In this document: one piece after another, positions 1 to 64,000 of the stretch | How the letters are laid out: the number at the start of each line of letters is the position of its first letter | Position numbering within the stretch: the first letter of the stretch is position 1 | Assembly (NCBI GenBank): GCA_963664815.2 | Contig: CAXXHB010000003.1 | Span: 3,744,001 to 3,808,000, forward strand | DNA length: 64,000 nucleotides | DNA from: Spirochaetota bacterium | Lineage (GTDB): Bacteria > Spirochaetota > UBA4802 > UBA5550 | Direction of reading: 5' to 3' | Translations under genes and position numbers: made by a program | The notes under the pieces: generated by a model | The model's database searches: none | What the model saw: only the letters and a program-made list of their open reading frames with translations | What the model was told of the DNA's origin: nothing

Positions 1-450
1 GCCGACGTAAGGGGATTACAGGATGAGAAAATCATTGAGGAAATTCTGAAAATTACCGACTCCCGTTTTCAGGACGATCTTATCGCCAAAGCCAAACTCA
101 ACGGAAAACTCTCTGAGAGTTTTGTACTTGCCGAAGAGTACAGGCATAATACCCCTGAAAAACTTGAAGCTATGCTTAAACCATTTCAGGCAAAAGGATA
201 TTTTTCAGCATTCCCCTTCGGAACAGACTTTACCATGGAAGAGATGATCATAGGGGCCTCACTTAAAAGCCTTACGGCAAAAAGTAAAGGTGCAATTGTC
301 AAAGGTATTCTCTCCGAGATGTTTAAATCAATACCGGCTAAAGCCGAACCTTTTCTGAAAAGGATGCAGCTTGATAAACCGGCAAATCGTAAAGAAAAAA
401 TCATGCGCAAAGTTCTTCTATCTGCAATGAGAGCAAACAAAATGATATAG
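1..450 (+). CDS. Acetyl-CoA hydrolase/transferase family protein, 3' end only (truncated by window edge); paralog of 952..3120
   Basis: Frame 1 is open from base 1 (ADVRGLQDEKIIEEILKITDSRFQDDL...EYRHNTPEKLEAMLKPF...KIMRKVLLSAMR) and aligns by eye with the C-terminus of the next gene; stop TAG at 448-450. Confidence 0.9.
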   Translation, partial: ADVRGLQDEKIIEEILKITDSRFQDDLIAKAKLNGKLSESFVLAEEYRHNTPEKLEAMLKPFQAKGYFSAFPFGTDFTMEEMIIGASLKSLTAKSKGAIVKGILSEMFKSIPAKAEPFLKRMQLDKPANRKEKIMRKVLLSAMRANKMI

Positions 451-452
451 CC

Positions 453-497
453 TAAATACCCCGGTCCCTTAAAGGAACCGGGGTATTTATTTTTTTA
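453..497 (+). terminator. Intrinsic terminator
   Basis: TAAATACCCCGGT...ACCGGGGTATTTA stem followed by a T-tract, directly after the stop codon. Confidence 0.85.
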
Positions 498-951
498 CTG
501 CTTTTTACTCAAATTTGTCGCCGCTCTTTATAAATACATTTCATCTATAATATTAATGAATATTAATGTTTGCCACAGTCTCTCCGACTGCTTCTTCCAA
601 TGGAAGAATATTCAGATTAATATGTTTTTAAATTAACTTATATTATATAATTTTTATGTTCATTTATATTATTATTTGTCATATTTATAATTATAAATAT
701 TATATATTATACGATTTTTATCATTTTTTCTAATTTTATCACATATTTATATATTTATTTTTTGACATTTAATAAGATTCATGAAACTGTTGGTTCATAT
801 TATTTTTTTCAGTTCTAATAGTATAATCAAAATTAACTATAAATAATCCAGTCCAGGGCATTTAATATGTTTCAGAAACTCTATTGTTTTACTGAACAAT
901 TAGGTATCCTGCCTGTTTGAGATTGTTATAAAAAATAAACATACGGAGTCA

Positions 952-3120
952 ATGATGAACGGAAAGAAAGGTGTAATTTACAATGATGTAAAGAAGAGTG
1001 TTGATTATTTTCTCGAGTATATGGGTAACGACATTTCATTTGCCATGCCGCTTGCCCTTGGCAAACCAAGTATATTTATAAACGAGCTTTACAGCAGGGC
1101 AAAAAAAGATCATACTATCAGACTGAACATTGTAACCGCGCTGGCTCTTGAACTTCCAAAGGGTAAAAGTGACATGGAAAAAAGATTTCTTGGCCCCCTT
1201 GTGGACAGAGTCTTTGAAGGAACCCCCGAATTCCTGTATATGAAAGACTTTCGTTCAGGTAATCTTCCCAAAAATGTAGAAATATATGAATTTTTTAATA
1301 AAGCCGGCGGGTATATGAATGCTCCTGAAGCCCAGAGAAACCATCTTCATTCGAACTATGCACATGTAGTTCGCGACGCTATGGATTTTGGAGTTAATGC
1401 TTTCGGACAGATGCTTTCATGCAGAGAAATAGATGGTAAAATGATGTATTCCATGGGATGCAACACCGATATAGCGATAGAAGCATTAAGAGAGCTGAAC
1501 AAACTCAGAGATAAAGGGAAAAAAATTTTACTGCTTGGTGAAGTTAATCCCTATCTGCCGTTTATGTACGGCGATGCAGTGCATAAAGCAGAATCTTACG
1601 ATATGCTGCTTGAGGGCCCGGAATTTAATTACCCGCTGTTTGGCCCCCCAAAAGACTCGGTAAATATAAGAGACCATGCTATTGGGCTCCATGTCAGTCC
1701 GCTTATTAAAGATGGCGGGACTCTCCAGGTTGGAATCGGTGCCCTCGGTGATGCAATCTCTTCAAGCCTCAAAATGAGACAGAATGAAAACGAGGAATAC
1801 AATATTGTATTAAAAGAAACCGGAATTATGGACAAATACAGGGATTTAATTAATGAAATAGGGGGAACTGATAAATTTGACAGGGGGCTTTACGGATCAT
1901 CAGAGATGTTTGTCGACGCCTTTATGCAACTCTATAAATGCGGTATACTTAAGCGCAAGGTATACGACAACATCACAATCCAGAAACTGATAAACGAAGG
2001 TAAACTCTCCGACGACAGGATCCCGGAAAACATTATTCAGCTTCTGATCGAAGAGGAGAGCATACAGCCGAAATTAAGGGAAAAAGATTTCAGAATGCTG
2101 ACAGAGTTTGGGATACTGAAAGCGGGACTTACCTTTAAAGATGGCTGTATCTCCGATGGGACCATGAAAATTTCCGCAGACTTCTCCGGCGGTATAAACG
2201 TGAATGACCTGAAATCATTCATCGGGAAAGAATTAAAACAGGGTAAAGTTATAACCGGAGCATTTTTTCTGGGCCCACGCGCTTTTTATAACGCGCTCAA
2301 CACTATGAGTGAAGAAGAGAGAATGCAGTTCGGCATGTCAGGTGTCGAGGTAGTTAACCAGCTTTACGGCGATGAAAAGCTGCGCAGCCTGCAGAGAAAA
2401 GACGGTCGTTTTGTAAACACAGGCATGATGGCACATGTTCTCGGCTCCATTACTTCTGACCAGCTTGAGGACGGGCGTATCGTAAGCGGTATCGGAGGAC
2501 AGTATAATTTTGTATCAATGGCGCACGCTCTTCCTGACGGGCGGCTTATTATGATGATACGAAGCACAAGAGGCACGGGTGAAAATGTTAAATCGAACAT
2601 AGTTTATAATTACGGCCATATAACAATTCCGCGGCATCTCAGAGACATTATAGTCACAGAATACGGTATAGCAAACATCAGAGGTCTGCAGGATTCAAAA
2701 ATAATCGAGGAAATGCTCAAAATCACTGATTCCCGTTTTCAGGATGAATTAATAAGAAAAGCAAAGGCAGAGGGAAAACTCGCTCCTGATTTTGAGCTTG
2801 CCGACGAGTACAGGCATAACACGCCAGAAAAACTTGAAGCTATGCTGAAACCATTCCAGTCCAGGGGACTTTTCGCGACGTTCCCGTTCGGAACAGATTT
2901 TACGGCGGAAGAAGTTCTCATAGGAGCTTCATTAAAAAAACTTACGACAAAAAAGAAATCTGAAATACTTAAAAGTCTTGTTGCAGAGATGTTCAGGCCC
3001 GTTCCTCAGAAAGCAGAACCGTTCCTGAAAAGAATGAGTCTTGATAATCCTGTTAATCGTAAGGAAAAAATCATGAGGAAGGTTCTTCTTTCCGCAATGA
3101 GAACAAACGGAGCTATTTAA
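952..3120 (+). CDS. Large acetyl-CoA hydrolase/CoA-transferase family protein (722 aa)
   Basis: Motifs PLALGKP, DGGTLQVGIGALGDA, SEMFVD, VSGIGGQYNFV, IPRHLRDIIVTEYGIA; GGAG RBS upstream. Confidence 0.88.
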   Translation: MMNGKKGVIYNDVKKSVDYFLEYMGNDISFAMPLALGKPSIFINELYSRAKKDHTIRLNIVTALALELPKGKSDMEKRFLGPLVDRVFEGTPEFLYMKDFRSGNLPKNVEIYEFFNKAGGYMNAPEAQRNHLHSNYAHVVRDAMDFGVNAFGQMLSCREIDGKMMYSMGCNTDIAIEALRELNKLRDKGKKILLLGEVNPYLPFMYGDAVHKAESYDMLLEGPEFNYPLFGPPKDSVNIRDHAIGLHVSPLIKDGGTLQVGIGALGDAISSSLKMRQNENEEYNIVLKETGIMDKYRDLINEIGGTDKFDRGLYGSSEMFVDAFMQLYKCGILKRKVYDNITIQKLINEGKLSDDRIPENIIQLLIEEESIQPKLREKDFRMLTEFGILKAGLTFKDGCISDGTMKISADFSGGINVNDLKSFIGKELKQGKVITGAFFLGPRAFYNALNTMSEEERMQFGMSGVEVVNQLYGDEKLRSLQRKDGRFVNTGMMAHVLGSITSDQLEDGRIVSGIGGQYNFVSMAHALPDGRLIMMIRSTRGTGENVKSNIVYNYGHITIPRHLRDIIVTEYGIANIRGLQDSKIIEEMLKITDSRFQDELIRKAKAEGKLAPDFELADEYRHNTPEKLEAMLKPFQSRGLFATFPFGTDFTAEEVLIGASLKKLTTKKKSEILKSLVAEMFRPVPQKAEPFLKRMSLDNPVNRKEKIMRKVLLSAMRTNGAI

Positions 3121-3156
3121 TAAAAGCAAATCATACTTGCCGTGATTGATCTAAAA

Positions 3157-3211
3157 CTGTTTTGCGGGATACAGGCCTGGCATTACCAGACTCCTGAATC
3201 CCACAAAACGG
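3157..3211. terminator. Long imperfect hairpin between convergent genes (possible terminator or stabiliser)
   Basis: CTGTTTTG-c-GGGAT-a-CAGG-c-CTGG / CCAG-act-CCTG-a-ATCCC-a-CAAAACGG; no clear U-tract. Confidence 0.45.
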
Positions 3212-3330
3212 CAACAATCGAAAGACTATTCACACTCTGGTAAACCCGGATGGATATCTACAGCAATGGCAGCCTGCGAAAAAACACACCGTTTTTCTGC
3301 CACGGAAGACAACCGGGGAATGTTCCATGC

Positions 3331-4737
3331 TTAATCCTTCTTCCTCAGAAGAAATCCCTTCTTCTGTATATAATCATATCGTACGTTTGTTCCGGGCTGA
3401 TAAACCATCGCCATTATGGAATCCTGCCCCTCTTTTATTGAAGAATACTCTGCAAAGTCGAGAGTTCTAATTACCGCTTCAAAAACTCTCAGAGCTCCGG
3501 AATGATCACAAAGCACAAATCTTTTGCCTAGATTTAATTTCATCAGATCGGCATATGAGTGAGCGATTCTCCAGTCCGCCTCAATAAGGGTTTCCCCTTC
3601 CGGGAAATGATAAAACCTGTTTTTAAAAAGCTCTTTTGCAGTTTTTTTCTTCTCATCATCGGTTCCGGACATTGAAACGCCATAAACTTCAAGCATCTTT
3701 TTATATACATCATTCTTCAGCTTGCTGGTGAGGGCGCCGTACTTCTGGGAATTTAATCCATAGAGCGGCGTAAAGGTTATATCCCTGAAGCCGGCCTCTT
3801 CAAGAAAACATTTTGCCGTCTCTTCAGTATTTTCACTCTCACTGCCGAATATCTGGACCGGGTTTGCAGCTGATGGCTTCCATAACGGATAACCTTCTTT
3901 CTCAAGCCTGTCAACCATTACCTTGAAATCCTTTCCTAGTTCTCTTGCAGTATCAATTCCCTTTTCCTTGAGCTTGTTCCCTATTGAGCCGCTGATGCGT
4001 TTGTTGTTCTTCCAGGTATCCCATACTCCGGAACCGACAAACTCCGGATTATCACCACCTGACTCATGTATTGATTTTCCATGGCGTATTGTTATCATCT
4101 GCGCCTGATTCAGAGGGACATATGCATCCGGATAGATTGGAATCCCCTTGCCGTTATCAAGCCAGACAATACCCTCTTTTAACATCAATCCGCTGCCATC
4201 ATCAAGCGCACGGCCGGTTTTACGCATTTTTCCTCCGGGATTAATCTGCATGTCCTCAATAGCAAGTACAAGTTTGGTCCGGTAACGGGTATGCCTTGCT
4301 CCGAAAGCCGGTATATTTTTCGGAACAAGTATATCACTGATCCTTCCAAGTGAAAATTTCTGATGAAGAAGGCGTTTGAAACTGTCATTTTTAATAAGTC
4401 CATTCCATGCAAGATAGAAGAGATGAGGATCGGCATTGGGGACATTGCTTTGCAGAAACTCAAATTTACTCTTTATATAATCCTGAGGAGTAATATCATT
4501 CTCAAGTGCAAGGATGAAAAAATAGATGTTTTTACCAATGACATTGAGGTTATTTATAAAATTGATATTAACATCGTCCGGCGAAATAGAAATTCTGTCA
4601 TTATATACTCCCTGCAGAAATTTAATATCATTTTTAATATTCTCCTCGCGGTAGGAGTTGTGAAACTCGGCATGTTCACGGCTGAGACCGGTTTCAGACA
4701 TTGTTTCATTTCCCTGTATAACTGATCTATCTGACAT
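3331..4737 (-). CDS. Histidine phosphatase superfamily protein with ~210-aa uncharacterised N-terminal extension
   Basis: ITIRHGKS (RHG motif), FPEGET, and LCDHSGALR (second His); AAGGGGG RBS. Confidence 0.7.
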   Translation of the reverse strand: MSDRSVIQGNETMSETGLSREHAEFHNSYREENIKNDIKFLQGVYNDRISISPDDVNINFINNLNVIGKNIYFFILALENDITPQDYIKSKFEFLQSNVPNADPHLFYLAWNGLIKNDSFKRLLHQKFSLGRISDILVPKNIPAFGARHTRYRTKLVLAIEDMQINPGGKMRKTGRALDDGSGLMLKEGIVWLDNGKGIPIYPDAYVPLNQAQMITIRHGKSIHESGGDNPEFVGSGVWDTWKNNKRISGSIGNKLKEKGIDTARELGKDFKVMVDRLEKEGYPLWKPSAANPVQIFGSESENTEETAKCFLEEAGFRDITFTPLYGLNSQKYGALTSKLKNDVYKKMLEVYGVSMSGTDDEKKKTAKELFKNRFYHFPEGETLIEADWRIAHSYADLMKLNLGKRFVLCDHSGALRVFEAVIRTLDFAEYSSIKEGQDSIMAMVYQPGTNVRYDYIQKKGFLLRKKD

Positions 4738-4996
4738 ATTAATTTCCCCCTTCCAGATTTTTATTTATAACATTTTATATTAATTACTAAATTCTTAAAA
4801 TAAAAATAGCAATAAATTTGCGGCAGATCAATTTTTTAAATAAATTTAAATAATAATCAGAAAATTCAATTTTTTATAATAAAAAAATCACATAAATATT
4901 GCCTTTCTTCTTTTTTTTAATTAGCATTTATACAAATGCAGATAATAAATCTCTGCCATTACTCTACCTATAATAACTTCAGGAGGATTTAAAATT

Positions 4997-5332
4997 ATGT
5001 CAAATGTCATTTCTCTATTAATTATCATTGCGATGTTTGCAGGGATGTGGAAAGTTTTTGAAAAAGCCGGGAAACCTGGATGGGCCGCAATAATTCCAAT
5101 TTACAACATCATTATACTTCTTCAGGTAGCTGGCAAACCCATATGGTGGCTTGTTCTCCTACTTATACCATTAGTTAACCTTGTAATATTGATTATTGTC
5201 TCAATGGAACTTGCCGTATGTTTTGGCAAAGGTAAAGGATGGGGAATTCTGCTTCTCTTCCTGTTTGGTTTCATAGGCTATCCTCTCCTTGGATTTGGCG
5301 ACGCTACATACAAGGTACCTGCAGCAGCATAA
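4997..5332 (+). CDS. DUF5684-type small membrane protein
   Basis: Signature MWKVFEKAGKPGWAAIIPIYN; several TM helices; AGGAGG RBS. Confidence 0.85.
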   Translation: MSNVISLLIIIAMFAGMWKVFEKAGKPGWAAIIPIYNIIILLQVAGKPIWWLVLLLIPLVNLVILIIVSMELAVCFGKGKGWGILLLFLFGFIGYPLLGFGDATYKVPAAA

Positions 5333-5374
5333 TTTATAGTGCAGATTCGTATCGATTTTTTATCAAACTATACT

Positions 5375-5413
5375 AATAAAAAAGCTTTGCCCTTTCATGC
5401 AGGGCTTTTTTAT
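5375..5413 (+). terminator. Intrinsic terminator
   Basis: AAAAGCTTTGC / GCAGGGCTTTT stem with G-U pairs and T-tract. Confidence 0.6.
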
Positions 5414-5532
5414 TCTCATAATAAAATATTTATAAACTCCAATGTCGGATAAATAAATTAAGTTGACTTTTATTTTAAATATGATTAAGTAATTTAAATT
5501 ATTTTTAATATACTATTAAAAAGGAGACCTAA

Positions 5533-6165
5533 ATGATCAATCGTCCAGAGTTGAAGCAGTTGTCAAAAACCCAATTAAGCGGGAAATGGGGCAGTGGAGT
5601 GTTGCTTACTTTCATTTATTTCCTGGTGTTTGGTGCTGCTAATGCAATTGGTATTATACCAGTAGTCGGATTTTTTTTATCTTTTTGTATTACCGCCCCT
5701 GTTGGTATCGGTTTACTTATCGCCTATATTAACCTAATTAAAAGTGGCAATAAACTTGATCCGGGTGATCTATTTAAAGGATTCAATTTCTTCTGGAAAT
5801 CACTTGGTGTAACGCTATGGTTATATCTTTGGATATTTCTATGGATGTTATTATTAATAATTCCGGGAATAATTAAAGCATTCGCCTACTCCCAGACTCT
5901 TTTCATTATTGCCAACAATCCTGATGTTAAAGCAACAGAGGCTCTTAAAATAAGCATGAAAATGACAAATGGTTATAAAATGGATATTTTCGTTCTGTTC
6001 TTAAGCTTTATCGGATGGATGTTGCTCTGCTGTCTAACCCTTGGAATAGGTTTATTATGGCTCACTCCTTATATGAATGCTACATATACTAACCTGTTCT
6101 TTAAACTGAAAGATGCCGCTATACAGAATGGCGTTTGCACAGAAAATGAATTTAATGGAATTTAA
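5533..6165 (+). CDS. DUF975 family membrane protein
   Basis: R.ELK...K..L.GKW start; LLLIIPGIIKAFAYSQT, S.KM..GYK.D.F.L.LSFIGW, GIGLLWL.PY; AAGGAG RBS. Confidence 0.88.
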   Translation: MINRPELKQLSKTQLSGKWGSGVLLTFIYFLVFGAANAIGIIPVVGFFLSFCITAPVGIGLLIAYINLIKSGNKLDPGDLFKGFNFFWKSLGVTLWLYLWIFLWMLLLIIPGIIKAFAYSQTLFIIANNPDVKATEALKISMKMTNGYKMDIFVLFLSFIGWMLLCCLTLGIGLLWLTPYMNATYTNLFFKLKDAAIQNGVCTENEFNGI

Positions 6166-6259
6166 TTGAATACTTAGTAATTTATTTTAATCTGTCATAA
6201 CCGGGGAACAGTTTCTTCATTATGGCAGATTATTATGCCTCTTATAAAATTATGTAACT

Positions 6260-7456
6260 CTATTCCACCCTGTTCCGCCCGCCTCTTTTAGCTTTATACA
6301 GGTTTTTATCTGCCCGTTTAATTATATCCTCATCCCAGTCTTCTTTTTCTATTTCTGCAACTCCCATACTGACTGTTTTTATGCCAATATCTTTAAAATG
6401 ATGTTTCTCGATTTTTTTTCTCAGTTTTTCTGCGAGTTTTCTTGCGCCATCCGCTGTAGTTTCAGGGCATACAATAAGAAATTCCTCACCGCCCCAGCGT
6501 CCCACTGTATCTACTTCACGTACATGCTCTTTCAACAGGGAAGCCAGTCCGGAAAGAACCATGTCACCTACATTATGGCCAAAAGTATCATTTATTGTTT
6601 TAAAATGATCAATATCCGCCAATATAACCGAGAGAGGATGCTTATATCGTCTTGACCTGAGTACTTCAATAGTGAGGATCTGTTCTATCTTTGACCTGTT
6701 ATAAACGCTTGTAAGGCCATCAGTATTGGCAAGTCTGCGGAGTTCTTTAAGCATAAACTCCTTCTCTTCTGCATATTGCTGCACATCAAGAAACAGCCTT
6801 TTATTAATCATAAGAACCAGCGAGAATGTCAACATTATCCCGAGCATCTGACTCGACATCATTATTATAGGATCAACCATCCCCTCTGAGAAAAATTCAT
6901 TGCCGGATGGATAATATATAAAAGCCAAAACTATTCTAAAAATATAAAGAATCAGCATTAGTGCACAGATTAATGTTGTACTATGATAAATAGCTGTATT
7001 ATTTTTTTCAGTCGTAAATTTAAGAAGATAAACTGACTGAATCATAATAATTATTATTGATAGCGAAAGAAATACAGCTCTTACTCTGAATTGAGGATTT
7101 ATGATGCCGAAATAATAATAAAAAAAGGAAAATATAACAAGATAAACAGTATTTATAAAATATTCAGCTTTTCTTCCGATAAACCTTTGAAGCCCTATTA
7201 GAAAAAGGATCAACCCGGATACAATTAAAACATTCGCCAGGACCATTGAGAAGAGATCAGGAATGTTTCCCCGGAGCATTATTAAAAATATCCCGATTGT
7301 CTGAAATATATAATCAATTAACCAATGAGAAGTCCCTTTAAATCTTTTTCTGTTCTGAAGCCATACATTAGCCATAACAATAGTAACAAGCACATTGCTT
7401 ACAACATAGCTGAGCATAATGGTCTGCATTTCGAAAATGTGCATATTGAATCGCAT
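6260..7456 (-). CDS. Membrane-bound diguanylate cyclase (GGDEF domain)
   Basis: About 7 TM helices, then TDGLT.VYNR, DIDHFK.INDTFGH..GD, RWGGEEF, RAD..LY.AK..GRN. Start codon uncertain. Confidence 0.92.
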   Translation of the reverse strand: MRFNMHIFEMQTIMLSYVVSNVLVTIVMANVWLQNRKRFKGTSHWLIDYIFQTIGIFLIMLRGNIPDLFSMVLANVLIVSGLILFLIGLQRFIGRKAEYFINTVYLVIFSFFYYYFGIINPQFRVRAVFLSLSIIIIMIQSVYLLKFTTEKNNTAIYHSTTLICALMLILYIFRIVLAFIYYPSGNEFFSEGMVDPIIMMSSQMLGIMLTFSLVLMINKRLFLDVQQYAEEKEFMLKELRRLANTDGLTSVYNRSKIEQILTIEVLRSRRYKHPLSVILADIDHFKTINDTFGHNVGDMVLSGLASLLKEHVREVDTVGRWGGEEFLIVCPETTADGARKLAEKLRKKIEKHHFKDIGIKTVSMGVAEIEKEDWDEDIIKRADKNLYKAKRGGRNRVE

Positions 7457-7668
7457 CGTCCTGGAAGAAGTTAATTTCGCTCAATATAATTATTAATTAC
7501 TGACGGTCAATTATTTATTATTTCAGAATAGATTTTCAATCAGGAACTCTTTTAAGGGTATATTTGATTTTTATTACAAACATGCTACAAAAACGTTCTT
7601 TTTAATGCCATAGCAGCATAAACTGATTATTTGTTAATCCGCATTACAGGTCTGGGCGTGACAGTATT

Positions 7669-9057
7669 TTAAAAATCCAGTGTATCAACACACCTCGGGA
7701 AAGGAATTACATCGCGTATATTCTGCATTCCTGTTACGAACTGAATCAATCTCTCAAAACCGAGTCCAAAACCGGAATGCGGAGCAGAACCATACTTCCT
7801 GAGTTCAAGATACCACCAATAATCCTTTTCATTCAGCCCCATTTCTCTGATTCTCCCCAGAAGCCTGTTATAATCGCTCTCCCTCTCGCTACCGCCGATA
7901 ATCTCCCCAAGACGTGGTACAAGAACATCCATTGCACGTACAGTTGTACCATCCTCGTTGAGCTTCATGTAGAATGCTTTTATATCTTTCGGATAATCTG
8001 TAACTATTACAGGTTTTTTATAAATCTCCTGAGTGAGAAATTTTTCATGTTCACTCTGTAAATCTATTCCCCATCTGACAGGAAATTCAAAATTCTTTCC
8101 CGATTTTTTAAGTTCATCTATTGCATCTGTATATTTTATTCTTTCAAACCTGCTTTCTATTATATGTTCAAGATTTTCTATTATACCCTTCTCTATCATT
8201 GAGTTAAAAAAGTTCATATCCTCTCTGCAGTTATTGAGCACATAACGAAGTATATACTTAATAAAATCTTCAGCAGTATCCATGTTCCCGGTTATATCAC
8301 AGAATGCCATTTCAGGTTCAACCATCCAGAACTCTGCAAGATGTCTTGATGTATTTGATTTTTCTGCCCTGAATGTCGGCCCGAAGGTATAGACATTTTT
8401 AAGCGCAAGGGCATATATCTCCGCCTCAAGTTGACCGCTTACAGTAAGTGATGCCTCTTTACCGAAAAAATCTTTTGCAAAATCTATCCTGCTGCCGGTT
8501 TTCGGAATATTGTTAAGGTCAAAATTTGTAACATGAAACATTTCACCTGCACCTTCACAGTCGCTCCCGGTAATCACAGGTGTATGCACATACACAAACC
8601 CGTTTTCATTGAAATATTTATGTATAGCAAAACTCATGGCATTTCTCACCCGCATAACAGAACCAAAAGTGTTTGTTCTGGGACGAAGATGGGCAATCTC
8701 CCTTAAAAATTCGAATGAATGCCTTTTTTTCTGCAGAGGGTACTCATCAGCCGGTGCATCACCAAGTATTTTTATTTCCACAGGAGAAACTTCCACACTC
8801 TGCTCCTTCCCCTGAGATGCAACAAGTTTGCCTTTTATCGATACACTTGCCCCGTTAACAAGTTTTGGATTGAGATCTTCAAAGCCGGGAAATGTCCGGT
8901 CAAGAACAACCTGTATACTATCCATGGTTGATCCGTCATTTACAGCGATGAAGGAAACATCTTTTGAATCCCTTTTTGTTCTTATCCATCCTTCGACAAC
9001 AATCTCCTGCCCGCTACCCTCAAGTGCAAGAATATGTTTTATAGTTTTCTCTTTCAT
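7669..9057 (-). CDS. asnS: Asparagine--tRNA ligase
   Basis: OB-fold N-terminus, [46 protein letters not shown]. Confidence 0.97.
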
Positions 9058-9173
9058 GACCTTTTCTCTGTTTTTTAAATTTTATATTGTCTTATACATA
9101 TCCCATGACACCAGACACTCTGACGGTACAAGGTTCAGACAGAAAAATCTGCTTAAGTTTATAAAAACATCTT

Positions 9174-11042
9174 TTATTGCCTCATGTCAATAATTTTATC
9201 ACCAAAAAAATCCTCATAACTCATGAGTTTAATTCCGTTTTTACGTGCATTGTCGAGCTTACTGCTTTTACCATTGACATCATCACAAATCAGTATTGCA
9301 AGATCCTTGGTGACAGATGGAGAATATTCATATCCGGACTCTTCAATAATTTTTATCAGGTCATTCCTTTTACCCGGTCCTTTCCTCGTCATACAGACTT
9401 TTCCCTGCGATTTCGTCTCTAATTCTTCAGAAAGTTCCACAACCCCGAGCAGTTCTGAAAGAAGCTTCATGTTTGATTCATCATTTTTCCATTCAATAAT
9501 ATTTTTTCCAATTACATAGGTATCGTCATGAAAATCCATAAACTGCCGTATTGAATGAATTCCCATTTTAACGAGAGATTTTCTCTGTACCAGAGGAATT
9601 CCAAGTCTGCCTATAAGCTCTGCGGGTGTCATCTTTTTCGAATTTCTTACTTCTTTAACAAAGTTACGGATTTTTTTCTCGGCAAATCCCTCAATGCCAT
9701 CAAAATCTATTTCATTAAGATCATATATATCTTTAATTCCCTTTATCCTGCCAAGATCATAGAGTTTACGCACAGTTGCTTCAGCGACATTCTCAATGCT
9801 GCAGTTTTTTACCCAGTATATTATTCTCTGAATTATCTGTTCCCGACATTCAGTGTTTATACATTTCAGGTGAACCCCGGACTGCATGGTATTGCTCCCG
9901 CAGGAAGGGCACTCACGGGCAATGATTTCATCATTGAAACTTACCCTGTTTACAGAACTTTTATTGGAATAAACAAAAGGAATGACATCATTTGCCCTCT
10001 GAACAATTAAAGTATCACCTTTTTCAACTTTAAGCTTTTTTACATTTTCATAATTATTCAATGTCGCCCGACCAAGCCTTGCTCCCCCTATTATCACCGG
10101 TTCAAAAAGTGCAACAGGTATAAGGTTTCCCTGGCGGCTTACCTGCCATACCACATCTTTGAGAACCGTTTCGCGGAATTCGGCAGGAGGTTTCAATGCT
10201 ATACTGTAATGATGATGATGATCCAGTATCCAGCGGCTGTCTATCTCATCAAACTGCCCCCTGTCATCAACCGAGATTATTAATCCGTCTGTTTCATATT
10301 CCCATTCACCTCTCAGTTTTTCCATATAACGATTGTAAAACAATTCAATTTCTTCTTCATTTTCGACACACGAGAACTCAATCGTATTAAATCCGTTTTC
10401 TCCAAGGAGTGTAATCCTGCCGCTTTCTGTATTAATAAAATCAATACCCGTCATCTGGTAAACGGCAAACCTTACATATTTTAAATCATCCCTGTTTTCC
10501 TTTCTATTTATCAGACCGACACAGTTATTTCTCAGAGGCCTTCCTCCTGTGTCAAACTCAGTATAGCGCGGGATGTAAAGTTCACCTCTCACTTCAATAT
10601 CATCAGATGAAAATGTCAGCTTGCGCGGGATATCCTTAACATATTCCGCAATATGGCTTATATCCTGGCCATACAACCCGTCACCTCTTGTTGCCACATA
10701 GAAAAGCTTTCCGTTTCTGTATCTGCATGTTGCGGACAGGCCGTCAATTTTAGGTTCAATAATCAGTTTTTCACCCTTTAATAATCCAAGTCTTTTCAGC
10801 CATGCGGCAATATCACCTACCGATTTTGCCTTCCCCATTGAGAGCATTGGAATTTCATGTTTTATTTTATCAGCCGCGGAAGCTTCTGTTCCTATTGATG
10901 AAAAATACACATTAGCCGGATCTAAAGATCTCAGTTCCTCTTCCAGCTCATCAAACTCCGCATCTGTCATAAGAGGAGAATCGGAATTATAATAAGCATC
11001 TCTGGCTTCATTCAGAAGTTTTACAATTTCATCACTATTCAT
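9174..11042 (-). CDS. ligA: NAD-dependent DNA ligase (divergent)
   Basis: AYY...PLMTDAEFD, EPKIDG adenylation motif, ATRGDG, EVRGE, DGLII, OB fold, C4 zinc finger, C-terminal BRCT. Confidence 0.88.
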   Translation of the reverse strand: MNSDEIVKLLNEARDAYYNSDSPLMTDAEFDELEEELRSLDPANVYFSSIGTEASAADKIKHEIPMLSMGKAKSVGDIAAWLKRLGLLKGEKLIIEPKIDGLSATCRYRNGKLFYVATRGDGLYGQDISHIAEYVKDIPRKLTFSSDDIEVRGELYIPRYTEFDTGGRPLRNNCVGLINRKENRDDLKYVRFAVYQMTGIDFINTESGRITLLGENGFNTIEFSCVENEEEIELFYNRYMEKLRGEWEYETDGLIISVDDRGQFDEIDSRWILDHHHHYSIALKPPAEFRETVLKDVVWQVSRQGNLIPVALFEPVIIGGARLGRATLNNYENVKKLKVEKGDTLIVQRANDVIPFVYSNKSSVNRVSFNDEIIARECPSCGSNTMQSGVHLKCINTECREQIIQRIIYWVKNCSIENVAEATVRKLYDLGRIKGIKDIYDLNEIDFDGIEGFAEKKIRNFVKEVRNSKKMTPAELIGRLGIPLVQRKSLVKMGIHSIRQFMDFHDDTYVIGKNIIEWKNDESNMKLLSELLGVVELSEELETKSQGKVCMTRKGPGKRNDLIKIIEESGYEYSPSVTKDLAILICDDVNGKSSKLDNARKNGIKLMSYEDFFGDKIIDMRQ

Positions 11043-11272
11043 TCTGGTTCCCTTAATCTAAAATATTTACAAAACAATATTGCTCGCAGTAATTTTTTTT
11101 AACATTATAATAATAGTCTCCATACAACAATTTTAATGTAAAAATATTTACCTCTGCCATTAAATTGTCACAATGTATAGAATATTTTCTGCTTAAATCT
11201 GACCAGGAAATAAGCATTAGAACCGATATGGAATTACTATTTTGTCACACTCTTCCTTTTCAGAAAAATCAT

Positions 11273-11306
11273 ATAAAAAAGGGCTCTGTACAGAGCCCTT
11301 TTTTAT
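11273..11306. terminator. Perfect 34-bp palindrome; terminator of the tubulin-like operon, overlapping its stop codon
   Basis: ATAAAAAAGGGCTCTGT|ACAGAGCCCTTTTTTAT is its own reverse complement, giving a U-tract on both strands. Confidence 0.88.
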
Positions 11307-14300
11307 TTCAGAATACGATTCTTGACGCTTACATCACGGATAACAACATCAGGCATCTTCTGCTCTATAGTTTTAAGGAACTCTGTTACTTTGGATTTAT
11401 CTGTCAATGCAGGGTCACTATCCAGTCTGAACATTGACGAAGAGATATAATCATCCAGTTTATATGAAAGTGTCTCCATAAGAATATTCTGCCATTCAAG
11501 TGACCCTCTTTTTTCAAAATAATCGCAGAAATCAAGTTTATCCTTAAACTGCGGAAGTACTGTCTGCTCTATTTTCCACGATGGAAGAGATATATCAGCA
11601 CCCGCTAGTATATTTCCCCTGCTTCTTTTAATCACCGATTTGACCGATCTGATAATGAAATCCCGGATTTTTTTTTCACTCTCAAGAAAAACGGCGAGTT
11701 CACCATTATGAGCAAACTTCGGGATCTTTATATTTTTATCTGTATAAACATCCTTCGGAATCCCCTGCGCCAGAACTCTTTCACCAGTATTATCTCCATT
11801 CATTATATCCATTATCACCAGAGAGTATTCTTTACGAAACTGCAGCTTCCCGTCCTCAGGATTCCTGGCAAGTATTCCAAGACCACTGACTACTTCACCA
11901 AGAAGATCTGGCTGGATGTTTTCAAATCCACCCTGCTGTATAATTTTTTTTTCCAGTTCCAGAATTACCCGTTTATAGTTTTCTCTTGCTTCCAGTTCTT
12001 TGAGTACTTTTTCAATCTTTTCTTCGTAAAAATAGGCTCCATCTTTCTCCTCTATTATTTTTAAAAGAATAAGTCCCGTCCAGAGCTTCTCGGGATTAAG
12101 ATAATTTATTTTCCTGAAAGGATCGGGGAAATACTTTGCGTCAAAAGACGGGTTATTGAAAAGATGCAGCGGATGACTCCTCTCTGAAATAATAGTGTGA
12201 TAGTCGCCAGCGCTCTCTTCAAGTGAATTTATTTTAAATAATGGAAAGCCAATCAGTAACCCGATGGAGATTATCTCGTAAGGTTTGCAGAGATTCAACA
12301 CTTCAAATGTTTCAATGCTGATCTTCGGTTCAGAGGTCTCCCTCTTCCTGTACTGGTTCAATCTTGGAGGGAGATCATTCGGCAAACAATTGTCCGGTTC
12401 ATCTTCATCCTCATTTGTATTCAACGGAAAATTTGTAACAGTACCGTAACACTCCACTGAGCTTAGTCCGGAAGTATCAAGGTAGATATAAGGTCTTGAA
12501 AAGCTGTCGAGCTTTTCGAGAATGAAGTTAATCGGGATTTTTCTCTCATCAAGTATCTGTTTTATAGAAATTGAATCTAAGCTGAAACCTTTGAACCTGG
12601 AGTGTATAAGTTTAAACAGCTTCTTTTTAATGTTAACTGTTTCAATCGTCAGAAGCGTGGTTTCGCTCAATTTAACACCACTATCTTCACCTGTGCCGGC
12701 ATAAAGAGCCTCTTTAACTTCATCGATAGTTTTATCTTTCAGGCTGCCAAACCGCGTGTTTATAATCTCTTTCACTTCAGCTGCATCCAGATCAAGAATA
12801 CCAGGCCCTTCGGTCGAGATGAGGAATGCTTCTATAAACTGCTCTGCGTCATCCTCTATGCAGAATTTCACAAAATCAACCTCATGACACAGTTCCTCAA
12901 TTGATAAACAGGAATAAAAGTTTTTTTCTAAAAAGGCGTCTATTTCTTTTCTGTTTATCAGATAGAAAAAGAGTGGATTCTTTTCTTCAAGAAGTTTAAA
13001 GCGGATTGATTCGACTTCCTTCATAAGATTAATCTTCAATGCGGAAATTTTTTCTGAAAGTATATTAATTCCGTTGTTCCTGATACTGAAAATTACACCA
13101 CGAAGTTCCCTTATAAAAGCTTCAGCCGAAGTAAGCATTGATTCATGCACAAGCTGCCCGAAATTAAAAGCAGCCATTTCAATTATCGCCCCGGCCAGCT
13201 TTATATCAGGGGAGTCAGAACTCTCCGCCTGTTCTATAAGCTTACTCATATCGTCTGCGGAGTACCTTGCAAGCGCCACTCTCTCTCTGTAATATCTCTT
13301 CTGGTATATATCAAGTTTCTCAAGAAGCAGGCTGGATACCATTGCAGCAAAAATAAAACCGCGTTCCGGATCAACTATGTATTTTTCCATTTCCGGGATC
13401 AGTATACCTTTTATCTTCTCAAGTTCAAGCCGGTAGCGCCTCTCCATCCTTGCCATCATCCCGAACTTCAGTTTCTCAATCTCTCTCTCTCCATAATCCC
13501 TTATTACATTCTCCATCAGCTTTACAACAGAATTTTTATCATCTTTCCCGGTTATGGCATCGAGTCTTTCACGGTATGACACCATTTCTGTGTTTATATC
13601 CGCTTTATAATCGGGATACATTCTTTCAAAGATCATCCTGCAATCAAATCTTAACGTTCTCACAAGCCCATGGTTTATATCTCCCATGGTTTCCAGCATA
13701 AGTCTCCCTTTAACCGGTTTAAAAAACGCATCGATCATTTTTACTGACATAAGACGATAGCCTATCTCTTTAAGTTCAGAGACCGGGTATATTACCCTTG
13801 AAAGACCAAATGAATTATAACATGCTTTTCTCTGAGACTTGCCGTTTTCCGGCAGAAAGACTGGTGCACGAGTTGAATCATTAACGGCTCTCTCTTCAAT
13901 TGCACCTACGGCAATTGACGATATGAAAGCAGAGATAAACTGCCCCGCAAGATCCTGAACATGTTTTTTCCCCTGAAGCGAATTTCCCGCCATATTTTCA
14001 ACATCAAGCAGATATAGCATGCCATCATCAAACAGCCTGTCTGCAACTTCCACATTTCTACCCGATGGATATGCCGCATTGAATGTGCCTCCACACATAT
14101 AAAAGTCTATTTCTTTCAACGCCGCATAAGCATTTGCTCCGGTATTTTTGTTGCTGACCACCCTCCTGAAAGCGGAAGGCAGCATAAGTATCACGTAAAT
14201 TTTCGGTTTGATCCAGTGGTCCTTAAATATATCCCTTACCATTGCGGCAATATCAAGAATCATACCACTCCCGGTACCTCCGACAATCGAAGCGGTTAAA

Positions 14301-15130
14301 AAGACCGATATCTGACCCTTTCTCCGGATATGTGCAACCCTGAATTTTAACTCCTTCCCTTCAAAATCGTCACTGTTTAACTCGAAATAATAACCATTCT
14401 CATCTTCAGGGAAAAAACTCATTTCTACTTTACCCTCAATTTGCGGGCAGAGAACGGAACTTGTGAACATGTCCGGTTCAATAAGTGTAATAAAATTCTC
14501 TGCCGGAATTTTATCCCGGAAATTATACCTGTTTACACCTCCCGCTATTTTAAAACTTATAGTCTCATCTTTTTCATCTCCACTCTCTGCTAAATCCATA
14601 AGCCGGAAGAGTCCGGGGTTTTCAGTCAGCTCATCAAGTCTGTCCCTTTCTCCGATCAAAGCCTTCCTGATATTATCCTCGCTGTAAAAAAATGCGAGAC
14701 GCCCAAGCGCCCTGATCCGGTTTGTACCTTGCCCCTCATGTGTTGAAATATCGTATACATCCGGATCAGGAAGCCAGTTGAAACATGGATCATTCTCATG
14801 TTTATCCCTTATAAATTCCGCAGAGAGACCGGCAGGTACCGGAGAATAAAGGTACAACATCCTTTTCTCTTCCTGATAAAACCGGTCAGAAGGAAACCTG
14901 TAATTCCCAGTCATCCCTTCAATATTTGTTTCAATATCCGTTGTATCAATTCCGACCCATCTAATATACATTTGTGCTTCAGAAGGAATATTTTTTTCAA
15001 TATATTTCCTGGCGGAAAGGACGCCTCCCATACCCGATCCGCCCACTCCTATTACAATAGATTTCCTGACCGTGGGTTTATCATCATTGATGATATTCTG
15101 AACCGATTTATGCAGATTATCATTTATCAT
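11303..15130 (-). CDS. Tubulin-like (Tubulin_2 family) GTPase domain protein, 1275 aa, with long helical middle and C-terminal regions
   Basis: IVIGVGGSG, IDT, R..GRLAF, ASIVGGTGSG (tubulin/FtsZ signature-like), ANAYAALKEID, YNSFGL, C-terminal HPLH. Confidence 0.85.
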   Translation of the reverse strand: MINDNLHKSVQNIINDDKPTVRKSIVIGVGGSGMGGVLSARKYIEKNIPSEAQMYIRWVGIDTTDIETNIEGMTGNYRFPSDRFYQEEKRMLYLYSPVPAGLSAEFIRDKHENDPCFNWLPDPDVYDISTHEGQGTNRIRALGRLAFFYSEDNIRKALIGERDRLDELTENPGLFRLMDLAESGDEKDETISFKIAGGVNRYNFRDKIPAENFITLIEPDMFTSSVLCPQIEGKVEMSFFPEDENGYYFELNSDDFEGKELKFRVAHIRRKGQISVFLTASIVGGTGSGMILDIAAMVRDIFKDHWIKPKIYVILMLPSAFRRVVSNKNTGANAYAALKEIDFYMCGGTFNAAYPSGRNVEVADRLFDDGMLYLLDVENMAGNSLQGKKHVQDLAGQFISAFISSIAVGAIEERAVNDSTRAPVFLPENGKSQRKACYNSFGLSRVIYPVSELKEIGYRLMSVKMIDAFFKPVKGRLMLETMGDINHGLVRTLRFDCRMIFERMYPDYKADINTEMVSYRERLDAITGKDDKNSVVKLMENVIRDYGEREIEKLKFGMMARMERRYRLELEKIKGILIPEMEKYIVDPERGFIFAAMVSSLLLEKLDIYQKRYYRERVALARYSADDMSKLIEQAESSDSPDIKLAGAIIEMAAFNFGQLVHESMLTSAEAFIRELRGVIFSIRNNGINILSEKISALKINLMKEVESIRFKLLEEKNPLFFYLINRKEIDAFLEKNFYSCLSIEELCHEVDFVKFCIEDDAEQFIEAFLISTEGPGILDLDAAEVKEIINTRFGSLKDKTIDEVKEALYAGTGEDSGVKLSETTLLTIETVNIKKKLFKLIHSRFKGFSLDSISIKQILDERKIPINFILEKLDSFSRPYIYLDTSGLSSVECYGTVTNFPLNTNEDEDEPDNCLPNDLPPRLNQYRKRETSEPKISIETFEVLNLCKPYEIISIGLLIGFPLFKINSLEESAGDYHTIISERSHPLHLFNNPSFDAKYFPDPFRKINYLNPEKLWTGLILLKIIEEKDGAYFYEEKIEKVLKELEARENYKRVILELEKKIIQQGGFENIQPDLLGEVVSGLGILARNPEDGKLQFRKEYSLVIMDIMNGDNTGERVLAQGIPKDVYTDKNIKIPKFAHNGELAVFLESEKKIRDFIIRSVKSVIKRSRGNILAGADISLPSWKIEQTVLPQFKDKLDFCDYFEKRGSLEWQNILMETLSYKLDDYISSSMFRLDSDPALTDKSKVTEFLKTIEQKMPDVVIRDVSVKNRILK

Positions 15131-15131
15131 A

Positions 15132-16010
15132 TTACTTCCCTGCCATGCTGAAAGGAGCCATCATAGGATAGAGCCCGTCTTTGCCCGGTGATGAGATATC
15201 ATAACCCGGATAAATTCTGTACAGCCTCAACAAGAAGTTATTCTCATACTTTGTAATCCCGGCATCTGTCTTTACTTCATACTCCTGATTAAAGATATGA
15301 AATTCGAAGTAACCGTTAACAAATTTCTCATTCTGATTAAGCCTTTCTCCCAGACGGATACGAACAGGTTGTTTCGGATCGATCGTCCGGAACGCAGGAT
15401 CTCCCGCCGGATCAGCCTCTTTCATTATATAAATTCTTTCGCTGACACCCATTGGCCTGAACGCTTCAAGTCCGGGATAGCAGATAAGAGCTTCCCCCCC
15501 TCTGCGAAGGTCAATCATGTACTCCTCGTATATGCTGTCCGGCAGGTTGTTGAGGTCCTTCTCAGACCTGTTATTCAGTATTCGTATATGAACATTAAGG
15601 TGATCATTAATTATTTCCGTGGAATATGTTTTAATGTTGCCCTCTGTCTGACCTATTGTAATCAGCTTCCCGGTGACATCCCCTCTGGCAAGTGAATACC
15701 TGAAAATAAGTCCGGGGTCGGGCAGATTTTTCGAATCAACCACTCCCTTTGCAATGGTTTTTTTTATCTTCTTTTCAGATCTATCCTTAACCGAAGAATT
15801 GTTGCTCTCCGGATCATCTACACTCTTGTTCCCGGGTTTCCTCATTTTTTCAAGAAAGATTCTCTGCAAAACAACAGCCAGTGTCAGTATAAAAATTACC
15901 AGCACAGAGGCCGACAGCAGAATTCTGTAGAACTCAACTTCTTTCTGAAGTTCATAGATCCGGGGGTCGAGCTGCTGAAACAGGCCGAGTGAAAAAATAA
16001 ATTTAAACAT
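15132..16010 (-). CDS. Single-pass membrane protein with possible degenerate FHA-like domain
   Basis: TM helix at about aa 30-48 followed by a basic linker; LITIGQ....NI......INDHL.V resembles FHA; GGAGGAGG RBS; stop lies 1 nt before the tubulin-like ATG. Confidence 0.7.
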   Translation of the reverse strand: MFKFIFSLGLFQQLDPRIYELQKEVEFYRILLSASVLVIFILTLAVVLQRIFLEKMRKPGNKSVDDPESNNSSVKDRSEKKIKKTIAKGVVDSKNLPDPGLIFRYSLARGDVTGKLITIGQTEGNIKTYSTEIINDHLNVHIRILNNRSEKDLNNLPDSIYEEYMIDLRRGGEALICYPGLEAFRPMGVSERIYIMKEADPAGDPAFRTIDPKQPVRIRLGERLNQNEKFVNGYFEFHIFNQEYEVKTDAGITKYENNFLLRLYRIYPGYDISSPGKDGLYPMMAPFSMAGK

Positions 16011-16028
16011 TCCTCCTCCAATTACAAA

Positions 16029-17225
16029 CTATATATTTAATGAATGAATGTAACCATCCGTGGAGCCGAAATAAATTTTACCATCCGAGATAAGGGGCTT
16101 CCCGTATATATTGCCATCTGTCTTGAACCTGAACGATTCCTTCCCTGTAACAGCATCAATGGCATAAAGCGAGTTATCGGCCGAACCGAACCAGACTAGT
16201 CCGTTATCTAAAACAGGTTCCGTTCTTATCTTTCCACCCGCACTGAAGTGCCAAACACTCTTTCCTGAAGAATCGAGACAGTAGAAGGTTCCAGCATCTG
16301 ATCCGAAATAAAGATATTCACTTCCGCGTGCCATGCCAGATACAATATTTCCTATAACAGAAGATTTTACTTCAAAATTCCACTTATATTCGCCATTTTT
16401 CCTGTCAACGGCATAAACAAAACCATCCGTGGTCGCAGCGGCAACATAACCTCCGGATTGTGAAACATACGGTTTCATCCTGCAGGCACCGCTTAACTCA
16501 TACTCCCAGATTTTCTGAATTTTACTGCCGCTGTAGTCAAACCCGAACAACCGCCGATCCTCCGACCCTATAAATAACATTCCGGAATCAACTGAGGGTG
16601 TGGAAACCGTTCCGTTTATAGAGACTCCCCATACCGGATTGCCCGAACTTTTATCATTGGGGTTAAATATATCGAAAGCATAAATTCCGTCAAGCGCCGT
16701 TATAAGCAGATACTTCCCGGCCAAAACTGGTTCTGCAAGTATACCTTTCTTCATTTTTTTCTGCCAGAGAAGCCTGTTTCTGATCTCTCCGCCCTCTCCG
16801 CCTAATGTTCCGAGGCCGGTATCAACAGCAAAAACAACGCCTTCGCGAACAACACAGTAGAGTATACCATCGTGAAAAACTGGTGCCGAATAAATCGCCC
16901 CCTGAAGCGTAACTTTGCTCACTGCATGAAGTGCCGATTCACCATGTTCAAAGAAAAATATCTCACCCTTAATATTTGCAGCCGCATATATCTCACGATT
17001 AATTTTATTTGGAAGCCTTATACACCCCGAATGAAAGCCTCCCCCCGTTCTCAAAGATAAAGATTTCATGGCAATATCGGTATTTACAGATACTGGTAAA
17101 TCATCCGGATTTCCATCCGAAAGAGTTCTGATTTTGTTATTTATAAGAGGTGCAAATGATTCATCTATCATAAGATTAGCGGCATCAAAGGCTTTCAGAG
17201 GTTTAAGGAAGGGATTATCGCTCAT
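16029..17225 (-). CDS. PQQ-like beta-propeller repeat protein without signal peptide
   Basis: Repeated blades such as LFIGSED..L, YFGS..G.FY.LD..GK..W, WFGSAD..LYAIDAVTGK. Confidence 0.88.
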   Translation of the reverse strand: MSDNPFLKPLKAFDAANLMIDESFAPLINNKIRTLSDGNPDDLPVSVNTDIAMKSLSLRTGGGFHSGCIRLPNKINREIYAAANIKGEIFFFEHGESALHAVSKVTLQGAIYSAPVFHDGILYCVVREGVVFAVDTGLGTLGGEGGEIRNRLLWQKKMKKGILAEPVLAGKYLLITALDGIYAFDIFNPNDKSSGNPVWGVSINGTVSTPSVDSGMLFIGSEDRRLFGFDYSGSKIQKIWEYELSGACRMKPYVSQSGGYVAAATTDGFVYAVDRKNGEYKWNFEVKSSVIGNIVSGMARGSEYLYFGSDAGTFYCLDSSGKSVWHFSAGGKIRTEPVLDNGLVWFGSADNSLYAIDAVTGKESFRFKTDGNIYGKPLISDGKIYFGSTDGYIHSLNI

Positions 17226-17247
17226 TTTTTCACCGGCCCTGAAATTG

Positions 17248-17318
17248 GTAACTCTATAGACTTATAACAGAACTTTCCCGCAACAGGGAACGTCCTTATC
17301 ATAAATTTATAGAGTTAC
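17248..17318 (-). promoter_or_regulatory. About 30-bp RNA hairpin in the leader of the propeller/tubulin-like operon
   Basis: Minus strand GUAACUCUAUA...UAUAGAGUUAC extends through several G-U pairs to the UUCCC-UGUUGC-GGGAA apex. Confidence 0.6.
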
Positions 17319-17376
17319 TGAACTATTGTTTATAATTTCAGAGTACCGCGGTTATAAATAAAGTCAAGAAATCTTT

Positions 17377-19260
17377 TTACTCTGTTTTAAAGGATCCAAC
17401 TTCAACTGCAAGTTCATGAGACCTGCCATTTAGTTCGCTGGAAAGCCCGCTGATCTTTTCCGAGTTTTCAGATGTCAGCTGCGCATATTCATTTACCGAG
17501 TTTATTGCTTTTGTAAGTTCTTCGATGGTCATCTGCTGCTCAAGCGAGGAATCGTGAATATCCCTGGATATATTACTGAACCTCTCAATCTCTGATCCGA
17601 TCTTTTTATTTTTATCCGATAGATTTTCAGTAAATTTGTATGCGTTGTCAATTACTCCCGCTGTCTGAGAAATGCTGTTCTTAATTATATCAAGTATTTT
17701 TGATGTTTCTATAATATTATCAAGCTCCCGGCTGATTTTAAGGGTCTGAACCGATAGATTTTTCTTTATATCTCCCGCAAGGCTTGAAGTCTGATCAGCC
17801 AGTTTATTCACTTCATCTGCAACAACAGCAAAACCTTTTCCATGTTCGCCCGCCCTGGCTGCTTCGATTGATGCGTTAAGCGCCAGAAGATTTATCTTAT
17901 CAGCTATATCATTTATCATGTTGATCATATTATCAATATTCCCTACGAAAGAAGAAATATCTTTCATAGTCTCAACAGTTTTAAGCATTGATGTTCTCCC
18001 TTCATCTGTTTTGGCCATAGAAGCAGACACGCTCTCCATAATCTCACCAGTTCGGAGTTTAAGCTCCATGGTATCACTGGCAATATCGAGAAGAACATCT
18101 TTCATTACTCCAAAATCCTTCTGCTGCTCTTTAATCCGTTCAACATTAATATCAAAGGATGCCGACATCTCTTCATAGGCGCTTCCGGCTTCTTCAGTTA
18201 TAGCCGAAAGACTTCTGGCCGTATCGGAAAGATTTTCAGATGTCTTATCAAGCCCCTGACCTGTCTGTTCAAGATTAAAAGCATTGCTTGCTAGAGTATT
18301 AACAATTCTTTTAAGACGCTCCTTTACCTTGTAAACAGACTTGTTTATTGTTGAAAGTTCATCCATTACAACTATCTTTGAGGAATATGCCGCGAGATTA
18401 CCCCGCTCAACTTCTTTCAGGATCCTGTTTATACGAACTACTCTTATGATTAATGTCTTGGCGAATATGCCTGAAACATATACGGCAAGAAATATGCCTA
18501 TAGCTGCTATAACACCCAGTCTCGTATATATCACGCTTTTATCAATATCCATTTTAGTGCTGAGCATCAGAAGATAAGCCAGAATTGAAAGGAAAGGAAT
18601 AAACATGATTACAATAATCGACGAAAGCACTTTCTGGTAAATGCTTATACTGAAAAATCTGGGAACCTCACGCCATACAGGAAACACCCCCTGTTCAAAG
18701 ACATTCTGAAGATAAATCTCGCTTAAAAGAAAAAACAACACCACAGAAAATGAACCACATATGACCATCAAAAGCCACATATTAATAGCCTGAACTGTAC
18801 TGATTTCCGCAAAATACATAGTAAGTAAATTAACACAGGCCATTCCGAATAACCACCTGAAAAATGCTCCTATACTATGATAAAATGGAAGTTTTCGATA
18901 CCTGATAAATGCGGCATTATATGTATCCTCATCGTATACCTCCCCCCGGATAAGAATTCTGAAATATTTAAGTATAGGCCTTAGCACAAGGTAATTGTTA
19001 AGCAATGTTGTCAGGCAGGAGAGAGTCGCCGTAAAAAGCGCTGACAAAATAAAAACATTTAACTGATCCGGATTAAATTCAAGATTCGAATAAACATAGA
19101 GAATCATAAGTGGAATGAGGAAAAAATAACTTATAGAGTCTGTTTTCAAAAAAAATAATACAAAAAAATGTTTTATATCTCTGGAGTATTTGTTATCTGC
19201 CATTTGATTTTTCCTCATGTTTTTCTCTTTAATACAAACAACAAGACAAATTTGATACAT
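17377..19260 (-). CDS. Methyl-accepting chemotaxis protein
   Basis: Multi-TM N-terminus, HAMP-like segment, [36 protein letters not shown]. True start probably 19218 or later. Confidence 0.95.
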
Positions 19261-19369
19261 ATATATCTGTGTGTTATATGTATTTTATAATATTATGTTT
19301 ATATGCAATAAGGATTAAAACGTTTTATAAAATAATCAATTCAAATTTATATAAATAATCTTTTTTTAT

Positions 19370-19391
19370 GAAAGTGCTTCGAAAGTGCTTC
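19370..19391. repeat. 11-bp tandem direct repeat (GAAAGTGCTTC)x2 upstream of the MCP gene
   Basis: Read directly from the sequence. Confidence 0.75.
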
Positions 19392-19522
19392 AAATGCGGT
19401 TTTATAACGCAGGAGATGCAGATTGTATTATATGATCGGGTTTTCAACATCCGGATTTTTCACTAAAAGACAGTCAAACAAAAGTAATACCGATTAACTA
19501 TTCTTACAGATATTTTAACAGC

Positions 19523-20644
19523 TCAATCCTCTGCTGGTTTATCCAGCATAATCGGATCATACTCTCCACCATTTTCAGCGTCAGTTATCCGATATATATC
19601 CTTATCCACTTTCTTGAATTCTTTAGCAGCTGTATTGTAACTGTTCACCGTTGTGGCGATGTTCTTCCCAAGCCTGTCCATATACTCCTCATAATTATTG
19701 AGATGCTTGTTCAGATCCTTTATTCTGTTTAGAATTATTTTGATGTTCTCTTCAACCTTCTGCTGTTTCAATCCCTGCATCACAGTTTCAAGGTAAGCGT
19801 AAAAAGATGATGGTGATACAATAATCACATGCCTTCCAAAAGCATACTCTATAAGATCCTGAGTACTGACATTAACTGCTCCCACATTATAGATCAGGAG
19901 GTTATAGTAAACTCCCTCGGCCGGGATAAACATAAACGAAAAATCAGTAGTATTTTCTCCATGTTTTATATACTTGGAGGTTTCATCAATTCTGTTTTTA
20001 AGGTCAGCCTTAAACTCCTTCTCAATCTGCGCCCTTACTTCGTTGTTGGTCTCCTGCATCAATCGGTTGTATTTCTCCAGGGAAAATTTTGCATCCACCG
20101 GAATTATTTTATCCCTGTAAAAAATTGCCGCATCAACAATTGTTCCATCGCTGAACTTGTACTGCATTTTATATTGTGCAGGCTGAAGCACATTGCCAAG
20201 AAGCGTCTCAAGGAAATACTCACCGAGTATTCCACGCTGTTTCGGATTTTTCAGTATATTCTCCAGACTCTGCATCTGCTTTGAAAAGTCAAGAACCTGT
20301 TTATTGGTTTCATCAAGCTTTGTAAGACGTTCGGTTACATCTTTTATTATGGCAGCAGATTGACCAAACTGCTTCTGCATATTAACAGTAGTCTCCTGCT
20401 GGCTTCTGCTCATAAGCATTGATATTGAATCGAGTTTCTGCTGCATTTCGAGCCTGCTTTTATGCGTTGTGTCCGAAACTTCCTGCTTAAGTGAGTTTAT
20501 TAGTGCAAGCAGAACCTCGTTGCCCACCGCTGCAGATTCCAGTTTTCTCAGTTTCTGATATGTCATTAAAACAAAAATGAGTACGGGGACCACAAAAAGC
20601 GCTATAATTAAAATAATTAATCCGACAAGCAGTGTACTATTCAT
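19523..20644 (-). CDS. rmuC: DNA recombination protein RmuC
   Basis: N-terminal TM and coiled coil; NPKQRG.LGE..LE.LL, IPVDAKF, YI....TTDF.FMFIPAEG.Y, IIVSPS. Confidence 0.9.
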   Translation of the reverse strand: MNSTLLVGLIILIIALFVVPVLIFVLMTYQKLRKLESAAVGNEVLLALINSLKQEVSDTTHKSRLEMQQKLDSISMLMSRSQQETTVNMQKQFGQSAAIIKDVTERLTKLDETNKQVLDFSKQMQSLENILKNPKQRGILGEYFLETLLGNVLQPAQYKMQYKFSDGTIVDAAIFYRDKIIPVDAKFSLEKYNRLMQETNNEVRAQIEKEFKADLKNRIDETSKYIKHGENTTDFSFMFIPAEGVYYNLLIYNVGAVNVSTQDLIEYAFGRHVIIVSPSSFYAYLETVMQGLKQQKVEENIKIILNRIKDLNKHLNNYEEYMDRLGKNIATTVNSYNTAAKEFKKVDKDIYRITDAENGGEYDPIMLDKPAED

Positions 20645-20884
20645 AAAACCTCTTTCTTAATATTACTGTCACATAAATGCTGATGTATATTAATTCTCAC
20701 GGTCGATTAAACTAAATCTATATTCTGAAATTAAAGAAGCAATTGCCTGAATATTATTTATAAAGTCAGAACTGCACTCCTGGCCCCAATATCAAGAGAA
20801 TTTAAACGATATTTATTCAGTAAAACAGATACATATATGTTTACTATTTATTACCAATGATAATTTTTTACAATTAAAATATTT

Positions 20885-21055
20885 TTTAAATTGAGGGATC
20901 ACTATGAAGAAACCAGTTCCGTACTTAAACCTGTTATATATATAATTCTGAACATGATTACAGAATTAAAGGATTGTCGGGATTTCCTGCGGATAGAGGT
21001 ATCATACACCAGTGTACTTCACGCTGTGCATCAACAGGTTTATAATCAATATCAC
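20885..21055 (-). pseudogene. Possible decayed histidine-kinase HATPase_c remnant
   Basis: One minus frame reads VILIINLLMHSVKYTGV*YLYPQEIPTIL*...KYGTGFFIVIPQ, resembling N-box, G1 and terminal G-box in order, with two stops. Confidence 0.3.
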
Positions 21056-21165
21056 GGCAGATTTATGATAAAAGCCAGACTCTCTTTACAGAAAAGTCAA
21101 TTTCACTTCAATTCCGCCTCAAACACGCTGCTGACAGTTAAAAACGCCCGTTTTTCTCTGCCGGT

Positions 21166-21198
21166 AACGGTATTGAAACGGTATTGAAACGGTTTTTA
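21166..21198. repeat. 11-bp tandem repeat AACGGTATTGA x2 plus an imperfect third copy
   Basis: AACGGTATTGA AACGGTATTGA AACGGTTTTTA. Confidence 0.8.
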
Positions 21199-21322
21199 AC
21201 AGGGTCTTCATACTACTGAAACACCGTTTTGGCAGAAGAGCTACTCTCCTTTACTGCATTTGTATCGTTCTTTCCATATTCTGTTTTGTTATTTTCAGAA
21301 TATGAAAACTATTAGCACCGTA

Positions 21323-21458
21323 TCATTCCGGCCATAGTGATACCGGATACGAGCATTATAAAAACATCCTGTTTCGTGCTTGCAGGCAGCCATCGTGGCT
21401 GCACTGCCGGAATTTCATAATACCTGTTCTATGGGATTCCCGCCTTAGCTGGAATGAC
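21323..21458. repeat. REP-like / multi-stem palindromic element
   Basis: TCATTCCGGC...GCCGGAAT and GGGATTCCCGCCTTAGCTGGAATGAC in inverted arrangement, with internal hairpins such as GCAGCCA-TCG-TGGCTGC. Confidence 0.5.
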
Positions 21459-21493
21459 GATAAGTGTACTGATTCAATTGTTAACTGATATAA

Positions 21494-23512
21494 TTAATCT
21501 TCATCACTTATATTTGAAAAAATTGAATTTATTGATGATAAAAAGTCATCGTCATAGCGCGGATCTCTGCCCTCCATTAATATTGTCTGCCTCTTAATAA
21601 AAAGACTTGATAACTGTGCTGCTACAAGATCATCCATCTCCTTTATAAGCCGCATTATTTTTTTCGCATCTACATTCATATCAAGTCCTCTTCTGCCGGG
21701 ATCAAAACCCAGCCCGAGAAGAACCAGCATAACAGCTATATGAGTCAGGTTTTCCTTTTCATGTTTTGCCTGCTCAACCTCCTTCATACTTTCAAAAAAA
21801 ATTTTTTCTGAAAGCACAACTCTGCCTGTAAGGGTTTCAATCAGATCCATGGCAAAATCCGGATTGTTGGCAATAAGTATATCGAGGTTATCCTTTGAAG
21901 CTGCCGCAAGTATTGTATCCTCAGCACATATTGCCGATGCATTCCGTATTTTATTAGCACCAAGAGCAGCGAGCTCTCCAAAAAATTCACCTGCCAATGC
22001 GGTGTTTACAGTAATTATATTTTCACCATCAATATTTTTAAAGAATATAATACGCCCTTTTTTTATAAGATAAAACCGGTCACCTGTATCACCCTCCCTG
22101 AAAACGATAGTCCCTGCCGAAAAAAATTCTTCATCTTCGGTCATTACAAGAGGTTTGTAGAAAAATCCTTTTATCGCATCGAAACCGGGAAGCCTCAGCA
22201 GAAATATTGCACCTTTCCAGTAACGAAGAAAATAATATTTTATAAAATAGGCATAAAAACCGTAACTAATAGAATTGAACCTTATAATCGAACCGAAAGC
22301 TTCATGCCTTATCACATGATTCTCCCACATCACTCTTCCGGTCATTATTCCGGATTCAAGATTTCCAAGCCTGAATTTTAGAGAGATCTCTTTACCCAGT
22401 CCCAGGGGTTCCGTAGTCTGAAGAAAGCAGTTTCCGACAGAAATATCATTGGTGGCAAGATACTCCTCAACTGTACCGTTTCTTACAATTTCGACATCAG
22501 ATACAATCGGCAGGCTCAACAGGCTCTTCACAAAAAACATCGGGTTTACCGCGCCTGATATTATAAGCACCAGGGAAATACACAGAGGGAAAAGAACAAA
22601 TACTGCAACGGCTTCCTCTCTGGATAGTACAAGATTATGCGTTACAGAAAGTTCCCTGTAAATGCTCATACCTGTACCGGCCAGTATGATCATTATTATA
22701 ACTGATGTAAATTTAATTATACCGGGATTCCAGTTAAAAAATGAAGCTGGATTTGATTTCAAAATTCCGGTATAACGTTTAACCCACCGGTCGTACCTCG
22801 GTTGTCTGTCCCTTAAACGCCATTCCTCAAAACTGATTCCCATTATTTTCAGTTTTTTTTCAGAAAAAAAAGACTGCGAACGGGCAAGTATTATTTCAAG
22901 AAAAACAACTGAAATAATAAGCACAGGCGCCGCAATATATGAATAACTATCCCCTTTCATCAATGCCGCATCAAACATTCCATGAAACAAAAGTGGAACA
23001 ACAAGCCCCTTAATCCTGAACCAAATTTTTCTCGGATTAGACCATGAAAGCCTGGCAATCCCGATATAAAACCCGGCAATACCGCATGTAGTAATATGCA
23101 GTGGCACCGAAAAAATCATTCTCACATATATAACAGTCTTATTTAGTTCCAGCGCATAAAAAAAGTTTTCAATACAGGAGAACCCAAGTCCGAAAAACAT
23201 TGCAGTTATTATACCTTCGGAGATAGAAAACTCCGGGAACCTACGAAGGAGTATATATACAGCAATTACTGCTCCCCCCTTCTCCGGAAGGCCGGCCATA
23301 ACAAATCCCTTCATAACCGGATTTACAATAAACACATGATCTGCAACAATGCTTCCGGCAAGAAGCAGGAAAAGTGCATAACAGATCCCTGTCAGCAGTG
23401 ATGTAATATACTTTGCCAGGGAAGCGCTTGAAAAAAAATATCTGTTGTAAATTAAACAGAATATTAGAACAGGAATAAACGATATCAATATTTTTTCAAT
23501 TTCCATTATCAA
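21494..23512 (-). CDS. PrsW-family intramembrane protease-like domain fused to PilZ-like and cNMP-binding domains
   Basis: GLGFSCIEN, PLH, LFHGMFD (PrsW); NDISVGNCFL...GRVMW (PilZ-like); IVFREGDTGDRFYLIKKG, GEFFGELA, RNASA (cNMP). ATG start likely at 23506. Confidence 0.8.
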   Translation of the reverse strand: MIMEIEKILISFIPVLIFCLIYNRYFFSSASLAKYITSLLTGICYALFLLLAGSIVADHVFIVNPVMKGFVMAGLPEKGGAVIAVYILLRRFPEFSISEGIITAMFFGLGFSCIENFFYALELNKTVIYVRMIFSVPLHITTCGIAGFYIGIARLSWSNPRKIWFRIKGLVVPLLFHGMFDAALMKGDSYSYIAAPVLIISVVFLEIILARSQSFFSEKKLKIMGISFEEWRLRDRQPRYDRWVKRYTGILKSNPASFFNWNPGIIKFTSVIIMIILAGTGMSIYRELSVTHNLVLSREEAVAVFVLFPLCISLVLIISGAVNPMFFVKSLLSLPIVSDVEIVRNGTVEEYLATNDISVGNCFLQTTEPLGLGKEISLKFRLGNLESGIMTGRVMWENHVIRHEAFGSIIRFNSISYGFYAYFIKYYFLRYWKGAIFLLRLPGFDAIKGFFYKPLVMTEDEEFFSAGTIVFREGDTGDRFYLIKKGRIIFFKNIDGENIITVNTALAGEFFGELAALGANKIRNASAICAEDTILAAASKDNLDILIANNPDFAMDLIETLTGRVVLSEKIFFESMKEVEQAKHEKENLTHIAVMLVLLGLGFDPGRRGLDMNVDAKKIMRLIKEMDDLVAAQLSSLFIKRQTILMEGRDPRYDDDFLSSINSIFSNISDED

Positions 23513-24014
23513 CCGGTGTTATTATATTTGAATATTATACAAAAATGGCCAGCTTATAAAAATAATTGCAGGCATCGTCTGCAATTCTGAATTTCCGGTC
23601 TGATAAACCCTTGCCGTCAATTATCCATTATAATTAAAATCGGCCTGTTTATTCATGCCGATAAAGATTTTTCAAAGAGCCTGTAAATTATTCTTTTCCT
23701 TACTGATTCAGCAACCTCTGCTCCACAATCTTTCGAAGAATTATACATTAATTATTTTTAAATCCATGCTGTAATTCATAAAAAAGGAGTGGCATACTGA
23801 AAATACGCTGTAATATGACACACTCGCTAAAAAATAAGCATACAGTGATACTTGAATTAATATATAAAGAATTCTTTATAGAACAAGCAGAGTGTTAAAT
23901 AATTCTGTACTCATCTCAAAGTCAGAGTAATTATATAAAAATGAATTGCATGTATTCCCATGACATGATCTGTTATATGAATTTTATAAAATATAATCAG
24001 TTTTCCGGATAAAA

Positions 24015-24941
24015 ATGTTCAATACTATTGCCATATGCGGCCCTACTGCAAGCGGTAAAACTTCACTCGCAGTCAAACTTGCCTTCAAATACAACGGGGA
24101 GATAATCTCCGGTGATTCACGCCAGGTTTTCCGCGGCATGGATATAGGGACAGGTAAAGATCTCAACGAGTATCATACTCCGCTTGGGAATGTGAAACAC
24201 CACCTCATAGATATTGCCGATCCGATGGAGGATTATAACCTCTACCGGTACATCTCGGATTTTAAAAAATCATTCAATTCAATTACAGCAAACGGTAAGT
24301 TGCCGATACTTACCGGCGGATCAGGTCTTTACATTGAGGGGGCTCTTAAAAATTACATATTATCTTCTGCGCCGGAAGACCCGTCTCTGAGAGATTCTCT
24401 CAGAATGAAATCAAAAGACGAATTGCTGGATATGCTTAAATCGGAATCCTCTGAAATTCTGGAACAGACCGATATTTCAAGCACAAGAAGAATAATAAGA
24501 GGAATAGAAATCGCACGATTTACCAGTAATAATCCGGAATCAATGATACAAGATACAGGTAATAAAATAATCCCTCTGATCATCGGACTAAAACTGCCAC
24601 GGGATGAACTTATAAAGCGGATTGATTCAAGACTCATCGAACGCCTTCAGAAAGGAATGATTGATGAAGTAAAAACCCTTCTTGAAAGTAGTGTAACATA
24701 TGAAAGGCTTATACAGCTCGGTCTTGAATACAGGTACTGTGCCATGTATCTTAAAAATGAAATATCATTCACCGATATGGTTAATAAACTTAAAACTGAA
24801 ATACATAAATTTTCGAAAAGGCAGATGACCTGGCTGCGCGGGATGGAAAGGAGAGGATTAATCATTCACTGGATAAACGGGAACAATGTTCACGAAGCTG
24901 AACAAATAATTAAAACTTCCGGAAAAGACCAGTTTTTTTAG
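24015..24941 (+). CDS. miaA: tRNA dimethylallyltransferase
   Basis: GPTASGKT, DSRQVFRGMDIGTGK, TGGSGLY, KRQMTW. Confidence 0.96.
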   Translation: MFNTIAICGPTASGKTSLAVKLAFKYNGEIISGDSRQVFRGMDIGTGKDLNEYHTPLGNVKHHLIDIADPMEDYNLYRYISDFKKSFNSITANGKLPILTGGSGLYIEGALKNYILSSAPEDPSLRDSLRMKSKDELLDMLKSESSEILEQTDISSTRRIIRGIEIARFTSNNPESMIQDTGNKIIPLIIGLKLPRDELIKRIDSRLIERLQKGMIDEVKTLLESSVTYERLIQLGLEYRYCAMYLKNEISFTDMVNKLKTEIHKFSKRQMTWLRGMERRGLIIHWINGNNVHEAEQIIKTSGKDQFF

Positions 24942-25019
24942 AATAAAATACATTGCTGATCTACCTTATTATAAATTTCAACTATGCAGTTGTGTTTTTA
25001 AAAAATATATAAACTTATA

Positions 25020-25048
25020 TTGACACAGCATGCCCTTATTCCGATAAT
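25020..25048 (+). promoter_or_regulatory. Sigma70-type promoter for mtaB
   Basis: TTGACA-17 nt-GATAAT. Confidence 0.55.
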
Positions 25049-25137
25049 CACGCCTGAATATATAGTTTCACACCAGTTGCCGATGGCGTGAAAGTGGATC
25101 CATTTTAAATTACGAAAAATTAAACTTAGAATCTGTA

Positions 25138-26385
25138 ATGAAAATTAAAATTATATCTTTAGGTTGCAGGCTTAACCAGTCAGAAATTGAAAGTGTCTCA
25201 ACTACACTTCAGAATTCCGGCCATGAAATCACACGCAGTGATAACGCTGATATATATATAATTAATTCCTGCGCCGTCACAATAAGGAGTGAAAGAAAAA
25301 CCAGGCAGCTTATTTATCAGGCGTTGGCAAAAACAGGTTACAGCGGTAAAGAAAAAATAATAGTTACAGGATGCGCTCCGGAGGATATCATTGGCGATAC
25401 ACGGATAACATATCTTTCAAATGATCATAAATATATGATCCCGGAAATAGTTGAAAAAGCGGGAGCATCCGTATCTGTGATTCAGGCGTCACGTTTTAAA
25501 TTTGATACACCATTAAAAAGCTCTACTAACAGGGTAAACCTTAAAATCCAGGACGGATGTGACAATTTCTGTTCATACTGCATAATACCTTTTACAAGAG
25601 GTATTCCAGTGAGCAAACCCTTAACATCCGTTATGAAAGAATTCAGGGAGCTCCTTGACAACGGCTTCAAAGAGATAATACTCACCGGTGTTAATATCGG
25701 GAAGTATTCTGACGGGAATGCCGATCTGGCAAAGCTTGCCGAAAGTATACTGGCACTGAATGGTGAATTCCGGCTGCACCTCACATCACTCGATCCGGAC
25801 AATGCTCCTGAAAGGCTTCTATCTCTTTTCAGCGAAAACAGGATGGTTAAACACCTCCATCTTTCACTTCAAAGCGGAAGCGATGCAGTTCTCACAAGAA
25901 TGAACAGGCCGTATAACAGGAAAACATATATTAAAGTTTCAGAATACCTTAAACATATTGACAATAATTTTAACTTTACGACGGATATTATTGTCGGATT
26001 CCCGGGCGAAACAGAAAGTGAATTCAACGAAACCCTCTCAATTGTTAAGGAAGTGGGATTTTCTCATATACACACATTCCGCTATTCACCACGCCCCGGA
26101 ACAATGGCTGCTGAAATGGAAAACATTATACATGAAAGCATAAAAACAGAAAGGAGCCGTACGTTGATAGAACTGCTTAATAAACAGAAAGCAGATTATT
26201 ATAAAAATTTTTCGGGGAAAAAGGGTATCTTCCTCAGTGAAAAGTTTTATAAAGGCGTTACAACAGGTTTTAATGAACATTATATCCCCGTGGAAATTCA
26301 TGAAAAACTTGAAAAAAACTGTTTCTTTAAAATAGACACAGTTTATAATGAAGCATCAAATCTTCTCACAGGAACTCTGATTTAA
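25138..26385 (+). CDS. mtaB: tRNA t6A37 methylthiotransferase (radical SAM)
   Basis: LGCRLNQSE, INSCAVT, VTGC, KIQDGCDNFCSYC, EIILTGVNIG.Y, HLSLQSGSD, YSPRPGT. Confidence 0.93.
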   Translation: MKIKIISLGCRLNQSEIESVSTTLQNSGHEITRSDNADIYIINSCAVTIRSERKTRQLIYQALAKTGYSGKEKIIVTGCAPEDIIGDTRITYLSNDHKYMIPEIVEKAGASVSVIQASRFKFDTPLKSSTNRVNLKIQDGCDNFCSYCIIPFTRGIPVSKPLTSVMKEFRELLDNGFKEIILTGVNIGKYSDGNADLAKLAESILALNGEFRLHLTSLDPDNAPERLLSLFSENRMVKHLHLSLQSGSDAVLTRMNRPYNRKTYIKVSEYLKHIDNNFNFTTDIIVGFPGETESEFNETLSIVKEVGFSHIHTFRYSPRPGTMAAEMENIIHESIKTERSRTLIELLNKQKADYYKNFSGKKGIFLSEKFYKGVTTGFNEHYIPVEIHEKLEKNCFFKIDTVYNEASNLLTGTLI

Positions 26386-26447
26386 ACATAACGATACGTA
26401 TACGATCTCTTAAAGTCAGACAACACATTCTCTGGAGGATTATATTA

Positions 26448-26876
26448 ATGAAACTTACTCTGATTATTATCATTGCATTTATTGTTTGGTTCAGTTCTTT
26501 ATGGGTAGCAGTTTTATCAATAATGTCAATTATTGGAGGCTGGAACAAACTCTATAGAATCTACCCGTTATCATTAAACGAGGTGACACATGATCTGGTA
26601 AAATATTCCATGTGCAGCCTGAAAATCGGGCTTATTAATTATAATGCCTGTGCCAAAATATCCTTTACCGGCAGAGGGTTTATCCTTGAGATGATGAAAA
26701 TCTTTACTGTCATGCATAAACCTCTTTTCATTCCCTACGAAATGATATCCGATGCAAAAAGAGGTAAAATCTTTTTTTCAACTTACACAAGTTTTACTAT
26801 TGAGAATAAAACAATTGTGATTTTCGGGAAAGCCGGCGACGAACTCCATACAAGAATATCAGGTTTAAACTGCTGA
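26448..26876 (+). CDS. Hypothetical membrane-anchored protein
   Basis: GGAGG RBS; N-terminal TM followed by GGW..L...Y and PLFIP. Confidence 0.75.
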   Translation: MKLTLIIIIAFIVWFSSLWVAVLSIMSIIGGWNKLYRIYPLSLNEVTHDLVKYSMCSLKIGLINYNACAKISFTGRGFILEMMKIFTVMHKPLFIPYEMISDAKRGKIFFSTYTSFTIENKTIVIFGKAGDELHTRISGLNC

Positions 26877-26924
26877 TAAATAAAACCGATAAAGAAGAGT
26901 CCGGCACAATTATCGGATTAATTT

Positions 26925-28118
26925 CTAATCCGGCAGACCATGTATTATTTTACTACTGATAAAATCCTTCACTTCATCATAAGTATAACCTGCATCAATG
27001 AGTATTTTAACTGAATCGCTCCCGATATCAGGAAATTCCAGTTTTATTTCACAGGGAGTCTCCGACAGTTTAACAGGATTGCCTACAACGAAAAGGTCCT
27101 CCCCGCTTTCTCGGAAGTTCATAACTTTTATAAGCATCTCCCTGGCCAGAACCTGTTCATGTCTGGAAACTTCGTTAAGATCGAGCACTGGTGTAAAACA
27201 GATATCCGAGTCTGCGAAAAAATCAACCCATTCATCCCTCGACTTCCCCAGCATAACCGCGTTTATATCTTCAATCATTTCATCCTGCTTTGAAATATCA
27301 TACTGAAAAGCTGTATAATTGTCACGACCAATTTTTTTACAGAATCCTTCCCAGAACTTTGACTCCAGCGCGCCGAGCCCCACATATTTTCCATCACGAC
27401 ATTTGTATGTATTATACATGGCAAACCCACCAGTAAGGAACTCCCTTCCTGCCAGAGGCTGGCTCTTGTTACCGCACCATTCACCAATAGTGAAGGAGAA
27501 CAAGCTCAGGGCACCGTCCATCATGGCAACATCACAGGATTGCCCTCTTCCGCTTCTGCTTCTCTGAAAAAGTGCAAGCATTATGCCGATAACTGCGAAA
27601 AGACTCCCTCCGGCAACATCGGCTATCTGAATCGATGAAATAACCGGAGTTCCGTCTCTCCCCGCATTTAGTGCGGATAAACCCGCAGTATTAAGATAAT
27701 TTATATCATGTCCAGCCCTGTTGATCCATGGACCGCTGAGGCCATAACCGGTTAGTGAGCAGTAAATAAGCCTTTCATTATCCCGCTTCAGAGAATTATA
27801 TCCAAACCCCATTCTATCCATAACCCCCGGCCTGAACTGTTCAATGAGGATGTCAGTGCCTGATGCAAGTTTCTTTACAATTTCCCTACCTTTATCACTT
27901 TTCAGATCCACGGCTAAACTTTTCTTGTTTCTGTTGACTGCACAGAATCTTGTGCCTATACTTCCCAAAAAGGGGGGGGCGTAACGTCCCAGCTCACCAC
28001 TTATCTCTTCAACTTTGATTACTTCAGCGCCAAAATCTGCCAGAATCTGTGTTGCGAAAGGACCTGGCAGGTATTTTGTGAGATCAAGCACTTTAATTCC
28101 ATACAGTGGTTTATCCAT
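26925..28118 (-). CDS. CaiB/BaiF family III CoA-transferase (alpha-methylacyl-CoA racemase-like)
   Basis: LPGPFATQILADFGAEVIKVE, NRNKKS, FRPGVMDR, GHDINY, ADVAGG; ATG at 28118 with GGAGGG RBS. Confidence 0.93.
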   Translation of the reverse strand: MDKPLYGIKVLDLTKYLPGPFATQILADFGAEVIKVEEISGELGRYAPPFLGSIGTRFCAVNRNKKSLAVDLKSDKGREIVKKLASGTDILIEQFRPGVMDRMGFGYNSLKRDNERLIYCSLTGYGLSGPWINRAGHDINYLNTAGLSALNAGRDGTPVISSIQIADVAGGSLFAVIGIMLALFQRSRSGRGQSCDVAMMDGALSLFSFTIGEWCGNKSQPLAGREFLTGGFAMYNTYKCRDGKYVGLGALESKFWEGFCKKIGRDNYTAFQYDISKQDEMIEDINAVMLGKSRDEWVDFFADSDICFTPVLDLNEVSRHEQVLAREMLIKVMNFRESGEDLFVVGNPVKLSETPCEIKLEFPDIGSDSVKILIDAGYTYDEVKDFISSKIIHGLPD

Positions 28119-28403
28119 TACCAACCCTCCCGTAAATAATAAATGTCAATAAATCTTCTCTATAATAAAACATCACAAATTTACAATAAGTATCCACAAA
28201 AAAACACTCCATTGCATTGTTTTTCACGTTCCCTGTAAAAAATTATGGTAAAATTCCAGAACAGATGGTTATGTATTCATAATCAATACAATACAATCAT
28301 TATCTGAAAAATTCAATTGCTGCTCTGGCTCTTAAACATTTCCTGTCTAAAAAAATTAATACCTCACCCCGGTTGTTACTTTGTATAATTCTGCAAAAAT
28401 GAA

Positions 28404-28431
28404 TTGACATAAACAAACAGTATTTTACAAT
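28404..28431 (+). promoter_or_regulatory. Sigma70-type promoter for the ArsR-barrel operon
   Basis: TTGACA-16 nt-TACAAT, overlapping the palindrome ATTTATATAAAT (28430-28441). Confidence 0.45.
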
Positions 28432-28472
28432 TTATATAAATACTTAAACTCTCTAATTCAAGGGATCAAATA

Positions 28473-28760
28473 ATGTTATTTTCAGAATGCCAGATAGACA
28501 CAGCTACTGAGATTTTAAAATCTATTGCACACCCCATCAGACTTAAAATTCTCTGTTTTCTTCTGGAAGGTGAAAAAAATGTCGGCGAAATAGAACAGAA
28601 ATTCGGATCAACAATATCCAATATATCACAGCATTTAACAGTACTGAGAAAAGCCGATATAATCCTGCGAAGAAAAGATGCAAATTTTATGTACTACTCG
28701 CTTAAAGACATCAACATAGTAACACTCATGAACACTATTAAAAATCTCTTCTGCGAATAA
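28473..28760 (+). CDS. ArsR/SmtB family repressor of YgaV/BigR/SqrR type (two-Cys)
   Basis: LKSIAHPIRLKILCFL, ISQHL..LR, C-terminal KNLFCE. Confidence 0.88.
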   Translation: MLFSECQIDTATEILKSIAHPIRLKILCFLLEGEKNVGEIEQKFGSTISNISQHLTVLRKADIILRRKDANFMYYSLKDINIVTLMNTIKNLFCE

Positions 28761-30401
28761 ATGTTTATTAACAAGTATTCTATTTTTTATTTACTCATTG
28801 TTATTCTATGTTCCTCAACTATCTACCCGCAGCCCGCAAAAAAACTGATTATTAAGGGTCTTAAAATATTCCCGGAAAGTGAGCTTTATTTACAGCTGCA
28901 TCTGGAAAGGTTTGAAGAGGGTAAAATTAACGTTTCAGATGTAGTAACATCTATAGAAAAATTTTACAAGGACAGGAATTACACTCTTGTTAAAGTTTTT
29001 GCCACCGAACTACGGAATACGGGTGAATACACACTGTTTGTGGATGAAGGCCGACTTGGAAAAATTATTGTTCATAACCTGAACAGCTACTATTCACTTA
29101 AATTCAAACAGCAGGTAAAAATTCCGGGAAGAATCTATAACGAAGTAATACTTAAGCAAAACCTTGTAAAACTTAAACAAAAATTCCCAAAATCGCAGAT
29201 AAGGATGGAGATTGAGAAACCTCCGGATTACGAAAGCAATATCATCCAGCTCGACAGAGAACTCAGAAGATTGAAACTGGGTGAAATCTTTGATACCGAG
29301 ATTTTTGACAGGTATACACCATTGAACGATCTTCATTTCTTTGTCACAAACAGTAACGGGGGTGATCTTCCCGACAATAAAAACGAGGGATTCGGATTTG
29401 ATATAGATTATAAATTCCCGTCGGTTTTTATCCCACAGGTATATTATCTTGATAAAAATCTTTTTTCAAAAAAAGATTACCTGGAATCTACACTTTCTAT
29501 AGGGGTTGATCCAGGCCTGAAAAAGCTATTGAGCATCCATCCATCCCTGGATATCGCGTTTCCACCGGAAATAAGCTACGTAGAGTTAACAGGTGAATAT
29601 AAAATAAGTCCTCTGCAGAATGATTTTATAGGTCCGCTTCTCAGAGGAAGGATATTTCACAGCAAAGCATCAAGAAGCGATCTGGGCATTTCCGGTTACA
29701 CTTATTTAAACATGAGAGGCACTCTTGCTCCGGAGATAACATTATTAAAAAATCTCAATATCTATGCCGGTACAGGACTTGAACAGGTATTTATCTACGA
29801 CACATCAACAGATTACAATGCCGAACAATATACCATCATAAGCAACAATAATTTCTGGAGACCATTCAACGAAGCCAGAATAAAATTTGATCCGGTACCA
29901 ATTAGAATCGGCAACAGAATAGACAAATATCTCATTCTCACTTATACAGATTATTATTCCGGAAATAATTCCAATACTCTTGAAATAAAAGGTGTATATG
30001 ACACTGAGTTTGAAAATCTCAGCATACTCTCCCTGAAATTATATGCGGCAATGCTGTTTCAGAATCCGCCATTTTACGATAATATTTCTGTAAATAACCA
30101 GTTTTTCAAAGGGTTTTCCGGAGATAGTTATTATTGCAATAAAAATTTGTCACTGTCAGGGGAATACAGAATTTCAATTTATCAGGATTACATGTATGCC
30201 GGGGCTTTTTTCGACTGTGTATTATTTGAACCGGAAGGATATATTCTGTCAGGCACAAAGCAGGGTATATACTATGGACCCACGGCAAGGCTTCTTATTT
30301 ATGACCAGTTCGAATTAATTACCTATTTCGGTTTTGACAGATTATTCCCTGATAATAATACAGGGTTCAATCTTCAGATGAAGCTAAGAAAAAAATGGTA
30401 G
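28761..30401 (+). CDS. Outer-membrane beta-barrel protein with N-terminal POTRA-like domain (Omp85/TpsB-like)
   Basis: Signal peptide; Y...NYTLV.V...LFVDEGRLGKIIV POTRA pattern; amphipathic strands; ends in W; ATG abuts the ArsR stop. Confidence 0.65.
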   Translation: MFINKYSIFYLLIVILCSSTIYPQPAKKLIIKGLKIFPESELYLQLHLERFEEGKINVSDVVTSIEKFYKDRNYTLVKVFATELRNTGEYTLFVDEGRLGKIIVHNLNSYYSLKFKQQVKIPGRIYNEVILKQNLVKLKQKFPKSQIRMEIEKPPDYESNIIQLDRELRRLKLGEIFDTEIFDRYTPLNDLHFFVTNSNGGDLPDNKNEGFGFDIDYKFPSVFIPQVYYLDKNLFSKKDYLESTLSIGVDPGLKKLLSIHPSLDIAFPPEISYVELTGEYKISPLQNDFIGPLLRGRIFHSKASRSDLGISGYTYLNMRGTLAPEITLLKNLNIYAGTGLEQVFIYDTSTDYNAEQYTIISNNNFWRPFNEARIKFDPVPIRIGNRIDKYLILTYTDYYSGNNSNTLEIKGVYDTEFENLSILSLKLYAAMLFQNPPFYDNISVNNQFFKGFSGDSYYCNKNLSLSGEYRISIYQDYMYAGAFFDCVLFEPEGYILSGTKQGIYYGPTARLLIYDQFELITYFGFDRLFPDNNTGFNLQMKLRKKW

Positions 30402-30411
30402 CCAACTGCCG

Positions 30412-31224
30412 TTAATCTATACTTATTATCCTGCTTGTCATAAAACATCTTTCGCTGTCGCGAAGAAAACAGTGAGCAAGTATGTAATTATTCTTCCCGT
30501 ATTTCAGAAATTCCTTTGGTAATATATGCCTTTTCGTGACAATGCCATCAGAGTCTTTATACCTGATTGTAACCTCCTCCCCTATGCATATATTTCTCCA
30601 CACCTCTCTCCCTTGTGAGGATTCTGATACAATACCCGGATGTACAAGTTCACCATGAACTTTAACCAGATCGGAAAATGACGATTCACCAGTAACACCA
30701 AGGCCCTTAAGGCTTTCACAGAATACCACCATGCACGCTATCGCGTCATCAAGCGCCCTGTGGCTTACAAGATCAAGCCCCAGGTGAGAAGCCAGTGTGG
30801 GGAGTTTATGATTGGGAAGTTCAGTAAAATGTTTTTTCGCCAGCCTAACAGTATCAAGTGCAAGTAGTTCCGGCTTTTTTACACTGTTTGCACTGAAAGC
30901 GCGTTCAATAAAGGAAAGGTCAAAACGCGGATTCTGAATAACCAGTACTGTTCCGTCAATAAATGAAAAAAAATCATTCCAGACTTCATCAATTGCCGGA
31001 AATCCGGAGACCATTTCATTGGTAATACCATGAATCCGTATAACATTCTCAGGTATATTGATCCCGGGATTGACAAGCGTCTGATAGCATATATTTCCGC
31101 CATCAAGACGAAACCTGACAGCACCGATCTCTACAATTTTATCAAACGCAGGATTTACACCTGTAGTCTCAAGATCAACCGCACAGAAATCAACAGATGA
31201 GAGTTTAACGTTGTTCTTCACCAT
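30412..31224 (-). CDS. DnaQ-like DEDDh 3'-5' exonuclease fused to C-terminal WYL domain
   Basis: VDLETTG, N..FDL.F, LDT, HRALDDA; C-terminal IRY.DS.G..TKRHI.P...YILAHCFLRDSERCF...RI. Confidence 0.88.
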   Translation of the reverse strand: MVKNNVKLSSVDFCAVDLETTGVNPAFDKIVEIGAVRFRLDGGNICYQTLVNPGINIPENVIRIHGITNEMVSGFPAIDEVWNDFFSFIDGTVLVIQNPRFDLSFIERAFSANSVKKPELLALDTVRLAKKHFTELPNHKLPTLASHLGLDLVSHRALDDAIACMVVFCESLKGLGVTGESSFSDLVKVHGELVHPGIVSESSQGREVWRNICIGEEVTIRYKDSDGIVTKRHILPKEFLKYGKNNYILAHCFLRDSERCFMTSRIISID

Positions 31225-32141
31225 CAGAATTCACCAAGAATTTTAATCTCTGTTTCAAGGTTTATACCAGAATAATTATAAACAGTTTCCCTGATATGAC
31301 TGATCAGGTTATAAATGTCCGAAGATACTGCATTACCGGTATTTATAATGAAGTTCGTATGTTTTTCAGATACCATCGCTCCGCCGATTCTATACCCTTT
31401 AAGTCCGCTGTCATTTATCAGTTTCCAGGAGGAGAATCCTTCAGGATTTTTAAAGACAGATCCCGCCGAAGGGTACTCCATGGGATGCTTCTTCCACCTG
31501 TCGCCGATTATATCATCCACGCATTTTCTTGTTTCATCTATATTCCCCGATTCGGGGAGAGAGAATAATCCGCCCATAATTACAGTATTTTCCGGGAGAT
31601 GCATTTTCCTGTAACCGGAAATTCCATCAGTGGTATCAACTTCAAATACAGTACCGTTATAATCCACACCTCTGATTTTCTTCAATATTTCCACAAAAGA
31701 ACCCATATACGTTCCGGCGTTCATAAATATACCGCCTCCTATCGAACCGGGTATTCCCGCCATAAATTCAACACCAGCATACCCGGCATTTACCGCCTCA
31801 CAAACAAATTGTTCCTTGCTGAGAGCCGCTCCGGCGTATATATGCTCTCCTGATACTTTAAAACTGTTATCAAGCCCGGAAATTTTTAAGGTAACACCAT
31901 GAAGCCCTTTATCACTGATTAAGAGATTTGATCCTCCACCAATAATATAAAGAGGTATGCCCTCCTGTTTAATAAGCGGCATAATTGATACAATTGCTTC
32001 TTCACTGAATGGTTTAATAATCAAATCAGCATTCCCGCCGGTTCTGAAAGTAGTACAGAGTGAAAGCGGAGAATTGAATTCCAATTTTCCGAGAGATGAT
32101 AGTTCCTTAGCTGTTTTTTCAGTAATGATATTATTACGCAT
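31224..32141 (-). CDS. murB: UDP-N-acetylmuramate dehydrogenase
   Basis: TFRTGG.A, GGGSNLLISD, GIPGSIGGGIFMNAG, PSAGSVFKNP, VSEKHTNFIIN; TGATG overlap with the exonuclease gene. Confidence 0.96.
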   Translation of the reverse strand: MRNNIITEKTAKELSSLGKLEFNSPLSLCTTFRTGGNADLIIKPFSEEAIVSIMPLIKQEGIPLYIIGGGSNLLISDKGLHGVTLKISGLDNSFKVSGEHIYAGAALSKEQFVCEAVNAGYAGVEFMAGIPGSIGGGIFMNAGTYMGSFVEILKKIRGVDYNGTVFEVDTTDGISGYRKMHLPENTVIMGGLFSLPESGNIDETRKCVDDIIGDRWKKHPMEYPSAGSVFKNPEGFSSWKLINDSGLKGYRIGGAMVSEKHTNFIINTGNAVSSDIYNLISHIRETVYNYSGINLETEIKILGEF

Positions 32142-32225
32142 TTAATTTTTACTCTTAGTTTATCATTTTAGAGTGAAACCTGATGTCAATAAAATTCATG
32201 ATAAAATAATTAAAAATTAAAGGAG

Positions 32226-32328
32226 AATAAAAAGAACCCCCTGTAAAAACAGGGGGAGATAAAGAGGAAGCAAAAATGTTACTCAAAATACAAACTCGAC
32301 TTAAGGAAATGAAAGCCGCCGAAATTTC
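32226..32328 (-). ncRNA. Candidate ~100-nt small RNA, or attenuator leader of murB
   Basis: TTGACA (32363-32358)-18 nt-TATATT promoter; terminator CCCCCUG/CAGGGGG + UUCUUUUU at 32226-32256; no minus-strand ORF in between. Confidence 0.45.
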
Positions 32329-33154
32329 AATTTAATATATACATAATTATTTAATCCTGTCAAATACAATTTTTAATAAATCTTACAATAATTTAATTTT
32401 TTATCACTTTTTTTTATGTAATGTAAACTATAGGCGATATAAACTTATAATTTATAAGTAAAAATCAATATATATTCACTTTTTTAGTTACTACACAGTA
32501 AAATATGATAAATTATACATAAATGTCTTATTCTATTATTGGAGCAGTTAATTGATGACTCTGCTCTGAAAGCGGGGAATTCTTTTTTAGTAAAAAATAT
32601 ATCCGACATTTTTGATGCTAAATTGTTTACCCCCATCAGCTCTCTCAAAGCAGAGTACAAAGGTTTTCAGCCGGCAGTATAAATTCATCACTCCTTCCAT
32701 TGATATAAATAAAACTGACAATACGCATATCAGAGAAAAATGGCTACAGATACTTTAACCATACCCTGTTAACACTATTAAACCAGTATGGAGCGTCGTT
32801 ACATCTTCGCCACAGTTCCGTTAAAAAAGGCAGAAAATATATGTTTACGGCTTTAAATTACGCCCCTGTTTTGCATCCGCAGTGTTGCTTTAGTGAAATT
32901 ATATACTGTCAGCAGATATTTAGAATGTATTGTAAATAGTTACTCAAAGTTGATTTGAACGCTAGTTATTTAAGATACTTAAGTTTAGGTTTAAATGGTA
33001 CCTTTTTTAATATTCTTCTTTTATAACATCTGCAACACTACTCGTCTATAAATGATAAAGAGACTGCATAAAATAAACTTGATATTTTCCCTTTATAATT
33101 ACCAATATTCATTGCATCATAAGGTCAGCATCAATTGATCGTATAAGGAGCTTA

Positions 33155-33868
33155 ATGTTTATGAGCAAGATCATCAGCAATCTTCGTGAAGAACTGAAAA
33201 AAAATAGTGATCCTCAACTAATAAATTCAGGTAAAAGGTTTTTTAAGGAAGAAGTAAAGATGTACGGAATAAAAACCATTTCCGTAAGGAAAATCGGCAA
33301 GGAACATTTCAAATTAATTAAAGGTAAAACAAAATCAGAAATATTTAAACTATGTGAAGAGCTCTGGAAGTCAGGATATATGGAGGAATCATTTATTGCA
33401 TGTAACTGGTCTCATAATATCTATAAAGACTATGAGCCGGATGATTTTAAAATATTCGGGATGTGGGTCAATACATATGTCAGTAACTGGGCTTCATGTG
33501 ATACTCTCTGCAACCATACTGTCGGCGATTTTATAAAGATGTATCCTCAATATATAGAGGAATTAAAAAAATGGGCCCGCTCAGAAAACCGCTGGGTACG
33601 CCGCGCCGCTGCCGTATCTCTTATAATGCCTGCCAAAGAGGGTGATTTTCTGAATGATATTTTTGAAATAGCGGATATACTGTTGCATGACAAAGATGAC
33701 CTTGTACGAAAAGGTTACGGATGGATGCTCAAAGCGGCCAGCCAGTCGCACCTGAATGAAGTATTCGAATATGTAATAAAAAACAAATCGGCAATGCCGC
33801 GTACATCTTTAAGATATGCCATAGAAAAGATGCCTGAAGAGTTTAAAGCAAAAGCAATGAAAAAATAG
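33155..33868 (+). CDS. DNA alkylation repair protein (AlkD-like HEAT-repeat glycosylase)
   Basis: LWKSGYMEE, NWASCD, W.RSENRWVRR, D.DDLVRKGYGWMLK, MPRTSLRYAIEK; AAGGAG RBS. Confidence 0.9.
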   Translation: MFMSKIISNLREELKKNSDPQLINSGKRFFKEEVKMYGIKTISVRKIGKEHFKLIKGKTKSEIFKLCEELWKSGYMEESFIACNWSHNIYKDYEPDDFKIFGMWVNTYVSNWASCDTLCNHTVGDFIKMYPQYIEELKKWARSENRWVRRAAAVSLIMPAKEGDFLNDIFEIADILLHDKDDLVRKGYGWMLKAASQSHLNEVFEYVIKNKSAMPRTSLRYAIEKMPEEFKAKAMKK

Positions 33869-33990
33869 TAATTCCCTGGATGTCTCATGGCGAATATACT
33901 TTATTAAATAAGATCTTTGACGAAATAATTTGAAGAAATTTACCAGGATAAATCCTACATCACTTTTCAAACTTTAAATATGGAGTAAAC

Positions 33991-34437
33991 ATGAAAATTA
34001 AATACGTTCATACAAACCTCATTGCCGCTGACTGGAAAAAACTGGCAAAGTTTTATATAGATGTTTTCGGATGTAAAGTAAAACCTCCGGAGAGAGACCT
34101 TTACGGAGAATGGCTTGATAAACTTACATCGTTACCCGAAGTTCATATAAAAGGTATACATCTGATGCTCCCGGGTTACGACGATAATGGTCCGACACTG
34201 GAAATTTTTGAATTCAATAAAAACATAAATAATAAAAAAAATATCAACAATGAAGGTTACGGCCATATCGCATTTGCCGTTGACGATGTTGATGCCTGTT
34301 TTAAACTGGTAAAGAGCCATGGAGGAAGTTCAATTGGCGAAACCGTAAAATGTGAAGTTGAAGGGGTTGGTATGCTGCATGTTGTTTACGCAAAAGATCC
34401 GGAAGGGAATATTATAGAAATTCAGAAATGGGGGTAA
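33991..34437 (+). CDS. VOC/glyoxalase family protein
   Basis: HTNL, FY.DVFG, LEIFE, GHIAFAVDDV, DPEGNIIEI. Confidence 0.9.
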   Translation: MKIKYVHTNLIAADWKKLAKFYIDVFGCKVKPPERDLYGEWLDKLTSLPEVHIKGIHLMLPGYDDNGPTLEIFEFNKNINNKKNINNEGYGHIAFAVDDVDACFKLVKSHGGSSIGETVKCEVEGVGMLHVVYAKDPEGNIIEIQKWG

Positions 34438-34769
34438 TATTCCGGCAGATATTCATGATAGTAATAAATTAAGAAACAACGGATGCTATAATACAGATCA
34501 GGATACCGACTCTGCAATTCCATCTGATGACAACGCATACACTGTTCCCATTCCCCAGTTTTAGTTTCACAGATATTTCCCTTCCTTATTCAATTATAAT
34601 TGATTTCATAATTTATTAAAAAATATTTCCGGCAATTTATATAAAAAATAGTAAAAGAATAAATATCCCGTAATCAGTCAGAATTTAGTCTATGAACAAA
34701 TATTATTCGGCATTAAACCCCTCGTGAATTAATCCCATCTGTCCGATAATTTTACCAGGAAGATAAAAT

Positions 34770-35438
34770 ATGAAAAAAATACTGACTGTAATAATAATAT
34801 TTATCGCCGGCTCATTCTCAAATGCAGCTAAACTTGAATCATACAGAGGAAGTCCTCTCCTGTGTATGAAAGTTGAGGAAAACATTCTCCCATTCGGAGA
34901 ATATTACATGATAAGATCATACAGAAATATTACTCAGCTTCTTATATCGATAAATACAAAAATTATACTATACACCGATCGTGACAACCAGACAGATAGT
35001 GAGATTTTTGTTTCATCATATTCGCGCATTGAAGAAGTTCACCTCAATGAGAGATCAATACCACAGAATGAATTCAATCTTGCCGTTGAAAAATTTATCA
35101 GGAATGGCGACAACAGCAACATCGCTACGATTCCTTTCCCCGGCGTTGAAAAATTCATAGCAAAAATAAAAGATGGCTTAAAACCCATAAAAGAAGACGG
35201 GGAATATTTTATCTACCTTAAGGAAAATGGCAGCCCGGAATCGCTTATGACCATCAATCTTTTATGGAAAAAACTTACATTACGCAATATGCTTAACGAA
35301 AATGGAATACCATCAACATTTTACAGCATATACATCGATGAATCTAACGACAGGAATATAAAGAAAATAATAAGAGAGTATTCCTCAATATTAAAAAATA
35401 GCCTGAAATCATCACAATCTCCCTTGACAAAAACCTGA
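34770..35438 (+). CDS. Hypothetical secreted protein
   Basis: 222-aa ORF with signal peptide MKKILTVIIIFIAGSFSNA; AGGA upstream. Confidence 0.7.
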   Translation: MKKILTVIIIFIAGSFSNAAKLESYRGSPLLCMKVEENILPFGEYYMIRSYRNITQLLISINTKIILYTDRDNQTDSEIFVSSYSRIEEVHLNERSIPQNEFNLAVEKFIRNGDNSNIATIPFPGVEKFIAKIKDGLKPIKEDGEYFIYLKENGSPESLMTINLLWKKLTLRNMLNENGIPSTFYSIYIDESNDRNIKKIIREYSSILKNSLKSSQSPLTKT

Positions 35439-35642
35439 TAAATTTTAATAAATCTGCATGGACTCACCAAAAAAAACAGCGATACCACAGGAAAACGACT
35501 TTACGGATGTTTAAAGTCTGTATTGCCGGCAGCAATGAAATCGCCGCGTTTCTCTGGATAATTCTCTCAAGGAGAACATTCGCAACAATTGAAGTATGGC
35601 GTATCAATCTGATAAAAAAATTTATATTGCGGGAGGGATATA

Positions 35643-36743
35643 ATGGAATTTAAATATTATATGCCTGTAAAAACTTTTTTCGGAAGGAACTGTATCTTAA
35701 AAAACCGCAGTGAGTTTTTAAGACTCGGGAAAAAAGCACTGATAGTTACAGGCAAATCATCCTCCGGAAGAAACGGGTCACTGGCTGATGTAATAAAGTC
35801 TCTCGACAGCATAAATATACCACATATACTATATAACAGTATTGAACCCAATCCCACAGTGGAAAGCGTGCGTAAAGCGGCGCTCTTTGCAAAAGAGACA
35901 GGCGCTGAATTCATAATCGGTATTGGCGGAGGTTCCCCTGTTGATGCAGCAAAAGTAATAGCAATATTAGCAGTGAATGACATTGACGATGACACTCTCT
36001 TCAGCGGTATTTTCCCCGAGAGGCCGCTCCCTATAGCAGCCGTACCCACAACCGCCGGTACCGGGAGTGAAGTTACCCCTTATTCGATACTGACATACAA
36101 TAAAATTCAGACAAAAAAAAGTGTAGGATCAGACTCAATCTTTCCGGCAGTTTCTTTTCTTGATCATGGGTATACTTCAACCTTAACAATTGAAACTACG
36201 ATTAACACCGCTATTGATGCATTATCTCATTCCATTGAAGGATACCTGTCTGTCCGTTCAACCGATATAATAAAGCCATACGCACTGGAGAGTATAAGTC
36301 TAATCGGGCAATGCCTCCAGGCTTTAAAAGAAAAAAGTGTAACAGATAAAGAGAGAGAAGAACTGTTATATGCATCAATGCTCGCCGGAATTGTTATAGC
36401 ACATACAGGCACAACCGTAATTCATTCAATGGGTTATCCCATGACTTATCACAGGAATATAGACCACGGCCGGGCAAACGGCCTTCTTCTTTATAATTTT
36501 TTAAATTTCGCCGGACCGGTTACACACAAGGTTAGAGATATAATAAATGCCATGAACATGAAAAGCATAGATGAATTCGGTGAAATAATAGACAATCTTC
36601 TGGGAGAAAAAGAATTATTTTCAGATGAAGAAATTTCAATGTTTACAGACACAGCAATTACATCTAAAAATGTATCAAATACCAATCCACCGCCAGACAA
36701 AAAAGACATAAGAAAGATATTTGAAGATTCATTTAAACGGTGA
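35643..36743 (+). CDS. Iron-containing alcohol dehydrogenase
   Basis: IEPNPT, GIGGGSPVDAAK, PTTAGTGSEVT, DALSHSIEG, HSMGY, HGRANG. Confidence 0.93.
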   Translation: MEFKYYMPVKTFFGRNCILKNRSEFLRLGKKALIVTGKSSSGRNGSLADVIKSLDSINIPHILYNSIEPNPTVESVRKAALFAKETGAEFIIGIGGGSPVDAAKVIAILAVNDIDDDTLFSGIFPERPLPIAAVPTTAGTGSEVTPYSILTYNKIQTKKSVGSDSIFPAVSFLDHGYTSTLTIETTINTAIDALSHSIEGYLSVRSTDIIKPYALESISLIGQCLQALKEKSVTDKEREELLYASMLAGIVIAHTGTTVIHSMGYPMTYHRNIDHGRANGLLLYNFLNFAGPVTHKVRDIINAMNMKSIDEFGEIIDNLLGEKELFSDEEISMFTDTAITSKNVSNTNPPPDKKDIRKIFEDSFKR

Positions 36744-36846
36744 CCGGGTAATAAACATCCCCATGGACAGATACAGGGAAGATTACAACTACAGAGTATT
36801 AAATACTTCCCGACAATAGCCCTGAACCATTAACAATAAATTCGGG

Positions 36847-38226
36847 TTATATCCCTTCTCCTGTAAAAACACCGTTATCCCATATTCCCTGCTTAATAAT
36901 TTTACCATCAGGCGCGTATTCAATCCCTTTGCCATGCATTTTATGATCTTTCCATCCACCCACATATCGTCCTCCGTCATTCCAGAAATAAGTACCTTCC
37001 CCGTCCTGAAGATTTTTTTTCCATTCCCCGATATACTTATCACCGGATTTCCATATATATGTTCCACTGCCATCCTTCATGTCGTTTTTATAATCCCCAG
37101 AATAAGTTTCTCCATTTGTGGCAAAGTATTCTCCATGTCCGTCCATAAGATCCTTTTTAAACTGGCCTACATATTTATCTCCGTTGCCCCAGATGAAGGT
37201 TGCTTTTCCCTCGCGGAATCCTTTCACAAAATCGCCGGTGTACTGGTTTCCGTTTGTCCATGTATATATCCCCTTACCCTCCATATATCCATTCTCCCAG
37301 TCGCCTGAATAACCTGATCCATTATAATACTTCAGCGAACCCTTTCCATGCCTCATTCCGTTCTTAAATTCACCACTGTACACGTTGCCATTTGTCCAGT
37401 AAAACTCACCTTTACCATGCATCCTGTTTCCTTTATAGTCTCCTATATAACGGTTGCCGTTGGGGTATAAAAATGTATTACTGCCGCGTTTAATCCCAGG
37501 AATAAGACTGTACACCGGCATTCCCCTGTACACTTTGCTTATCAGCATCCGTGTTCCACCTATCATACAGCATCTTGTTTCGTCCGCAGATGGCATAACA
37601 ACTTCTATCGCTGCCATGAGACCCGCTATTTCCACAAAGAACTTATCCCCAATCTTCATATCACTGCCTTTTATAAAAACTTCTCCGGAAGATACATTCA
37701 CTTTTGTCACCTTCCCCGTTTCAACTTTATCTTCATCAGTAAGCCCTGGTAGCGCGATTATATCAACAAAAAGATAATCAAAGAACTCCCCCTGTTCGAT
37801 TGAACCATCTGCGTATCTGTACACTCCTTCACCCCACGGGACATTAAGTTTAAAATCTCCTGTATACAAATCACCGTTGTTGAAACTAAGAGAACCATAA
37901 CCAACACGATTATCATTAACCCAGTCCCCTTCATATTTCTCTCCCCAATTTTTGTAATGCATGACCCCCCGGCCATTGCGTATATTATTTTTATTTTCAC
38001 CCTCATAACAGTCGCCGTTTTTATAGACAAAAACACCCTTCCCATTGTCGCAGTCACCCTCAGCACATCCGCCTGTGTAGGTTGATACAGGCGACAGATA
38101 CTTTTCACATCCCGATAATTCAGGTTTCATTTCTGCAGGCTTCACATCGGGAACTGTAGTTGGAGCGCTGCTGCACCCGGCCAGAACAATTAAAATTGAG
38201 ACGATAATTACATTTTTTCTTATCAT
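36847..38226 (-). CDS. MORN-repeat lipoprotein
   Basis: Lipobox LAGC; two blocks of Y.G.W/F.....G.G repeats separated by a ~100-aa non-repeat domain. Confidence 0.9.
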   Translation of the reverse strand: MIRKNVIIVSILIVLAGCSSAPTTVPDVKPAEMKPELSGCEKYLSPVSTYTGGCAEGDCDNGKGVFVYKNGDCYEGENKNNIRNGRGVMHYKNWGEKYEGDWVNDNRVGYGSLSFNNGDLYTGDFKLNVPWGEGVYRYADGSIEQGEFFDYLFVDIIALPGLTDEDKVETGKVTKVNVSSGEVFIKGSDMKIGDKFFVEIAGLMAAIEVVMPSADETRCCMIGGTRMLISKVYRGMPVYSLIPGIKRGSNTFLYPNGNRYIGDYKGNRMHGKGEFYWTNGNVYSGEFKNGMRHGKGSLKYYNGSGYSGDWENGYMEGKGIYTWTNGNQYTGDFVKGFREGKATFIWGNGDKYVGQFKKDLMDGHGEYFATNGETYSGDYKNDMKDGSGTYIWKSGDKYIGEWKKNLQDGEGTYFWNDGGRYVGGWKDHKMHGKGIEYAPDGKIIKQGIWDNGVFTGEGI

Positions 38227-38396
38227 TTAAATACTCCCTTATAAATTCCTGTGATGAATAAATAGAGAAATCTATAATAAGTCAAAAAAACTGTACAGGA
38301 TAATAACTTTTTCAGTTGCTGAGGTTTGCAAGGAAAAACAACAGGTATACAAAAACTGATTAAACAAAGCAGTTTGATTAACAGGCTTCTATTTCA

Positions 38397-39404
38397 TCAG
38401 ACATGTATAGCTTTACCAGCCTGAAGTTCTATATATTTATTGCCGAAAGATTCTTTAAATTTTTTTATTGTCCAGTCAGAGCTGTCATGTGGAGAGAGCG
38501 AAACTATCTGCGGATTTATTCTTTTAATTGAATTTAACGCCTGGTTTACATCACTCTCCCTCATCCCCCGCAATGGTCTTCTGTCAACTCCGACAATATT
38601 CTGCATATTTAAGGGCCCTATCATAACTCTTCCACCCTTTACCGGAAGATGAAGACCGCCTATAATACCATAAATAGGTTCATCGAAAATATCCGTGACT
38701 CTATTTATTATATTATCAATACCCTGGTGTCCACATCCTATTATCAGCACTATCCCCTTCCCTTTCACGTTGATTGCAAGACTCTGTTCAACGATATATC
38801 CAATAAGGAAAAGCGATCTGGGATATATACCGATTGAGGCTATTCCTTTATCAATTATTTCCGGATCATTGATAACTTTTACATAGGGACCGGGATTGTT
38901 TTCCGAAGGTGCAATATTCCCCGGAGAATATACCGGGATTCCGGCAAGTTCAACTTTTCCGGCCGAGAGACTGAACCGGCACTTCCTCTCTTCATATTTT
39001 CCCCCGACATGATCATTATGTATATGACTGATAAAAACTGCATCCAGATCTCCCGGCGATAATCCGGTTTGTTTAAGATTAATAAGCAACGGTGACGGGT
39101 GCTCTTTCTTTTTATTCAATCCAAGATCAAAAAGTATTCTGCGGTTCCCCGCTTCAACAATATACGCAACACCCGCCTCGGTTCTGTAACTGTCATCTAT
39201 TGCATAATAATCAACCAGTGGTATAATAGTAAGTGAATCAACATGACCAATATCTGCGAGTTTTCGGATATTCAATACAGCAAGTTGTTTGGCGGCTTTA
39301 GCTGATCCTTTTTTCAACCTGACAATCATTATGAGTACAAACATGATGAAGAGGGAAAATATAGAAATTACAGCAGAAACAACAGCAAAAATGACATTAT
39401 TCAT
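38397..39404 (-). CDS. MBL-fold metallo-hydrolase with N-terminal membrane anchor
   Basis: ILFDLG, SHIHNDHVGG (HxHxDH), IIGCGHQG, GGLHL. Confidence 0.88.
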   Translation of the reverse strand: MNNVIFAVVSAVISIFSLFIMFVLIMIVRLKKGSAKAAKQLAVLNIRKLADIGHVDSLTIIPLVDYYAIDDSYRTEAGVAYIVEAGNRRILFDLGLNKKKEHPSPLLINLKQTGLSPGDLDAVFISHIHNDHVGGKYEERKCRFSLSAGKVELAGIPVYSPGNIAPSENNPGPYVKVINDPEIIDKGIASIGIYPRSLFLIGYIVEQSLAINVKGKGIVLIIGCGHQGIDNIINRVTDIFDEPIYGIIGGLHLPVKGGRVMIGPLNMQNIVGVDRRPLRGMRESDVNQALNSIKRINPQIVSLSPHDSSDWTIKKFKESFGNKYIELQAGKAIHV

Positions 39405-39450
39405 TACCGGATCTCCAATAGAATATTTCAGTAAACTGCCGTTATTATCC

Positions 39451-40128
39451 TTATAAGTTAAAATGAAGTTTTACATTGAAGATAAGTGAAATCAATTTAG
39501 TCATGAAATAGAATATTAAAAAAATAAGTATCACCATAAGAGTGGTATTTGCTTTATAAAGAAATTTTTCTGAAAAAGATTTTTTATATCTGTGAAGAAT
39601 GGTTGCCTCAAGAATAAGATATAAAGCAAGCCCAAAAGCTCCTGAAAATACAAAAAGAGCCTTTATCGCAGGAGTCATCACTGTAAATATATTCAAATCC
39701 GCAAAAAGCTTAAATCCGATAAACCACCAGATTATCATTCCAGGATTGGTGACTGCAATCGTAAATCCTGTAAGGAAGGAGAGCCTTTTCCCGTAATTAA
39801 TACGTTTCTCCTTATGACGCATATAATCTCTCTCCTGGTAGGATTTATACATCAGGTATGAAAGAACTAATATACCCATGCAGTAAATAACAACCTGGAA
39901 ATCTTTATGAAGGAGAAAATCTCCGAATCCGAATAGTGCAAGCAATCCATATAAAAGGTCCGACAAAGCAGAACCCATAGCAGTTGCAATGGCAGGTTTC
40001 TTGTGACCATTGATAGTTTTCTTTATAACTTCAAGCTGAACTGCGCCTACAGGAATAGATGTTAAAAAACCAAGAACTGTCCCGAATAATACAGTTGCAA
40101 TCAGTTTAAAAATGTAAATACAATCCAT
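39451..40128 (-). CDS. LysE family translocator
   Basis: IPVGAV, G.ALSD..YG, FLTGF.IAVTNP..I.WW; ATG at 40128 preferred over TTG at 40167. Confidence 0.8.
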   Translation of the reverse strand: MDCIYIFKLIATVLFGTVLGFLTSIPVGAVQLEVIKKTINGHKKPAIATAMGSALSDLLYGLLALFGFGDFLLHKDFQVVIYCMGILVLSYLMYKSYQERDYMRHKEKRINYGKRLSFLTGFTIAVTNPGMIIWWFIGFKLFADLNIFTVMTPAIKALFVFSGAFGLALYLILEATILHRYKKSFSEKFLYKANTTLMVILIFLIFYFMTKLISLIFNVKLHFNL

Positions 40129-40177
40129 TATATAACCCGAAAAATTTATATATACGGCCAGAGACAAAAGTCATAAC

Positions 40178-40221
40178 CATTTCATCTGCCAACTGTAATA
40201 CATCTCCCGGCAGATGAAATG
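40178..40221. promoter_or_regulatory. 13-bp perfect inverted repeat upstream of the LysE gene
   Basis: CATTTCATCTGCC-18 nt-GGCAGATGAAATG. Confidence 0.5.
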
Positions 40222-40423
40222 CTGTTACAGATAAAAGATCCAACTTGAAATAAATATCAAATTATTAACCATATTACAACCATTAAATAAAAATGTATAT
40301 TATTTTTCAGTATTAATTTCCAAACATATATTTCACTTTAAATAAGCATTTATTATACAGTAAAACTTGCCGGTAATATAAGATACCGGAATGTATAATT
40401 TTTTATCTCCCGGGTCTGTTAAC

Positions 40424-43400
40424 TTATCTCTGTTCAACCGGTGCTACAAGCTCTTCAATTACCCCGAGAATTTCATCTTTAATCTCTTTGTATACATGGT
40501 CAACCACAGAAACCTCAAGAATCGGTATATCCTCAATATAGATTCTTCCGGTATTGGCATCAAGTGTTATATAATCGCCCTCATGAAGTTGAACCGAACC
40601 GAGGATTATCACATCATCAGGGCGATTCTCCCATAAAACATCAGTAACGCACGGTTTCCCCTCCCCTATTGCGACAAGGGCTGCATGGGAAGTTACTCCT
40701 CCCTCCTTGGATATATACCCGTAAAATCTGTTTTCTGCCATTATCACTTTAGGCGGCACATTGCTTTCTGTAATAAAAATCAGATTCCCGTCAAACTTTG
40801 AAATATTGTTCTGATCCTTTACAATTTTTCCTCTTACCGCACCCCCGTTTACCGGCTTCCCCTGTATAACTACCGGCGCATCATGAAGCAACCTGCTGTC
40901 CAGATAAGTTCCGATAATTTTTTTATTAAGCCCGAAAGCTGTTCTTTTTATAAGCTTGTACTTGGTATAGATATTCTCTTTATAAAATTCATAGCTGTTT
41001 ATAATTTTAGCAATCGGTGATTGTTTCAGAATCCTCGACTGAACAATATATGTCATTCCCTCTCTTATTGCAAATTCAATATCGGTTGGATATCTCTGTA
41101 TCCTTTCATCATAATGTTTGAATTTTTTAAAACTTTCAAAGTGTTCCGGGTGGAGCCTTATAAAGTCCTCAGTGTTCCCCGGAGTAATGGCACCATCTGC
41201 AATCACGTTGCCAAAAAAACCATCACTGAACTCTATCTGTTCCTCGTAAGCGCTCCCTATTTTGCCTGTATTAGGATTTCGTGTAAAGAAAACACCTGAA
41301 CAGTCATCAACAGAGAGAACCGGTACGCATTCCTGAATAAGGCATCCGGTCTGGAACTGTTCCGGTATACCCAGGTGAACAATCTGTTTCTGTACAACAT
41401 CACTTTCAAATGATCGGAACACAGCCTCAACCGAGTTATAAAGCTGTTCATGCGGATCATCTGGTATTCTGACATTTGAACTGTATTCCCTGATTAGATC
41501 GGACATTGCTTCTGCAACATCAATCATTATGAACATTCCTTCTTTAAAAACTGTCACATAACTGTCAAAACCGGTATCCCTTATCAATCTTTCAGTATCA
41601 AGCCCCATCACACTCTTCGCGTAACTCAGCATAAATGTAATATATGCCTGATACGCCCTTGCAGGTTCCTTCAGTTTCTTTGACCATTTGTCTGCAATAG
41701 ATTTATTAATCCCGATATGGCTGATAGTGTCCAGAATCCCTGGCATGGAAACAACACTTCCCGACCTTGCCATGAGAAGAAGAAGATTGGATGGATCCCC
41801 CAGCTTTTTACCGGTTCTGCGCTGAAGGTTCTCTGCAATTCCGAAAATCTTCTTTCTAAGATCATCAAGCGAGAAGTCACCCCTCTTTATATAATGCCAT
41901 GTAAGCGTGCTGAACCCGTAACCCTTGGGTACATCAAACTTCGGAAGTTGAGAGGACTGAATGATTCTGGAATTTCTTATCTGAGAAAACCCCTTACCAC
42001 CCATGAATTCCGGGCTTTCCAGAGCCTCTCTCGACTCACTGCTGTCAATGCCGAAGGTATACACAAAATCATCAAGTTCAAGTTCATGTTTTGCCTTGAT
42101 GGTATCAAGAACTTTCTGAAACGGTTCCGCGGCTTTTCTTGCCTCGTAGTTTTTCAGACTATTAATGAGATTGCCGAGCAAGTGAGTTGTTTTTTCCCTG
42201 ATTATATTATTGAGAATTGCAGTAAGCGCAGGTGCGTTGTCCCTGTTTACAAGACATTCTGAATAGAGCTCCTTTATCAGCAGGAAGTTATTCTCCAGTT
42301 CAGAATTCATGGCCTCTACAATACTTGGTATATGAGCTATTCGGTCAGGCCTTTTGTCAAGCTGCTGAAGTAACCGTTCAATCAGGAAAGCAAACCTGCC
42401 AAGGATCTTTGTTCCGTGCCCCACAGACCTTGCGCAGAATGCAAGATCCACGAGAACATTCAGAGATTCAACATATACCTCGTCAGTTATAACACGGAAT
42501 TTTATGTTTACAATATTTGAATAATATATAAATGCAATCTGTTCAAGAATTGAATCGGCAGTAATAAGTCTGAAAAGGATTTCACCCTTTTTATTTATTT
42601 TACTCTGTGCTATCTCCTCAATAAGTTTTTTGAGATTATACCTGAGTTTTCCCAGTGCGATATCTGTCCATTCCTGATTCCTGACGTTTTCACGTGTTTT
42701 ACTTATTGAACCGATAGATTTCTCATATGATTTTAAAGCAGTAATTTCATCAGTAATTAATCCTGTAAGATTTGATTCTATAACATTCAGGAATTCATCC
42801 CTCGAGAGATTATTTTTGTTATCACCCCTGTCTGACCAGGCGGTTTTAAGTCTGTTTTTTAAAGTGAGAAGATCCCGGAACACTTCCGCTTCAAGAAGAT
42901 CGTCCTTTTCCTCCCTGGTCACATTATAGACAGTGCTCCCCTCAATCATTGCAGATGTCTTGTCTGAATGAAGGAATTTCTCAAACTTTTCTATCTTGGT
43001 GATCACCTTTTCAGAAAGATGCTGATGTGTAAGCTTTCTTATATCCGCAGCAATCGAACCAAATGTCTGGTCGTACCTGTACTCTGCCTCAAAGTCGTGT
43101 GCTATATCACGCAGTTCTGTTATATCAATTCCATATATATTAAATTTCGGTATATGCCTTATCAGCTCATATATAAGAGAATAAAGTTCCTCAAAATTAC
43201 TCCCATCATAGCATTCAAGAAACTCAATCACATGAATTTCAAGTTCTCCAAGAGACTCTGTTCTTGAGCCTTTGAGGCTCCCTCTGGTTTTAATTTCGTA
43301 CCTGATAAAAAGAACTATATCAACAAGTTTCTCCTTAATGATCCTGTTCTCCTTTTCACGGCACAAACCATTCAGCAATCTGCTCACATCATCGACAAGT

Positions 43401-43435
43401 TTTATCTCACCATATTTCCCTGAAACAATATCCAT
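40424..43435 (-). CDS. PPDK-type dikinase: ~450-aa helical domain + ATP-grasp + phospho-His swivel domain, no pyruvate-binding barrel; candidate glucan-water-dikinase-like enzyme
   Basis: MGGKG, ARSGSVVSMPGILDT, SGVFFTRNPNTG, DIEF, IVQSR, GGVTSHAALVA; the protein ends shortly after the His domain. Confidence 0.85.
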   Translation of the reverse strand: MDIVSGKYGEIKLVDDVSRLLNGLCREKENRIIKEKLVDIVLFIRYEIKTRGSLKGSRTESLGELEIHVIEFLECYDGSNFEELYSLIYELIRHIPKFNIYGIDITELRDIAHDFEAEYRYDQTFGSIAADIRKLTHQHLSEKVITKIEKFEKFLHSDKTSAMIEGSTVYNVTREEKDDLLEAEVFRDLLTLKNRLKTAWSDRGDNKNNLSRDEFLNVIESNLTGLITDEITALKSYEKSIGSISKTRENVRNQEWTDIALGKLRYNLKKLIEEIAQSKINKKGEILFRLITADSILEQIAFIYYSNIVNIKFRVITDEVYVESLNVLVDLAFCARSVGHGTKILGRFAFLIERLLQQLDKRPDRIAHIPSIVEAMNSELENNFLLIKELYSECLVNRDNAPALTAILNNIIREKTTHLLGNLINSLKNYEARKAAEPFQKVLDTIKAKHELELDDFVYTFGIDSSESREALESPEFMGGKGFSQIRNSRIIQSSQLPKFDVPKGYGFSTLTWHYIKRGDFSLDDLRKKIFGIAENLQRRTGKKLGDPSNLLLLMARSGSVVSMPGILDTISHIGINKSIADKWSKKLKEPARAYQAYITFMLSYAKSVMGLDTERLIRDTGFDSYVTVFKEGMFIMIDVAEAMSDLIREYSSNVRIPDDPHEQLYNSVEAVFRSFESDVVQKQIVHLGIPEQFQTGCLIQECVPVLSVDDCSGVFFTRNPNTGKIGSAYEEQIEFSDGFFGNVIADGAITPGNTEDFIRLHPEHFESFKKFKHYDERIQRYPTDIEFAIREGMTYIVQSRILKQSPIAKIINSYEFYKENIYTKYKLIKRTAFGLNKKIIGTYLDSRLLHDAPVVIQGKPVNGGAVRGKIVKDQNNISKFDGNLIFITESNVPPKVIMAENRFYGYISKEGGVTSHAALVAIGEGKPCVTDVLWENRPDDVIILGSVQLHEGDYITLDANTGRIYIEDIPILEVSVVDHVYKEIKDEILGVIEELVAPVEQR

Positions 43436-43652
43436 ATACTACCCCGCATAATAGCTTCCATGTATTGAAATCATATATTTATCAAGAGTCAATAAAAATT
43501 ACCTGTGATACTGTATTATAACAGGGCTGTCTTTAAAATTATATAAAAAAAGTGAATGCGATAATTCCTGCGGTAAAAAAAATAAATGTTGAAAAATGTT
43601 TATATATTATAATATATATATTGTCTGCTGAATATGTTTAAGAAAGAGAATT

Positions 43653-44813
43653 ATGGATAAGATTAAAATTATTGAATACATACTCAGTCCTTATGAAAAC
43701 CTGGCCAGAAAAAATGAGATTGAGTATATTGAGTTTTTAAACGGTGGTGAAAACAATAAAAGCCTTTTTAAAAAAGCATATAATAATGATTTCCCGTATC
43801 TTGCTTATGAAGTTCTTAACAGCAATCCTGAATTCCAGAACCGTGGTCATGACTCTCCCGTACATCTTGAACTTACTTCAAAATATGAAACCAAGATATT
43901 CTGCCATATATATCCACTCAGGAGAGAAAGTAAAGTTGTTGATTTACTTCTCATTGAAACGAAGGGAGCTATAAGTGAAGAATGTGAAATCAGCATTAAT
44001 TTTATTTCAGCCGTTATTGTAAATTTCTTCAATAATATATTCGTCCTGGATACGACGACAGAAAATGCAGACAAATATAAAAAGGAACTCAGCAATATAA
44101 GAGACATACAGGTCAAACTTTTTCCAAAATTTGACGACATCAAGGAACTTGATATAAGATCTGCTTATCTACCTGCAGAATTTATGTCCGGAACTTTTAT
44201 TGATGGTATATTTCTTGATAAATCAACTTACCAGCTGACGGCATGTGATGTATCAGAATATGGGCAGGTTTCATCATTTATTGGATCTGCGATCAGAACA
44301 ATAATACGTAATGACGCTCAGCAGAAAAAAGTTCCTTCAGTCATGATTAATTCCATAATGAGTAAAATCAAAAACATGATGTCCGGAACATCCGGAAGTA
44401 ATAATATTTTTCTTACAATATATCAGTTAAATATTAAAACCGGCAAGGTTATAATATCGTCCTATGGAAATATAACCACACTCTTTTATACAAAGAAGAG
44501 GAATGGGCTGATTGACCTTGCATCTACAGAGACAGGAAAACTTTTTGCAAACAGAAATTTCATTAAGGATATGTCAATAAACCTGGAACCAGGTGATGCA
44601 CTGCTTTATTATACACGAGGCGTTAAAAAAGCAAAAGCGGAAAACTCTGAAACAGAATACGGACTGGATAATTTAAAAAATGAAATGAAATCGAATATCG
44701 AATCGGGATCGCTTGAGATAGTTCATTCAATTATAGAATCAATATATCAATTTACTGATTATGCACAGATCGATGAAGATATAATTCTTATAGCCATAAA
44801 GAAAAATATTTAA
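43653..44813 (+). CDS. PP2C/SpoIIE-like protein with degenerate metal-binding residues
   Basis: IQ.KLFP, YLPAEFMSGTFID, CDVSEYG, LEPGDALLYYTRGV, YGLD.L, DEDIILI. Confidence 0.8.
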   Translation: MDKIKIIEYILSPYENLARKNEIEYIEFLNGGENNKSLFKKAYNNDFPYLAYEVLNSNPEFQNRGHDSPVHLELTSKYETKIFCHIYPLRRESKVVDLLLIETKGAISEECEISINFISAVIVNFFNNIFVLDTTTENADKYKKELSNIRDIQVKLFPKFDDIKELDIRSAYLPAEFMSGTFIDGIFLDKSTYQLTACDVSEYGQVSSFIGSAIRTIIRNDAQQKKVPSVMINSIMSKIKNMMSGTSGSNNIFLTIYQLNIKTGKVIISSYGNITTLFYTKKRNGLIDLASTETGKLFANRNFIKDMSINLEPGDALLYYTRGVKKAKAENSETEYGLDNLKNEMKSNIESGSLEIVHSIIESIYQFTDYAQIDEDIILIAIKKNI

Positions 44814-44977
44814 AAAACAGCGGCTTTATTTCACCTGCTCATTCAAGGTTTTAAATCCTTCAAATACCGGCATATTTTTTAATAACTCTGTTTTTTATAA
44901 GTTCTATTCTTTAAAGCATTTATAACTGATTTAATACCGTGTTTTTTAGTTTCAGGAAATCAGGAATTATTCTATCA

Positions 44978-46192
44978 TTACAACTTCGAGTATATCTCGA
45001 CCATCCGCTCAACTGCGCCTTCCCAGGTAAACATTTTTTCAACTCTCTCAATTCCCGCGCGTGAAAATCTTTTCTGCAAACCATTGTTATTAAGAAGCAT
45101 ATCAATCGCATCAGCAAGCGCCAGATGATCGCGTGCAGGTACTACAACTCCTGCATCCCCAACAACTTCAGGGAGTGCTCCTCCATTGCTCGATATAACC
45201 GGAACACCGCAGGACATTGCCTCACCTGCCGGAAAACCGAATCCTTCATAGACAGAAGGAACAATTGCCAACGCCGATTGCGAATATAATCTGACTAGCT
45301 CATCAACAGATGCTGTTCCGGCAAAAAATATTTTATCCCTTATTCCAAGTATATCAATTACTCTGTTGGTTACTTTTCTGTGCGGAGCACCACCGTCAAC
45401 AACAACAACCCTTACATCGGACTTCATCACCGCAACGGCTTTAAGAAGATAGATAAATCCTTTCTTTCCGTCCTCGATGTTACCCACGAAAATTATATCC
45501 CTTTTATTCTTCCTGACTTTTACAGGTTTAAAGATCTCTCTGTCAATCCCGTTATATACTACGCTCTGCATTTTTAGCGGAACGCCGAAATCGCGGTTGT
45601 TCATGATCTTTGAATCTTCAGATACTGTAATAATATGATCAAGACGCTTAGAGACAATTGTCTGCATCAGCGTAGGATAAAACATTACCGCACGGAATTT
45701 TCTGTAAAAAGACTCCGATCTCTCCAGAACTGTTCTAAGGTCAACTGAAAGAGGATGATGTATTGTGGCAACAACCGGGATGCCCAGGGATTTCATAAAA
45801 AGAAGCCCGTAATTCAGTGACTGGTTATCATGTATAATATCAAAGTTATACTTCGAATGAAGTTTTCTTAAAAGAAAAAAAGCCCTGTAACCGAACGAAC
45901 TTATCTCAGGGAAAGCGCCAAATCTGCTGTTAAACCACTCATAAGCGTTAATCGGATGGAATATATCAAAAGGGGTTTCTCTGCTGATTATATTTAATCC
46001 CTTTTTAACATAATACTCATTATTCGTGATTACATGAGTGATAACGCCCTTCATAACATCAGGATAAGGAGGTCCCACAACAACATGAACTTCATGCCCC
46101 TGGCGCACCAGTTCTTCTGCCACGTATTTGAGGTATATTCCCTGCCCTCCGGAATAGGGATTACCCCTGTAGCATAAAAGACATATTTTCAA
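44978..46192 (-). CDS. Glycosyltransferase family 4
   Basis: YRGNPYSGGQGIY, HDNQSL.YG, ATIHHP, PSVYEGFGFPAGEAMSCG; TTG start. Confidence 0.92.
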   Translation of the reverse strand: MKICLLCYRGNPYSGGQGIYLKYVAEELVRQGHEVHVVVGPPYPDVMKGVITHVITNNEYYVKKGLNIISRETPFDIFHPINAYEWFNSRFGAFPEISSFGYRAFFLLRKLHSKYNFDIIHDNQSLNYGLLFMKSLGIPVVATIHHPLSVDLRTVLERSESFYRKFRAVMFYPTLMQTIVSKRLDHIITVSEDSKIMNNRDFGVPLKMQSVVYNGIDREIFKPVKVRKNKRDIIFVGNIEDGKKGFIYLLKAVAVMKSDVRVVVVDGGAPHRKVTNRVIDILGIRDKIFFAGTASVDELVRLYSQSALAIVPSVYEGFGFPAGEAMSCGVPVISSNGGALPEVVGDAGVVVPARDHLALADAIDMLLNNNGLQKRFSRAGIERVEKMFTWEGAVERMVEIYSKL

Positions 46193-46194
46193 AA

Positions 46195-46836
46195 TCAGTT
46201 ACCGCCAGTCATATTGAGTCTTTTATACAGATCACCCATGGTGATAATCTTTTCAGGATCCAGTTTCTTCACAATTTTTGCAGGGTTACCTATCACTACA
46301 ACATTCGGGGGAATATCTCTTCGAACTACTGATCCTGCTCCAACTATTGAATTCTCACCTATGTGCACCCCCTTGCATATAATTGCAGAATCACCGATCC
46401 ACACTCCCTTTTCAAGTACAACAGCTGCATTTTTCCCGGGGGATGCTGTCCTGTCATTTATATCATGCCAGTCAGCATCCATGATATAGCAGTAGTTAGC
46501 AAGCATACAGTCATCACTGATGACTATTTCATTGGCACTGCTTATCCGGACACCGTTCATTATCAGCACATTATCACCGATTCGAATATGCCCCTCATGA
46601 CCGCCATAACAGATTGAAGTAAAGTTCGTCTTATATCCGTTGGCTCCGACTATAGTTACGTTTTTCCCAAGATGTATATTGGGTCCGTAAACAATAACAT
46701 TCCAGATGCCCCAGACCATCGGTCTTCCGGCGATTGACGCAAATTTCCTGCTGAATGAATACTTATAAATAAGCTCACTTTTTATCATAAACCATAATCT
46801 GGTAAAATATGATGCTTTATCATTTTCATTAAACAT
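46195..46836 (-). CDS. Hexapeptide-repeat acyltransferase (maltose O-acetyltransferase-like)
   Basis: IRIGDNV, DADWH, VWIG...ICKGVHIGENSIVGAGSVV..DIP....GNPA. Confidence 0.9.
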   Translation of the reverse strand: MFNENDKASYFTRLWFMIKSELIYKYSFSRKFASIAGRPMVWGIWNVIVYGPNIHLGKNVTIVGANGYKTNFTSICYGGHEGHIRIGDNVLIMNGVRISSANEIVISDDCMLANYCYIMDADWHDINDRTASPGKNAAVVLEKGVWIGDSAIICKGVHIGENSIVGAGSVVRRDIPPNVVVIGNPAKIVKKLDPEKIITMGDLYKRLNMTGGN

Positions 46837-47029
46837 TTTTTTCTCTGCAAATTCATTTTACATTTTTTATAATAGACAAATGCATTGAAATATTCTTTTA
46901 TTAAAATGTAAACAATTTTTACTGATGTCATACGATCATTATAATTAAGCTATTTTAATAAATTTTACCCATTCCATAAGATCAGCGAATTGTGTTCTAG
47001 GTAAACATAAAAAACATAATGGATGTAAT

Positions 47030-47779
47030 ATGAAACTCATTCTTTTAATAATTTTATTCTTTATAGCTGGCACAGGCATTTTTCAACCTGTGTCCACACA
47101 ACCCGAATGCCTGATGATTGAAGATTTCCAGAAATATAACGGCAAACCATTCCCTGATTGGAGCTTCCGCGAGGATTACAGCGAAGCTTCAGCTATCTAT
47201 TCAATCATAGAGGAGAACGGCAAAAAATTTTTACGGGGATCAACTGTTCATGCAAATTATCTGGTGCAACTTGCCAAGCAGGTCAACCAGCATGATGAAA
47301 CAAACCCGAATAGCATCTGCTGGGATATACATTCATTTCCATGTATCAGCTGGGAATGGCGAGTGAACATCATTCCTGATGGCGGGAATGAGAATGACGA
47401 GAGAACCAACGATTCAGCAGCCTCAATTTATGTAGTTTTTCAGAAAAGGAAAGGCGCATTCGGCGGCTGGAAATATCAGCCGGCTAACTGGCTCAAATAT
47501 GTCTGGAGTTCAACGCTGCCGGTCGGCACAGTAATTTCACGGAAATTTTCGAAATTCGGTATATCCCTCTATGATGGCAGGTATATTGTTGTCGCTTCAG
47601 GGAATAAAAACCTTGGTAAATGGATTACTTTCAGAAGGAATGTTTTGGCTGATTATGAAGCTTATTTCGGAGAAAAGCCAAGGTTTAACCCGATAGTCGT
47701 TGGAATCCTTACAGATTCAAACAGTACGGGGACCAAGGCAGAGTCTGATTATGACAACATTACCGCATCTGCTCTCTAG
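47030..47779 (+). CDS. DUF3047 family secreted protein
   Basis: Signal peptide; P.ISWEWRV...P.GG.E....NDSAASIYVVF, LKYVWSS.LPVG, W..F.RNV..DY...FG, ILTDS.ST. Confidence 0.85.
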   Translation: MKLILLIILFFIAGTGIFQPVSTQPECLMIEDFQKYNGKPFPDWSFREDYSEASAIYSIIEENGKKFLRGSTVHANYLVQLAKQVNQHDETNPNSICWDIHSFPCISWEWRVNIIPDGGNENDERTNDSAASIYVVFQKRKGAFGGWKYQPANWLKYVWSSTLPVGTVISRKFSKFGISLYDGRYIVVASGNKNLGKWITFRRNVLADYEAYFGEKPRFNPIVVGILTDSNSTGTKAESDYDNITASAL

Positions 47780-48420
47780 GGGATAACTATTTTCTCTCCT
47801 AAAAATTTCGGTTGTTCCATTATAATTTTGACGTCTATAAACGCCTTTAACCTTGCAAAAACCTCCCTTAGTCTTACTATTACATCTGAAGGTTCTTCAT
47901 TGTCCTGCGCATTGAATCCTGTAACTTCAATACCATGCACCCTGCCGATATACACAGCCCTTTCATTGTGGAACCTCTGGGAAATAACCGTAACAGACTC
48001 CTGCCCGAATATTTCTCTTGCCCTGACTATAGAATCAAGCGTTCTGAAGCCTGCGTAATCGAGATAAATACTCTCCACAGCCACTCCTCTTTCCTTTAAT
48101 CCGGACATCATGGCGCGAGGCTCATTATAGCTCAATTCACTATTATCTCCACTTGCTATAATATATTTAATCTTTCCGGCATGATAAAGCATTGCAGCTG
48201 CATCAAGCCTTCCGCTGAAATAGGGATTTATTCCGCCACTTACTTTATACTTGCTTGTCCCGAGGAGAAGACCGCATTTATTATCGGGAAGCTTGTTCCA
48301 CTCGTCATAAACATATGGCATTGAAAACGAACTTATATACCTGTCTATCATCATAACAGAGATTATGAATAAAACGGACAGGGAAACTAAAATCACCAGT
48401 ATTTTGTATCTTCTCTTCAT
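47776..48420 (-). CDS. sanA: SanA/YdcF (DUF218) family protein
   Basis: LLLGTSKY, NPYF..RL.AA..LY, SGDN...YNEP..M, DYAGFRTLDSIVRA, SQRFHNERA; ATG at 48420 follows the argH stop. Confidence 0.88.
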   Translation of the reverse strand: MKRRYKILVILVSLSVLFIISVMMIDRYISSFSMPYVYDEWNKLPDNKCGLLLGTSKYKVSGGINPYFSGRLDAAAMLYHAGKIKYIIASGDNSELSYNEPRAMMSGLKERGVAVESIYLDYAGFRTLDSIVRAREIFGQESVTVISQRFHNERAVYIGRVHGIEVTGFNAQDNEEPSDVIVRLREVFARLKAFIDVKIIMEQPKFLGEKIVIP

Positions 48421-48421
48421 G

Positions 48422-49816
48422 TTAAAGATCACCGACTTTACTTTTCAAAATTTTAATCTGGCTCATTATCTCCGTTTTCGACGTGCTCCCTGCCGAAAGT
48501 TTTCTCTCTGCAGCATCAGCCGGATCGAGTATCCGGATTATTTCATCATCAAATACCGGTGAAAATTTCTTCAGTTCATCAAGCGTAAGTTTGAAGAAAT
48601 TTTTATTCTCTGTTTCACAGTACCTTACAATATTGCCGGATATTTCGTGACACTCCCGGAAGGGGAGACCTTTTTTAACAAGATAATCGGCAAGATCGGT
48701 AGCCGTGGAATAATTGCTGTAAACTCCCTGCCTCATACGCTCGCTGTTTACCGTAATTCCGCTGATCATCTCTGTCATCCCCTCAAGTGCAAGAGAAATT
48801 GTATCTATGGAATCGAATAAAGGTTCTTTATCCTCCTGCATATCCCTGTTGTATGTCATAGGAAGTCCCTTAAGTATTGTCAGAAGAGAAAAGAGATTGC
48901 CATACACTCTCCCAGTCTTCCCCCTTATTAATTCAGCTACATCCGGATTTCTTTTTTGCGGCATAATCGAAGAACCAGTTGTTACAGAATCGGAAAGCTT
49001 TATAAAATTAAACTCTGAGGTTGACCATAAAATGAGTTCCTCACAGAAACGGGAGAGGTGCATTCCAAGCACTGACGCGAAATACAGAAAGTCGAGTGCG
49101 AAGTCTCTGTCGCTGACCGCATCCATGGAGTTAAAATTTATCTCATTGAAGCCAAGCTCCTTTCTTAAAAACTCCCTGTCATTTTTATAGTTGACACCTG
49201 CGAGTGCACCGCTTCCGAGCGGCAGACTTTTACATGCTTCAACGGCATTTTCAAGTCTCCTCCTGTCGCGTACAAGCTGCCAGGCGTATACAAGCATATG
49301 ATGGCTGAACCTGACAGGCTGGGCTACCTGCATATGAGTATAGCCCGGCATCAATACATCAATATGCTTCTCTGCAGTTTCAATCAGGAGTAAAATAAAC
49401 CTGTTGATGAAAAACCGTATCTGCTCAGATTCGTCAATGATAAACATTCTTACATCAACTGCAACCTGGTCATTTCTCGAACGTCCGGTATGGAGTTTCT
49501 TCCCGGCTTCTCCAATTCTTTCAGTGAGAGCGGCCTCAATATTCATATGAATATCCTCGCGCGATGCAGAAAATTCAAAAATCCCACTTTCAATTTCAGA
49601 CTTTATCTTCTCGAGCCCAGTGATAATATCATCAAGTTCTTTCTCACTGAGTATATTCATGCTGCGAAGCATCTTAGCGTGGGCAATTGAGCCTCTTATA
49701 TCCTGTCTGTAAAGTCTTGAATCGAAATGTATAGATTTTGAAATTCTTTCAGTTATATCTGATGAACCACCGGAGAACCGACCTCCCCAGAGTTTTTTTT
49801 CCTTTTTTTCATCCAT
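48422..49816 (-). CDS. argH: Argininosuccinate lyase
   Basis: LWGGRF, HTGRSRNDQV, MPGYTHMQ.AQP, GSSIMPQKRNPD, YNRDMQEDKE. Confidence 0.97.
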   Translation of the reverse strand: MDEKKEKKLWGGRFSGGSSDITERISKSIHFDSRLYRQDIRGSIAHAKMLRSMNILSEKELDDIITGLEKIKSEIESGIFEFSASREDIHMNIEAALTERIGEAGKKLHTGRSRNDQVAVDVRMFIIDESEQIRFFINRFILLLIETAEKHIDVLMPGYTHMQVAQPVRFSHHMLVYAWQLVRDRRRLENAVEACKSLPLGSGALAGVNYKNDREFLRKELGFNEINFNSMDAVSDRDFALDFLYFASVLGMHLSRFCEELILWSTSEFNFIKLSDSVTTGSSIMPQKRNPDVAELIRGKTGRVYGNLFSLLTILKGLPMTYNRDMQEDKEPLFDSIDTISLALEGMTEMISGITVNSERMRQGVYSNYSTATDLADYLVKKGLPFRECHEISGNIVRYCETENKNFFKLTLDELKKFSPVFDDEIIRILDPADAAERKLSAGSTSKTEIMSQIKILKSKVGDL

Positions 49817-50235
49817 TGTTGTATCCTGTAAAAATAATATCCACTTCCTGTTATATAGCTGCTACTTCAATTTATACTAAATGGAATATAGAAAACTGTG
49901 TCAACAAAATTAAGGCGAACTTTAAATATCATTTCTATTGTTCACGTCCGGCCTTTGGCTTTTTTATTCGCTCCATTCGGTATTTCCATCAATGGATTAG
50001 GAACTACAACCTCTTCAAAACCAATTTACCACTGATTTATTCATATAGTTTACACCCTCCGGCAATAGTTATTCATCTAAGTTTTCCTGGTTATAAAATA
50101 ACCATTCATATCATAATGCAGAAAGTTGCTTGATTTTGCATACAGATGATGATTTAATGTCTTGTGGATGCTGTATATCCGGATAGACTCCAATCGCAGC
50201 TTTCATAAATAACAGCAAAAGGATATCTAACTGAA

Positions 50236-50724
50236 ATGAAAAAAAACATACATGTATTACTCCTGGTTACAGCTGCAACAATGATGATTATATCCTGCAG
50301 TTCCGGATCTGTAAACATTGATGATGCAAAACATGATGAGATAAATGCTGATGATTCCGTATATGATTATAACACATTACTGAAAGCTCAAACCAGGTTA
50401 TTAAAAGATTTTTCATGGCCCCGGATGTACGAACTGGATCTGAATGATGACGGAACAGCGGAAAAATTTTTAGCTATTGAAGGTTATTCCCGCGGAATGG
50501 ATTACGCACTTTTCAGTAAAAAAAATAAAAAATGGATAATGATTCCATGCAATGCACCTGTCCCTTCTGGTCATCTGGGAATTGAAAAATTAGATAATAA
50601 GAACCAGGGTTGGCATGATTTTGTTGCATATCAACCATCTGGTCGAGAAGGTATTCTTGAAAGCTATTATTCATGGAACGGGAAACAGTATATATTAAAA
50701 GAACAGAAAGAGGTTAATAACTGA
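50236..50724 (+). CDS. Hypothetical lipoprotein
   Basis: Lipobox-like IISC; DLNDDG Ca-binding-like motif; GWHD...Y.WNG..Y. Confidence 0.75.
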   Translation: MKKNIHVLLLVTAATMMIISCSSGSVNIDDAKHDEINADDSVYDYNTLLKAQTRLLKDFSWPRMYELDLNDDGTAEKFLAIEGYSRGMDYALFSKKNKKWIMIPCNAPVPSGHLGIEKLDNKNQGWHDFVAYQPSGREGILESYYSWNGKQYILKEQKEVNN

Positions 50725-50805
50725 ACATTACCAAATTTATTATCAATTATTAATTCCTCTGATTATTCAGGGATTATTTTTTAAAAAGCTAATAAAAATC
50801 GTTTC

Positions 50806-50970
50806 TTACTTTATTCCGCCGACCAGAAGGAAAGTAAGAATAATAAGCACACCGGATGTTGTTGCGACTAATATTGAAGGGAAAAGTATCCATTTATTTT
50901 TAAATCTTATACCTGGGAATATTCCGATGCAACCCGCAAGGAAAATAATAATGAATAGACCAAGATTCAT
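50806..50970 (-). CDS. Small 54-aa membrane protein absent from the ORF track
   Basis: ATG 50970 to TAA 50806: MNLGLFIIIFLAGCIGIFPGIRFKNKWILFPSILVATTSGVLIILTFLLVGGIK; GGTGG RBS-like upstream; two hydrophobic segments around a basic loop. Confidence 0.65.
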   Translation of the reverse strand: MNLGLFIIIFLAGCIGIFPGIRFKNKWILFPSILVATTSGVLIILTFLLVGGIK

Positions 50971-51273
50971 GTTTCCACCGCCTGTGATATTAATACTGAT
51001 TGATTTTGATAATTTTAATAGTAATACCTTCAGAGGAAAAGCGTTAAATTTACAGTTTTAAATATTTCCTCAAAAATAAAGCAAAAAGACTATTGCCGGG
51101 ATTAAGTGAAAAATGTAACCTGTAATTTAATCAAACCTTTTACATTAATGGAGTTTAAAACTATTCCGTGAAAAGTCTTTCAATAAGAGTATAAGCTAAT
51201 ATTTTGCTTAATATTAAAAATCGTTTCACCCGAATGTAAAAAATTACGGAAAAAACTATATAAGGAGTTTAGA

Positions 51274-51786
51274 ATGAAACAATATAAATCTACCTTCATC
51301 TGTCTGCTTATTACTTCGCTTATCATCGGCGCAGTAACAGTTCTTCAAAGTAAACCGGTACAGATAAAATCCCTGCAACCGATACCCCTTGAAATAAAAG
51401 GTAAAATTATCTATATCCGTAAAAACATGTCAATTTCAGAGGTTAAGGCTGCTCTATCGGCATTAATATCGGATGAAGCATCAGTGGATTCAATTGAACG
51501 GCTTCAGTATGATATACAGCTTGTACCAGATGAGGGACCTGTCACAATAGCATTTGATTTTAACAAGAGGGGAATGCTCAGCGGAGTTGTAATTGATTCA
51601 CAATTAAAAGAACAGAACCCTCCGGTAACTGCTCTTCTTATATGGCTGAATAAAAATGCCGGCAAACCAGTTGTCAGGAAAAAAGGATCAATTATCTGGA
51701 ACTTCGAAGGGTGGAGAATTGAACACATTGATAGAGGTTCTGGAGAAGATTCTGTCTACAGAATTGATTTTACTGCCCTGAAATAA
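51274..51786 (+). CDS. Hypothetical exported protein
   Basis: AAGGAG RBS; N-terminal signal or TM segment. Confidence 0.78.
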   Translation: MKQYKSTFICLLITSLIIGAVTVLQSKPVQIKSLQPIPLEIKGKIIYIRKNMSISEVKAALSALISDEASVDSIERLQYDIQLVPDEGPVTIAFDFNKRGMLSGVVIDSQLKEQNPPVTALLIWLNKNAGKPVVRKKGSIIWNFEGWRIEHIDRGSGEDSVYRIDFTALK

Positions 51787-51940
51787 ATTTATAAAAGAAT
51801 TATCTGAATTCAAATTGAATTTATTAAAACATCAGGATCGTAACTGAAATAGCCGGCTGTCTCTGGTTACTTTATATCCATTATTATTAATGTCCATGGT
51901 TTTTTAATCGTTTGGAAGGCGTTAAATGATATTTCTTCAG

Positions 51941-51970
51941 TTTTCCCAAGGGGTAAAACCCCTTTGAAAA
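51941..51970. terminator. Hairpin terminator between convergent genes
   Basis: AAGGGGT-AAA-ACCCCTT flanked by TTTTC/GAAAA. Confidence 0.55.
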
Positions 51971-51982
51971 ACAACGTATATG

Positions 51983-52978
51983 TTAATGTACAATTTTCTC
52001 AAGAAGAAGATCTATATACAGCTCCAGATTCTCCATGCTCTCAACTATTTCGTATTCAAGAATATCAGCAAGACTTATCATATCATTATTCTCCATAACA
52101 TCAACAGTCTCATTCAGCAATATCTGCAGCTCACGGTTTTTTTCTTCAAGTGATTCGTCACCAAGAATAATGTCAGCAAGCGATATGTCAAAAACCGGAG
52201 ATATCTGGTAGCATGTCCTGGTATAATTAAACATAAAATCTATAAAATTAAAAAGCTGCTCCATTCCCTGATTATCATTACCGGACTGGTACGATATAGC
52301 GGCTTTTTCAAGAACCGTTTTCTGTTCAGGAAGGCGTTCTTTGATTTCCTTAAGCGAATTGATGAGAACATCGGGAGAGTCGATGCTTTCAATTATAAGT
52401 CTCTTCATCTCATCACTAACAAGAAAGATGTGAAATATTTCCCTTAGATTAATAAACAATGAGTCTTCAATATCTATTTCACCGTCTTCTTTCATTTCTG
52501 CAATAAATTTCACAACCCTGTGCCTTAATTCATCAAGCATTTTAACATAATTGTCAATGGTTGAATCGCGGTATTTTGTCTTTTCCAGATCCATCCCCAA
52601 AAGGCCGGAAATAGTAGGGAAAACCTCCTGAAGCCACTCAACACCGGAGATAAGATCTTCAAGTTCTTCGGTATCCATGGGCTCGTCTTCCAGCTGTTGA
52701 AGAAAATCTATAACTCTGTCACAGTAGAAAATTCCCTCATTAACTGTTTCATAAACTACATCAGCTCTCGACTGCACCAGGCAATTTATTGAACCGATAT
52801 TCTCAATAAGAGAGTCCGGCGCATCTTCAATATGATATTCTGTACCATCAATATCTATTCCTGAAAAAATCAGGTTTTTCTGATTAATCCATCCTGTAAT
52901 TGAATTGATTACATCATTTATAGTCTTTTCATTCTCGAGAACTATCTCGACGGGATAATTGTTTATCCTGATTTCCAT
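51983..52978 (-). CDS. Acidic helical hypothetical protein downstream of fliD
   Basis: GGAGGG RBS, 21 nt after fliD; C-terminal D.ISLADILEYE. Confidence 0.8.
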   Translation of the reverse strand: MEIRINNYPVEIVLENEKTINDVINSITGWINQKNLIFSGIDIDGTEYHIEDAPDSLIENIGSINCLVQSRADVVYETVNEGIFYCDRVIDFLQQLEDEPMDTEELEDLISGVEWLQEVFPTISGLLGMDLEKTKYRDSTIDNYVKMLDELRHRVVKFIAEMKEDGEIDIEDSLFINLREIFHIFLVSDEMKRLIIESIDSPDVLINSLKEIKERLPEQKTVLEKAAISYQSGNDNQGMEQLFNFIDFMFNYTRTCYQISPVFDISLADIILGDESLEEKNRELQILLNETVDVMENNDMISLADILEYEIVESMENLELYIDLLLEKIVH

Positions 52979-52999
52979 ATATATTCCCTCCGGAGTTTG

Positions 53000-55012
53000 C
53001 TATTGTTTACCGCCGCTGTTACCGCCGCCCATCTGATTATTCATCCAGTTCTGCTGTGATTTGGAGCCTGAGATTGATTTCTCCATGGTCGCAAATTTCT
53101 TTCTCAGTTTTTCTTCAAATGTTTTCAGATGTGTTTCATGTTTCTTTATTTTTTCATCTGCCATCTTTATTGACACATCTTCATATTCAATTTTTGATGC
53201 AATAATATTTTTCCCGGATGATATGTATGGATCTATTGTCCTGACAAGAGTATAAGCCATTCCGTTATCAATTTTATTATCACCATCGTTATCCGAACCG
53301 AAAAAACTTTTAACTCCTTCCGGATTTTCAAGAATTACCTTGCGTAATTCATCCTCATCCATTACAAGTTTTCCCTCTTTGATAGTTTGCCAGTTCGAAT
53401 TTACTTTCCCGGAAGAAACTCCCATCTGATTAAACATTTTGATCGGTTTTTCCTCTCTGCTGGGATATGCACCTCCAACTGAAGTTTTGATTGAATTCTC
53501 CAGCCTTACCATCATCATATCGCCGACAAGAATACCGCTTTCATCAAGCTTCTCCGACTGCCCTGGCTTGTCAACCTTAACTGTCTTTGTTAGACTTTTA
53601 TTAAGATCAACATATGAATTATATACTTCAATGAAAGCTTTTATTTTAAGGATCGGCTTATCTATATCCTGTAATGTTTTTAATTCAATGGGATTTTCCG
53701 ACTTCCTTTTAAGGTTCAAAGTCAGGCCTTTTATTACATCAGCAAGCGCGTCATTTTTATCCCTTTCAATTGCAAGCCCATCTACTTTCAGTTTGGCGTT
53801 AGATGCCTCTGCGACAACATTTTTTAACTCAAATTCCCCCTTGGTTTTAACCGGAGTAGATATAACAGGTTCTAAAAAAGAAGCCTCGCCATCATTACAG
53901 TAAAAAATCAGTTTTGAAATCTGTTTCCCGTCAAAATCTCTACCCACGGGTATTTCCTGCGTCTTCGCTGCATCCGCATCAATGGGGTAAATTTTTTCAA
54001 TTCTTTTACCTTTATCAATACTTACAACGCCCAATCCCGTAACAGAATCGAATTTCTTCTCCTCTTTCCTGGTCAACGGCCTCATTCTTGAAACATTATA
54101 CCCCTTAAGAATAATACCTTTAATATTAATCTCATCTTCAGGCCCGGTTTCAATCATGTAAGGAACATTCTCTTCAATTTCCTTTTTGTACCCGAACCCG
54201 AATCTCAGGGAACTGTCTTTATTAATATCAGTTTTTACCGGTATTTCAAACTCCTGCCATAGAAACCCGTTAATTTTTATACTCTTACCATCAGTTCCTA
54301 CATTGAGGGATCCATTCTGCCCTTCGGGTTTTTTTTCACCTTCATAGCCGGAGAAAAATTTCCTGTCAAAAACTACAGGTGTATCATCCTTGCTTTTAAT
54401 TTTTTCGCCAAGAATAAAACCCGCCTCTTTCAGCAGATCTTCACTCCCTCTGATTTTTATCTCACCTTTCTTACCGGGAATTTTAGATGTAAGCCCGATA
54501 ATATAATTTTTATCCCCGGTATTCACATAATCTGAAGAAACAATAGTTGAAGCCTCTTCGCTGATAAATTCATTTAAAAGTTTAAGCTTACCACCTTTAA
54601 AATTTATACTTTTTTCTAAACCGTTTACATCTATAATAATCTTTCCCGAAGGGAGTTTCTTTTCCGAATCAGTTTTGTCTGTAGATATTTTATGATAAGA
54701 TGCAAGCTGAATTACTTCAATTTTTTTTACACCAGGATCAGCCTGTTTTGATGCCGTGGCATCAACCACAGATGTATCGGATGAAATTGATTTTTTCTCA
54801 TCATACGAAGCTCTGAATCCGTACAAATCACGGGCCTTGCTGTCGAGTTCCTTAAGAGCTGAACTTAGCTTGCCTAAAGCTTCTTTTTTCTGATTATTTA
54901 CAAGCTTGTTTCTCTGAAGCTGCTTTATCGGCTGCGCTTCAACATCTACCAGCTTGCTTATGATGGAATCGGTATCCACTCCCGAAGCCATTCCGCCCAT
55001 TGTTACCGGCAT
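53000..55012 (-). CDS. fliD: Flagellar filament cap protein
   Basis: GMASGVDTDSIISKLV, IEVIQLA, NA.LKVDG..IER..N, FIE.YN, LRKKFATMEK.I. Confidence 0.93.
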   Translation of the reverse strand: MPVTMGGMASGVDTDSIISKLVDVEAQPIKQLQRNKLVNNQKKEALGKLSSALKELDSKARDLYGFRASYDEKKSISSDTSVVDATASKQADPGVKKIEVIQLASYHKISTDKTDSEKKLPSGKIIIDVNGLEKSINFKGGKLKLLNEFISEEASTIVSSDYVNTGDKNYIIGLTSKIPGKKGEIKIRGSEDLLKEAGFILGEKIKSKDDTPVVFDRKFFSGYEGEKKPEGQNGSLNVGTDGKSIKINGFLWQEFEIPVKTDINKDSSLRFGFGYKKEIEENVPYMIETGPEDEINIKGIILKGYNVSRMRPLTRKEEKKFDSVTGLGVVSIDKGKRIEKIYPIDADAAKTQEIPVGRDFDGKQISKLIFYCNDGEASFLEPVISTPVKTKGEFELKNVVAEASNAKLKVDGLAIERDKNDALADVIKGLTLNLKRKSENPIELKTLQDIDKPILKIKAFIEVYNSYVDLNKSLTKTVKVDKPGQSEKLDESGILVGDMMMVRLENSIKTSVGGAYPSREEKPIKMFNQMGVSSGKVNSNWQTIKEGKLVMDEDELRKVILENPEGVKSFFGSDNDGDNKIDNGMAYTLVRTIDPYISSGKNIIASKIEYEDVSIKMADEKIKKHETHLKTFEEKLRKKFATMEKSISGSKSQQNWMNNQMGGGNSGGKQ

Positions 55013-55127
55013 TTTCCCCCCTTAAGATCTTTAAAACTCCGGCTTAATTTAATTATTAATATAACATTCATGCCGGTTAAAAACCACAAAAAGGATCGAA
55101 TTTGAAATCTGATTCTCTCCATTCATT

Positions 55128-55155
55128 ATATCGGAGTTATTTGAGTTATTTATTA
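55128..55155 (-). promoter_or_regulatory. Possible sigma28 (FliA) promoter for fliD
   Basis: -10-like TCCGATAT with TAATAAA upstream; spacing not exactly canonical. Confidence 0.4.
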
Positions 55156-55297
55156 GAATAAAGTGACATTAAAAAAAGAAAGGTGAGCATAAGTTGCCGG
55201 GAGCACTAAAAATCAACGTAATTCAGAAAGGATAATACTTTCACGCCCCGTATTTTCAACGGGTTTTTAAAAAAAGAATAAAAATCCAGCCTAAATC

Positions 55298-55648
55298 TTA
55301 TCTGGATTCATCAATAATAAATCCCATATTCTCCTTGAAATGCTCAAGAAGCCTGATGGAATATTTGCCAGGGATCTCACTTATTACTTCATTTGTATCC
55401 CTATCCATCACCTTGATTATCACCCTGTTTGTTTTATGATCAAGGGCAAATTGAACCTTTTCGTTAAAATTTCCACTTAATTTATTCAGTTCATCTACAA
55501 CCTTTTTTACATCTTCCGGGTCTATACTTTTCCTTTCATTCGGAATAGATTCTGATTGTACCGATTGATAAACTTTGTTTCCGTGAAATCCATTTCCGGA
55601 ACTTACTATCTTGCTGTTAAAATTTTCTACAAAATTTATAACATTCAT
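55298..55648 (-). CDS. flaG: Flagellar protein FlaG
   Basis: V..LN......VQF.LD..T..VIIKVMD..T.EVI.EIP, ending GFIIDE.R; located between flaB and fliD. Confidence 0.9.
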   Translation of the reverse strand: MNVINFVENFNSKIVSSGNGFHGNKVYQSVQSESIPNERKSIDPEDVKKVVDELNKLSGNFNEKVQFALDHKTNRVIIKVMDRDTNEVISEIPGKYSIRLLEHFKENMGFIIDESR

Positions 55649-55704
55649 AGTATACCTCCATGTTTAATAAAAACATTTTAAAATTATACATTCCTCCTGT
55701 TCAA

Positions 55705-55743
55705 AAAATTGTTCCCTCTCCGGTTTCCCGGACCGGAGAGGGA
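55705..55743 (-). terminator. Strong hairpin after the second flagellin gene
   Basis: TCCCTCTCCGGT/ACCGGAGAGGGA 12-bp stem; minus-strand tail ACAATTTTTT. Confidence 0.65.
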
Positions 55744-55784
55744 GTCATAATACCGCACTGCCGGTTCATTGACTAAAAGTTTCC

Positions 55785-56627
55785 TTATTCTAACAGTTTC
55801 ATAATAAGCTTAGGCTTGAAATTCGCCTGAGCCAACATCGCAACACCAGTCTGAACAAGGATCTCATCCTTCGTAAAATTAACCATTTCTGCTGCCATAT
55901 CTACATCACGTATTCTTGAATCAGCAGCCTCCATATTCTCATAATTAAGAGACAGCGCTTTTATTGTATTCTCCAGCCTGTTATAATATGCTCCAAGGTC
56001 TGCCCTTTGTCTATTAAGCTTCTCCAAAGCTCCGTCGACATGCCCTATCATGGAGTTCGCCTGCCCGACCGTAGAAATTGAACGCTTCTTACTGTTCTCT
56101 ATTAAATTCAAGGCCTTTGCGCTCATGGTTCCTATGAAAACTCTGATCCTCTGATTACTGTTTGCCCCAACATGAAAAAACATGCTCGCGGTTTTACTTG
56201 TTTTTGCAAATGATCCCGTTAGCATCTTCAACCTGTTGAATTCAGCAGATGTTGAAATACGGTCAATCTCATCAATAAGCTGAGAGACTTCAACCTGGAT
56301 CTGCATCCTGTCGCCGTTGGAATATATTCCATTGGCAGACTGAACCGCAAGAGACCGTACACGCTGCATAATATCGTTAAGCTGCTGGAAAGAACCTTCC
56401 GCGACCTGAATAAAAGAAATCCCGTTCTGGGCGTTCTTTTCCGCCTGTACAAGACCATGAATCTGAGTTCTCATCTTTTCAGATACGGCAAGTCCGGATG
56501 CATCATCCCCCGCCCTGTTTATCATCTCACCGGACGCCAGCTTTTCAATAGACTTATCAAGTCTTGCAGCTACATTCTGCATCTGCCTGTTGGCAAATAT
56601 GGCACTCATGTTATGATTGATTCTCAT
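55785..56627 (-). CDS. flaB: Flagellin (spirochaete FlaB core protein), paralog 2
   Basis: [56 protein letters not shown]. Confidence 0.96.
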
Positions 56628-56767
56628 GTTAACCCTCCCTTGGTTTTTTCAAAGCTGCCATTCTTTTATATATACAGCTAAAGTTTTTCAGACGCAACAT
56701 CATGCTGCTGTCTGAGGCTGTTAAGCCCGAAGGTTTTCTCCTTTTAATGTTGCCGGATTGCCCATAA

Positions 56768-56860
56768 TCCATGCAACCATAGACTGCCGAAAATTCTCCG
56801 GCAGTCTATGATGCCCTCCCGGCATCACAGACTGCCGGAAAACCGGCATGTTTGCATGGA
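56768..56860 (-). promoter_or_regulatory. Nested palindromic RNA element with a GGGAG loop between the flagellin genes
   Basis: Four alternating AGACTGCCG/CGGCAGTCT-type arms closed by TCCATGCAA/TTGCATGGA. Confidence 0.6.
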
Positions 56861-56955
56861 ATGAAACAATCCGGTTCCGCCAGGAAGGCACAAGAACCGG
56901 TTAATTTTCAAAGAACAAGTACTCAATTGTACTTCTTCAACTGTATAATGCATAA

Positions 56956-57810
56956 CTAGACAGAACCAAGCAGCCTGAGAACAGATTGACTATTATTATT
57001 CGCATGTGCTAACATTGCGGTACCGCTTTGTACAAGTACCTGATCTTTGGTAAAGCTTACCATCTCTTCAGCCATATCAGCATCTCTTATACGGGACTCA
57101 GATGCCTGGATATTTTCATACGCAGTCATGAGTCCTTTAGCGGCAAAATCAAGCCTGTTAAAATAAGCGCCGAGGTCCGCCCTCTGCTTTGAAAGTCTCT
57201 GCAGTGCGTTATCGAGAACACCAATTGCACCGTTAGAACCTTCCGGCGATTCAAGCGACAAAGCAATTTTTCCTGTGCCATCCTTGAACTTAAAAGACGC
57301 AGCAGTCATAGTCCCAATGTACACTCTCTCCCTCTGGTTCTGATTGGCTCCCATATGAAACCACATGCTTCCCTTGGGGTTTACCTTTGAGAATTCCCCC
57401 ATCAGGACTTTGAATCTGTTGAATTCAGCCTGAGAGGCAACTCTGTCTACTTCACCAACAAGGGCAGATACTTCCACCTGGATAAGCTGTCTGTCTTCAT
57501 GGCTGTAAATACCATTAGCAGACTGGATAGCCAGAACTCTTACCCTCTGGATGATTGCTGATGTCTGATTGAGATATCCTTCAGCCGTCTGGACAAAAGA
57601 CATACCGTCTTCTGTATTCCTTTCAGCCTGTCTGAGCCCATTGACCTGGGTCCTCATTTTTTCAGATACTGCAAGTCCTGACGCATCATCACCAGCTTTG
57701 TTGATTCTTTCTCCTGAAGAGAGTCTTTCCATACTCTTATCTACGTTCCAGTGAGAAAATTTTAATGATCTGTTCGCATTTACCGCGCTCATGTTGTGAT
57801 TGATAATCAT
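56956..57810 (-). CDS. flaB: Flagellin (spirochaete FlaB core protein), paralog 1
   Basis: True start ATG 57810 ([18 protein letters not shown]) with AAAGGAG RBS; conserved flagellin termini; [22 protein letters not shown] is Leptospira-like. Confidence 0.97.
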
Positions 57811-57815
57811 GTTAC

Positions 57816-57854
57816 ACTCCTTTGTTTCTGTTTGTTTCCGGCTTCCTTGCCGGA
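57816..57854 (-). promoter_or_regulatory. Putative CsrA-binding sites in the flaB leader
   Basis: UCCGGC-AAGGAA-GCCGGA (GGA in a hexaloop) plus a second AAGGA overlapping the SD. Confidence 0.7.
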
Positions 57855-58451
57855 CTGATTCCGAAGGCAGTCGGAAATCAGTCATTTAACTCCGGTTTTA
57901 AAGGCTATCTGACAACAACCGGGATTTTATCATGGACTTCAGAATACGTCCTGAAGCTCATAAAAGAGATCGAGCAGGCAGTATTTACGCTATTATACAG
58001 TTTTCAAAGAACAATAAGCCAGGGGAGACCTTCCCCTGTTCGTATTTTCGCTACCTCTGGCATCTAAATTAAGCCTGATTATATCCATTTATATATGTTT
58101 ATAGATGTTTATATAGATATATATCTACTTTTTAATCGTTTATATCTATATGCCATTTTTTTTCATATTCTCATAATTTTTTTCAATATTAAAAGAACAA
58201 ATCATAATGCAAAACAGAATGCCTCAACAGAATTAGATGAACGGATACATCACAATTAAAATCTTTCATCTTCAATATAAAGCATCAATGAAACCGATCC
58301 CAGATTAAAAAAACTTTGACTATCGAGTAAGGTATCTTCATAAGATATTACTTTTATGGAGACATATAAACTAACTCGATTTCGACTTAAAATAAAATAT
58401 TGACAGTATAAAAAAAGTTATATGAATTGTTTGAAGTAAAATGGTGACATA

Positions 58452-59687
58452 ATGGATGATAGAAAATATATAATACTGCTCGGTGATGGAATGGCCGATC
58501 TCCCGCTTGATGAGCTTGGCGGTAAAACAATTCTTGAATTTTGCAGAACTCCAAACATGGATTTTATGGCACGTAATGGTGTTACAGGTATGACAAAGAC
58601 TGTTCCGAATGGCATGCCACCCGGCAGCGATACTGCCAATCTTTCAATTTTCGGATATGACCCTGCAAAGTGCTTTTCAGGCAGAGCCCCTCTTGAGGCA
58701 ATAAATCTTGGTATCGAACTGGGGCCTAACGATACAGCCTTCCGCTGCAACATAGTTAATGCAGCAGACGGAGTGATGAACGACTTTACCTCAGGGCACA
58801 TCGACACACGGCTTTCGGAGATTATTATAGAAGAGATAATAAATAATACTTCCTTTACAGGAATTGAGTTTTATCCCGGAGTATCATACAGAAACATTAT
58901 GGTATGGAGAAACTACCCCTACAGTGAAATTACAGATACAACTCCACCTCATGATATCCAGACCGAAAAAACCGCCAATTACCTACCTGCAGGATACGGT
59001 TCTGATGTATTGTGTGAATTGATGTCTATTTCAAAATCGATCATCTCAGGTTCTGACGCTGTTAAAAAAGGCCTCAATAAATACCAGGGCTATCCTGAAT
59101 CGATCTGGCTATGGGGTGGCGGCAGGAGACCATCCATGAACACATTGATGGAAAGATATGGATTGTATGGACATACTATTTCAGCAGTAGATCTTATTCA
59201 CGGAATAGGAAAAGCAGCTGGACTCACACCGCTTCACGTTGACGGAGCAACCGGGTACATCGACACCAATTACAGAGGTAAAGCCGATACCCTGCTTAAT
59301 TCACTTGGTGATTCAAATTTTATTTTTCTCCATGTTGAATCTCCAGATGAATCCGGACATGAGGGCAACATTGAGCATAAAATAAAATCCATTGAAGATT
59401 TTGATGCGCAGATTGTTGGTACAATTCTTGATGGGATGAAAAAGTACCCTGATTATACGATACTCGTTATGCCTGACCATCCGACACCGGTTAATATTAG
59501 AACTCATACTCCAGACCCGGTTCCGTTTTGCATATACAGCTATAGCGAAAAATTTCAAGACAGGTTTAAAAAAGAACGGAGAGCATTCAAAGCTGCATCC
59601 TTCTGTGAAAAGGACGCCACATCAACAGGTCTCTTTATTGACCATGCACATGATATACTTAAAATAATGATAAAAGGTTCCATATAA
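58452..59687 (+). CDS. apgM: Cofactor-independent phosphoglycerate mutase (ApgM type)
   Basis: LGDGMAD.P, PGSDTANLSIFGYDP, GRAPLEA, HVESPDESGHEG, PDHPTP, HTPDPVPF. Confidence 0.92.
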   Translation: MDDRKYIILLGDGMADLPLDELGGKTILEFCRTPNMDFMARNGVTGMTKTVPNGMPPGSDTANLSIFGYDPAKCFSGRAPLEAINLGIELGPNDTAFRCNIVNAADGVMNDFTSGHIDTRLSEIIIEEIINNTSFTGIEFYPGVSYRNIMVWRNYPYSEITDTTPPHDIQTEKTANYLPAGYGSDVLCELMSISKSIISGSDAVKKGLNKYQGYPESIWLWGGGRRPSMNTLMERYGLYGHTISAVDLIHGIGKAAGLTPLHVDGATGYIDTNYRGKADTLLNSLGDSNFIFLHVESPDESGHEGNIEHKIKSIEDFDAQIVGTILDGMKKYPDYTILVMPDHPTPVNIRTHTPDPVPFCIYSYSEKFQDRFKKERRAFKAASFCEKDATSTGLFIDHAHDILKIMIKGSI

Positions 59688-59711
59688 ATTTTAGAAAAGA
59701 GGTACTAAAGA

Positions 59712-61187
59712 GTGTTTAAAAAATCTGCCATTATTTCAGCTATAGTAATTGCCATTGCTGTATTCTTCACAATCCTGTTTTTCATAACCAGAGATAAAAC
59801 TGTCGAATCAGCCATCAGAGATTACGAGAATGGCAATTACGTTGATGCGATTATATCTCTCAACAGTTTTATAAAAACTGCAAATTATGAAGACGGGGAA
59901 AAAATCTACTTTTACAGATGTAAATCTCTCAACACACTGGCCGAAAAACTTGCAGAAGACTTTGATGATGAACTGAAAGATTCGGCACTTGAAAACAAGG
60001 AAAAGCCTGAATTTGAAAAATATAAGAACAAAATTGAGAAAAAGCTTTCACGTATCAACAGCAAAACAGGTGGTGATCTTGAATTTATACCTGCCGCAAA
60101 AAAAAGCAGGATAGCACCTAAAGGACTATTCTATAACGAATTCGCATCGAGATATCGTGGAAGCCAGTTTATTGAAGACCTCGATTTTTATGAAATTAAA
60201 AAATCAACGGCTTCTGACCAGGGTAGAGTTTTTGATCATATGAACAGGTTTTATAAGAAGTATCCCGGATCAAACTATACACCACAGATGATATCAATCA
60301 TTTTTAACGCCATAAGGGACGGTGCTTCCGGCATGGAAGCAAACAGCGAGTTTTTGAAAAATATAATTTTCAATTACGCTGCCAAATACCCGACAAGCCA
60401 GGAGGTGTCCCGCCTGTATACATCGGCCGGAGACAGCGTTAACCTGCGAAATTCACCGGGAGTATCCGGAGCTCTTGCAGGTAAAACCGTGAAAGATGAA
60501 CTTCTTGTCCAGATAGAAAAATCAATGGATATGATGCAGGTTGGTGAATCAAGAGATTACTGGTACAAGGTATCAACACTTCGCGGCGTTAAGGGATGGA
60601 TTTTCGGAAAATTTCTGAGACCTCTTGACGTTCAAAGCATAACCATTTCGAATCAGATGGAAATATGGAATGTGGAGGATTATTTCGCAGCATGGTCTGA
60701 TTCACATACACCTGAAAACTGGAACCATGTAAAAGATGCTGATTCTACCACTATCAGCTTTAAAAAAGTTGCATCGGGAAACATTGTAGTATTTAATTCA
60801 AAAGGTATTGCGACTGCCGGACTTTACAGCAGACTCAACACATCAAGAAACTTCAAATTACTGATAAGAGGAAGATTCATCTCCGGCGCACCGGTTTTTC
60901 TTGCTGTTTACTCCATGGAAAGAAGTGAACACTATTATATTAAACTTGAAAGTGAAAAAGTTGACGTAAACGGCCGCAGCATACCAATACACGGAACAGA
61001 CTGGCATAATTACGAACTGGCCTCGGAAGACGGAAAATTTGCCACATTTTCAATCGACGGACAGATGGTTTCTGGACGAATACCAACAGTTACTGACAAT
61101 ACATTCAATGATCGCGGAATTTATATTCTCTATCAGTACGCAGGCGGTGTATCTTCATGCGAGGTTGAGTTTATTAAGATCAGATGA
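59712..61187 (+). CDS. Membrane-anchored protein with TPR-like helices, bacterial SH3 domain and beta-rich C-terminal domain
   Basis: N-terminal TM; VNLRNSPG...YWYKV....VKGWIFGKFL (SH3b); GTG start with GAGG RBS. Confidence 0.8.
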   Translation: MFKKSAIISAIVIAIAVFFTILFFITRDKTVESAIRDYENGNYVDAIISLNSFIKTANYEDGEKIYFYRCKSLNTLAEKLAEDFDDELKDSALENKEKPEFEKYKNKIEKKLSRINSKTGGDLEFIPAAKKSRIAPKGLFYNEFASRYRGSQFIEDLDFYEIKKSTASDQGRVFDHMNRFYKKYPGSNYTPQMISIIFNAIRDGASGMEANSEFLKNIIFNYAAKYPTSQEVSRLYTSAGDSVNLRNSPGVSGALAGKTVKDELLVQIEKSMDMMQVGESRDYWYKVSTLRGVKGWIFGKFLRPLDVQSITISNQMEIWNVEDYFAAWSDSHTPENWNHVKDADSTTISFKKVASGNIVVFNSKGIATAGLYSRLNTSRNFKLLIRGRFISGAPVFLAVYSMERSEHYYIKLESEKVDVNGRSIPIHGTDWHNYELASEDGKFATFSIDGQMVSGRIPTVTDNTFNDRGIYILYQYAGGVSSCEVEFIKIR

Positions 61188-61244
61188 TTCTTTATTATGA
61201 AGCAGTATTTTAATCATATAAATAATTATATTAACAAATATTTC

Positions 61245-61326
61245 CCGTTAGGGGTGCCACTATAAAGTCCTCGCTGAGATTATGCTCTGATGACCTGATC
61301 CGGTTAATACCGGCGGAGGGAAACGG
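61245..61326 (+). ncRNA. TPP riboswitch aptamer (orphan)
   Basis: CCGTT-AGGGGTGC...GCTGAGA...ACCTGATCCGGTTAATACCGGCGGAGGGA-AACGG matches the THI-box consensus; P1 is CCGUU/AACGG. Confidence 0.9.
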
Positions 61327-61337
61327 TTACTATAATG

Positions 61338-61374
61338 CTGTTTTGAACGTCTGTATTACAGATATTCAAAACAG
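61338..61374. terminator. Hairpin downstream of the TPP aptamer
   Basis: CTGTTTTGAA-c-GTCTG...CAGAT-a-TTCAAAACAG; weak U-tract. Confidence 0.5.
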
Positions 61375-61477
61375 TTACACTATTAGGCCGCTAACCTCCA
61401 CGCAGTTTTAATATTATTAAATAAATGGCGAAAGAATACCACAGAAAACAATTATCACACAGACCTTAGTGGAAAGC

Positions 61478-63394
61478 TTAACTGTACATTTTATCTATTG
61501 CTTCTGCATATTTATCAATCACTACTTTACGCTTAACCTTCAGCGTCGGAGTCATCTCTCCATCATTAACAGTGAGCCTCCTCGTGAGAATTGTATACTT
61601 CTTAATTGATTCATACTCCTCAAGTTCTTTATTAACTGCCTGAATATCAATATCAATCATCTTTTTAAGAATAGCCTTCTCTACAAAATCATTTCCGACG
61701 GCCATGCACATAGGGGCAGGGTCTGTTATTTTAAAAAGCTTGGATTTATCGTAATCAATTTTCTCTTTTTCAAAAAGTTCAATAAACGCATCGAAATTCG
61801 GTATTACAAGTGCTGAAATGAATTTCCTTTCACTTCCGACCGGTACAACGATATCAATCCATTTACTTAATGAGAATTTTCCTTCAATCTTATTAGATGC
61901 AACATTCTTGCCTGTATCAAGTACCATCAAGCCTTTCTTGCGGTCAACTATCCTGATATAACCGTCAGCGATCTCTTCCACTATATCTCCGGTTTTATAG
62001 TAACCATCGTCAGTAAATGCCTCTTTAGTAGCTTCCGGGTTATTCCAATACCCTGAAAAAATATTGTCTCCGCGAACCTGCCACTCTCCGTCTTCTGCTA
62101 TTCTGCCTTCAACACCGATGCATGCACATCCTACCGAACCTGGAAGAACCTTAATATCCCAATTCAGGTTGATTGTATTCCACGTCTCCGTGGCGCCATA
62201 ACCCTCAAATATCCGCACACCCATTGCCATGTATGTCCTGCATAGATCTGCCGGGAGGCTCCCCGCCGCCGAGAATGCAAACCTGTACCGCCCTCCAAGC
62301 AGATGCCTTACTTTTGAATAAACAAGTTTATCGAAAAGCTTATATTTGAATTTAAGCCAGAAGCCCAGGCCTTCAGTAAAATCAGCTCCTTCATGCATAT
62401 CGATAAATCCCTTCGTATCGCTACGTTTGTTCACTACCTTTAGCCCTGTATTAATCGCTCCTTCAAAGATTCTTTTCTTTAATGCAGATTTTGATGTCTG
62501 TTCCCTCATTGCCATATAGATCCTTTCGTAAATTCGCGGCACAGACATAAAAATAGTAGGCTTAAATATCTGAAGATCCTCCACTATTGTTACCGGTGAT
62601 GAATATGCAATAGTCGAAGCCGTCATCATTGCTATACCATGTCCACACTCTCTTTCATACGTATGAGCAAGCGGCAGGAAGGAAAGACATACTTCATTAT
62701 CACCATAAAAAGGAACCTGCTTCATATCCCTGCAGCATGCAGTATTAAAACTGTGATGTGTATGTACAACACCTTTGGGCATTCCTGTTGTACCTGAAGT
62801 ATACACGATTGTCATAAGATCAGTAATGACTACTGATCTCCATCGATGTTCAAATTCATTTCTGTCTTTTGTAAGGATATATATACCCGCCTTTCTCATC
62901 TCTGCAAAATTGGTTACATTATTCTCTGCGTCCGATGTTGTATCGTTCATCATTATAATTTTCTGCAAAGAAGGTGCTGTTTTTTTAACAGCAAGTATTT
63001 TTTTCATCATCATTTCATCCTGGACATAGATAACCTTTGCCCCGGAATCATTAAGTATAAAATTAATCTCGCTTTCCGACAGTGTCGGGTAGATGCAGAC
63101 AGTTACACCACCGGCGCAGAGAATTGAATAATCAGCCCATACCCACTGAGGGGCTGTCTGGCTAATTATTGCGGCCCGATCACCCTTGTTAAAACCTATA
63201 CTTATAAGCCCTGAAGAAAGCTCCTTCACTTTTCGCCAGACTTCTGAGTATGTATTCTCCGCTGTATCTGATTTTCCTGTTCGCCACCATTGAAACCTTC
63301 TGTCACCAAACATTACAGCGTTTCTATGTAGTATTTCGGGACATGTAATTTCCTGTATATACCATCTCTGGCTGACAGTTTTTTCTGACTTCAT
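61478..63394 (-). CDS. Long-chain fatty acid--CoA ligase (AMP-dependent synthetase)
   Basis: YTSGTTGMPKGV, FLPLAH.YE, EGYGATE, YKTGD, IVDRKK, EMTPTLKVKR; ATG 63394 with GGAGGAGG RBS. Confidence 0.94.
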   Translation of the reverse strand: MKSEKTVSQRWYIQEITCPEILHRNAVMFGDRRFQWWRTGKSDTAENTYSEVWRKVKELSSGLISIGFNKGDRAAIISQTAPQWVWADYSILCAGGVTVCIYPTLSESEINFILNDSGAKVIYVQDEMMMKKILAVKKTAPSLQKIIMMNDTTSDAENNVTNFAEMRKAGIYILTKDRNEFEHRWRSVVITDLMTIVYTSGTTGMPKGVVHTHHSFNTACCRDMKQVPFYGDNEVCLSFLPLAHTYERECGHGIAMMTASTIAYSSPVTIVEDLQIFKPTIFMSVPRIYERIYMAMREQTSKSALKKRIFEGAINTGLKVVNKRSDTKGFIDMHEGADFTEGLGFWLKFKYKLFDKLVYSKVRHLLGGRYRFAFSAAGSLPADLCRTYMAMGVRIFEGYGATETWNTINLNWDIKVLPGSVGCACIGVEGRIAEDGEWQVRGDNIFSGYWNNPEATKEAFTDDGYYKTGDIVEEIADGYIRIVDRKKGLMVLDTGKNVASNKIEGKFSLSKWIDIVVPVGSERKFISALVIPNFDAFIELFEKEKIDYDKSKLFKITDPAPMCMAVGNDFVEKAILKKMIDIDIQAVNKELEEYESIKKYTILTRRLTVNDGEMTPTLKVKRKVVIDKYAEAIDKMYS

Positions 63395-63772
63395 ATAGAC
63401 CTCCTCCATTCTTATATATACAATCACATCAAATCTTTATATTGACCTCTGCAAATTAAAAGTATATAGCTAATATTACAATCAGATGCCGCTATTTTCA
63501 AAAAAAAATTGTAAAAGCATTAACTACATACCCGTAGTTTATTTAATGTATTCAGTATCCAAGATGAAATTAAACTGCACGACGAATGGGAATTATCTCT
63601 TTTTTGCAACATCAACTTCCTGCACCTTTGCAAAGGGTTTTGGCCCGGAATAGACAATAACAACTATACAGACGATGCACAGCATTTGTTATTACATCAA
63701 GAGATTCTTCTTTCATAATATTCTCAAGATCTACCGGATAAAGATATTTTTTTATAAATTCTGAATGTTGTA

Positions 63773-64000
63773 TTATAAGAAAACTCCAGAAGTAACACTT
63801 AAAATCTTATTACAATACCTGCTGAAACGACTCTGGTCGTTAAATCATAAATTTGGAGCAATTTCGAAAATAGGTTTACCTTCAAGAAGCATATGTTTTG
63901 CATGTGTCCTCCGCGCATGGAAAAACCGATTTTAATGATATTTCTGCATTTAAATAGATTACATCTTTTACAAAATATATATTCAATCCGGATTTTTTTG
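63773..64000 (-). pseudogene. Decayed AraC-family regulator, C-terminal HTH remnant
   Basis: HAKHMLLEGKPIFEIAPNL*FNDQSRFSRYCNKILSVTSGVFL*; TGA (63847-63845) sits where the conserved Gly of LGF.DQS.FSR is expected; upstream KKSGLNIYF lies in another frame. Confidence 0.7.

Follow-up and report, generated by a model that had tools for sequence, protein, structure and literature searches.

What does a dikinase phosphorylate when it keeps the ATP-binding and phosphohistidine domains of pyruvate phosphate dikinase (PPDK) but, instead of the pyruvate-binding barrel, carries a helical domain that matches no known family? This question is raised by a gene in the window, that is, in the whole 64,000-nucleotide stretch of DNA analyzed here. 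[quoted passage not shown] The gene encodes a protein, P0001, laid out as an N-terminal helical domain, a PPDK-type ATP-grasp domain, a phospho-His swivel domain, and a C-terminal helix. The features of the locus are as follows.

39451–40167, minus strand: LysE-family exporter gene (PF01810), directly downstream of the dikinase gene and on the same strand
40424–43435, minus strand: dikinase gene (P0001), 1003 aa, ATG start, from the list of open reading frames and the translation
40424–40510, minus strand: C-terminal helix, aa 976–1003, and stop codon; counterpart of the linker through which PPDK normally continues into its barrel
40511–40894, minus strand: phospho-His swivel domain, aa 848–975 (PF00391, E = 8.9e-09)
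40679–40693, minus strand: translated as TSHAA
40685–40687, minus strand: codon of His917, the predicted catalytic residue, in GGVTSHAAL; aligned to PPDK H455
40895–42070, minus strand: ATP-grasp (nucleotide-binding) domain of PPDK type, with the linker, aa 456–847 (PF01326, TIGR01828)
42071–43435, minus strand: N-terminal all-alpha domain (N-domain), aa 1–455, presumed to act in acceptor binding and phosphotransfer; matches no known family
43097–43111, minus strand: RDIAH, aa 109–113, from the translation
43653–44813, plus strand: SpoIIE/PP2C-like gene, divergently transcribed (PF07228, E = 9.1e-13)

A PPDK-type catalytic module that ends before the barrel

Judged by its sequence, the region spanning residues ~457–981 is a PPDK-type ATP-grasp and phospho-His swivel module in which the ATP-site residues and the histidine of the TSH motif are intact. 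It matched the PPDK model TIGR01828 at positions 3–516 of 865 with an E-value of 1.7e-64, far beyond chance, albeit with a score (218.2 bits) below the curated equivalog cut-off of 843.45. By comparison, the PEP synthase model TIGR01418 matched P0001 with an E-value of only 4.6e-06; the Enzyme I model TIGR01417 gave 2.4e-05. The swivel domain exceeded the cut-off of PF00391 (35.3 bits against 23.1). Searching sequences in the PDB aligned aa 500–978 with residues 33–517 of 1kbl (E = 5e-45), and the carrier domain of PPDK as solved by NMR (2fm4) aligned with aa 855–970. A fold search with the AlphaFold2 model of full-length P0001 (pLDDT 83.9, pTM 0.78) retrieved the PPDK structure 5jvl_A with an E-value of 1.2e-25 over 559 columns.

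In the alignment with 9pzl and 1kbl, residues R557, G566, D785, E787, Q799, and R801 correspond to PPDK R92, G101, D321, E323, Q335, and R337, and in the swivel domain T915 and H917 correspond to T453 and H455. These six nucleotide-site residues and the catalytic His are invariant in 41 sequences, down to 33% identity. A preliminary description of this DNA had listed PPDK motifs in the C-terminal half of the protein, and all of them were recovered: GGKG at aa 479–482, RSG..SMPG at 557–566, DIEF at 785–788, and Q.R at 799–801, together with the phospho-His motif TSH at aa 915–917, whose codons fall within 40679–40693. The domain order that it gave, helical–ATP–His, holds as well, as Pfam places PPDK_N (aa 524–754) ahead of PEP-utilizers (aa 897–963), and hence the grasp domain before the His domain.

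The alignment to PPDK stops at aa 978–981, at about PPDK residue 518, and P0001 ends at aa 1003, ~25 residues past the swivel domain. The C-terminal helix, which occupies residues 980–1002 in the full-length model, lies in the least conserved part of the protein (mean pairwise identity 0.32). A genome-wide search of open reading frames for the PEP/pyruvate barrel, PF02896, gave no match at the dikinase locus; the three matches lay in other frames of 596, 918, and 866 aa, and the 918-aa frame encodes a complete PPDK. The barrel is thus missing from P0001, as had been noted, and we likewise agree that this is a dikinase-type enzyme with another, helical domain: the ATP-grasp domain and swivel His are present, and use of pyruvate or PEP in the manner of PPDK should not be possible.

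P0001 both resembles and departs from PPDK (EC 2.7.9.1; TIGR01828; Clostridium symbiosum 1KBL/1DIK, Flaveria 5JVL). The two have grasp, linker, and swivel in common, with ~25% identity over ~520 residues, and P0001 retains K/R/D/E/Q/R at the nucleotide site, the T-S-H motif, and the helix that follows the swivel, but it lacks the PEP/pyruvate TIM barrel and has an extra 455-residue N-terminal helical domain. Truncated 'PPDK' proteins of ~530 aa (NF004531/PRK05878) are similar in consisting of a barrel-less PPDK front half (E = 1.6e-43, positions 21–465 of 534). However, they have no N-terminal helical domain, and P0001 scored 149 bits against that model, below its cut-off of 456. To our knowledge, the function of these ~530-aa proteins is also unsettled.

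The N-terminal domain is conserved and matches no known family

Residues 1–455 are all-helical in the AlphaFold2 model of the N-domain (pLDDT 82, pTM 0.80), bearing out the ~450-aa helical N-terminus of the preliminary description. Modeling aa 1–460 produced a single 8-residue hairpin beside the helices and no beta-sandwich. The helices fall into two sub-bundles, at about aa 1–205 and 255–455. No Pfam or NCBIfam family matched the N-domain, and no carbohydrate-binding Pfam family matched aa 1–460 at E ≤ 10. A PDB sequence search with the N-domain profile gave no matches at E ≤ 10, and a Foldseek search of the PDB with the N-domain model gave none at E ≤ 0.001, with a best TM of 0.16. Searches of the ESM Atlas returned only the protein's own superfamily (best scores 0.82 and 0.77). 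The N-terminal region of P0052, a 1458-aa PPDK-like protein, had looked suggestive, sharing LRDI...RK..H with the N-domain, and was rejected as a relative at an hhalign probability of 0.5%.

Across 41 sequences, mean pairwise identity is 0.447 in the N-domain, 0.534 in the grasp domain, and 0.607 in the His domain; N-domain conservation is close to that of the catalytic domains. Twelve N-domain residues, five of them Arg, are invariant down to 22% identity. The translation places RDIAH exactly at 43097–43111, where it had been reported, and across the wider family only its Arg (R109) is constant. The D-I-A-H part varies, and RDIAH as a whole is lineage-specific. When a complex of the N-domain (aa 1–455) with the swivel domain (aa 848–975) was predicted, the scores, obtained without controls, were 0.59, 0.00, and 0.00.

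A rare family in uncultured bacteria

P0001 has ~50 homologues with 48–88% identity, and their length is nearly always 992–1021 aa. The family is rare, bacterial, and uncharacterized, and occurs in some uncultured Leptospirales genera, where 29 of 122 genomes from this order carry it, and in a few Desulfobacterota-type metagenome-assembled genomes. Searching 1.84 billion representatives with an HMM of the N-domain, where a library of such size demands ~37 bits or more, yielded 21 matches at E ≤ 0.001. Ten of these were scanned for domains: eight had PPDK_N followed by PEP-utilizers, P0071 (694 aa) had PPDK_N alone, and P0074 gave stretch-less matches to unrelated families. Every full-length match scanned had the N-domain, PPDK_N, and PEP-utilizers in that order. 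Two word-indexed searches returned nothing beyond further family members, and one of the two, at 240–805 aa, returned six matches, four of which were partial or on contigs shorter than 10 kb. The N-domain is found only fused ahead of a PPDK-type module.

The same architecture is found in Desulfobacterales-type 'PEP-utilizing enzymes' (P0070, P0072, and P0073; 1010–1090 aa), and the second half of their N-domain is distantly homologous to that of P0001 (hhalign probability 73%, E = 3.1e-05, columns 259–439). Overall identity is only 22%, however, the N-domains can barely be aligned over their first half, and these proteins are equally uncharacterized. For the distant branch formed by P0057–P0062, a metagenome scan with P0059 as query retrieved mostly main-family loci (L052–L072, ~36% identity to P0059) and six weaker ones, of which L073 and L075–L078 matched only the C-terminal half of P0059 and L074 its N-domain, with 30% identity; no context was gained for this branch. 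A non-exhaustive literature search found no paper on this dikinase family. The sequencing runs listed with the gene were five DNA runs from two studies, and no RNA run.

Gene neighborhood

The LysE gene lies directly downstream on the same strand, after a gap of 29–425 bp, in 31 of 35 loci of the clade with at least 60% identity, and in none of 11 more distant loci. We considered the exporter as an obligate partner and rejected it: LysE is present in 73 of 122 genomes, including the dikinase-negative G193 and G203, whose orthologues have 78–79% identity. The SpoIIE/PP2C-like gene is a divergent neighbor in 15 of the 35 close loci and none of nine distant loci. Active SpoIIE/PP2C enzymes have DxSGHG, TDG, and DD motifs; the gene here reads DVSEYG, YTRG, and DEDI at the metal-site motifs and looks degenerate. 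In three other loci (L024, L026, and L028), a PAS histidine kinase gene is directly downstream of the dikinase.

Neighborhood clustering of 57 loci found no neighbor common to the close and distant clades, and the more distant loci had none in common among themselves. An Rfam scan of 40000–44000 found no riboswitch or other RNA family at E ≤ 1. Promoter and terminator counts in 39300–43800 were not above those in shuffles, and no terminator-like site was found between the dikinase gene and that of LysE. No pathway emerges from the gene context.

A predicted new acceptor site

We conclude that the gene product is probably a three-site swivel-histidine dikinase of PPDK ancestry and belongs to a rare bacterial family of such enzymes. 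As the protein has no pyruvate-binding barrel, and an unknown helical domain instead, it probably phosphorylates another molecule, and the best reading is that the N-domain would be the new acceptor site. In the mechanism that we propose, the grasp domain would bind ATP, whose beta-phosphoryl group would pass to H917 and whose gamma-phosphate would pass to phosphate or water. The carrier domain would then swing over to the N-terminal domain, where an invariant cluster (R109, R133, H137, R265, E298, R336, and R413) would bind the acceptor and the incoming phosphoryl group. We assume that these seven residues come together in one pocket facing the swivel domain. Because the invariant core is Arg-rich and there is no carbohydrate-binding module, we lean toward a small, anionic metabolite, and away from a glucan, as the predicted acceptor, although a phosphorylated glucan might suit such an Arg-rich site just as well, and the N-domain could be regulatory instead of catalytic. 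The enzyme may work in either direction, phosphorylating the acceptor or, like PPDK in anaerobes, using a phosphorylated donor to make ATP.

If this is correct, the family would add to the dikinases a further acceptor domain with an invariant Arg/His/Glu core and no clear match among solved structures, and spirochaetes of anaerobic digesters and sediments would then have a phosphorylated metabolite or reaction that has yet to be described. Since only uncultured lineages have this rare family, and its gene context gives no clue, its value is mainly as a well-defined target for enzymology and structural work.

Alternative functions of the N-terminal domain

The preliminary description had proposed a different acceptor, taking the N-domain to be homologous to the helical region of plant PWD and GWD and the enzyme to phosphorylate glycogen or another glucan. 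Plant GWD1 (AF-Q9SAC6) and PWD (AF-Q6ZY51; EC 2.7.9.4 and 2.7.9.5) are indeed dikinases of the swivel-His type, and the acceptor region ahead of their catalytic module is not a barrel. Besides this common dikinase chemistry, the preliminary description had cited three segments as similar and in collinear order, and the genome has a glycogen phosphorylase that exceeds its curated cut-off, along with a GlgA-like region, so the organism probably makes an alpha-glucan. We nevertheless consider this kinship very unlikely. In plant GWD and PWD, the His domain comes ahead of a C-terminal nucleotide domain, and starch is bound by CBM45 or CBM20 modules; P0001 has the reverse order, neither CBM20 nor any other Pfam carbohydrate module, no beta-sandwich in the N-domain model, and a catalytic module that is PPDK-like rather than PEP-synthase-like. 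The profile searches brought up no link of residues 1–450 to PWD or GWD: neither the 21 HMM matches nor the word-indexed searches included a protein of GWD/PWD type or layout, at a HMMER sensitivity (roughly 37 bits or more in such a library) that remote homology could escape. As 0.55–1.05 exact 5-mers are expected by chance between the composition of the N-domain and an unrelated stretch of 600–1150 aa, a single shared 5-mer such as RDIAH is no more than chance, its DIAH varies across the wider family, and the similarly suggestive match to the unrelated P0052 failed in hhalign. On the biological side, the available text of one preprint has GWD tracking semi-crystalline starch and says that it is not seen in glycogen accumulators (bioRxiv 10.64898/2026.09.25.754361), and that of another report states that no high-resolution GWD or PWD structure has been solved (PMC12892837). 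Thus, with no carbohydrate-binding module, a PPDK-like catalytic module, and no sequence link found, the suggestion of a glycan acceptor is not borne out, and on present evidence the locus has no bearing on the origin of starch phosphorylation. A very remote kinship between the N-domain and the acceptor region of plant and algal GWD/PWD, with the catalytic domains permuted in order, is highly improbable; if it existed, the starch-phosphorylating dikinases would have prokaryotic cousins in this family.

Three further readings were weighed. The N-domain might be a regulatory or docking domain, with the phospho-His passed to a separate protein or trans subunit, as in an Enzyme-I-like phosphorelay or a protein kinase. 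The swivel is the same module by which Enzyme I phosphorylates HPr (hence the TIGR01417 match), signaling genes adjoin the dikinase in some loci, and the regulatory Thr of PPDK, as described in the available text of PMC12167813, is retained as T915. This arrangement seems unlikely, as no neighbor is conserved family-wide, the PP2C-like neighbor looks catalytically degenerate, and the genome has no free-standing barrel or other candidate partner; moreover, five invariant Arg with a His and a Glu, spread over six helices, would suit a catalytic or ligand site better than a docking surface. Alternatively, P0001 could be a kinase of the RPH kind that inactivates antibiotics or other xenobiotics together with the downstream LysE-type exporter. 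According to the available text of two reports, RPH (RPH-Lm, 5HV1/5FBT), HpeHI, CreHI, and PpsAB combine an ATP-grasp domain and a swivel His, as P0001 does, with a helical, non-barrel domain that serves as a small-molecule acceptor site, and they yield AMP, phosphate, and the phosphorylated small molecule (PMC4844700; PMC12167813). The proximity of the exporter gene in the close clade fits this proposal, which we judge quite improbable: the RPH model NF004881, whose cut-off is 883 bits, gave 12.2 bits and an E-value of 0.038, RPH structures matched weakly, with the ATP domain alone clear (5hv1, E = 9.5e-06, TM 0.19), and no similarity between the helical domains showed up in the 50 top-ranked fold matches of the N-domain, which contained no RPH chain. 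RPH also has the order grasp, helical, His, whereas P0001 has helical, grasp, His with a PPDK-type grasp; its polar, Arg-rich invariant core would be unlike a hydrophobic drug pocket, and LysE orthologues persist in dikinase-negative genomes. Finally, loss of the third PPDK active site might mark P0001 as a catalytically dead relic. This is extremely unlikely, given that neither the catalytic His nor any nucleotide-site residue examined varies among the 41 sequences and that length and domain order are conserved. Compared with these readings, we prefer a dikinase with its own acceptor site; because the genome already has an intact PPDK, this copy appears to be kept for something else.

A barrel-less paralogue of PPDK

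The dikinase keeps a PPDK-type ATP site and the carrier histidine, both intact, and has a conserved helical domain fused to them; the PEP/pyruvate-binding barrel (PF02896) is absent. In the ORF listing and translation of the window, its gene spans 1003 codons with an ATG start (40424-43435, minus strand). A Pfam scan assigned the protein PPDK_N (aa 524-754) and a PEP-utilizers swivel domain (aa 897-963), and no further credible family. With NCBIfam, aa 457-981 matched positions 3-516 of the 865 in the PPDK model TIGR01828 (E 1.7e-64; 218 bits, below the cut-off of 843), and PEP synthase models were far weaker (E 4.6e-06). Solved PPDK structures aligned with aa 500-978 in a PDB sequence search (E 5e-45). 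The residues paired with PPDK are R557 with R92, G566 with G101, D785 with D321, E787 with E323, Q799 with Q335, R801 with R337, T915 with T453 and H917 with H455.

The observations of the preliminary description largely held. Its motifs and coordinates were correct, with TSHAA translated from 40679-40693 and RDIAH from 43097-43111, and so was the reported end without a barrel: the protein stops ~25 residues beyond the swivel domain. A profile search of the whole 5.2-Mb genome located PF02896 in three ORFs elsewhere (596, 918 and 866 aa), the 918-aa one being a complete PPDK; none of the three is stand-alone or close to the dikinase gene. We therefore regard the gene as an extra, barrel-less paralogue rather than a housekeeping gene that was truncated.

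The N-terminal helical domain

Modelled with AlphaFold2 from 35 family sequences, aa 1-460 form 22 helices plus a single short hairpin (pLDDT 82, pTM 0.80). In the full-length model (pLDDT 83.9, pTM 0.78), the C-terminal half matched PPDK structures (5jvl_A, E 1e-25, 559 columns), and the structure of rifampin phosphotransferase (RPH) matched weakly (E 9.5e-06, TM 0.19). The N-domain matched neither a Pfam nor an NCBIfam family, and neither the PDB sequence search (E <= 10) nor Foldseek with the model (E <= 0.001) gave a match. Since the fold search used one model of the whole domain, we say that it matched no known fold and stop short of calling the fold new.

Mean pairwise identity over 41 sequences is 0.447 in the N-domain, 0.534 in the grasp domain and 0.607 in the swivel domain. 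Twelve N-domain residues are invariant in a 16-sequence alignment reaching down to 22% identity: Y85, I105, R109, R133, H137, L196, R265, L268, E298, R336, G339 and R413. The five arginines, the histidine and the glutamate are spread over six different helices. Assuming that they share a pocket, this set is what would be expected of a site holding an anionic ligand and a phosphoryl group.

Family and distribution

A word-indexed search returned ~50 homologues (48-88% identity, nearly all 992-1021 aa) from Spirochaetota/Leptospirales MAGs, along with five long PPDK-like proteins matching the C-terminal half only. Scanning one genome per species yielded 35 dikinase loci, mostly from Leptospirales or Spirochaetota MAGs; seven came from MAGs labelled delta proteobacterium, Deltaproteobacteria, Thermodesulfobacteriota or Proteobacteria. 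An N-domain HMM (alignment A2, 17 sequences from the loci), scored against 1.84 billion representatives, matched 21 proteins at E <= 0.001, 10 of them at E <= 1e-30. Eight of ten matches that were scanned have the N-domain, then PPDK_N, then PEP-utilizers, and one is a fragment with PPDK_N only; P0074, also among the ten, looks spurious, with only stretch-less matches to unrelated families. Those matches that carry a name are "PEP-utilizing enzymes" of bacteria, Desulfobacterales among them. The weakest branch of the family (proteins P0070, P0072 and P0073; 22% identity) aligned by hhalign over columns 259-439 with 73% probability (E 3.1e-05). Searches for longer or shorter forms gave family members, a few partial or split ORFs and nothing else. 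Thus, the N-domain is known only fused ahead of a PPDK-type module.

Of 401 genomes sampled from the phylum, 15 have the family; for the order the numbers are 29 of 122 genomes, which belong to 10 of the 50 genera. Presence is consistent within genera (6/7, 5/5, 6/6 and 3/3, with 0/17 in the largest). The phylum holding locus L032 has it in 2 of 401 genomes, both being the MAGs behind L032 and L030. At L033 (9974-12956, a "delta proteobacterium" MAG), the dikinase is encoded by two overlapping ORFs (554 and 453 aa), reflecting a frameshift, pseudogene formation or misassembly. A non-exhaustive literature search found no published description of the family.

Gene neighbourhood

The genes flanking the dikinase gene in the window are:

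36847-38226, minus strand: 459-aa protein with nine MORN repeats (PF02493, E 2.4e-60)
39451-40167, minus strand: LysE-family exporter
43653-44813, plus strand: SpoIIE/PP2C-like protein, 386 aa, divergent from the dikinase gene
44978-49816: conserved upstream block of GT4 glycosyltransferase, hexapeptide acetyltransferase, DUF3047, SanA-like DUF218 and argininosuccinate lyase

In the clade with at least 60% identity, 35 loci have enough downstream DNA, and 31 of them carry a same-strand LysE gene after the dikinase, at a gap of 29-425 bp; none of 11 more distant loci does. The SpoIIE/PP2C-like gene is the divergent neighbour in 15/35 close and 0/9 distant loci; both sets of counts include duplicate contigs. 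Of the order's 122 genomes, 73 have a LysE orthologue, among them two that are 96% complete and lack the dikinase (78-79% identity), so the linkage looks like inherited synteny. In the SpoIIE/PP2C-like protein, the metal-site motifs are DVSEYG, YTRG and DEDI in place of the DxSGHG, TDG and DD of active PP2C/SpoIIE enzymes. We take this protein for a probable pseudophosphatase; its first 190 residues matched no Pfam family. The MORN-repeat gene lies 2-3 genes downstream in the closest relatives only (8/57 loci, window included), and the upstream block is syntenic in 12-22 related loci.

Distant loci have unrelated neighbours, some with RmuC, TerC or CobW-family genes. A PAS-domain histidine kinase gene, once fused to a CheD domain, directly follows the dikinase (35-273 bp) in a Leptospiraceae-type clade of ~50-57% identity (L024, L026, L028). 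Upstream lie a NUDIX hydrolase gene in three related Desulfobacterota-type MAGs (L032:9023-9514, L033:9215-9700, L034:9270-9755) and a PEP-mutase/isocitrate-lyase-family gene in another (L030:8890-9771, minus strand), too few independent cases for a reading. With LysE and PP2C neighbours limited to one clade and distant neighbours unrelated, gene context points to no pathway. Rfam found no riboswitch upstream of the dikinase gene; a TPP riboswitch (RF00059) lies at 61240-61338 on the plus strand (61.7 bits, above the gathering score).

Proposed mechanism and alternatives

Judging from its sequence, the protein would work like other swivel dikinases. ATP would load H917 with its beta-phosphate, the gamma-phosphate going to Pi or water; the carrier domain would then swing over to the N-domain, whose invariant Arg, His and Glu residues would take the phosphoryl group together with an acceptor that is probably small and anionic. 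Judged by sequence, the reaction could equally well run the other way, a phosphorylated donor being used to make ATP. In the available text of PMC12167813, the regulatory phosphorylation site of PPDK and PEP synthase is the Thr corresponding to T915; as T915 is kept, similar regulation is conceivable.

[quoted passage not shown] Helical, non-barrel acceptor domains are described for RPH (PMC4844700, available text) and for HpeHI, CreHI and PpsAB (PMC12167813, likewise); it is therefore not a new category. We would call the protein an orphan PPDK-derived dikinase. That the N-domain is instead a regulatory or docking domain, with a protein as acceptor, is unlikely. An RPH-like xenobiotic kinase coupled to the LysE exporter would suit the frequent LysE neighbour; given the weakness of the RPH match and the orthologues of LysE in genomes without the dikinase, we consider it quite improbable. 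With the ATP site and H917 intact, a dead enzyme is extremely improbable.

The preliminary description had read the N-domain as PWD-like, with glycogen or another glycan as a possible acceptor. This interpretation found no support, and a glucan dikinase is very improbable. No GWD-type protein was among the N-domain matches, either in the exhaustive profile search of 1.84 billion representatives or in indexed searches, and neither Pfam nor the AlphaFold2 model revealed a carbohydrate-binding module. In GWD/PWD the phospho-His domain stands ahead of the nucleotide-binding domain, whereas the dikinase has the reverse order, grasp then His, and its catalytic module is specifically PPDK-like (TIGR01828 versus PEP synthase models). 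In the wider family, RDIAH reads REQVE, RDTSE, RDNVA, RDEIA, REVSA, REDIA and others, so Arg alone is conserved there; what an ancient homologue should have in common with the family is the conserved core and not the lineage-specific RDIAH variant. Given the N-domain composition, 0.55-1.05 exact 5-mers are expected by chance with a partner of 600-1150 aa, and a look-alike LRDI...RK..H alignment to an unrelated protein, P0052, had 0.5% probability in hhalign. HMMER reports only matches of ~37 bits or more in libraries of this size, which leaves room for remote homology to GWD/PWD, a very long shot.

As far as the available text of a 2026 preprint goes (10.64898/2026.09.25.754361), GWD goes along with semi-crystalline starch among eukaryotes and is not observed in organisms that accumulate glycogen; that of a 2026 review (PMC12892837) states that no GWD/PWD structure is solved. 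The dikinase's own genome carries glycogen phosphorylase and a GlgA-like region, which are common and do not discriminate for a glucan acceptor. Outside the window, at G000:C3:3095431-3097026 of this genome (regions L041 and L042), a 1668-aa open frame contains both GlgA-like glycogen synthase halves, which do not reach the cut-off of the family model; the product may be a large glucan-metabolism fusion protein.
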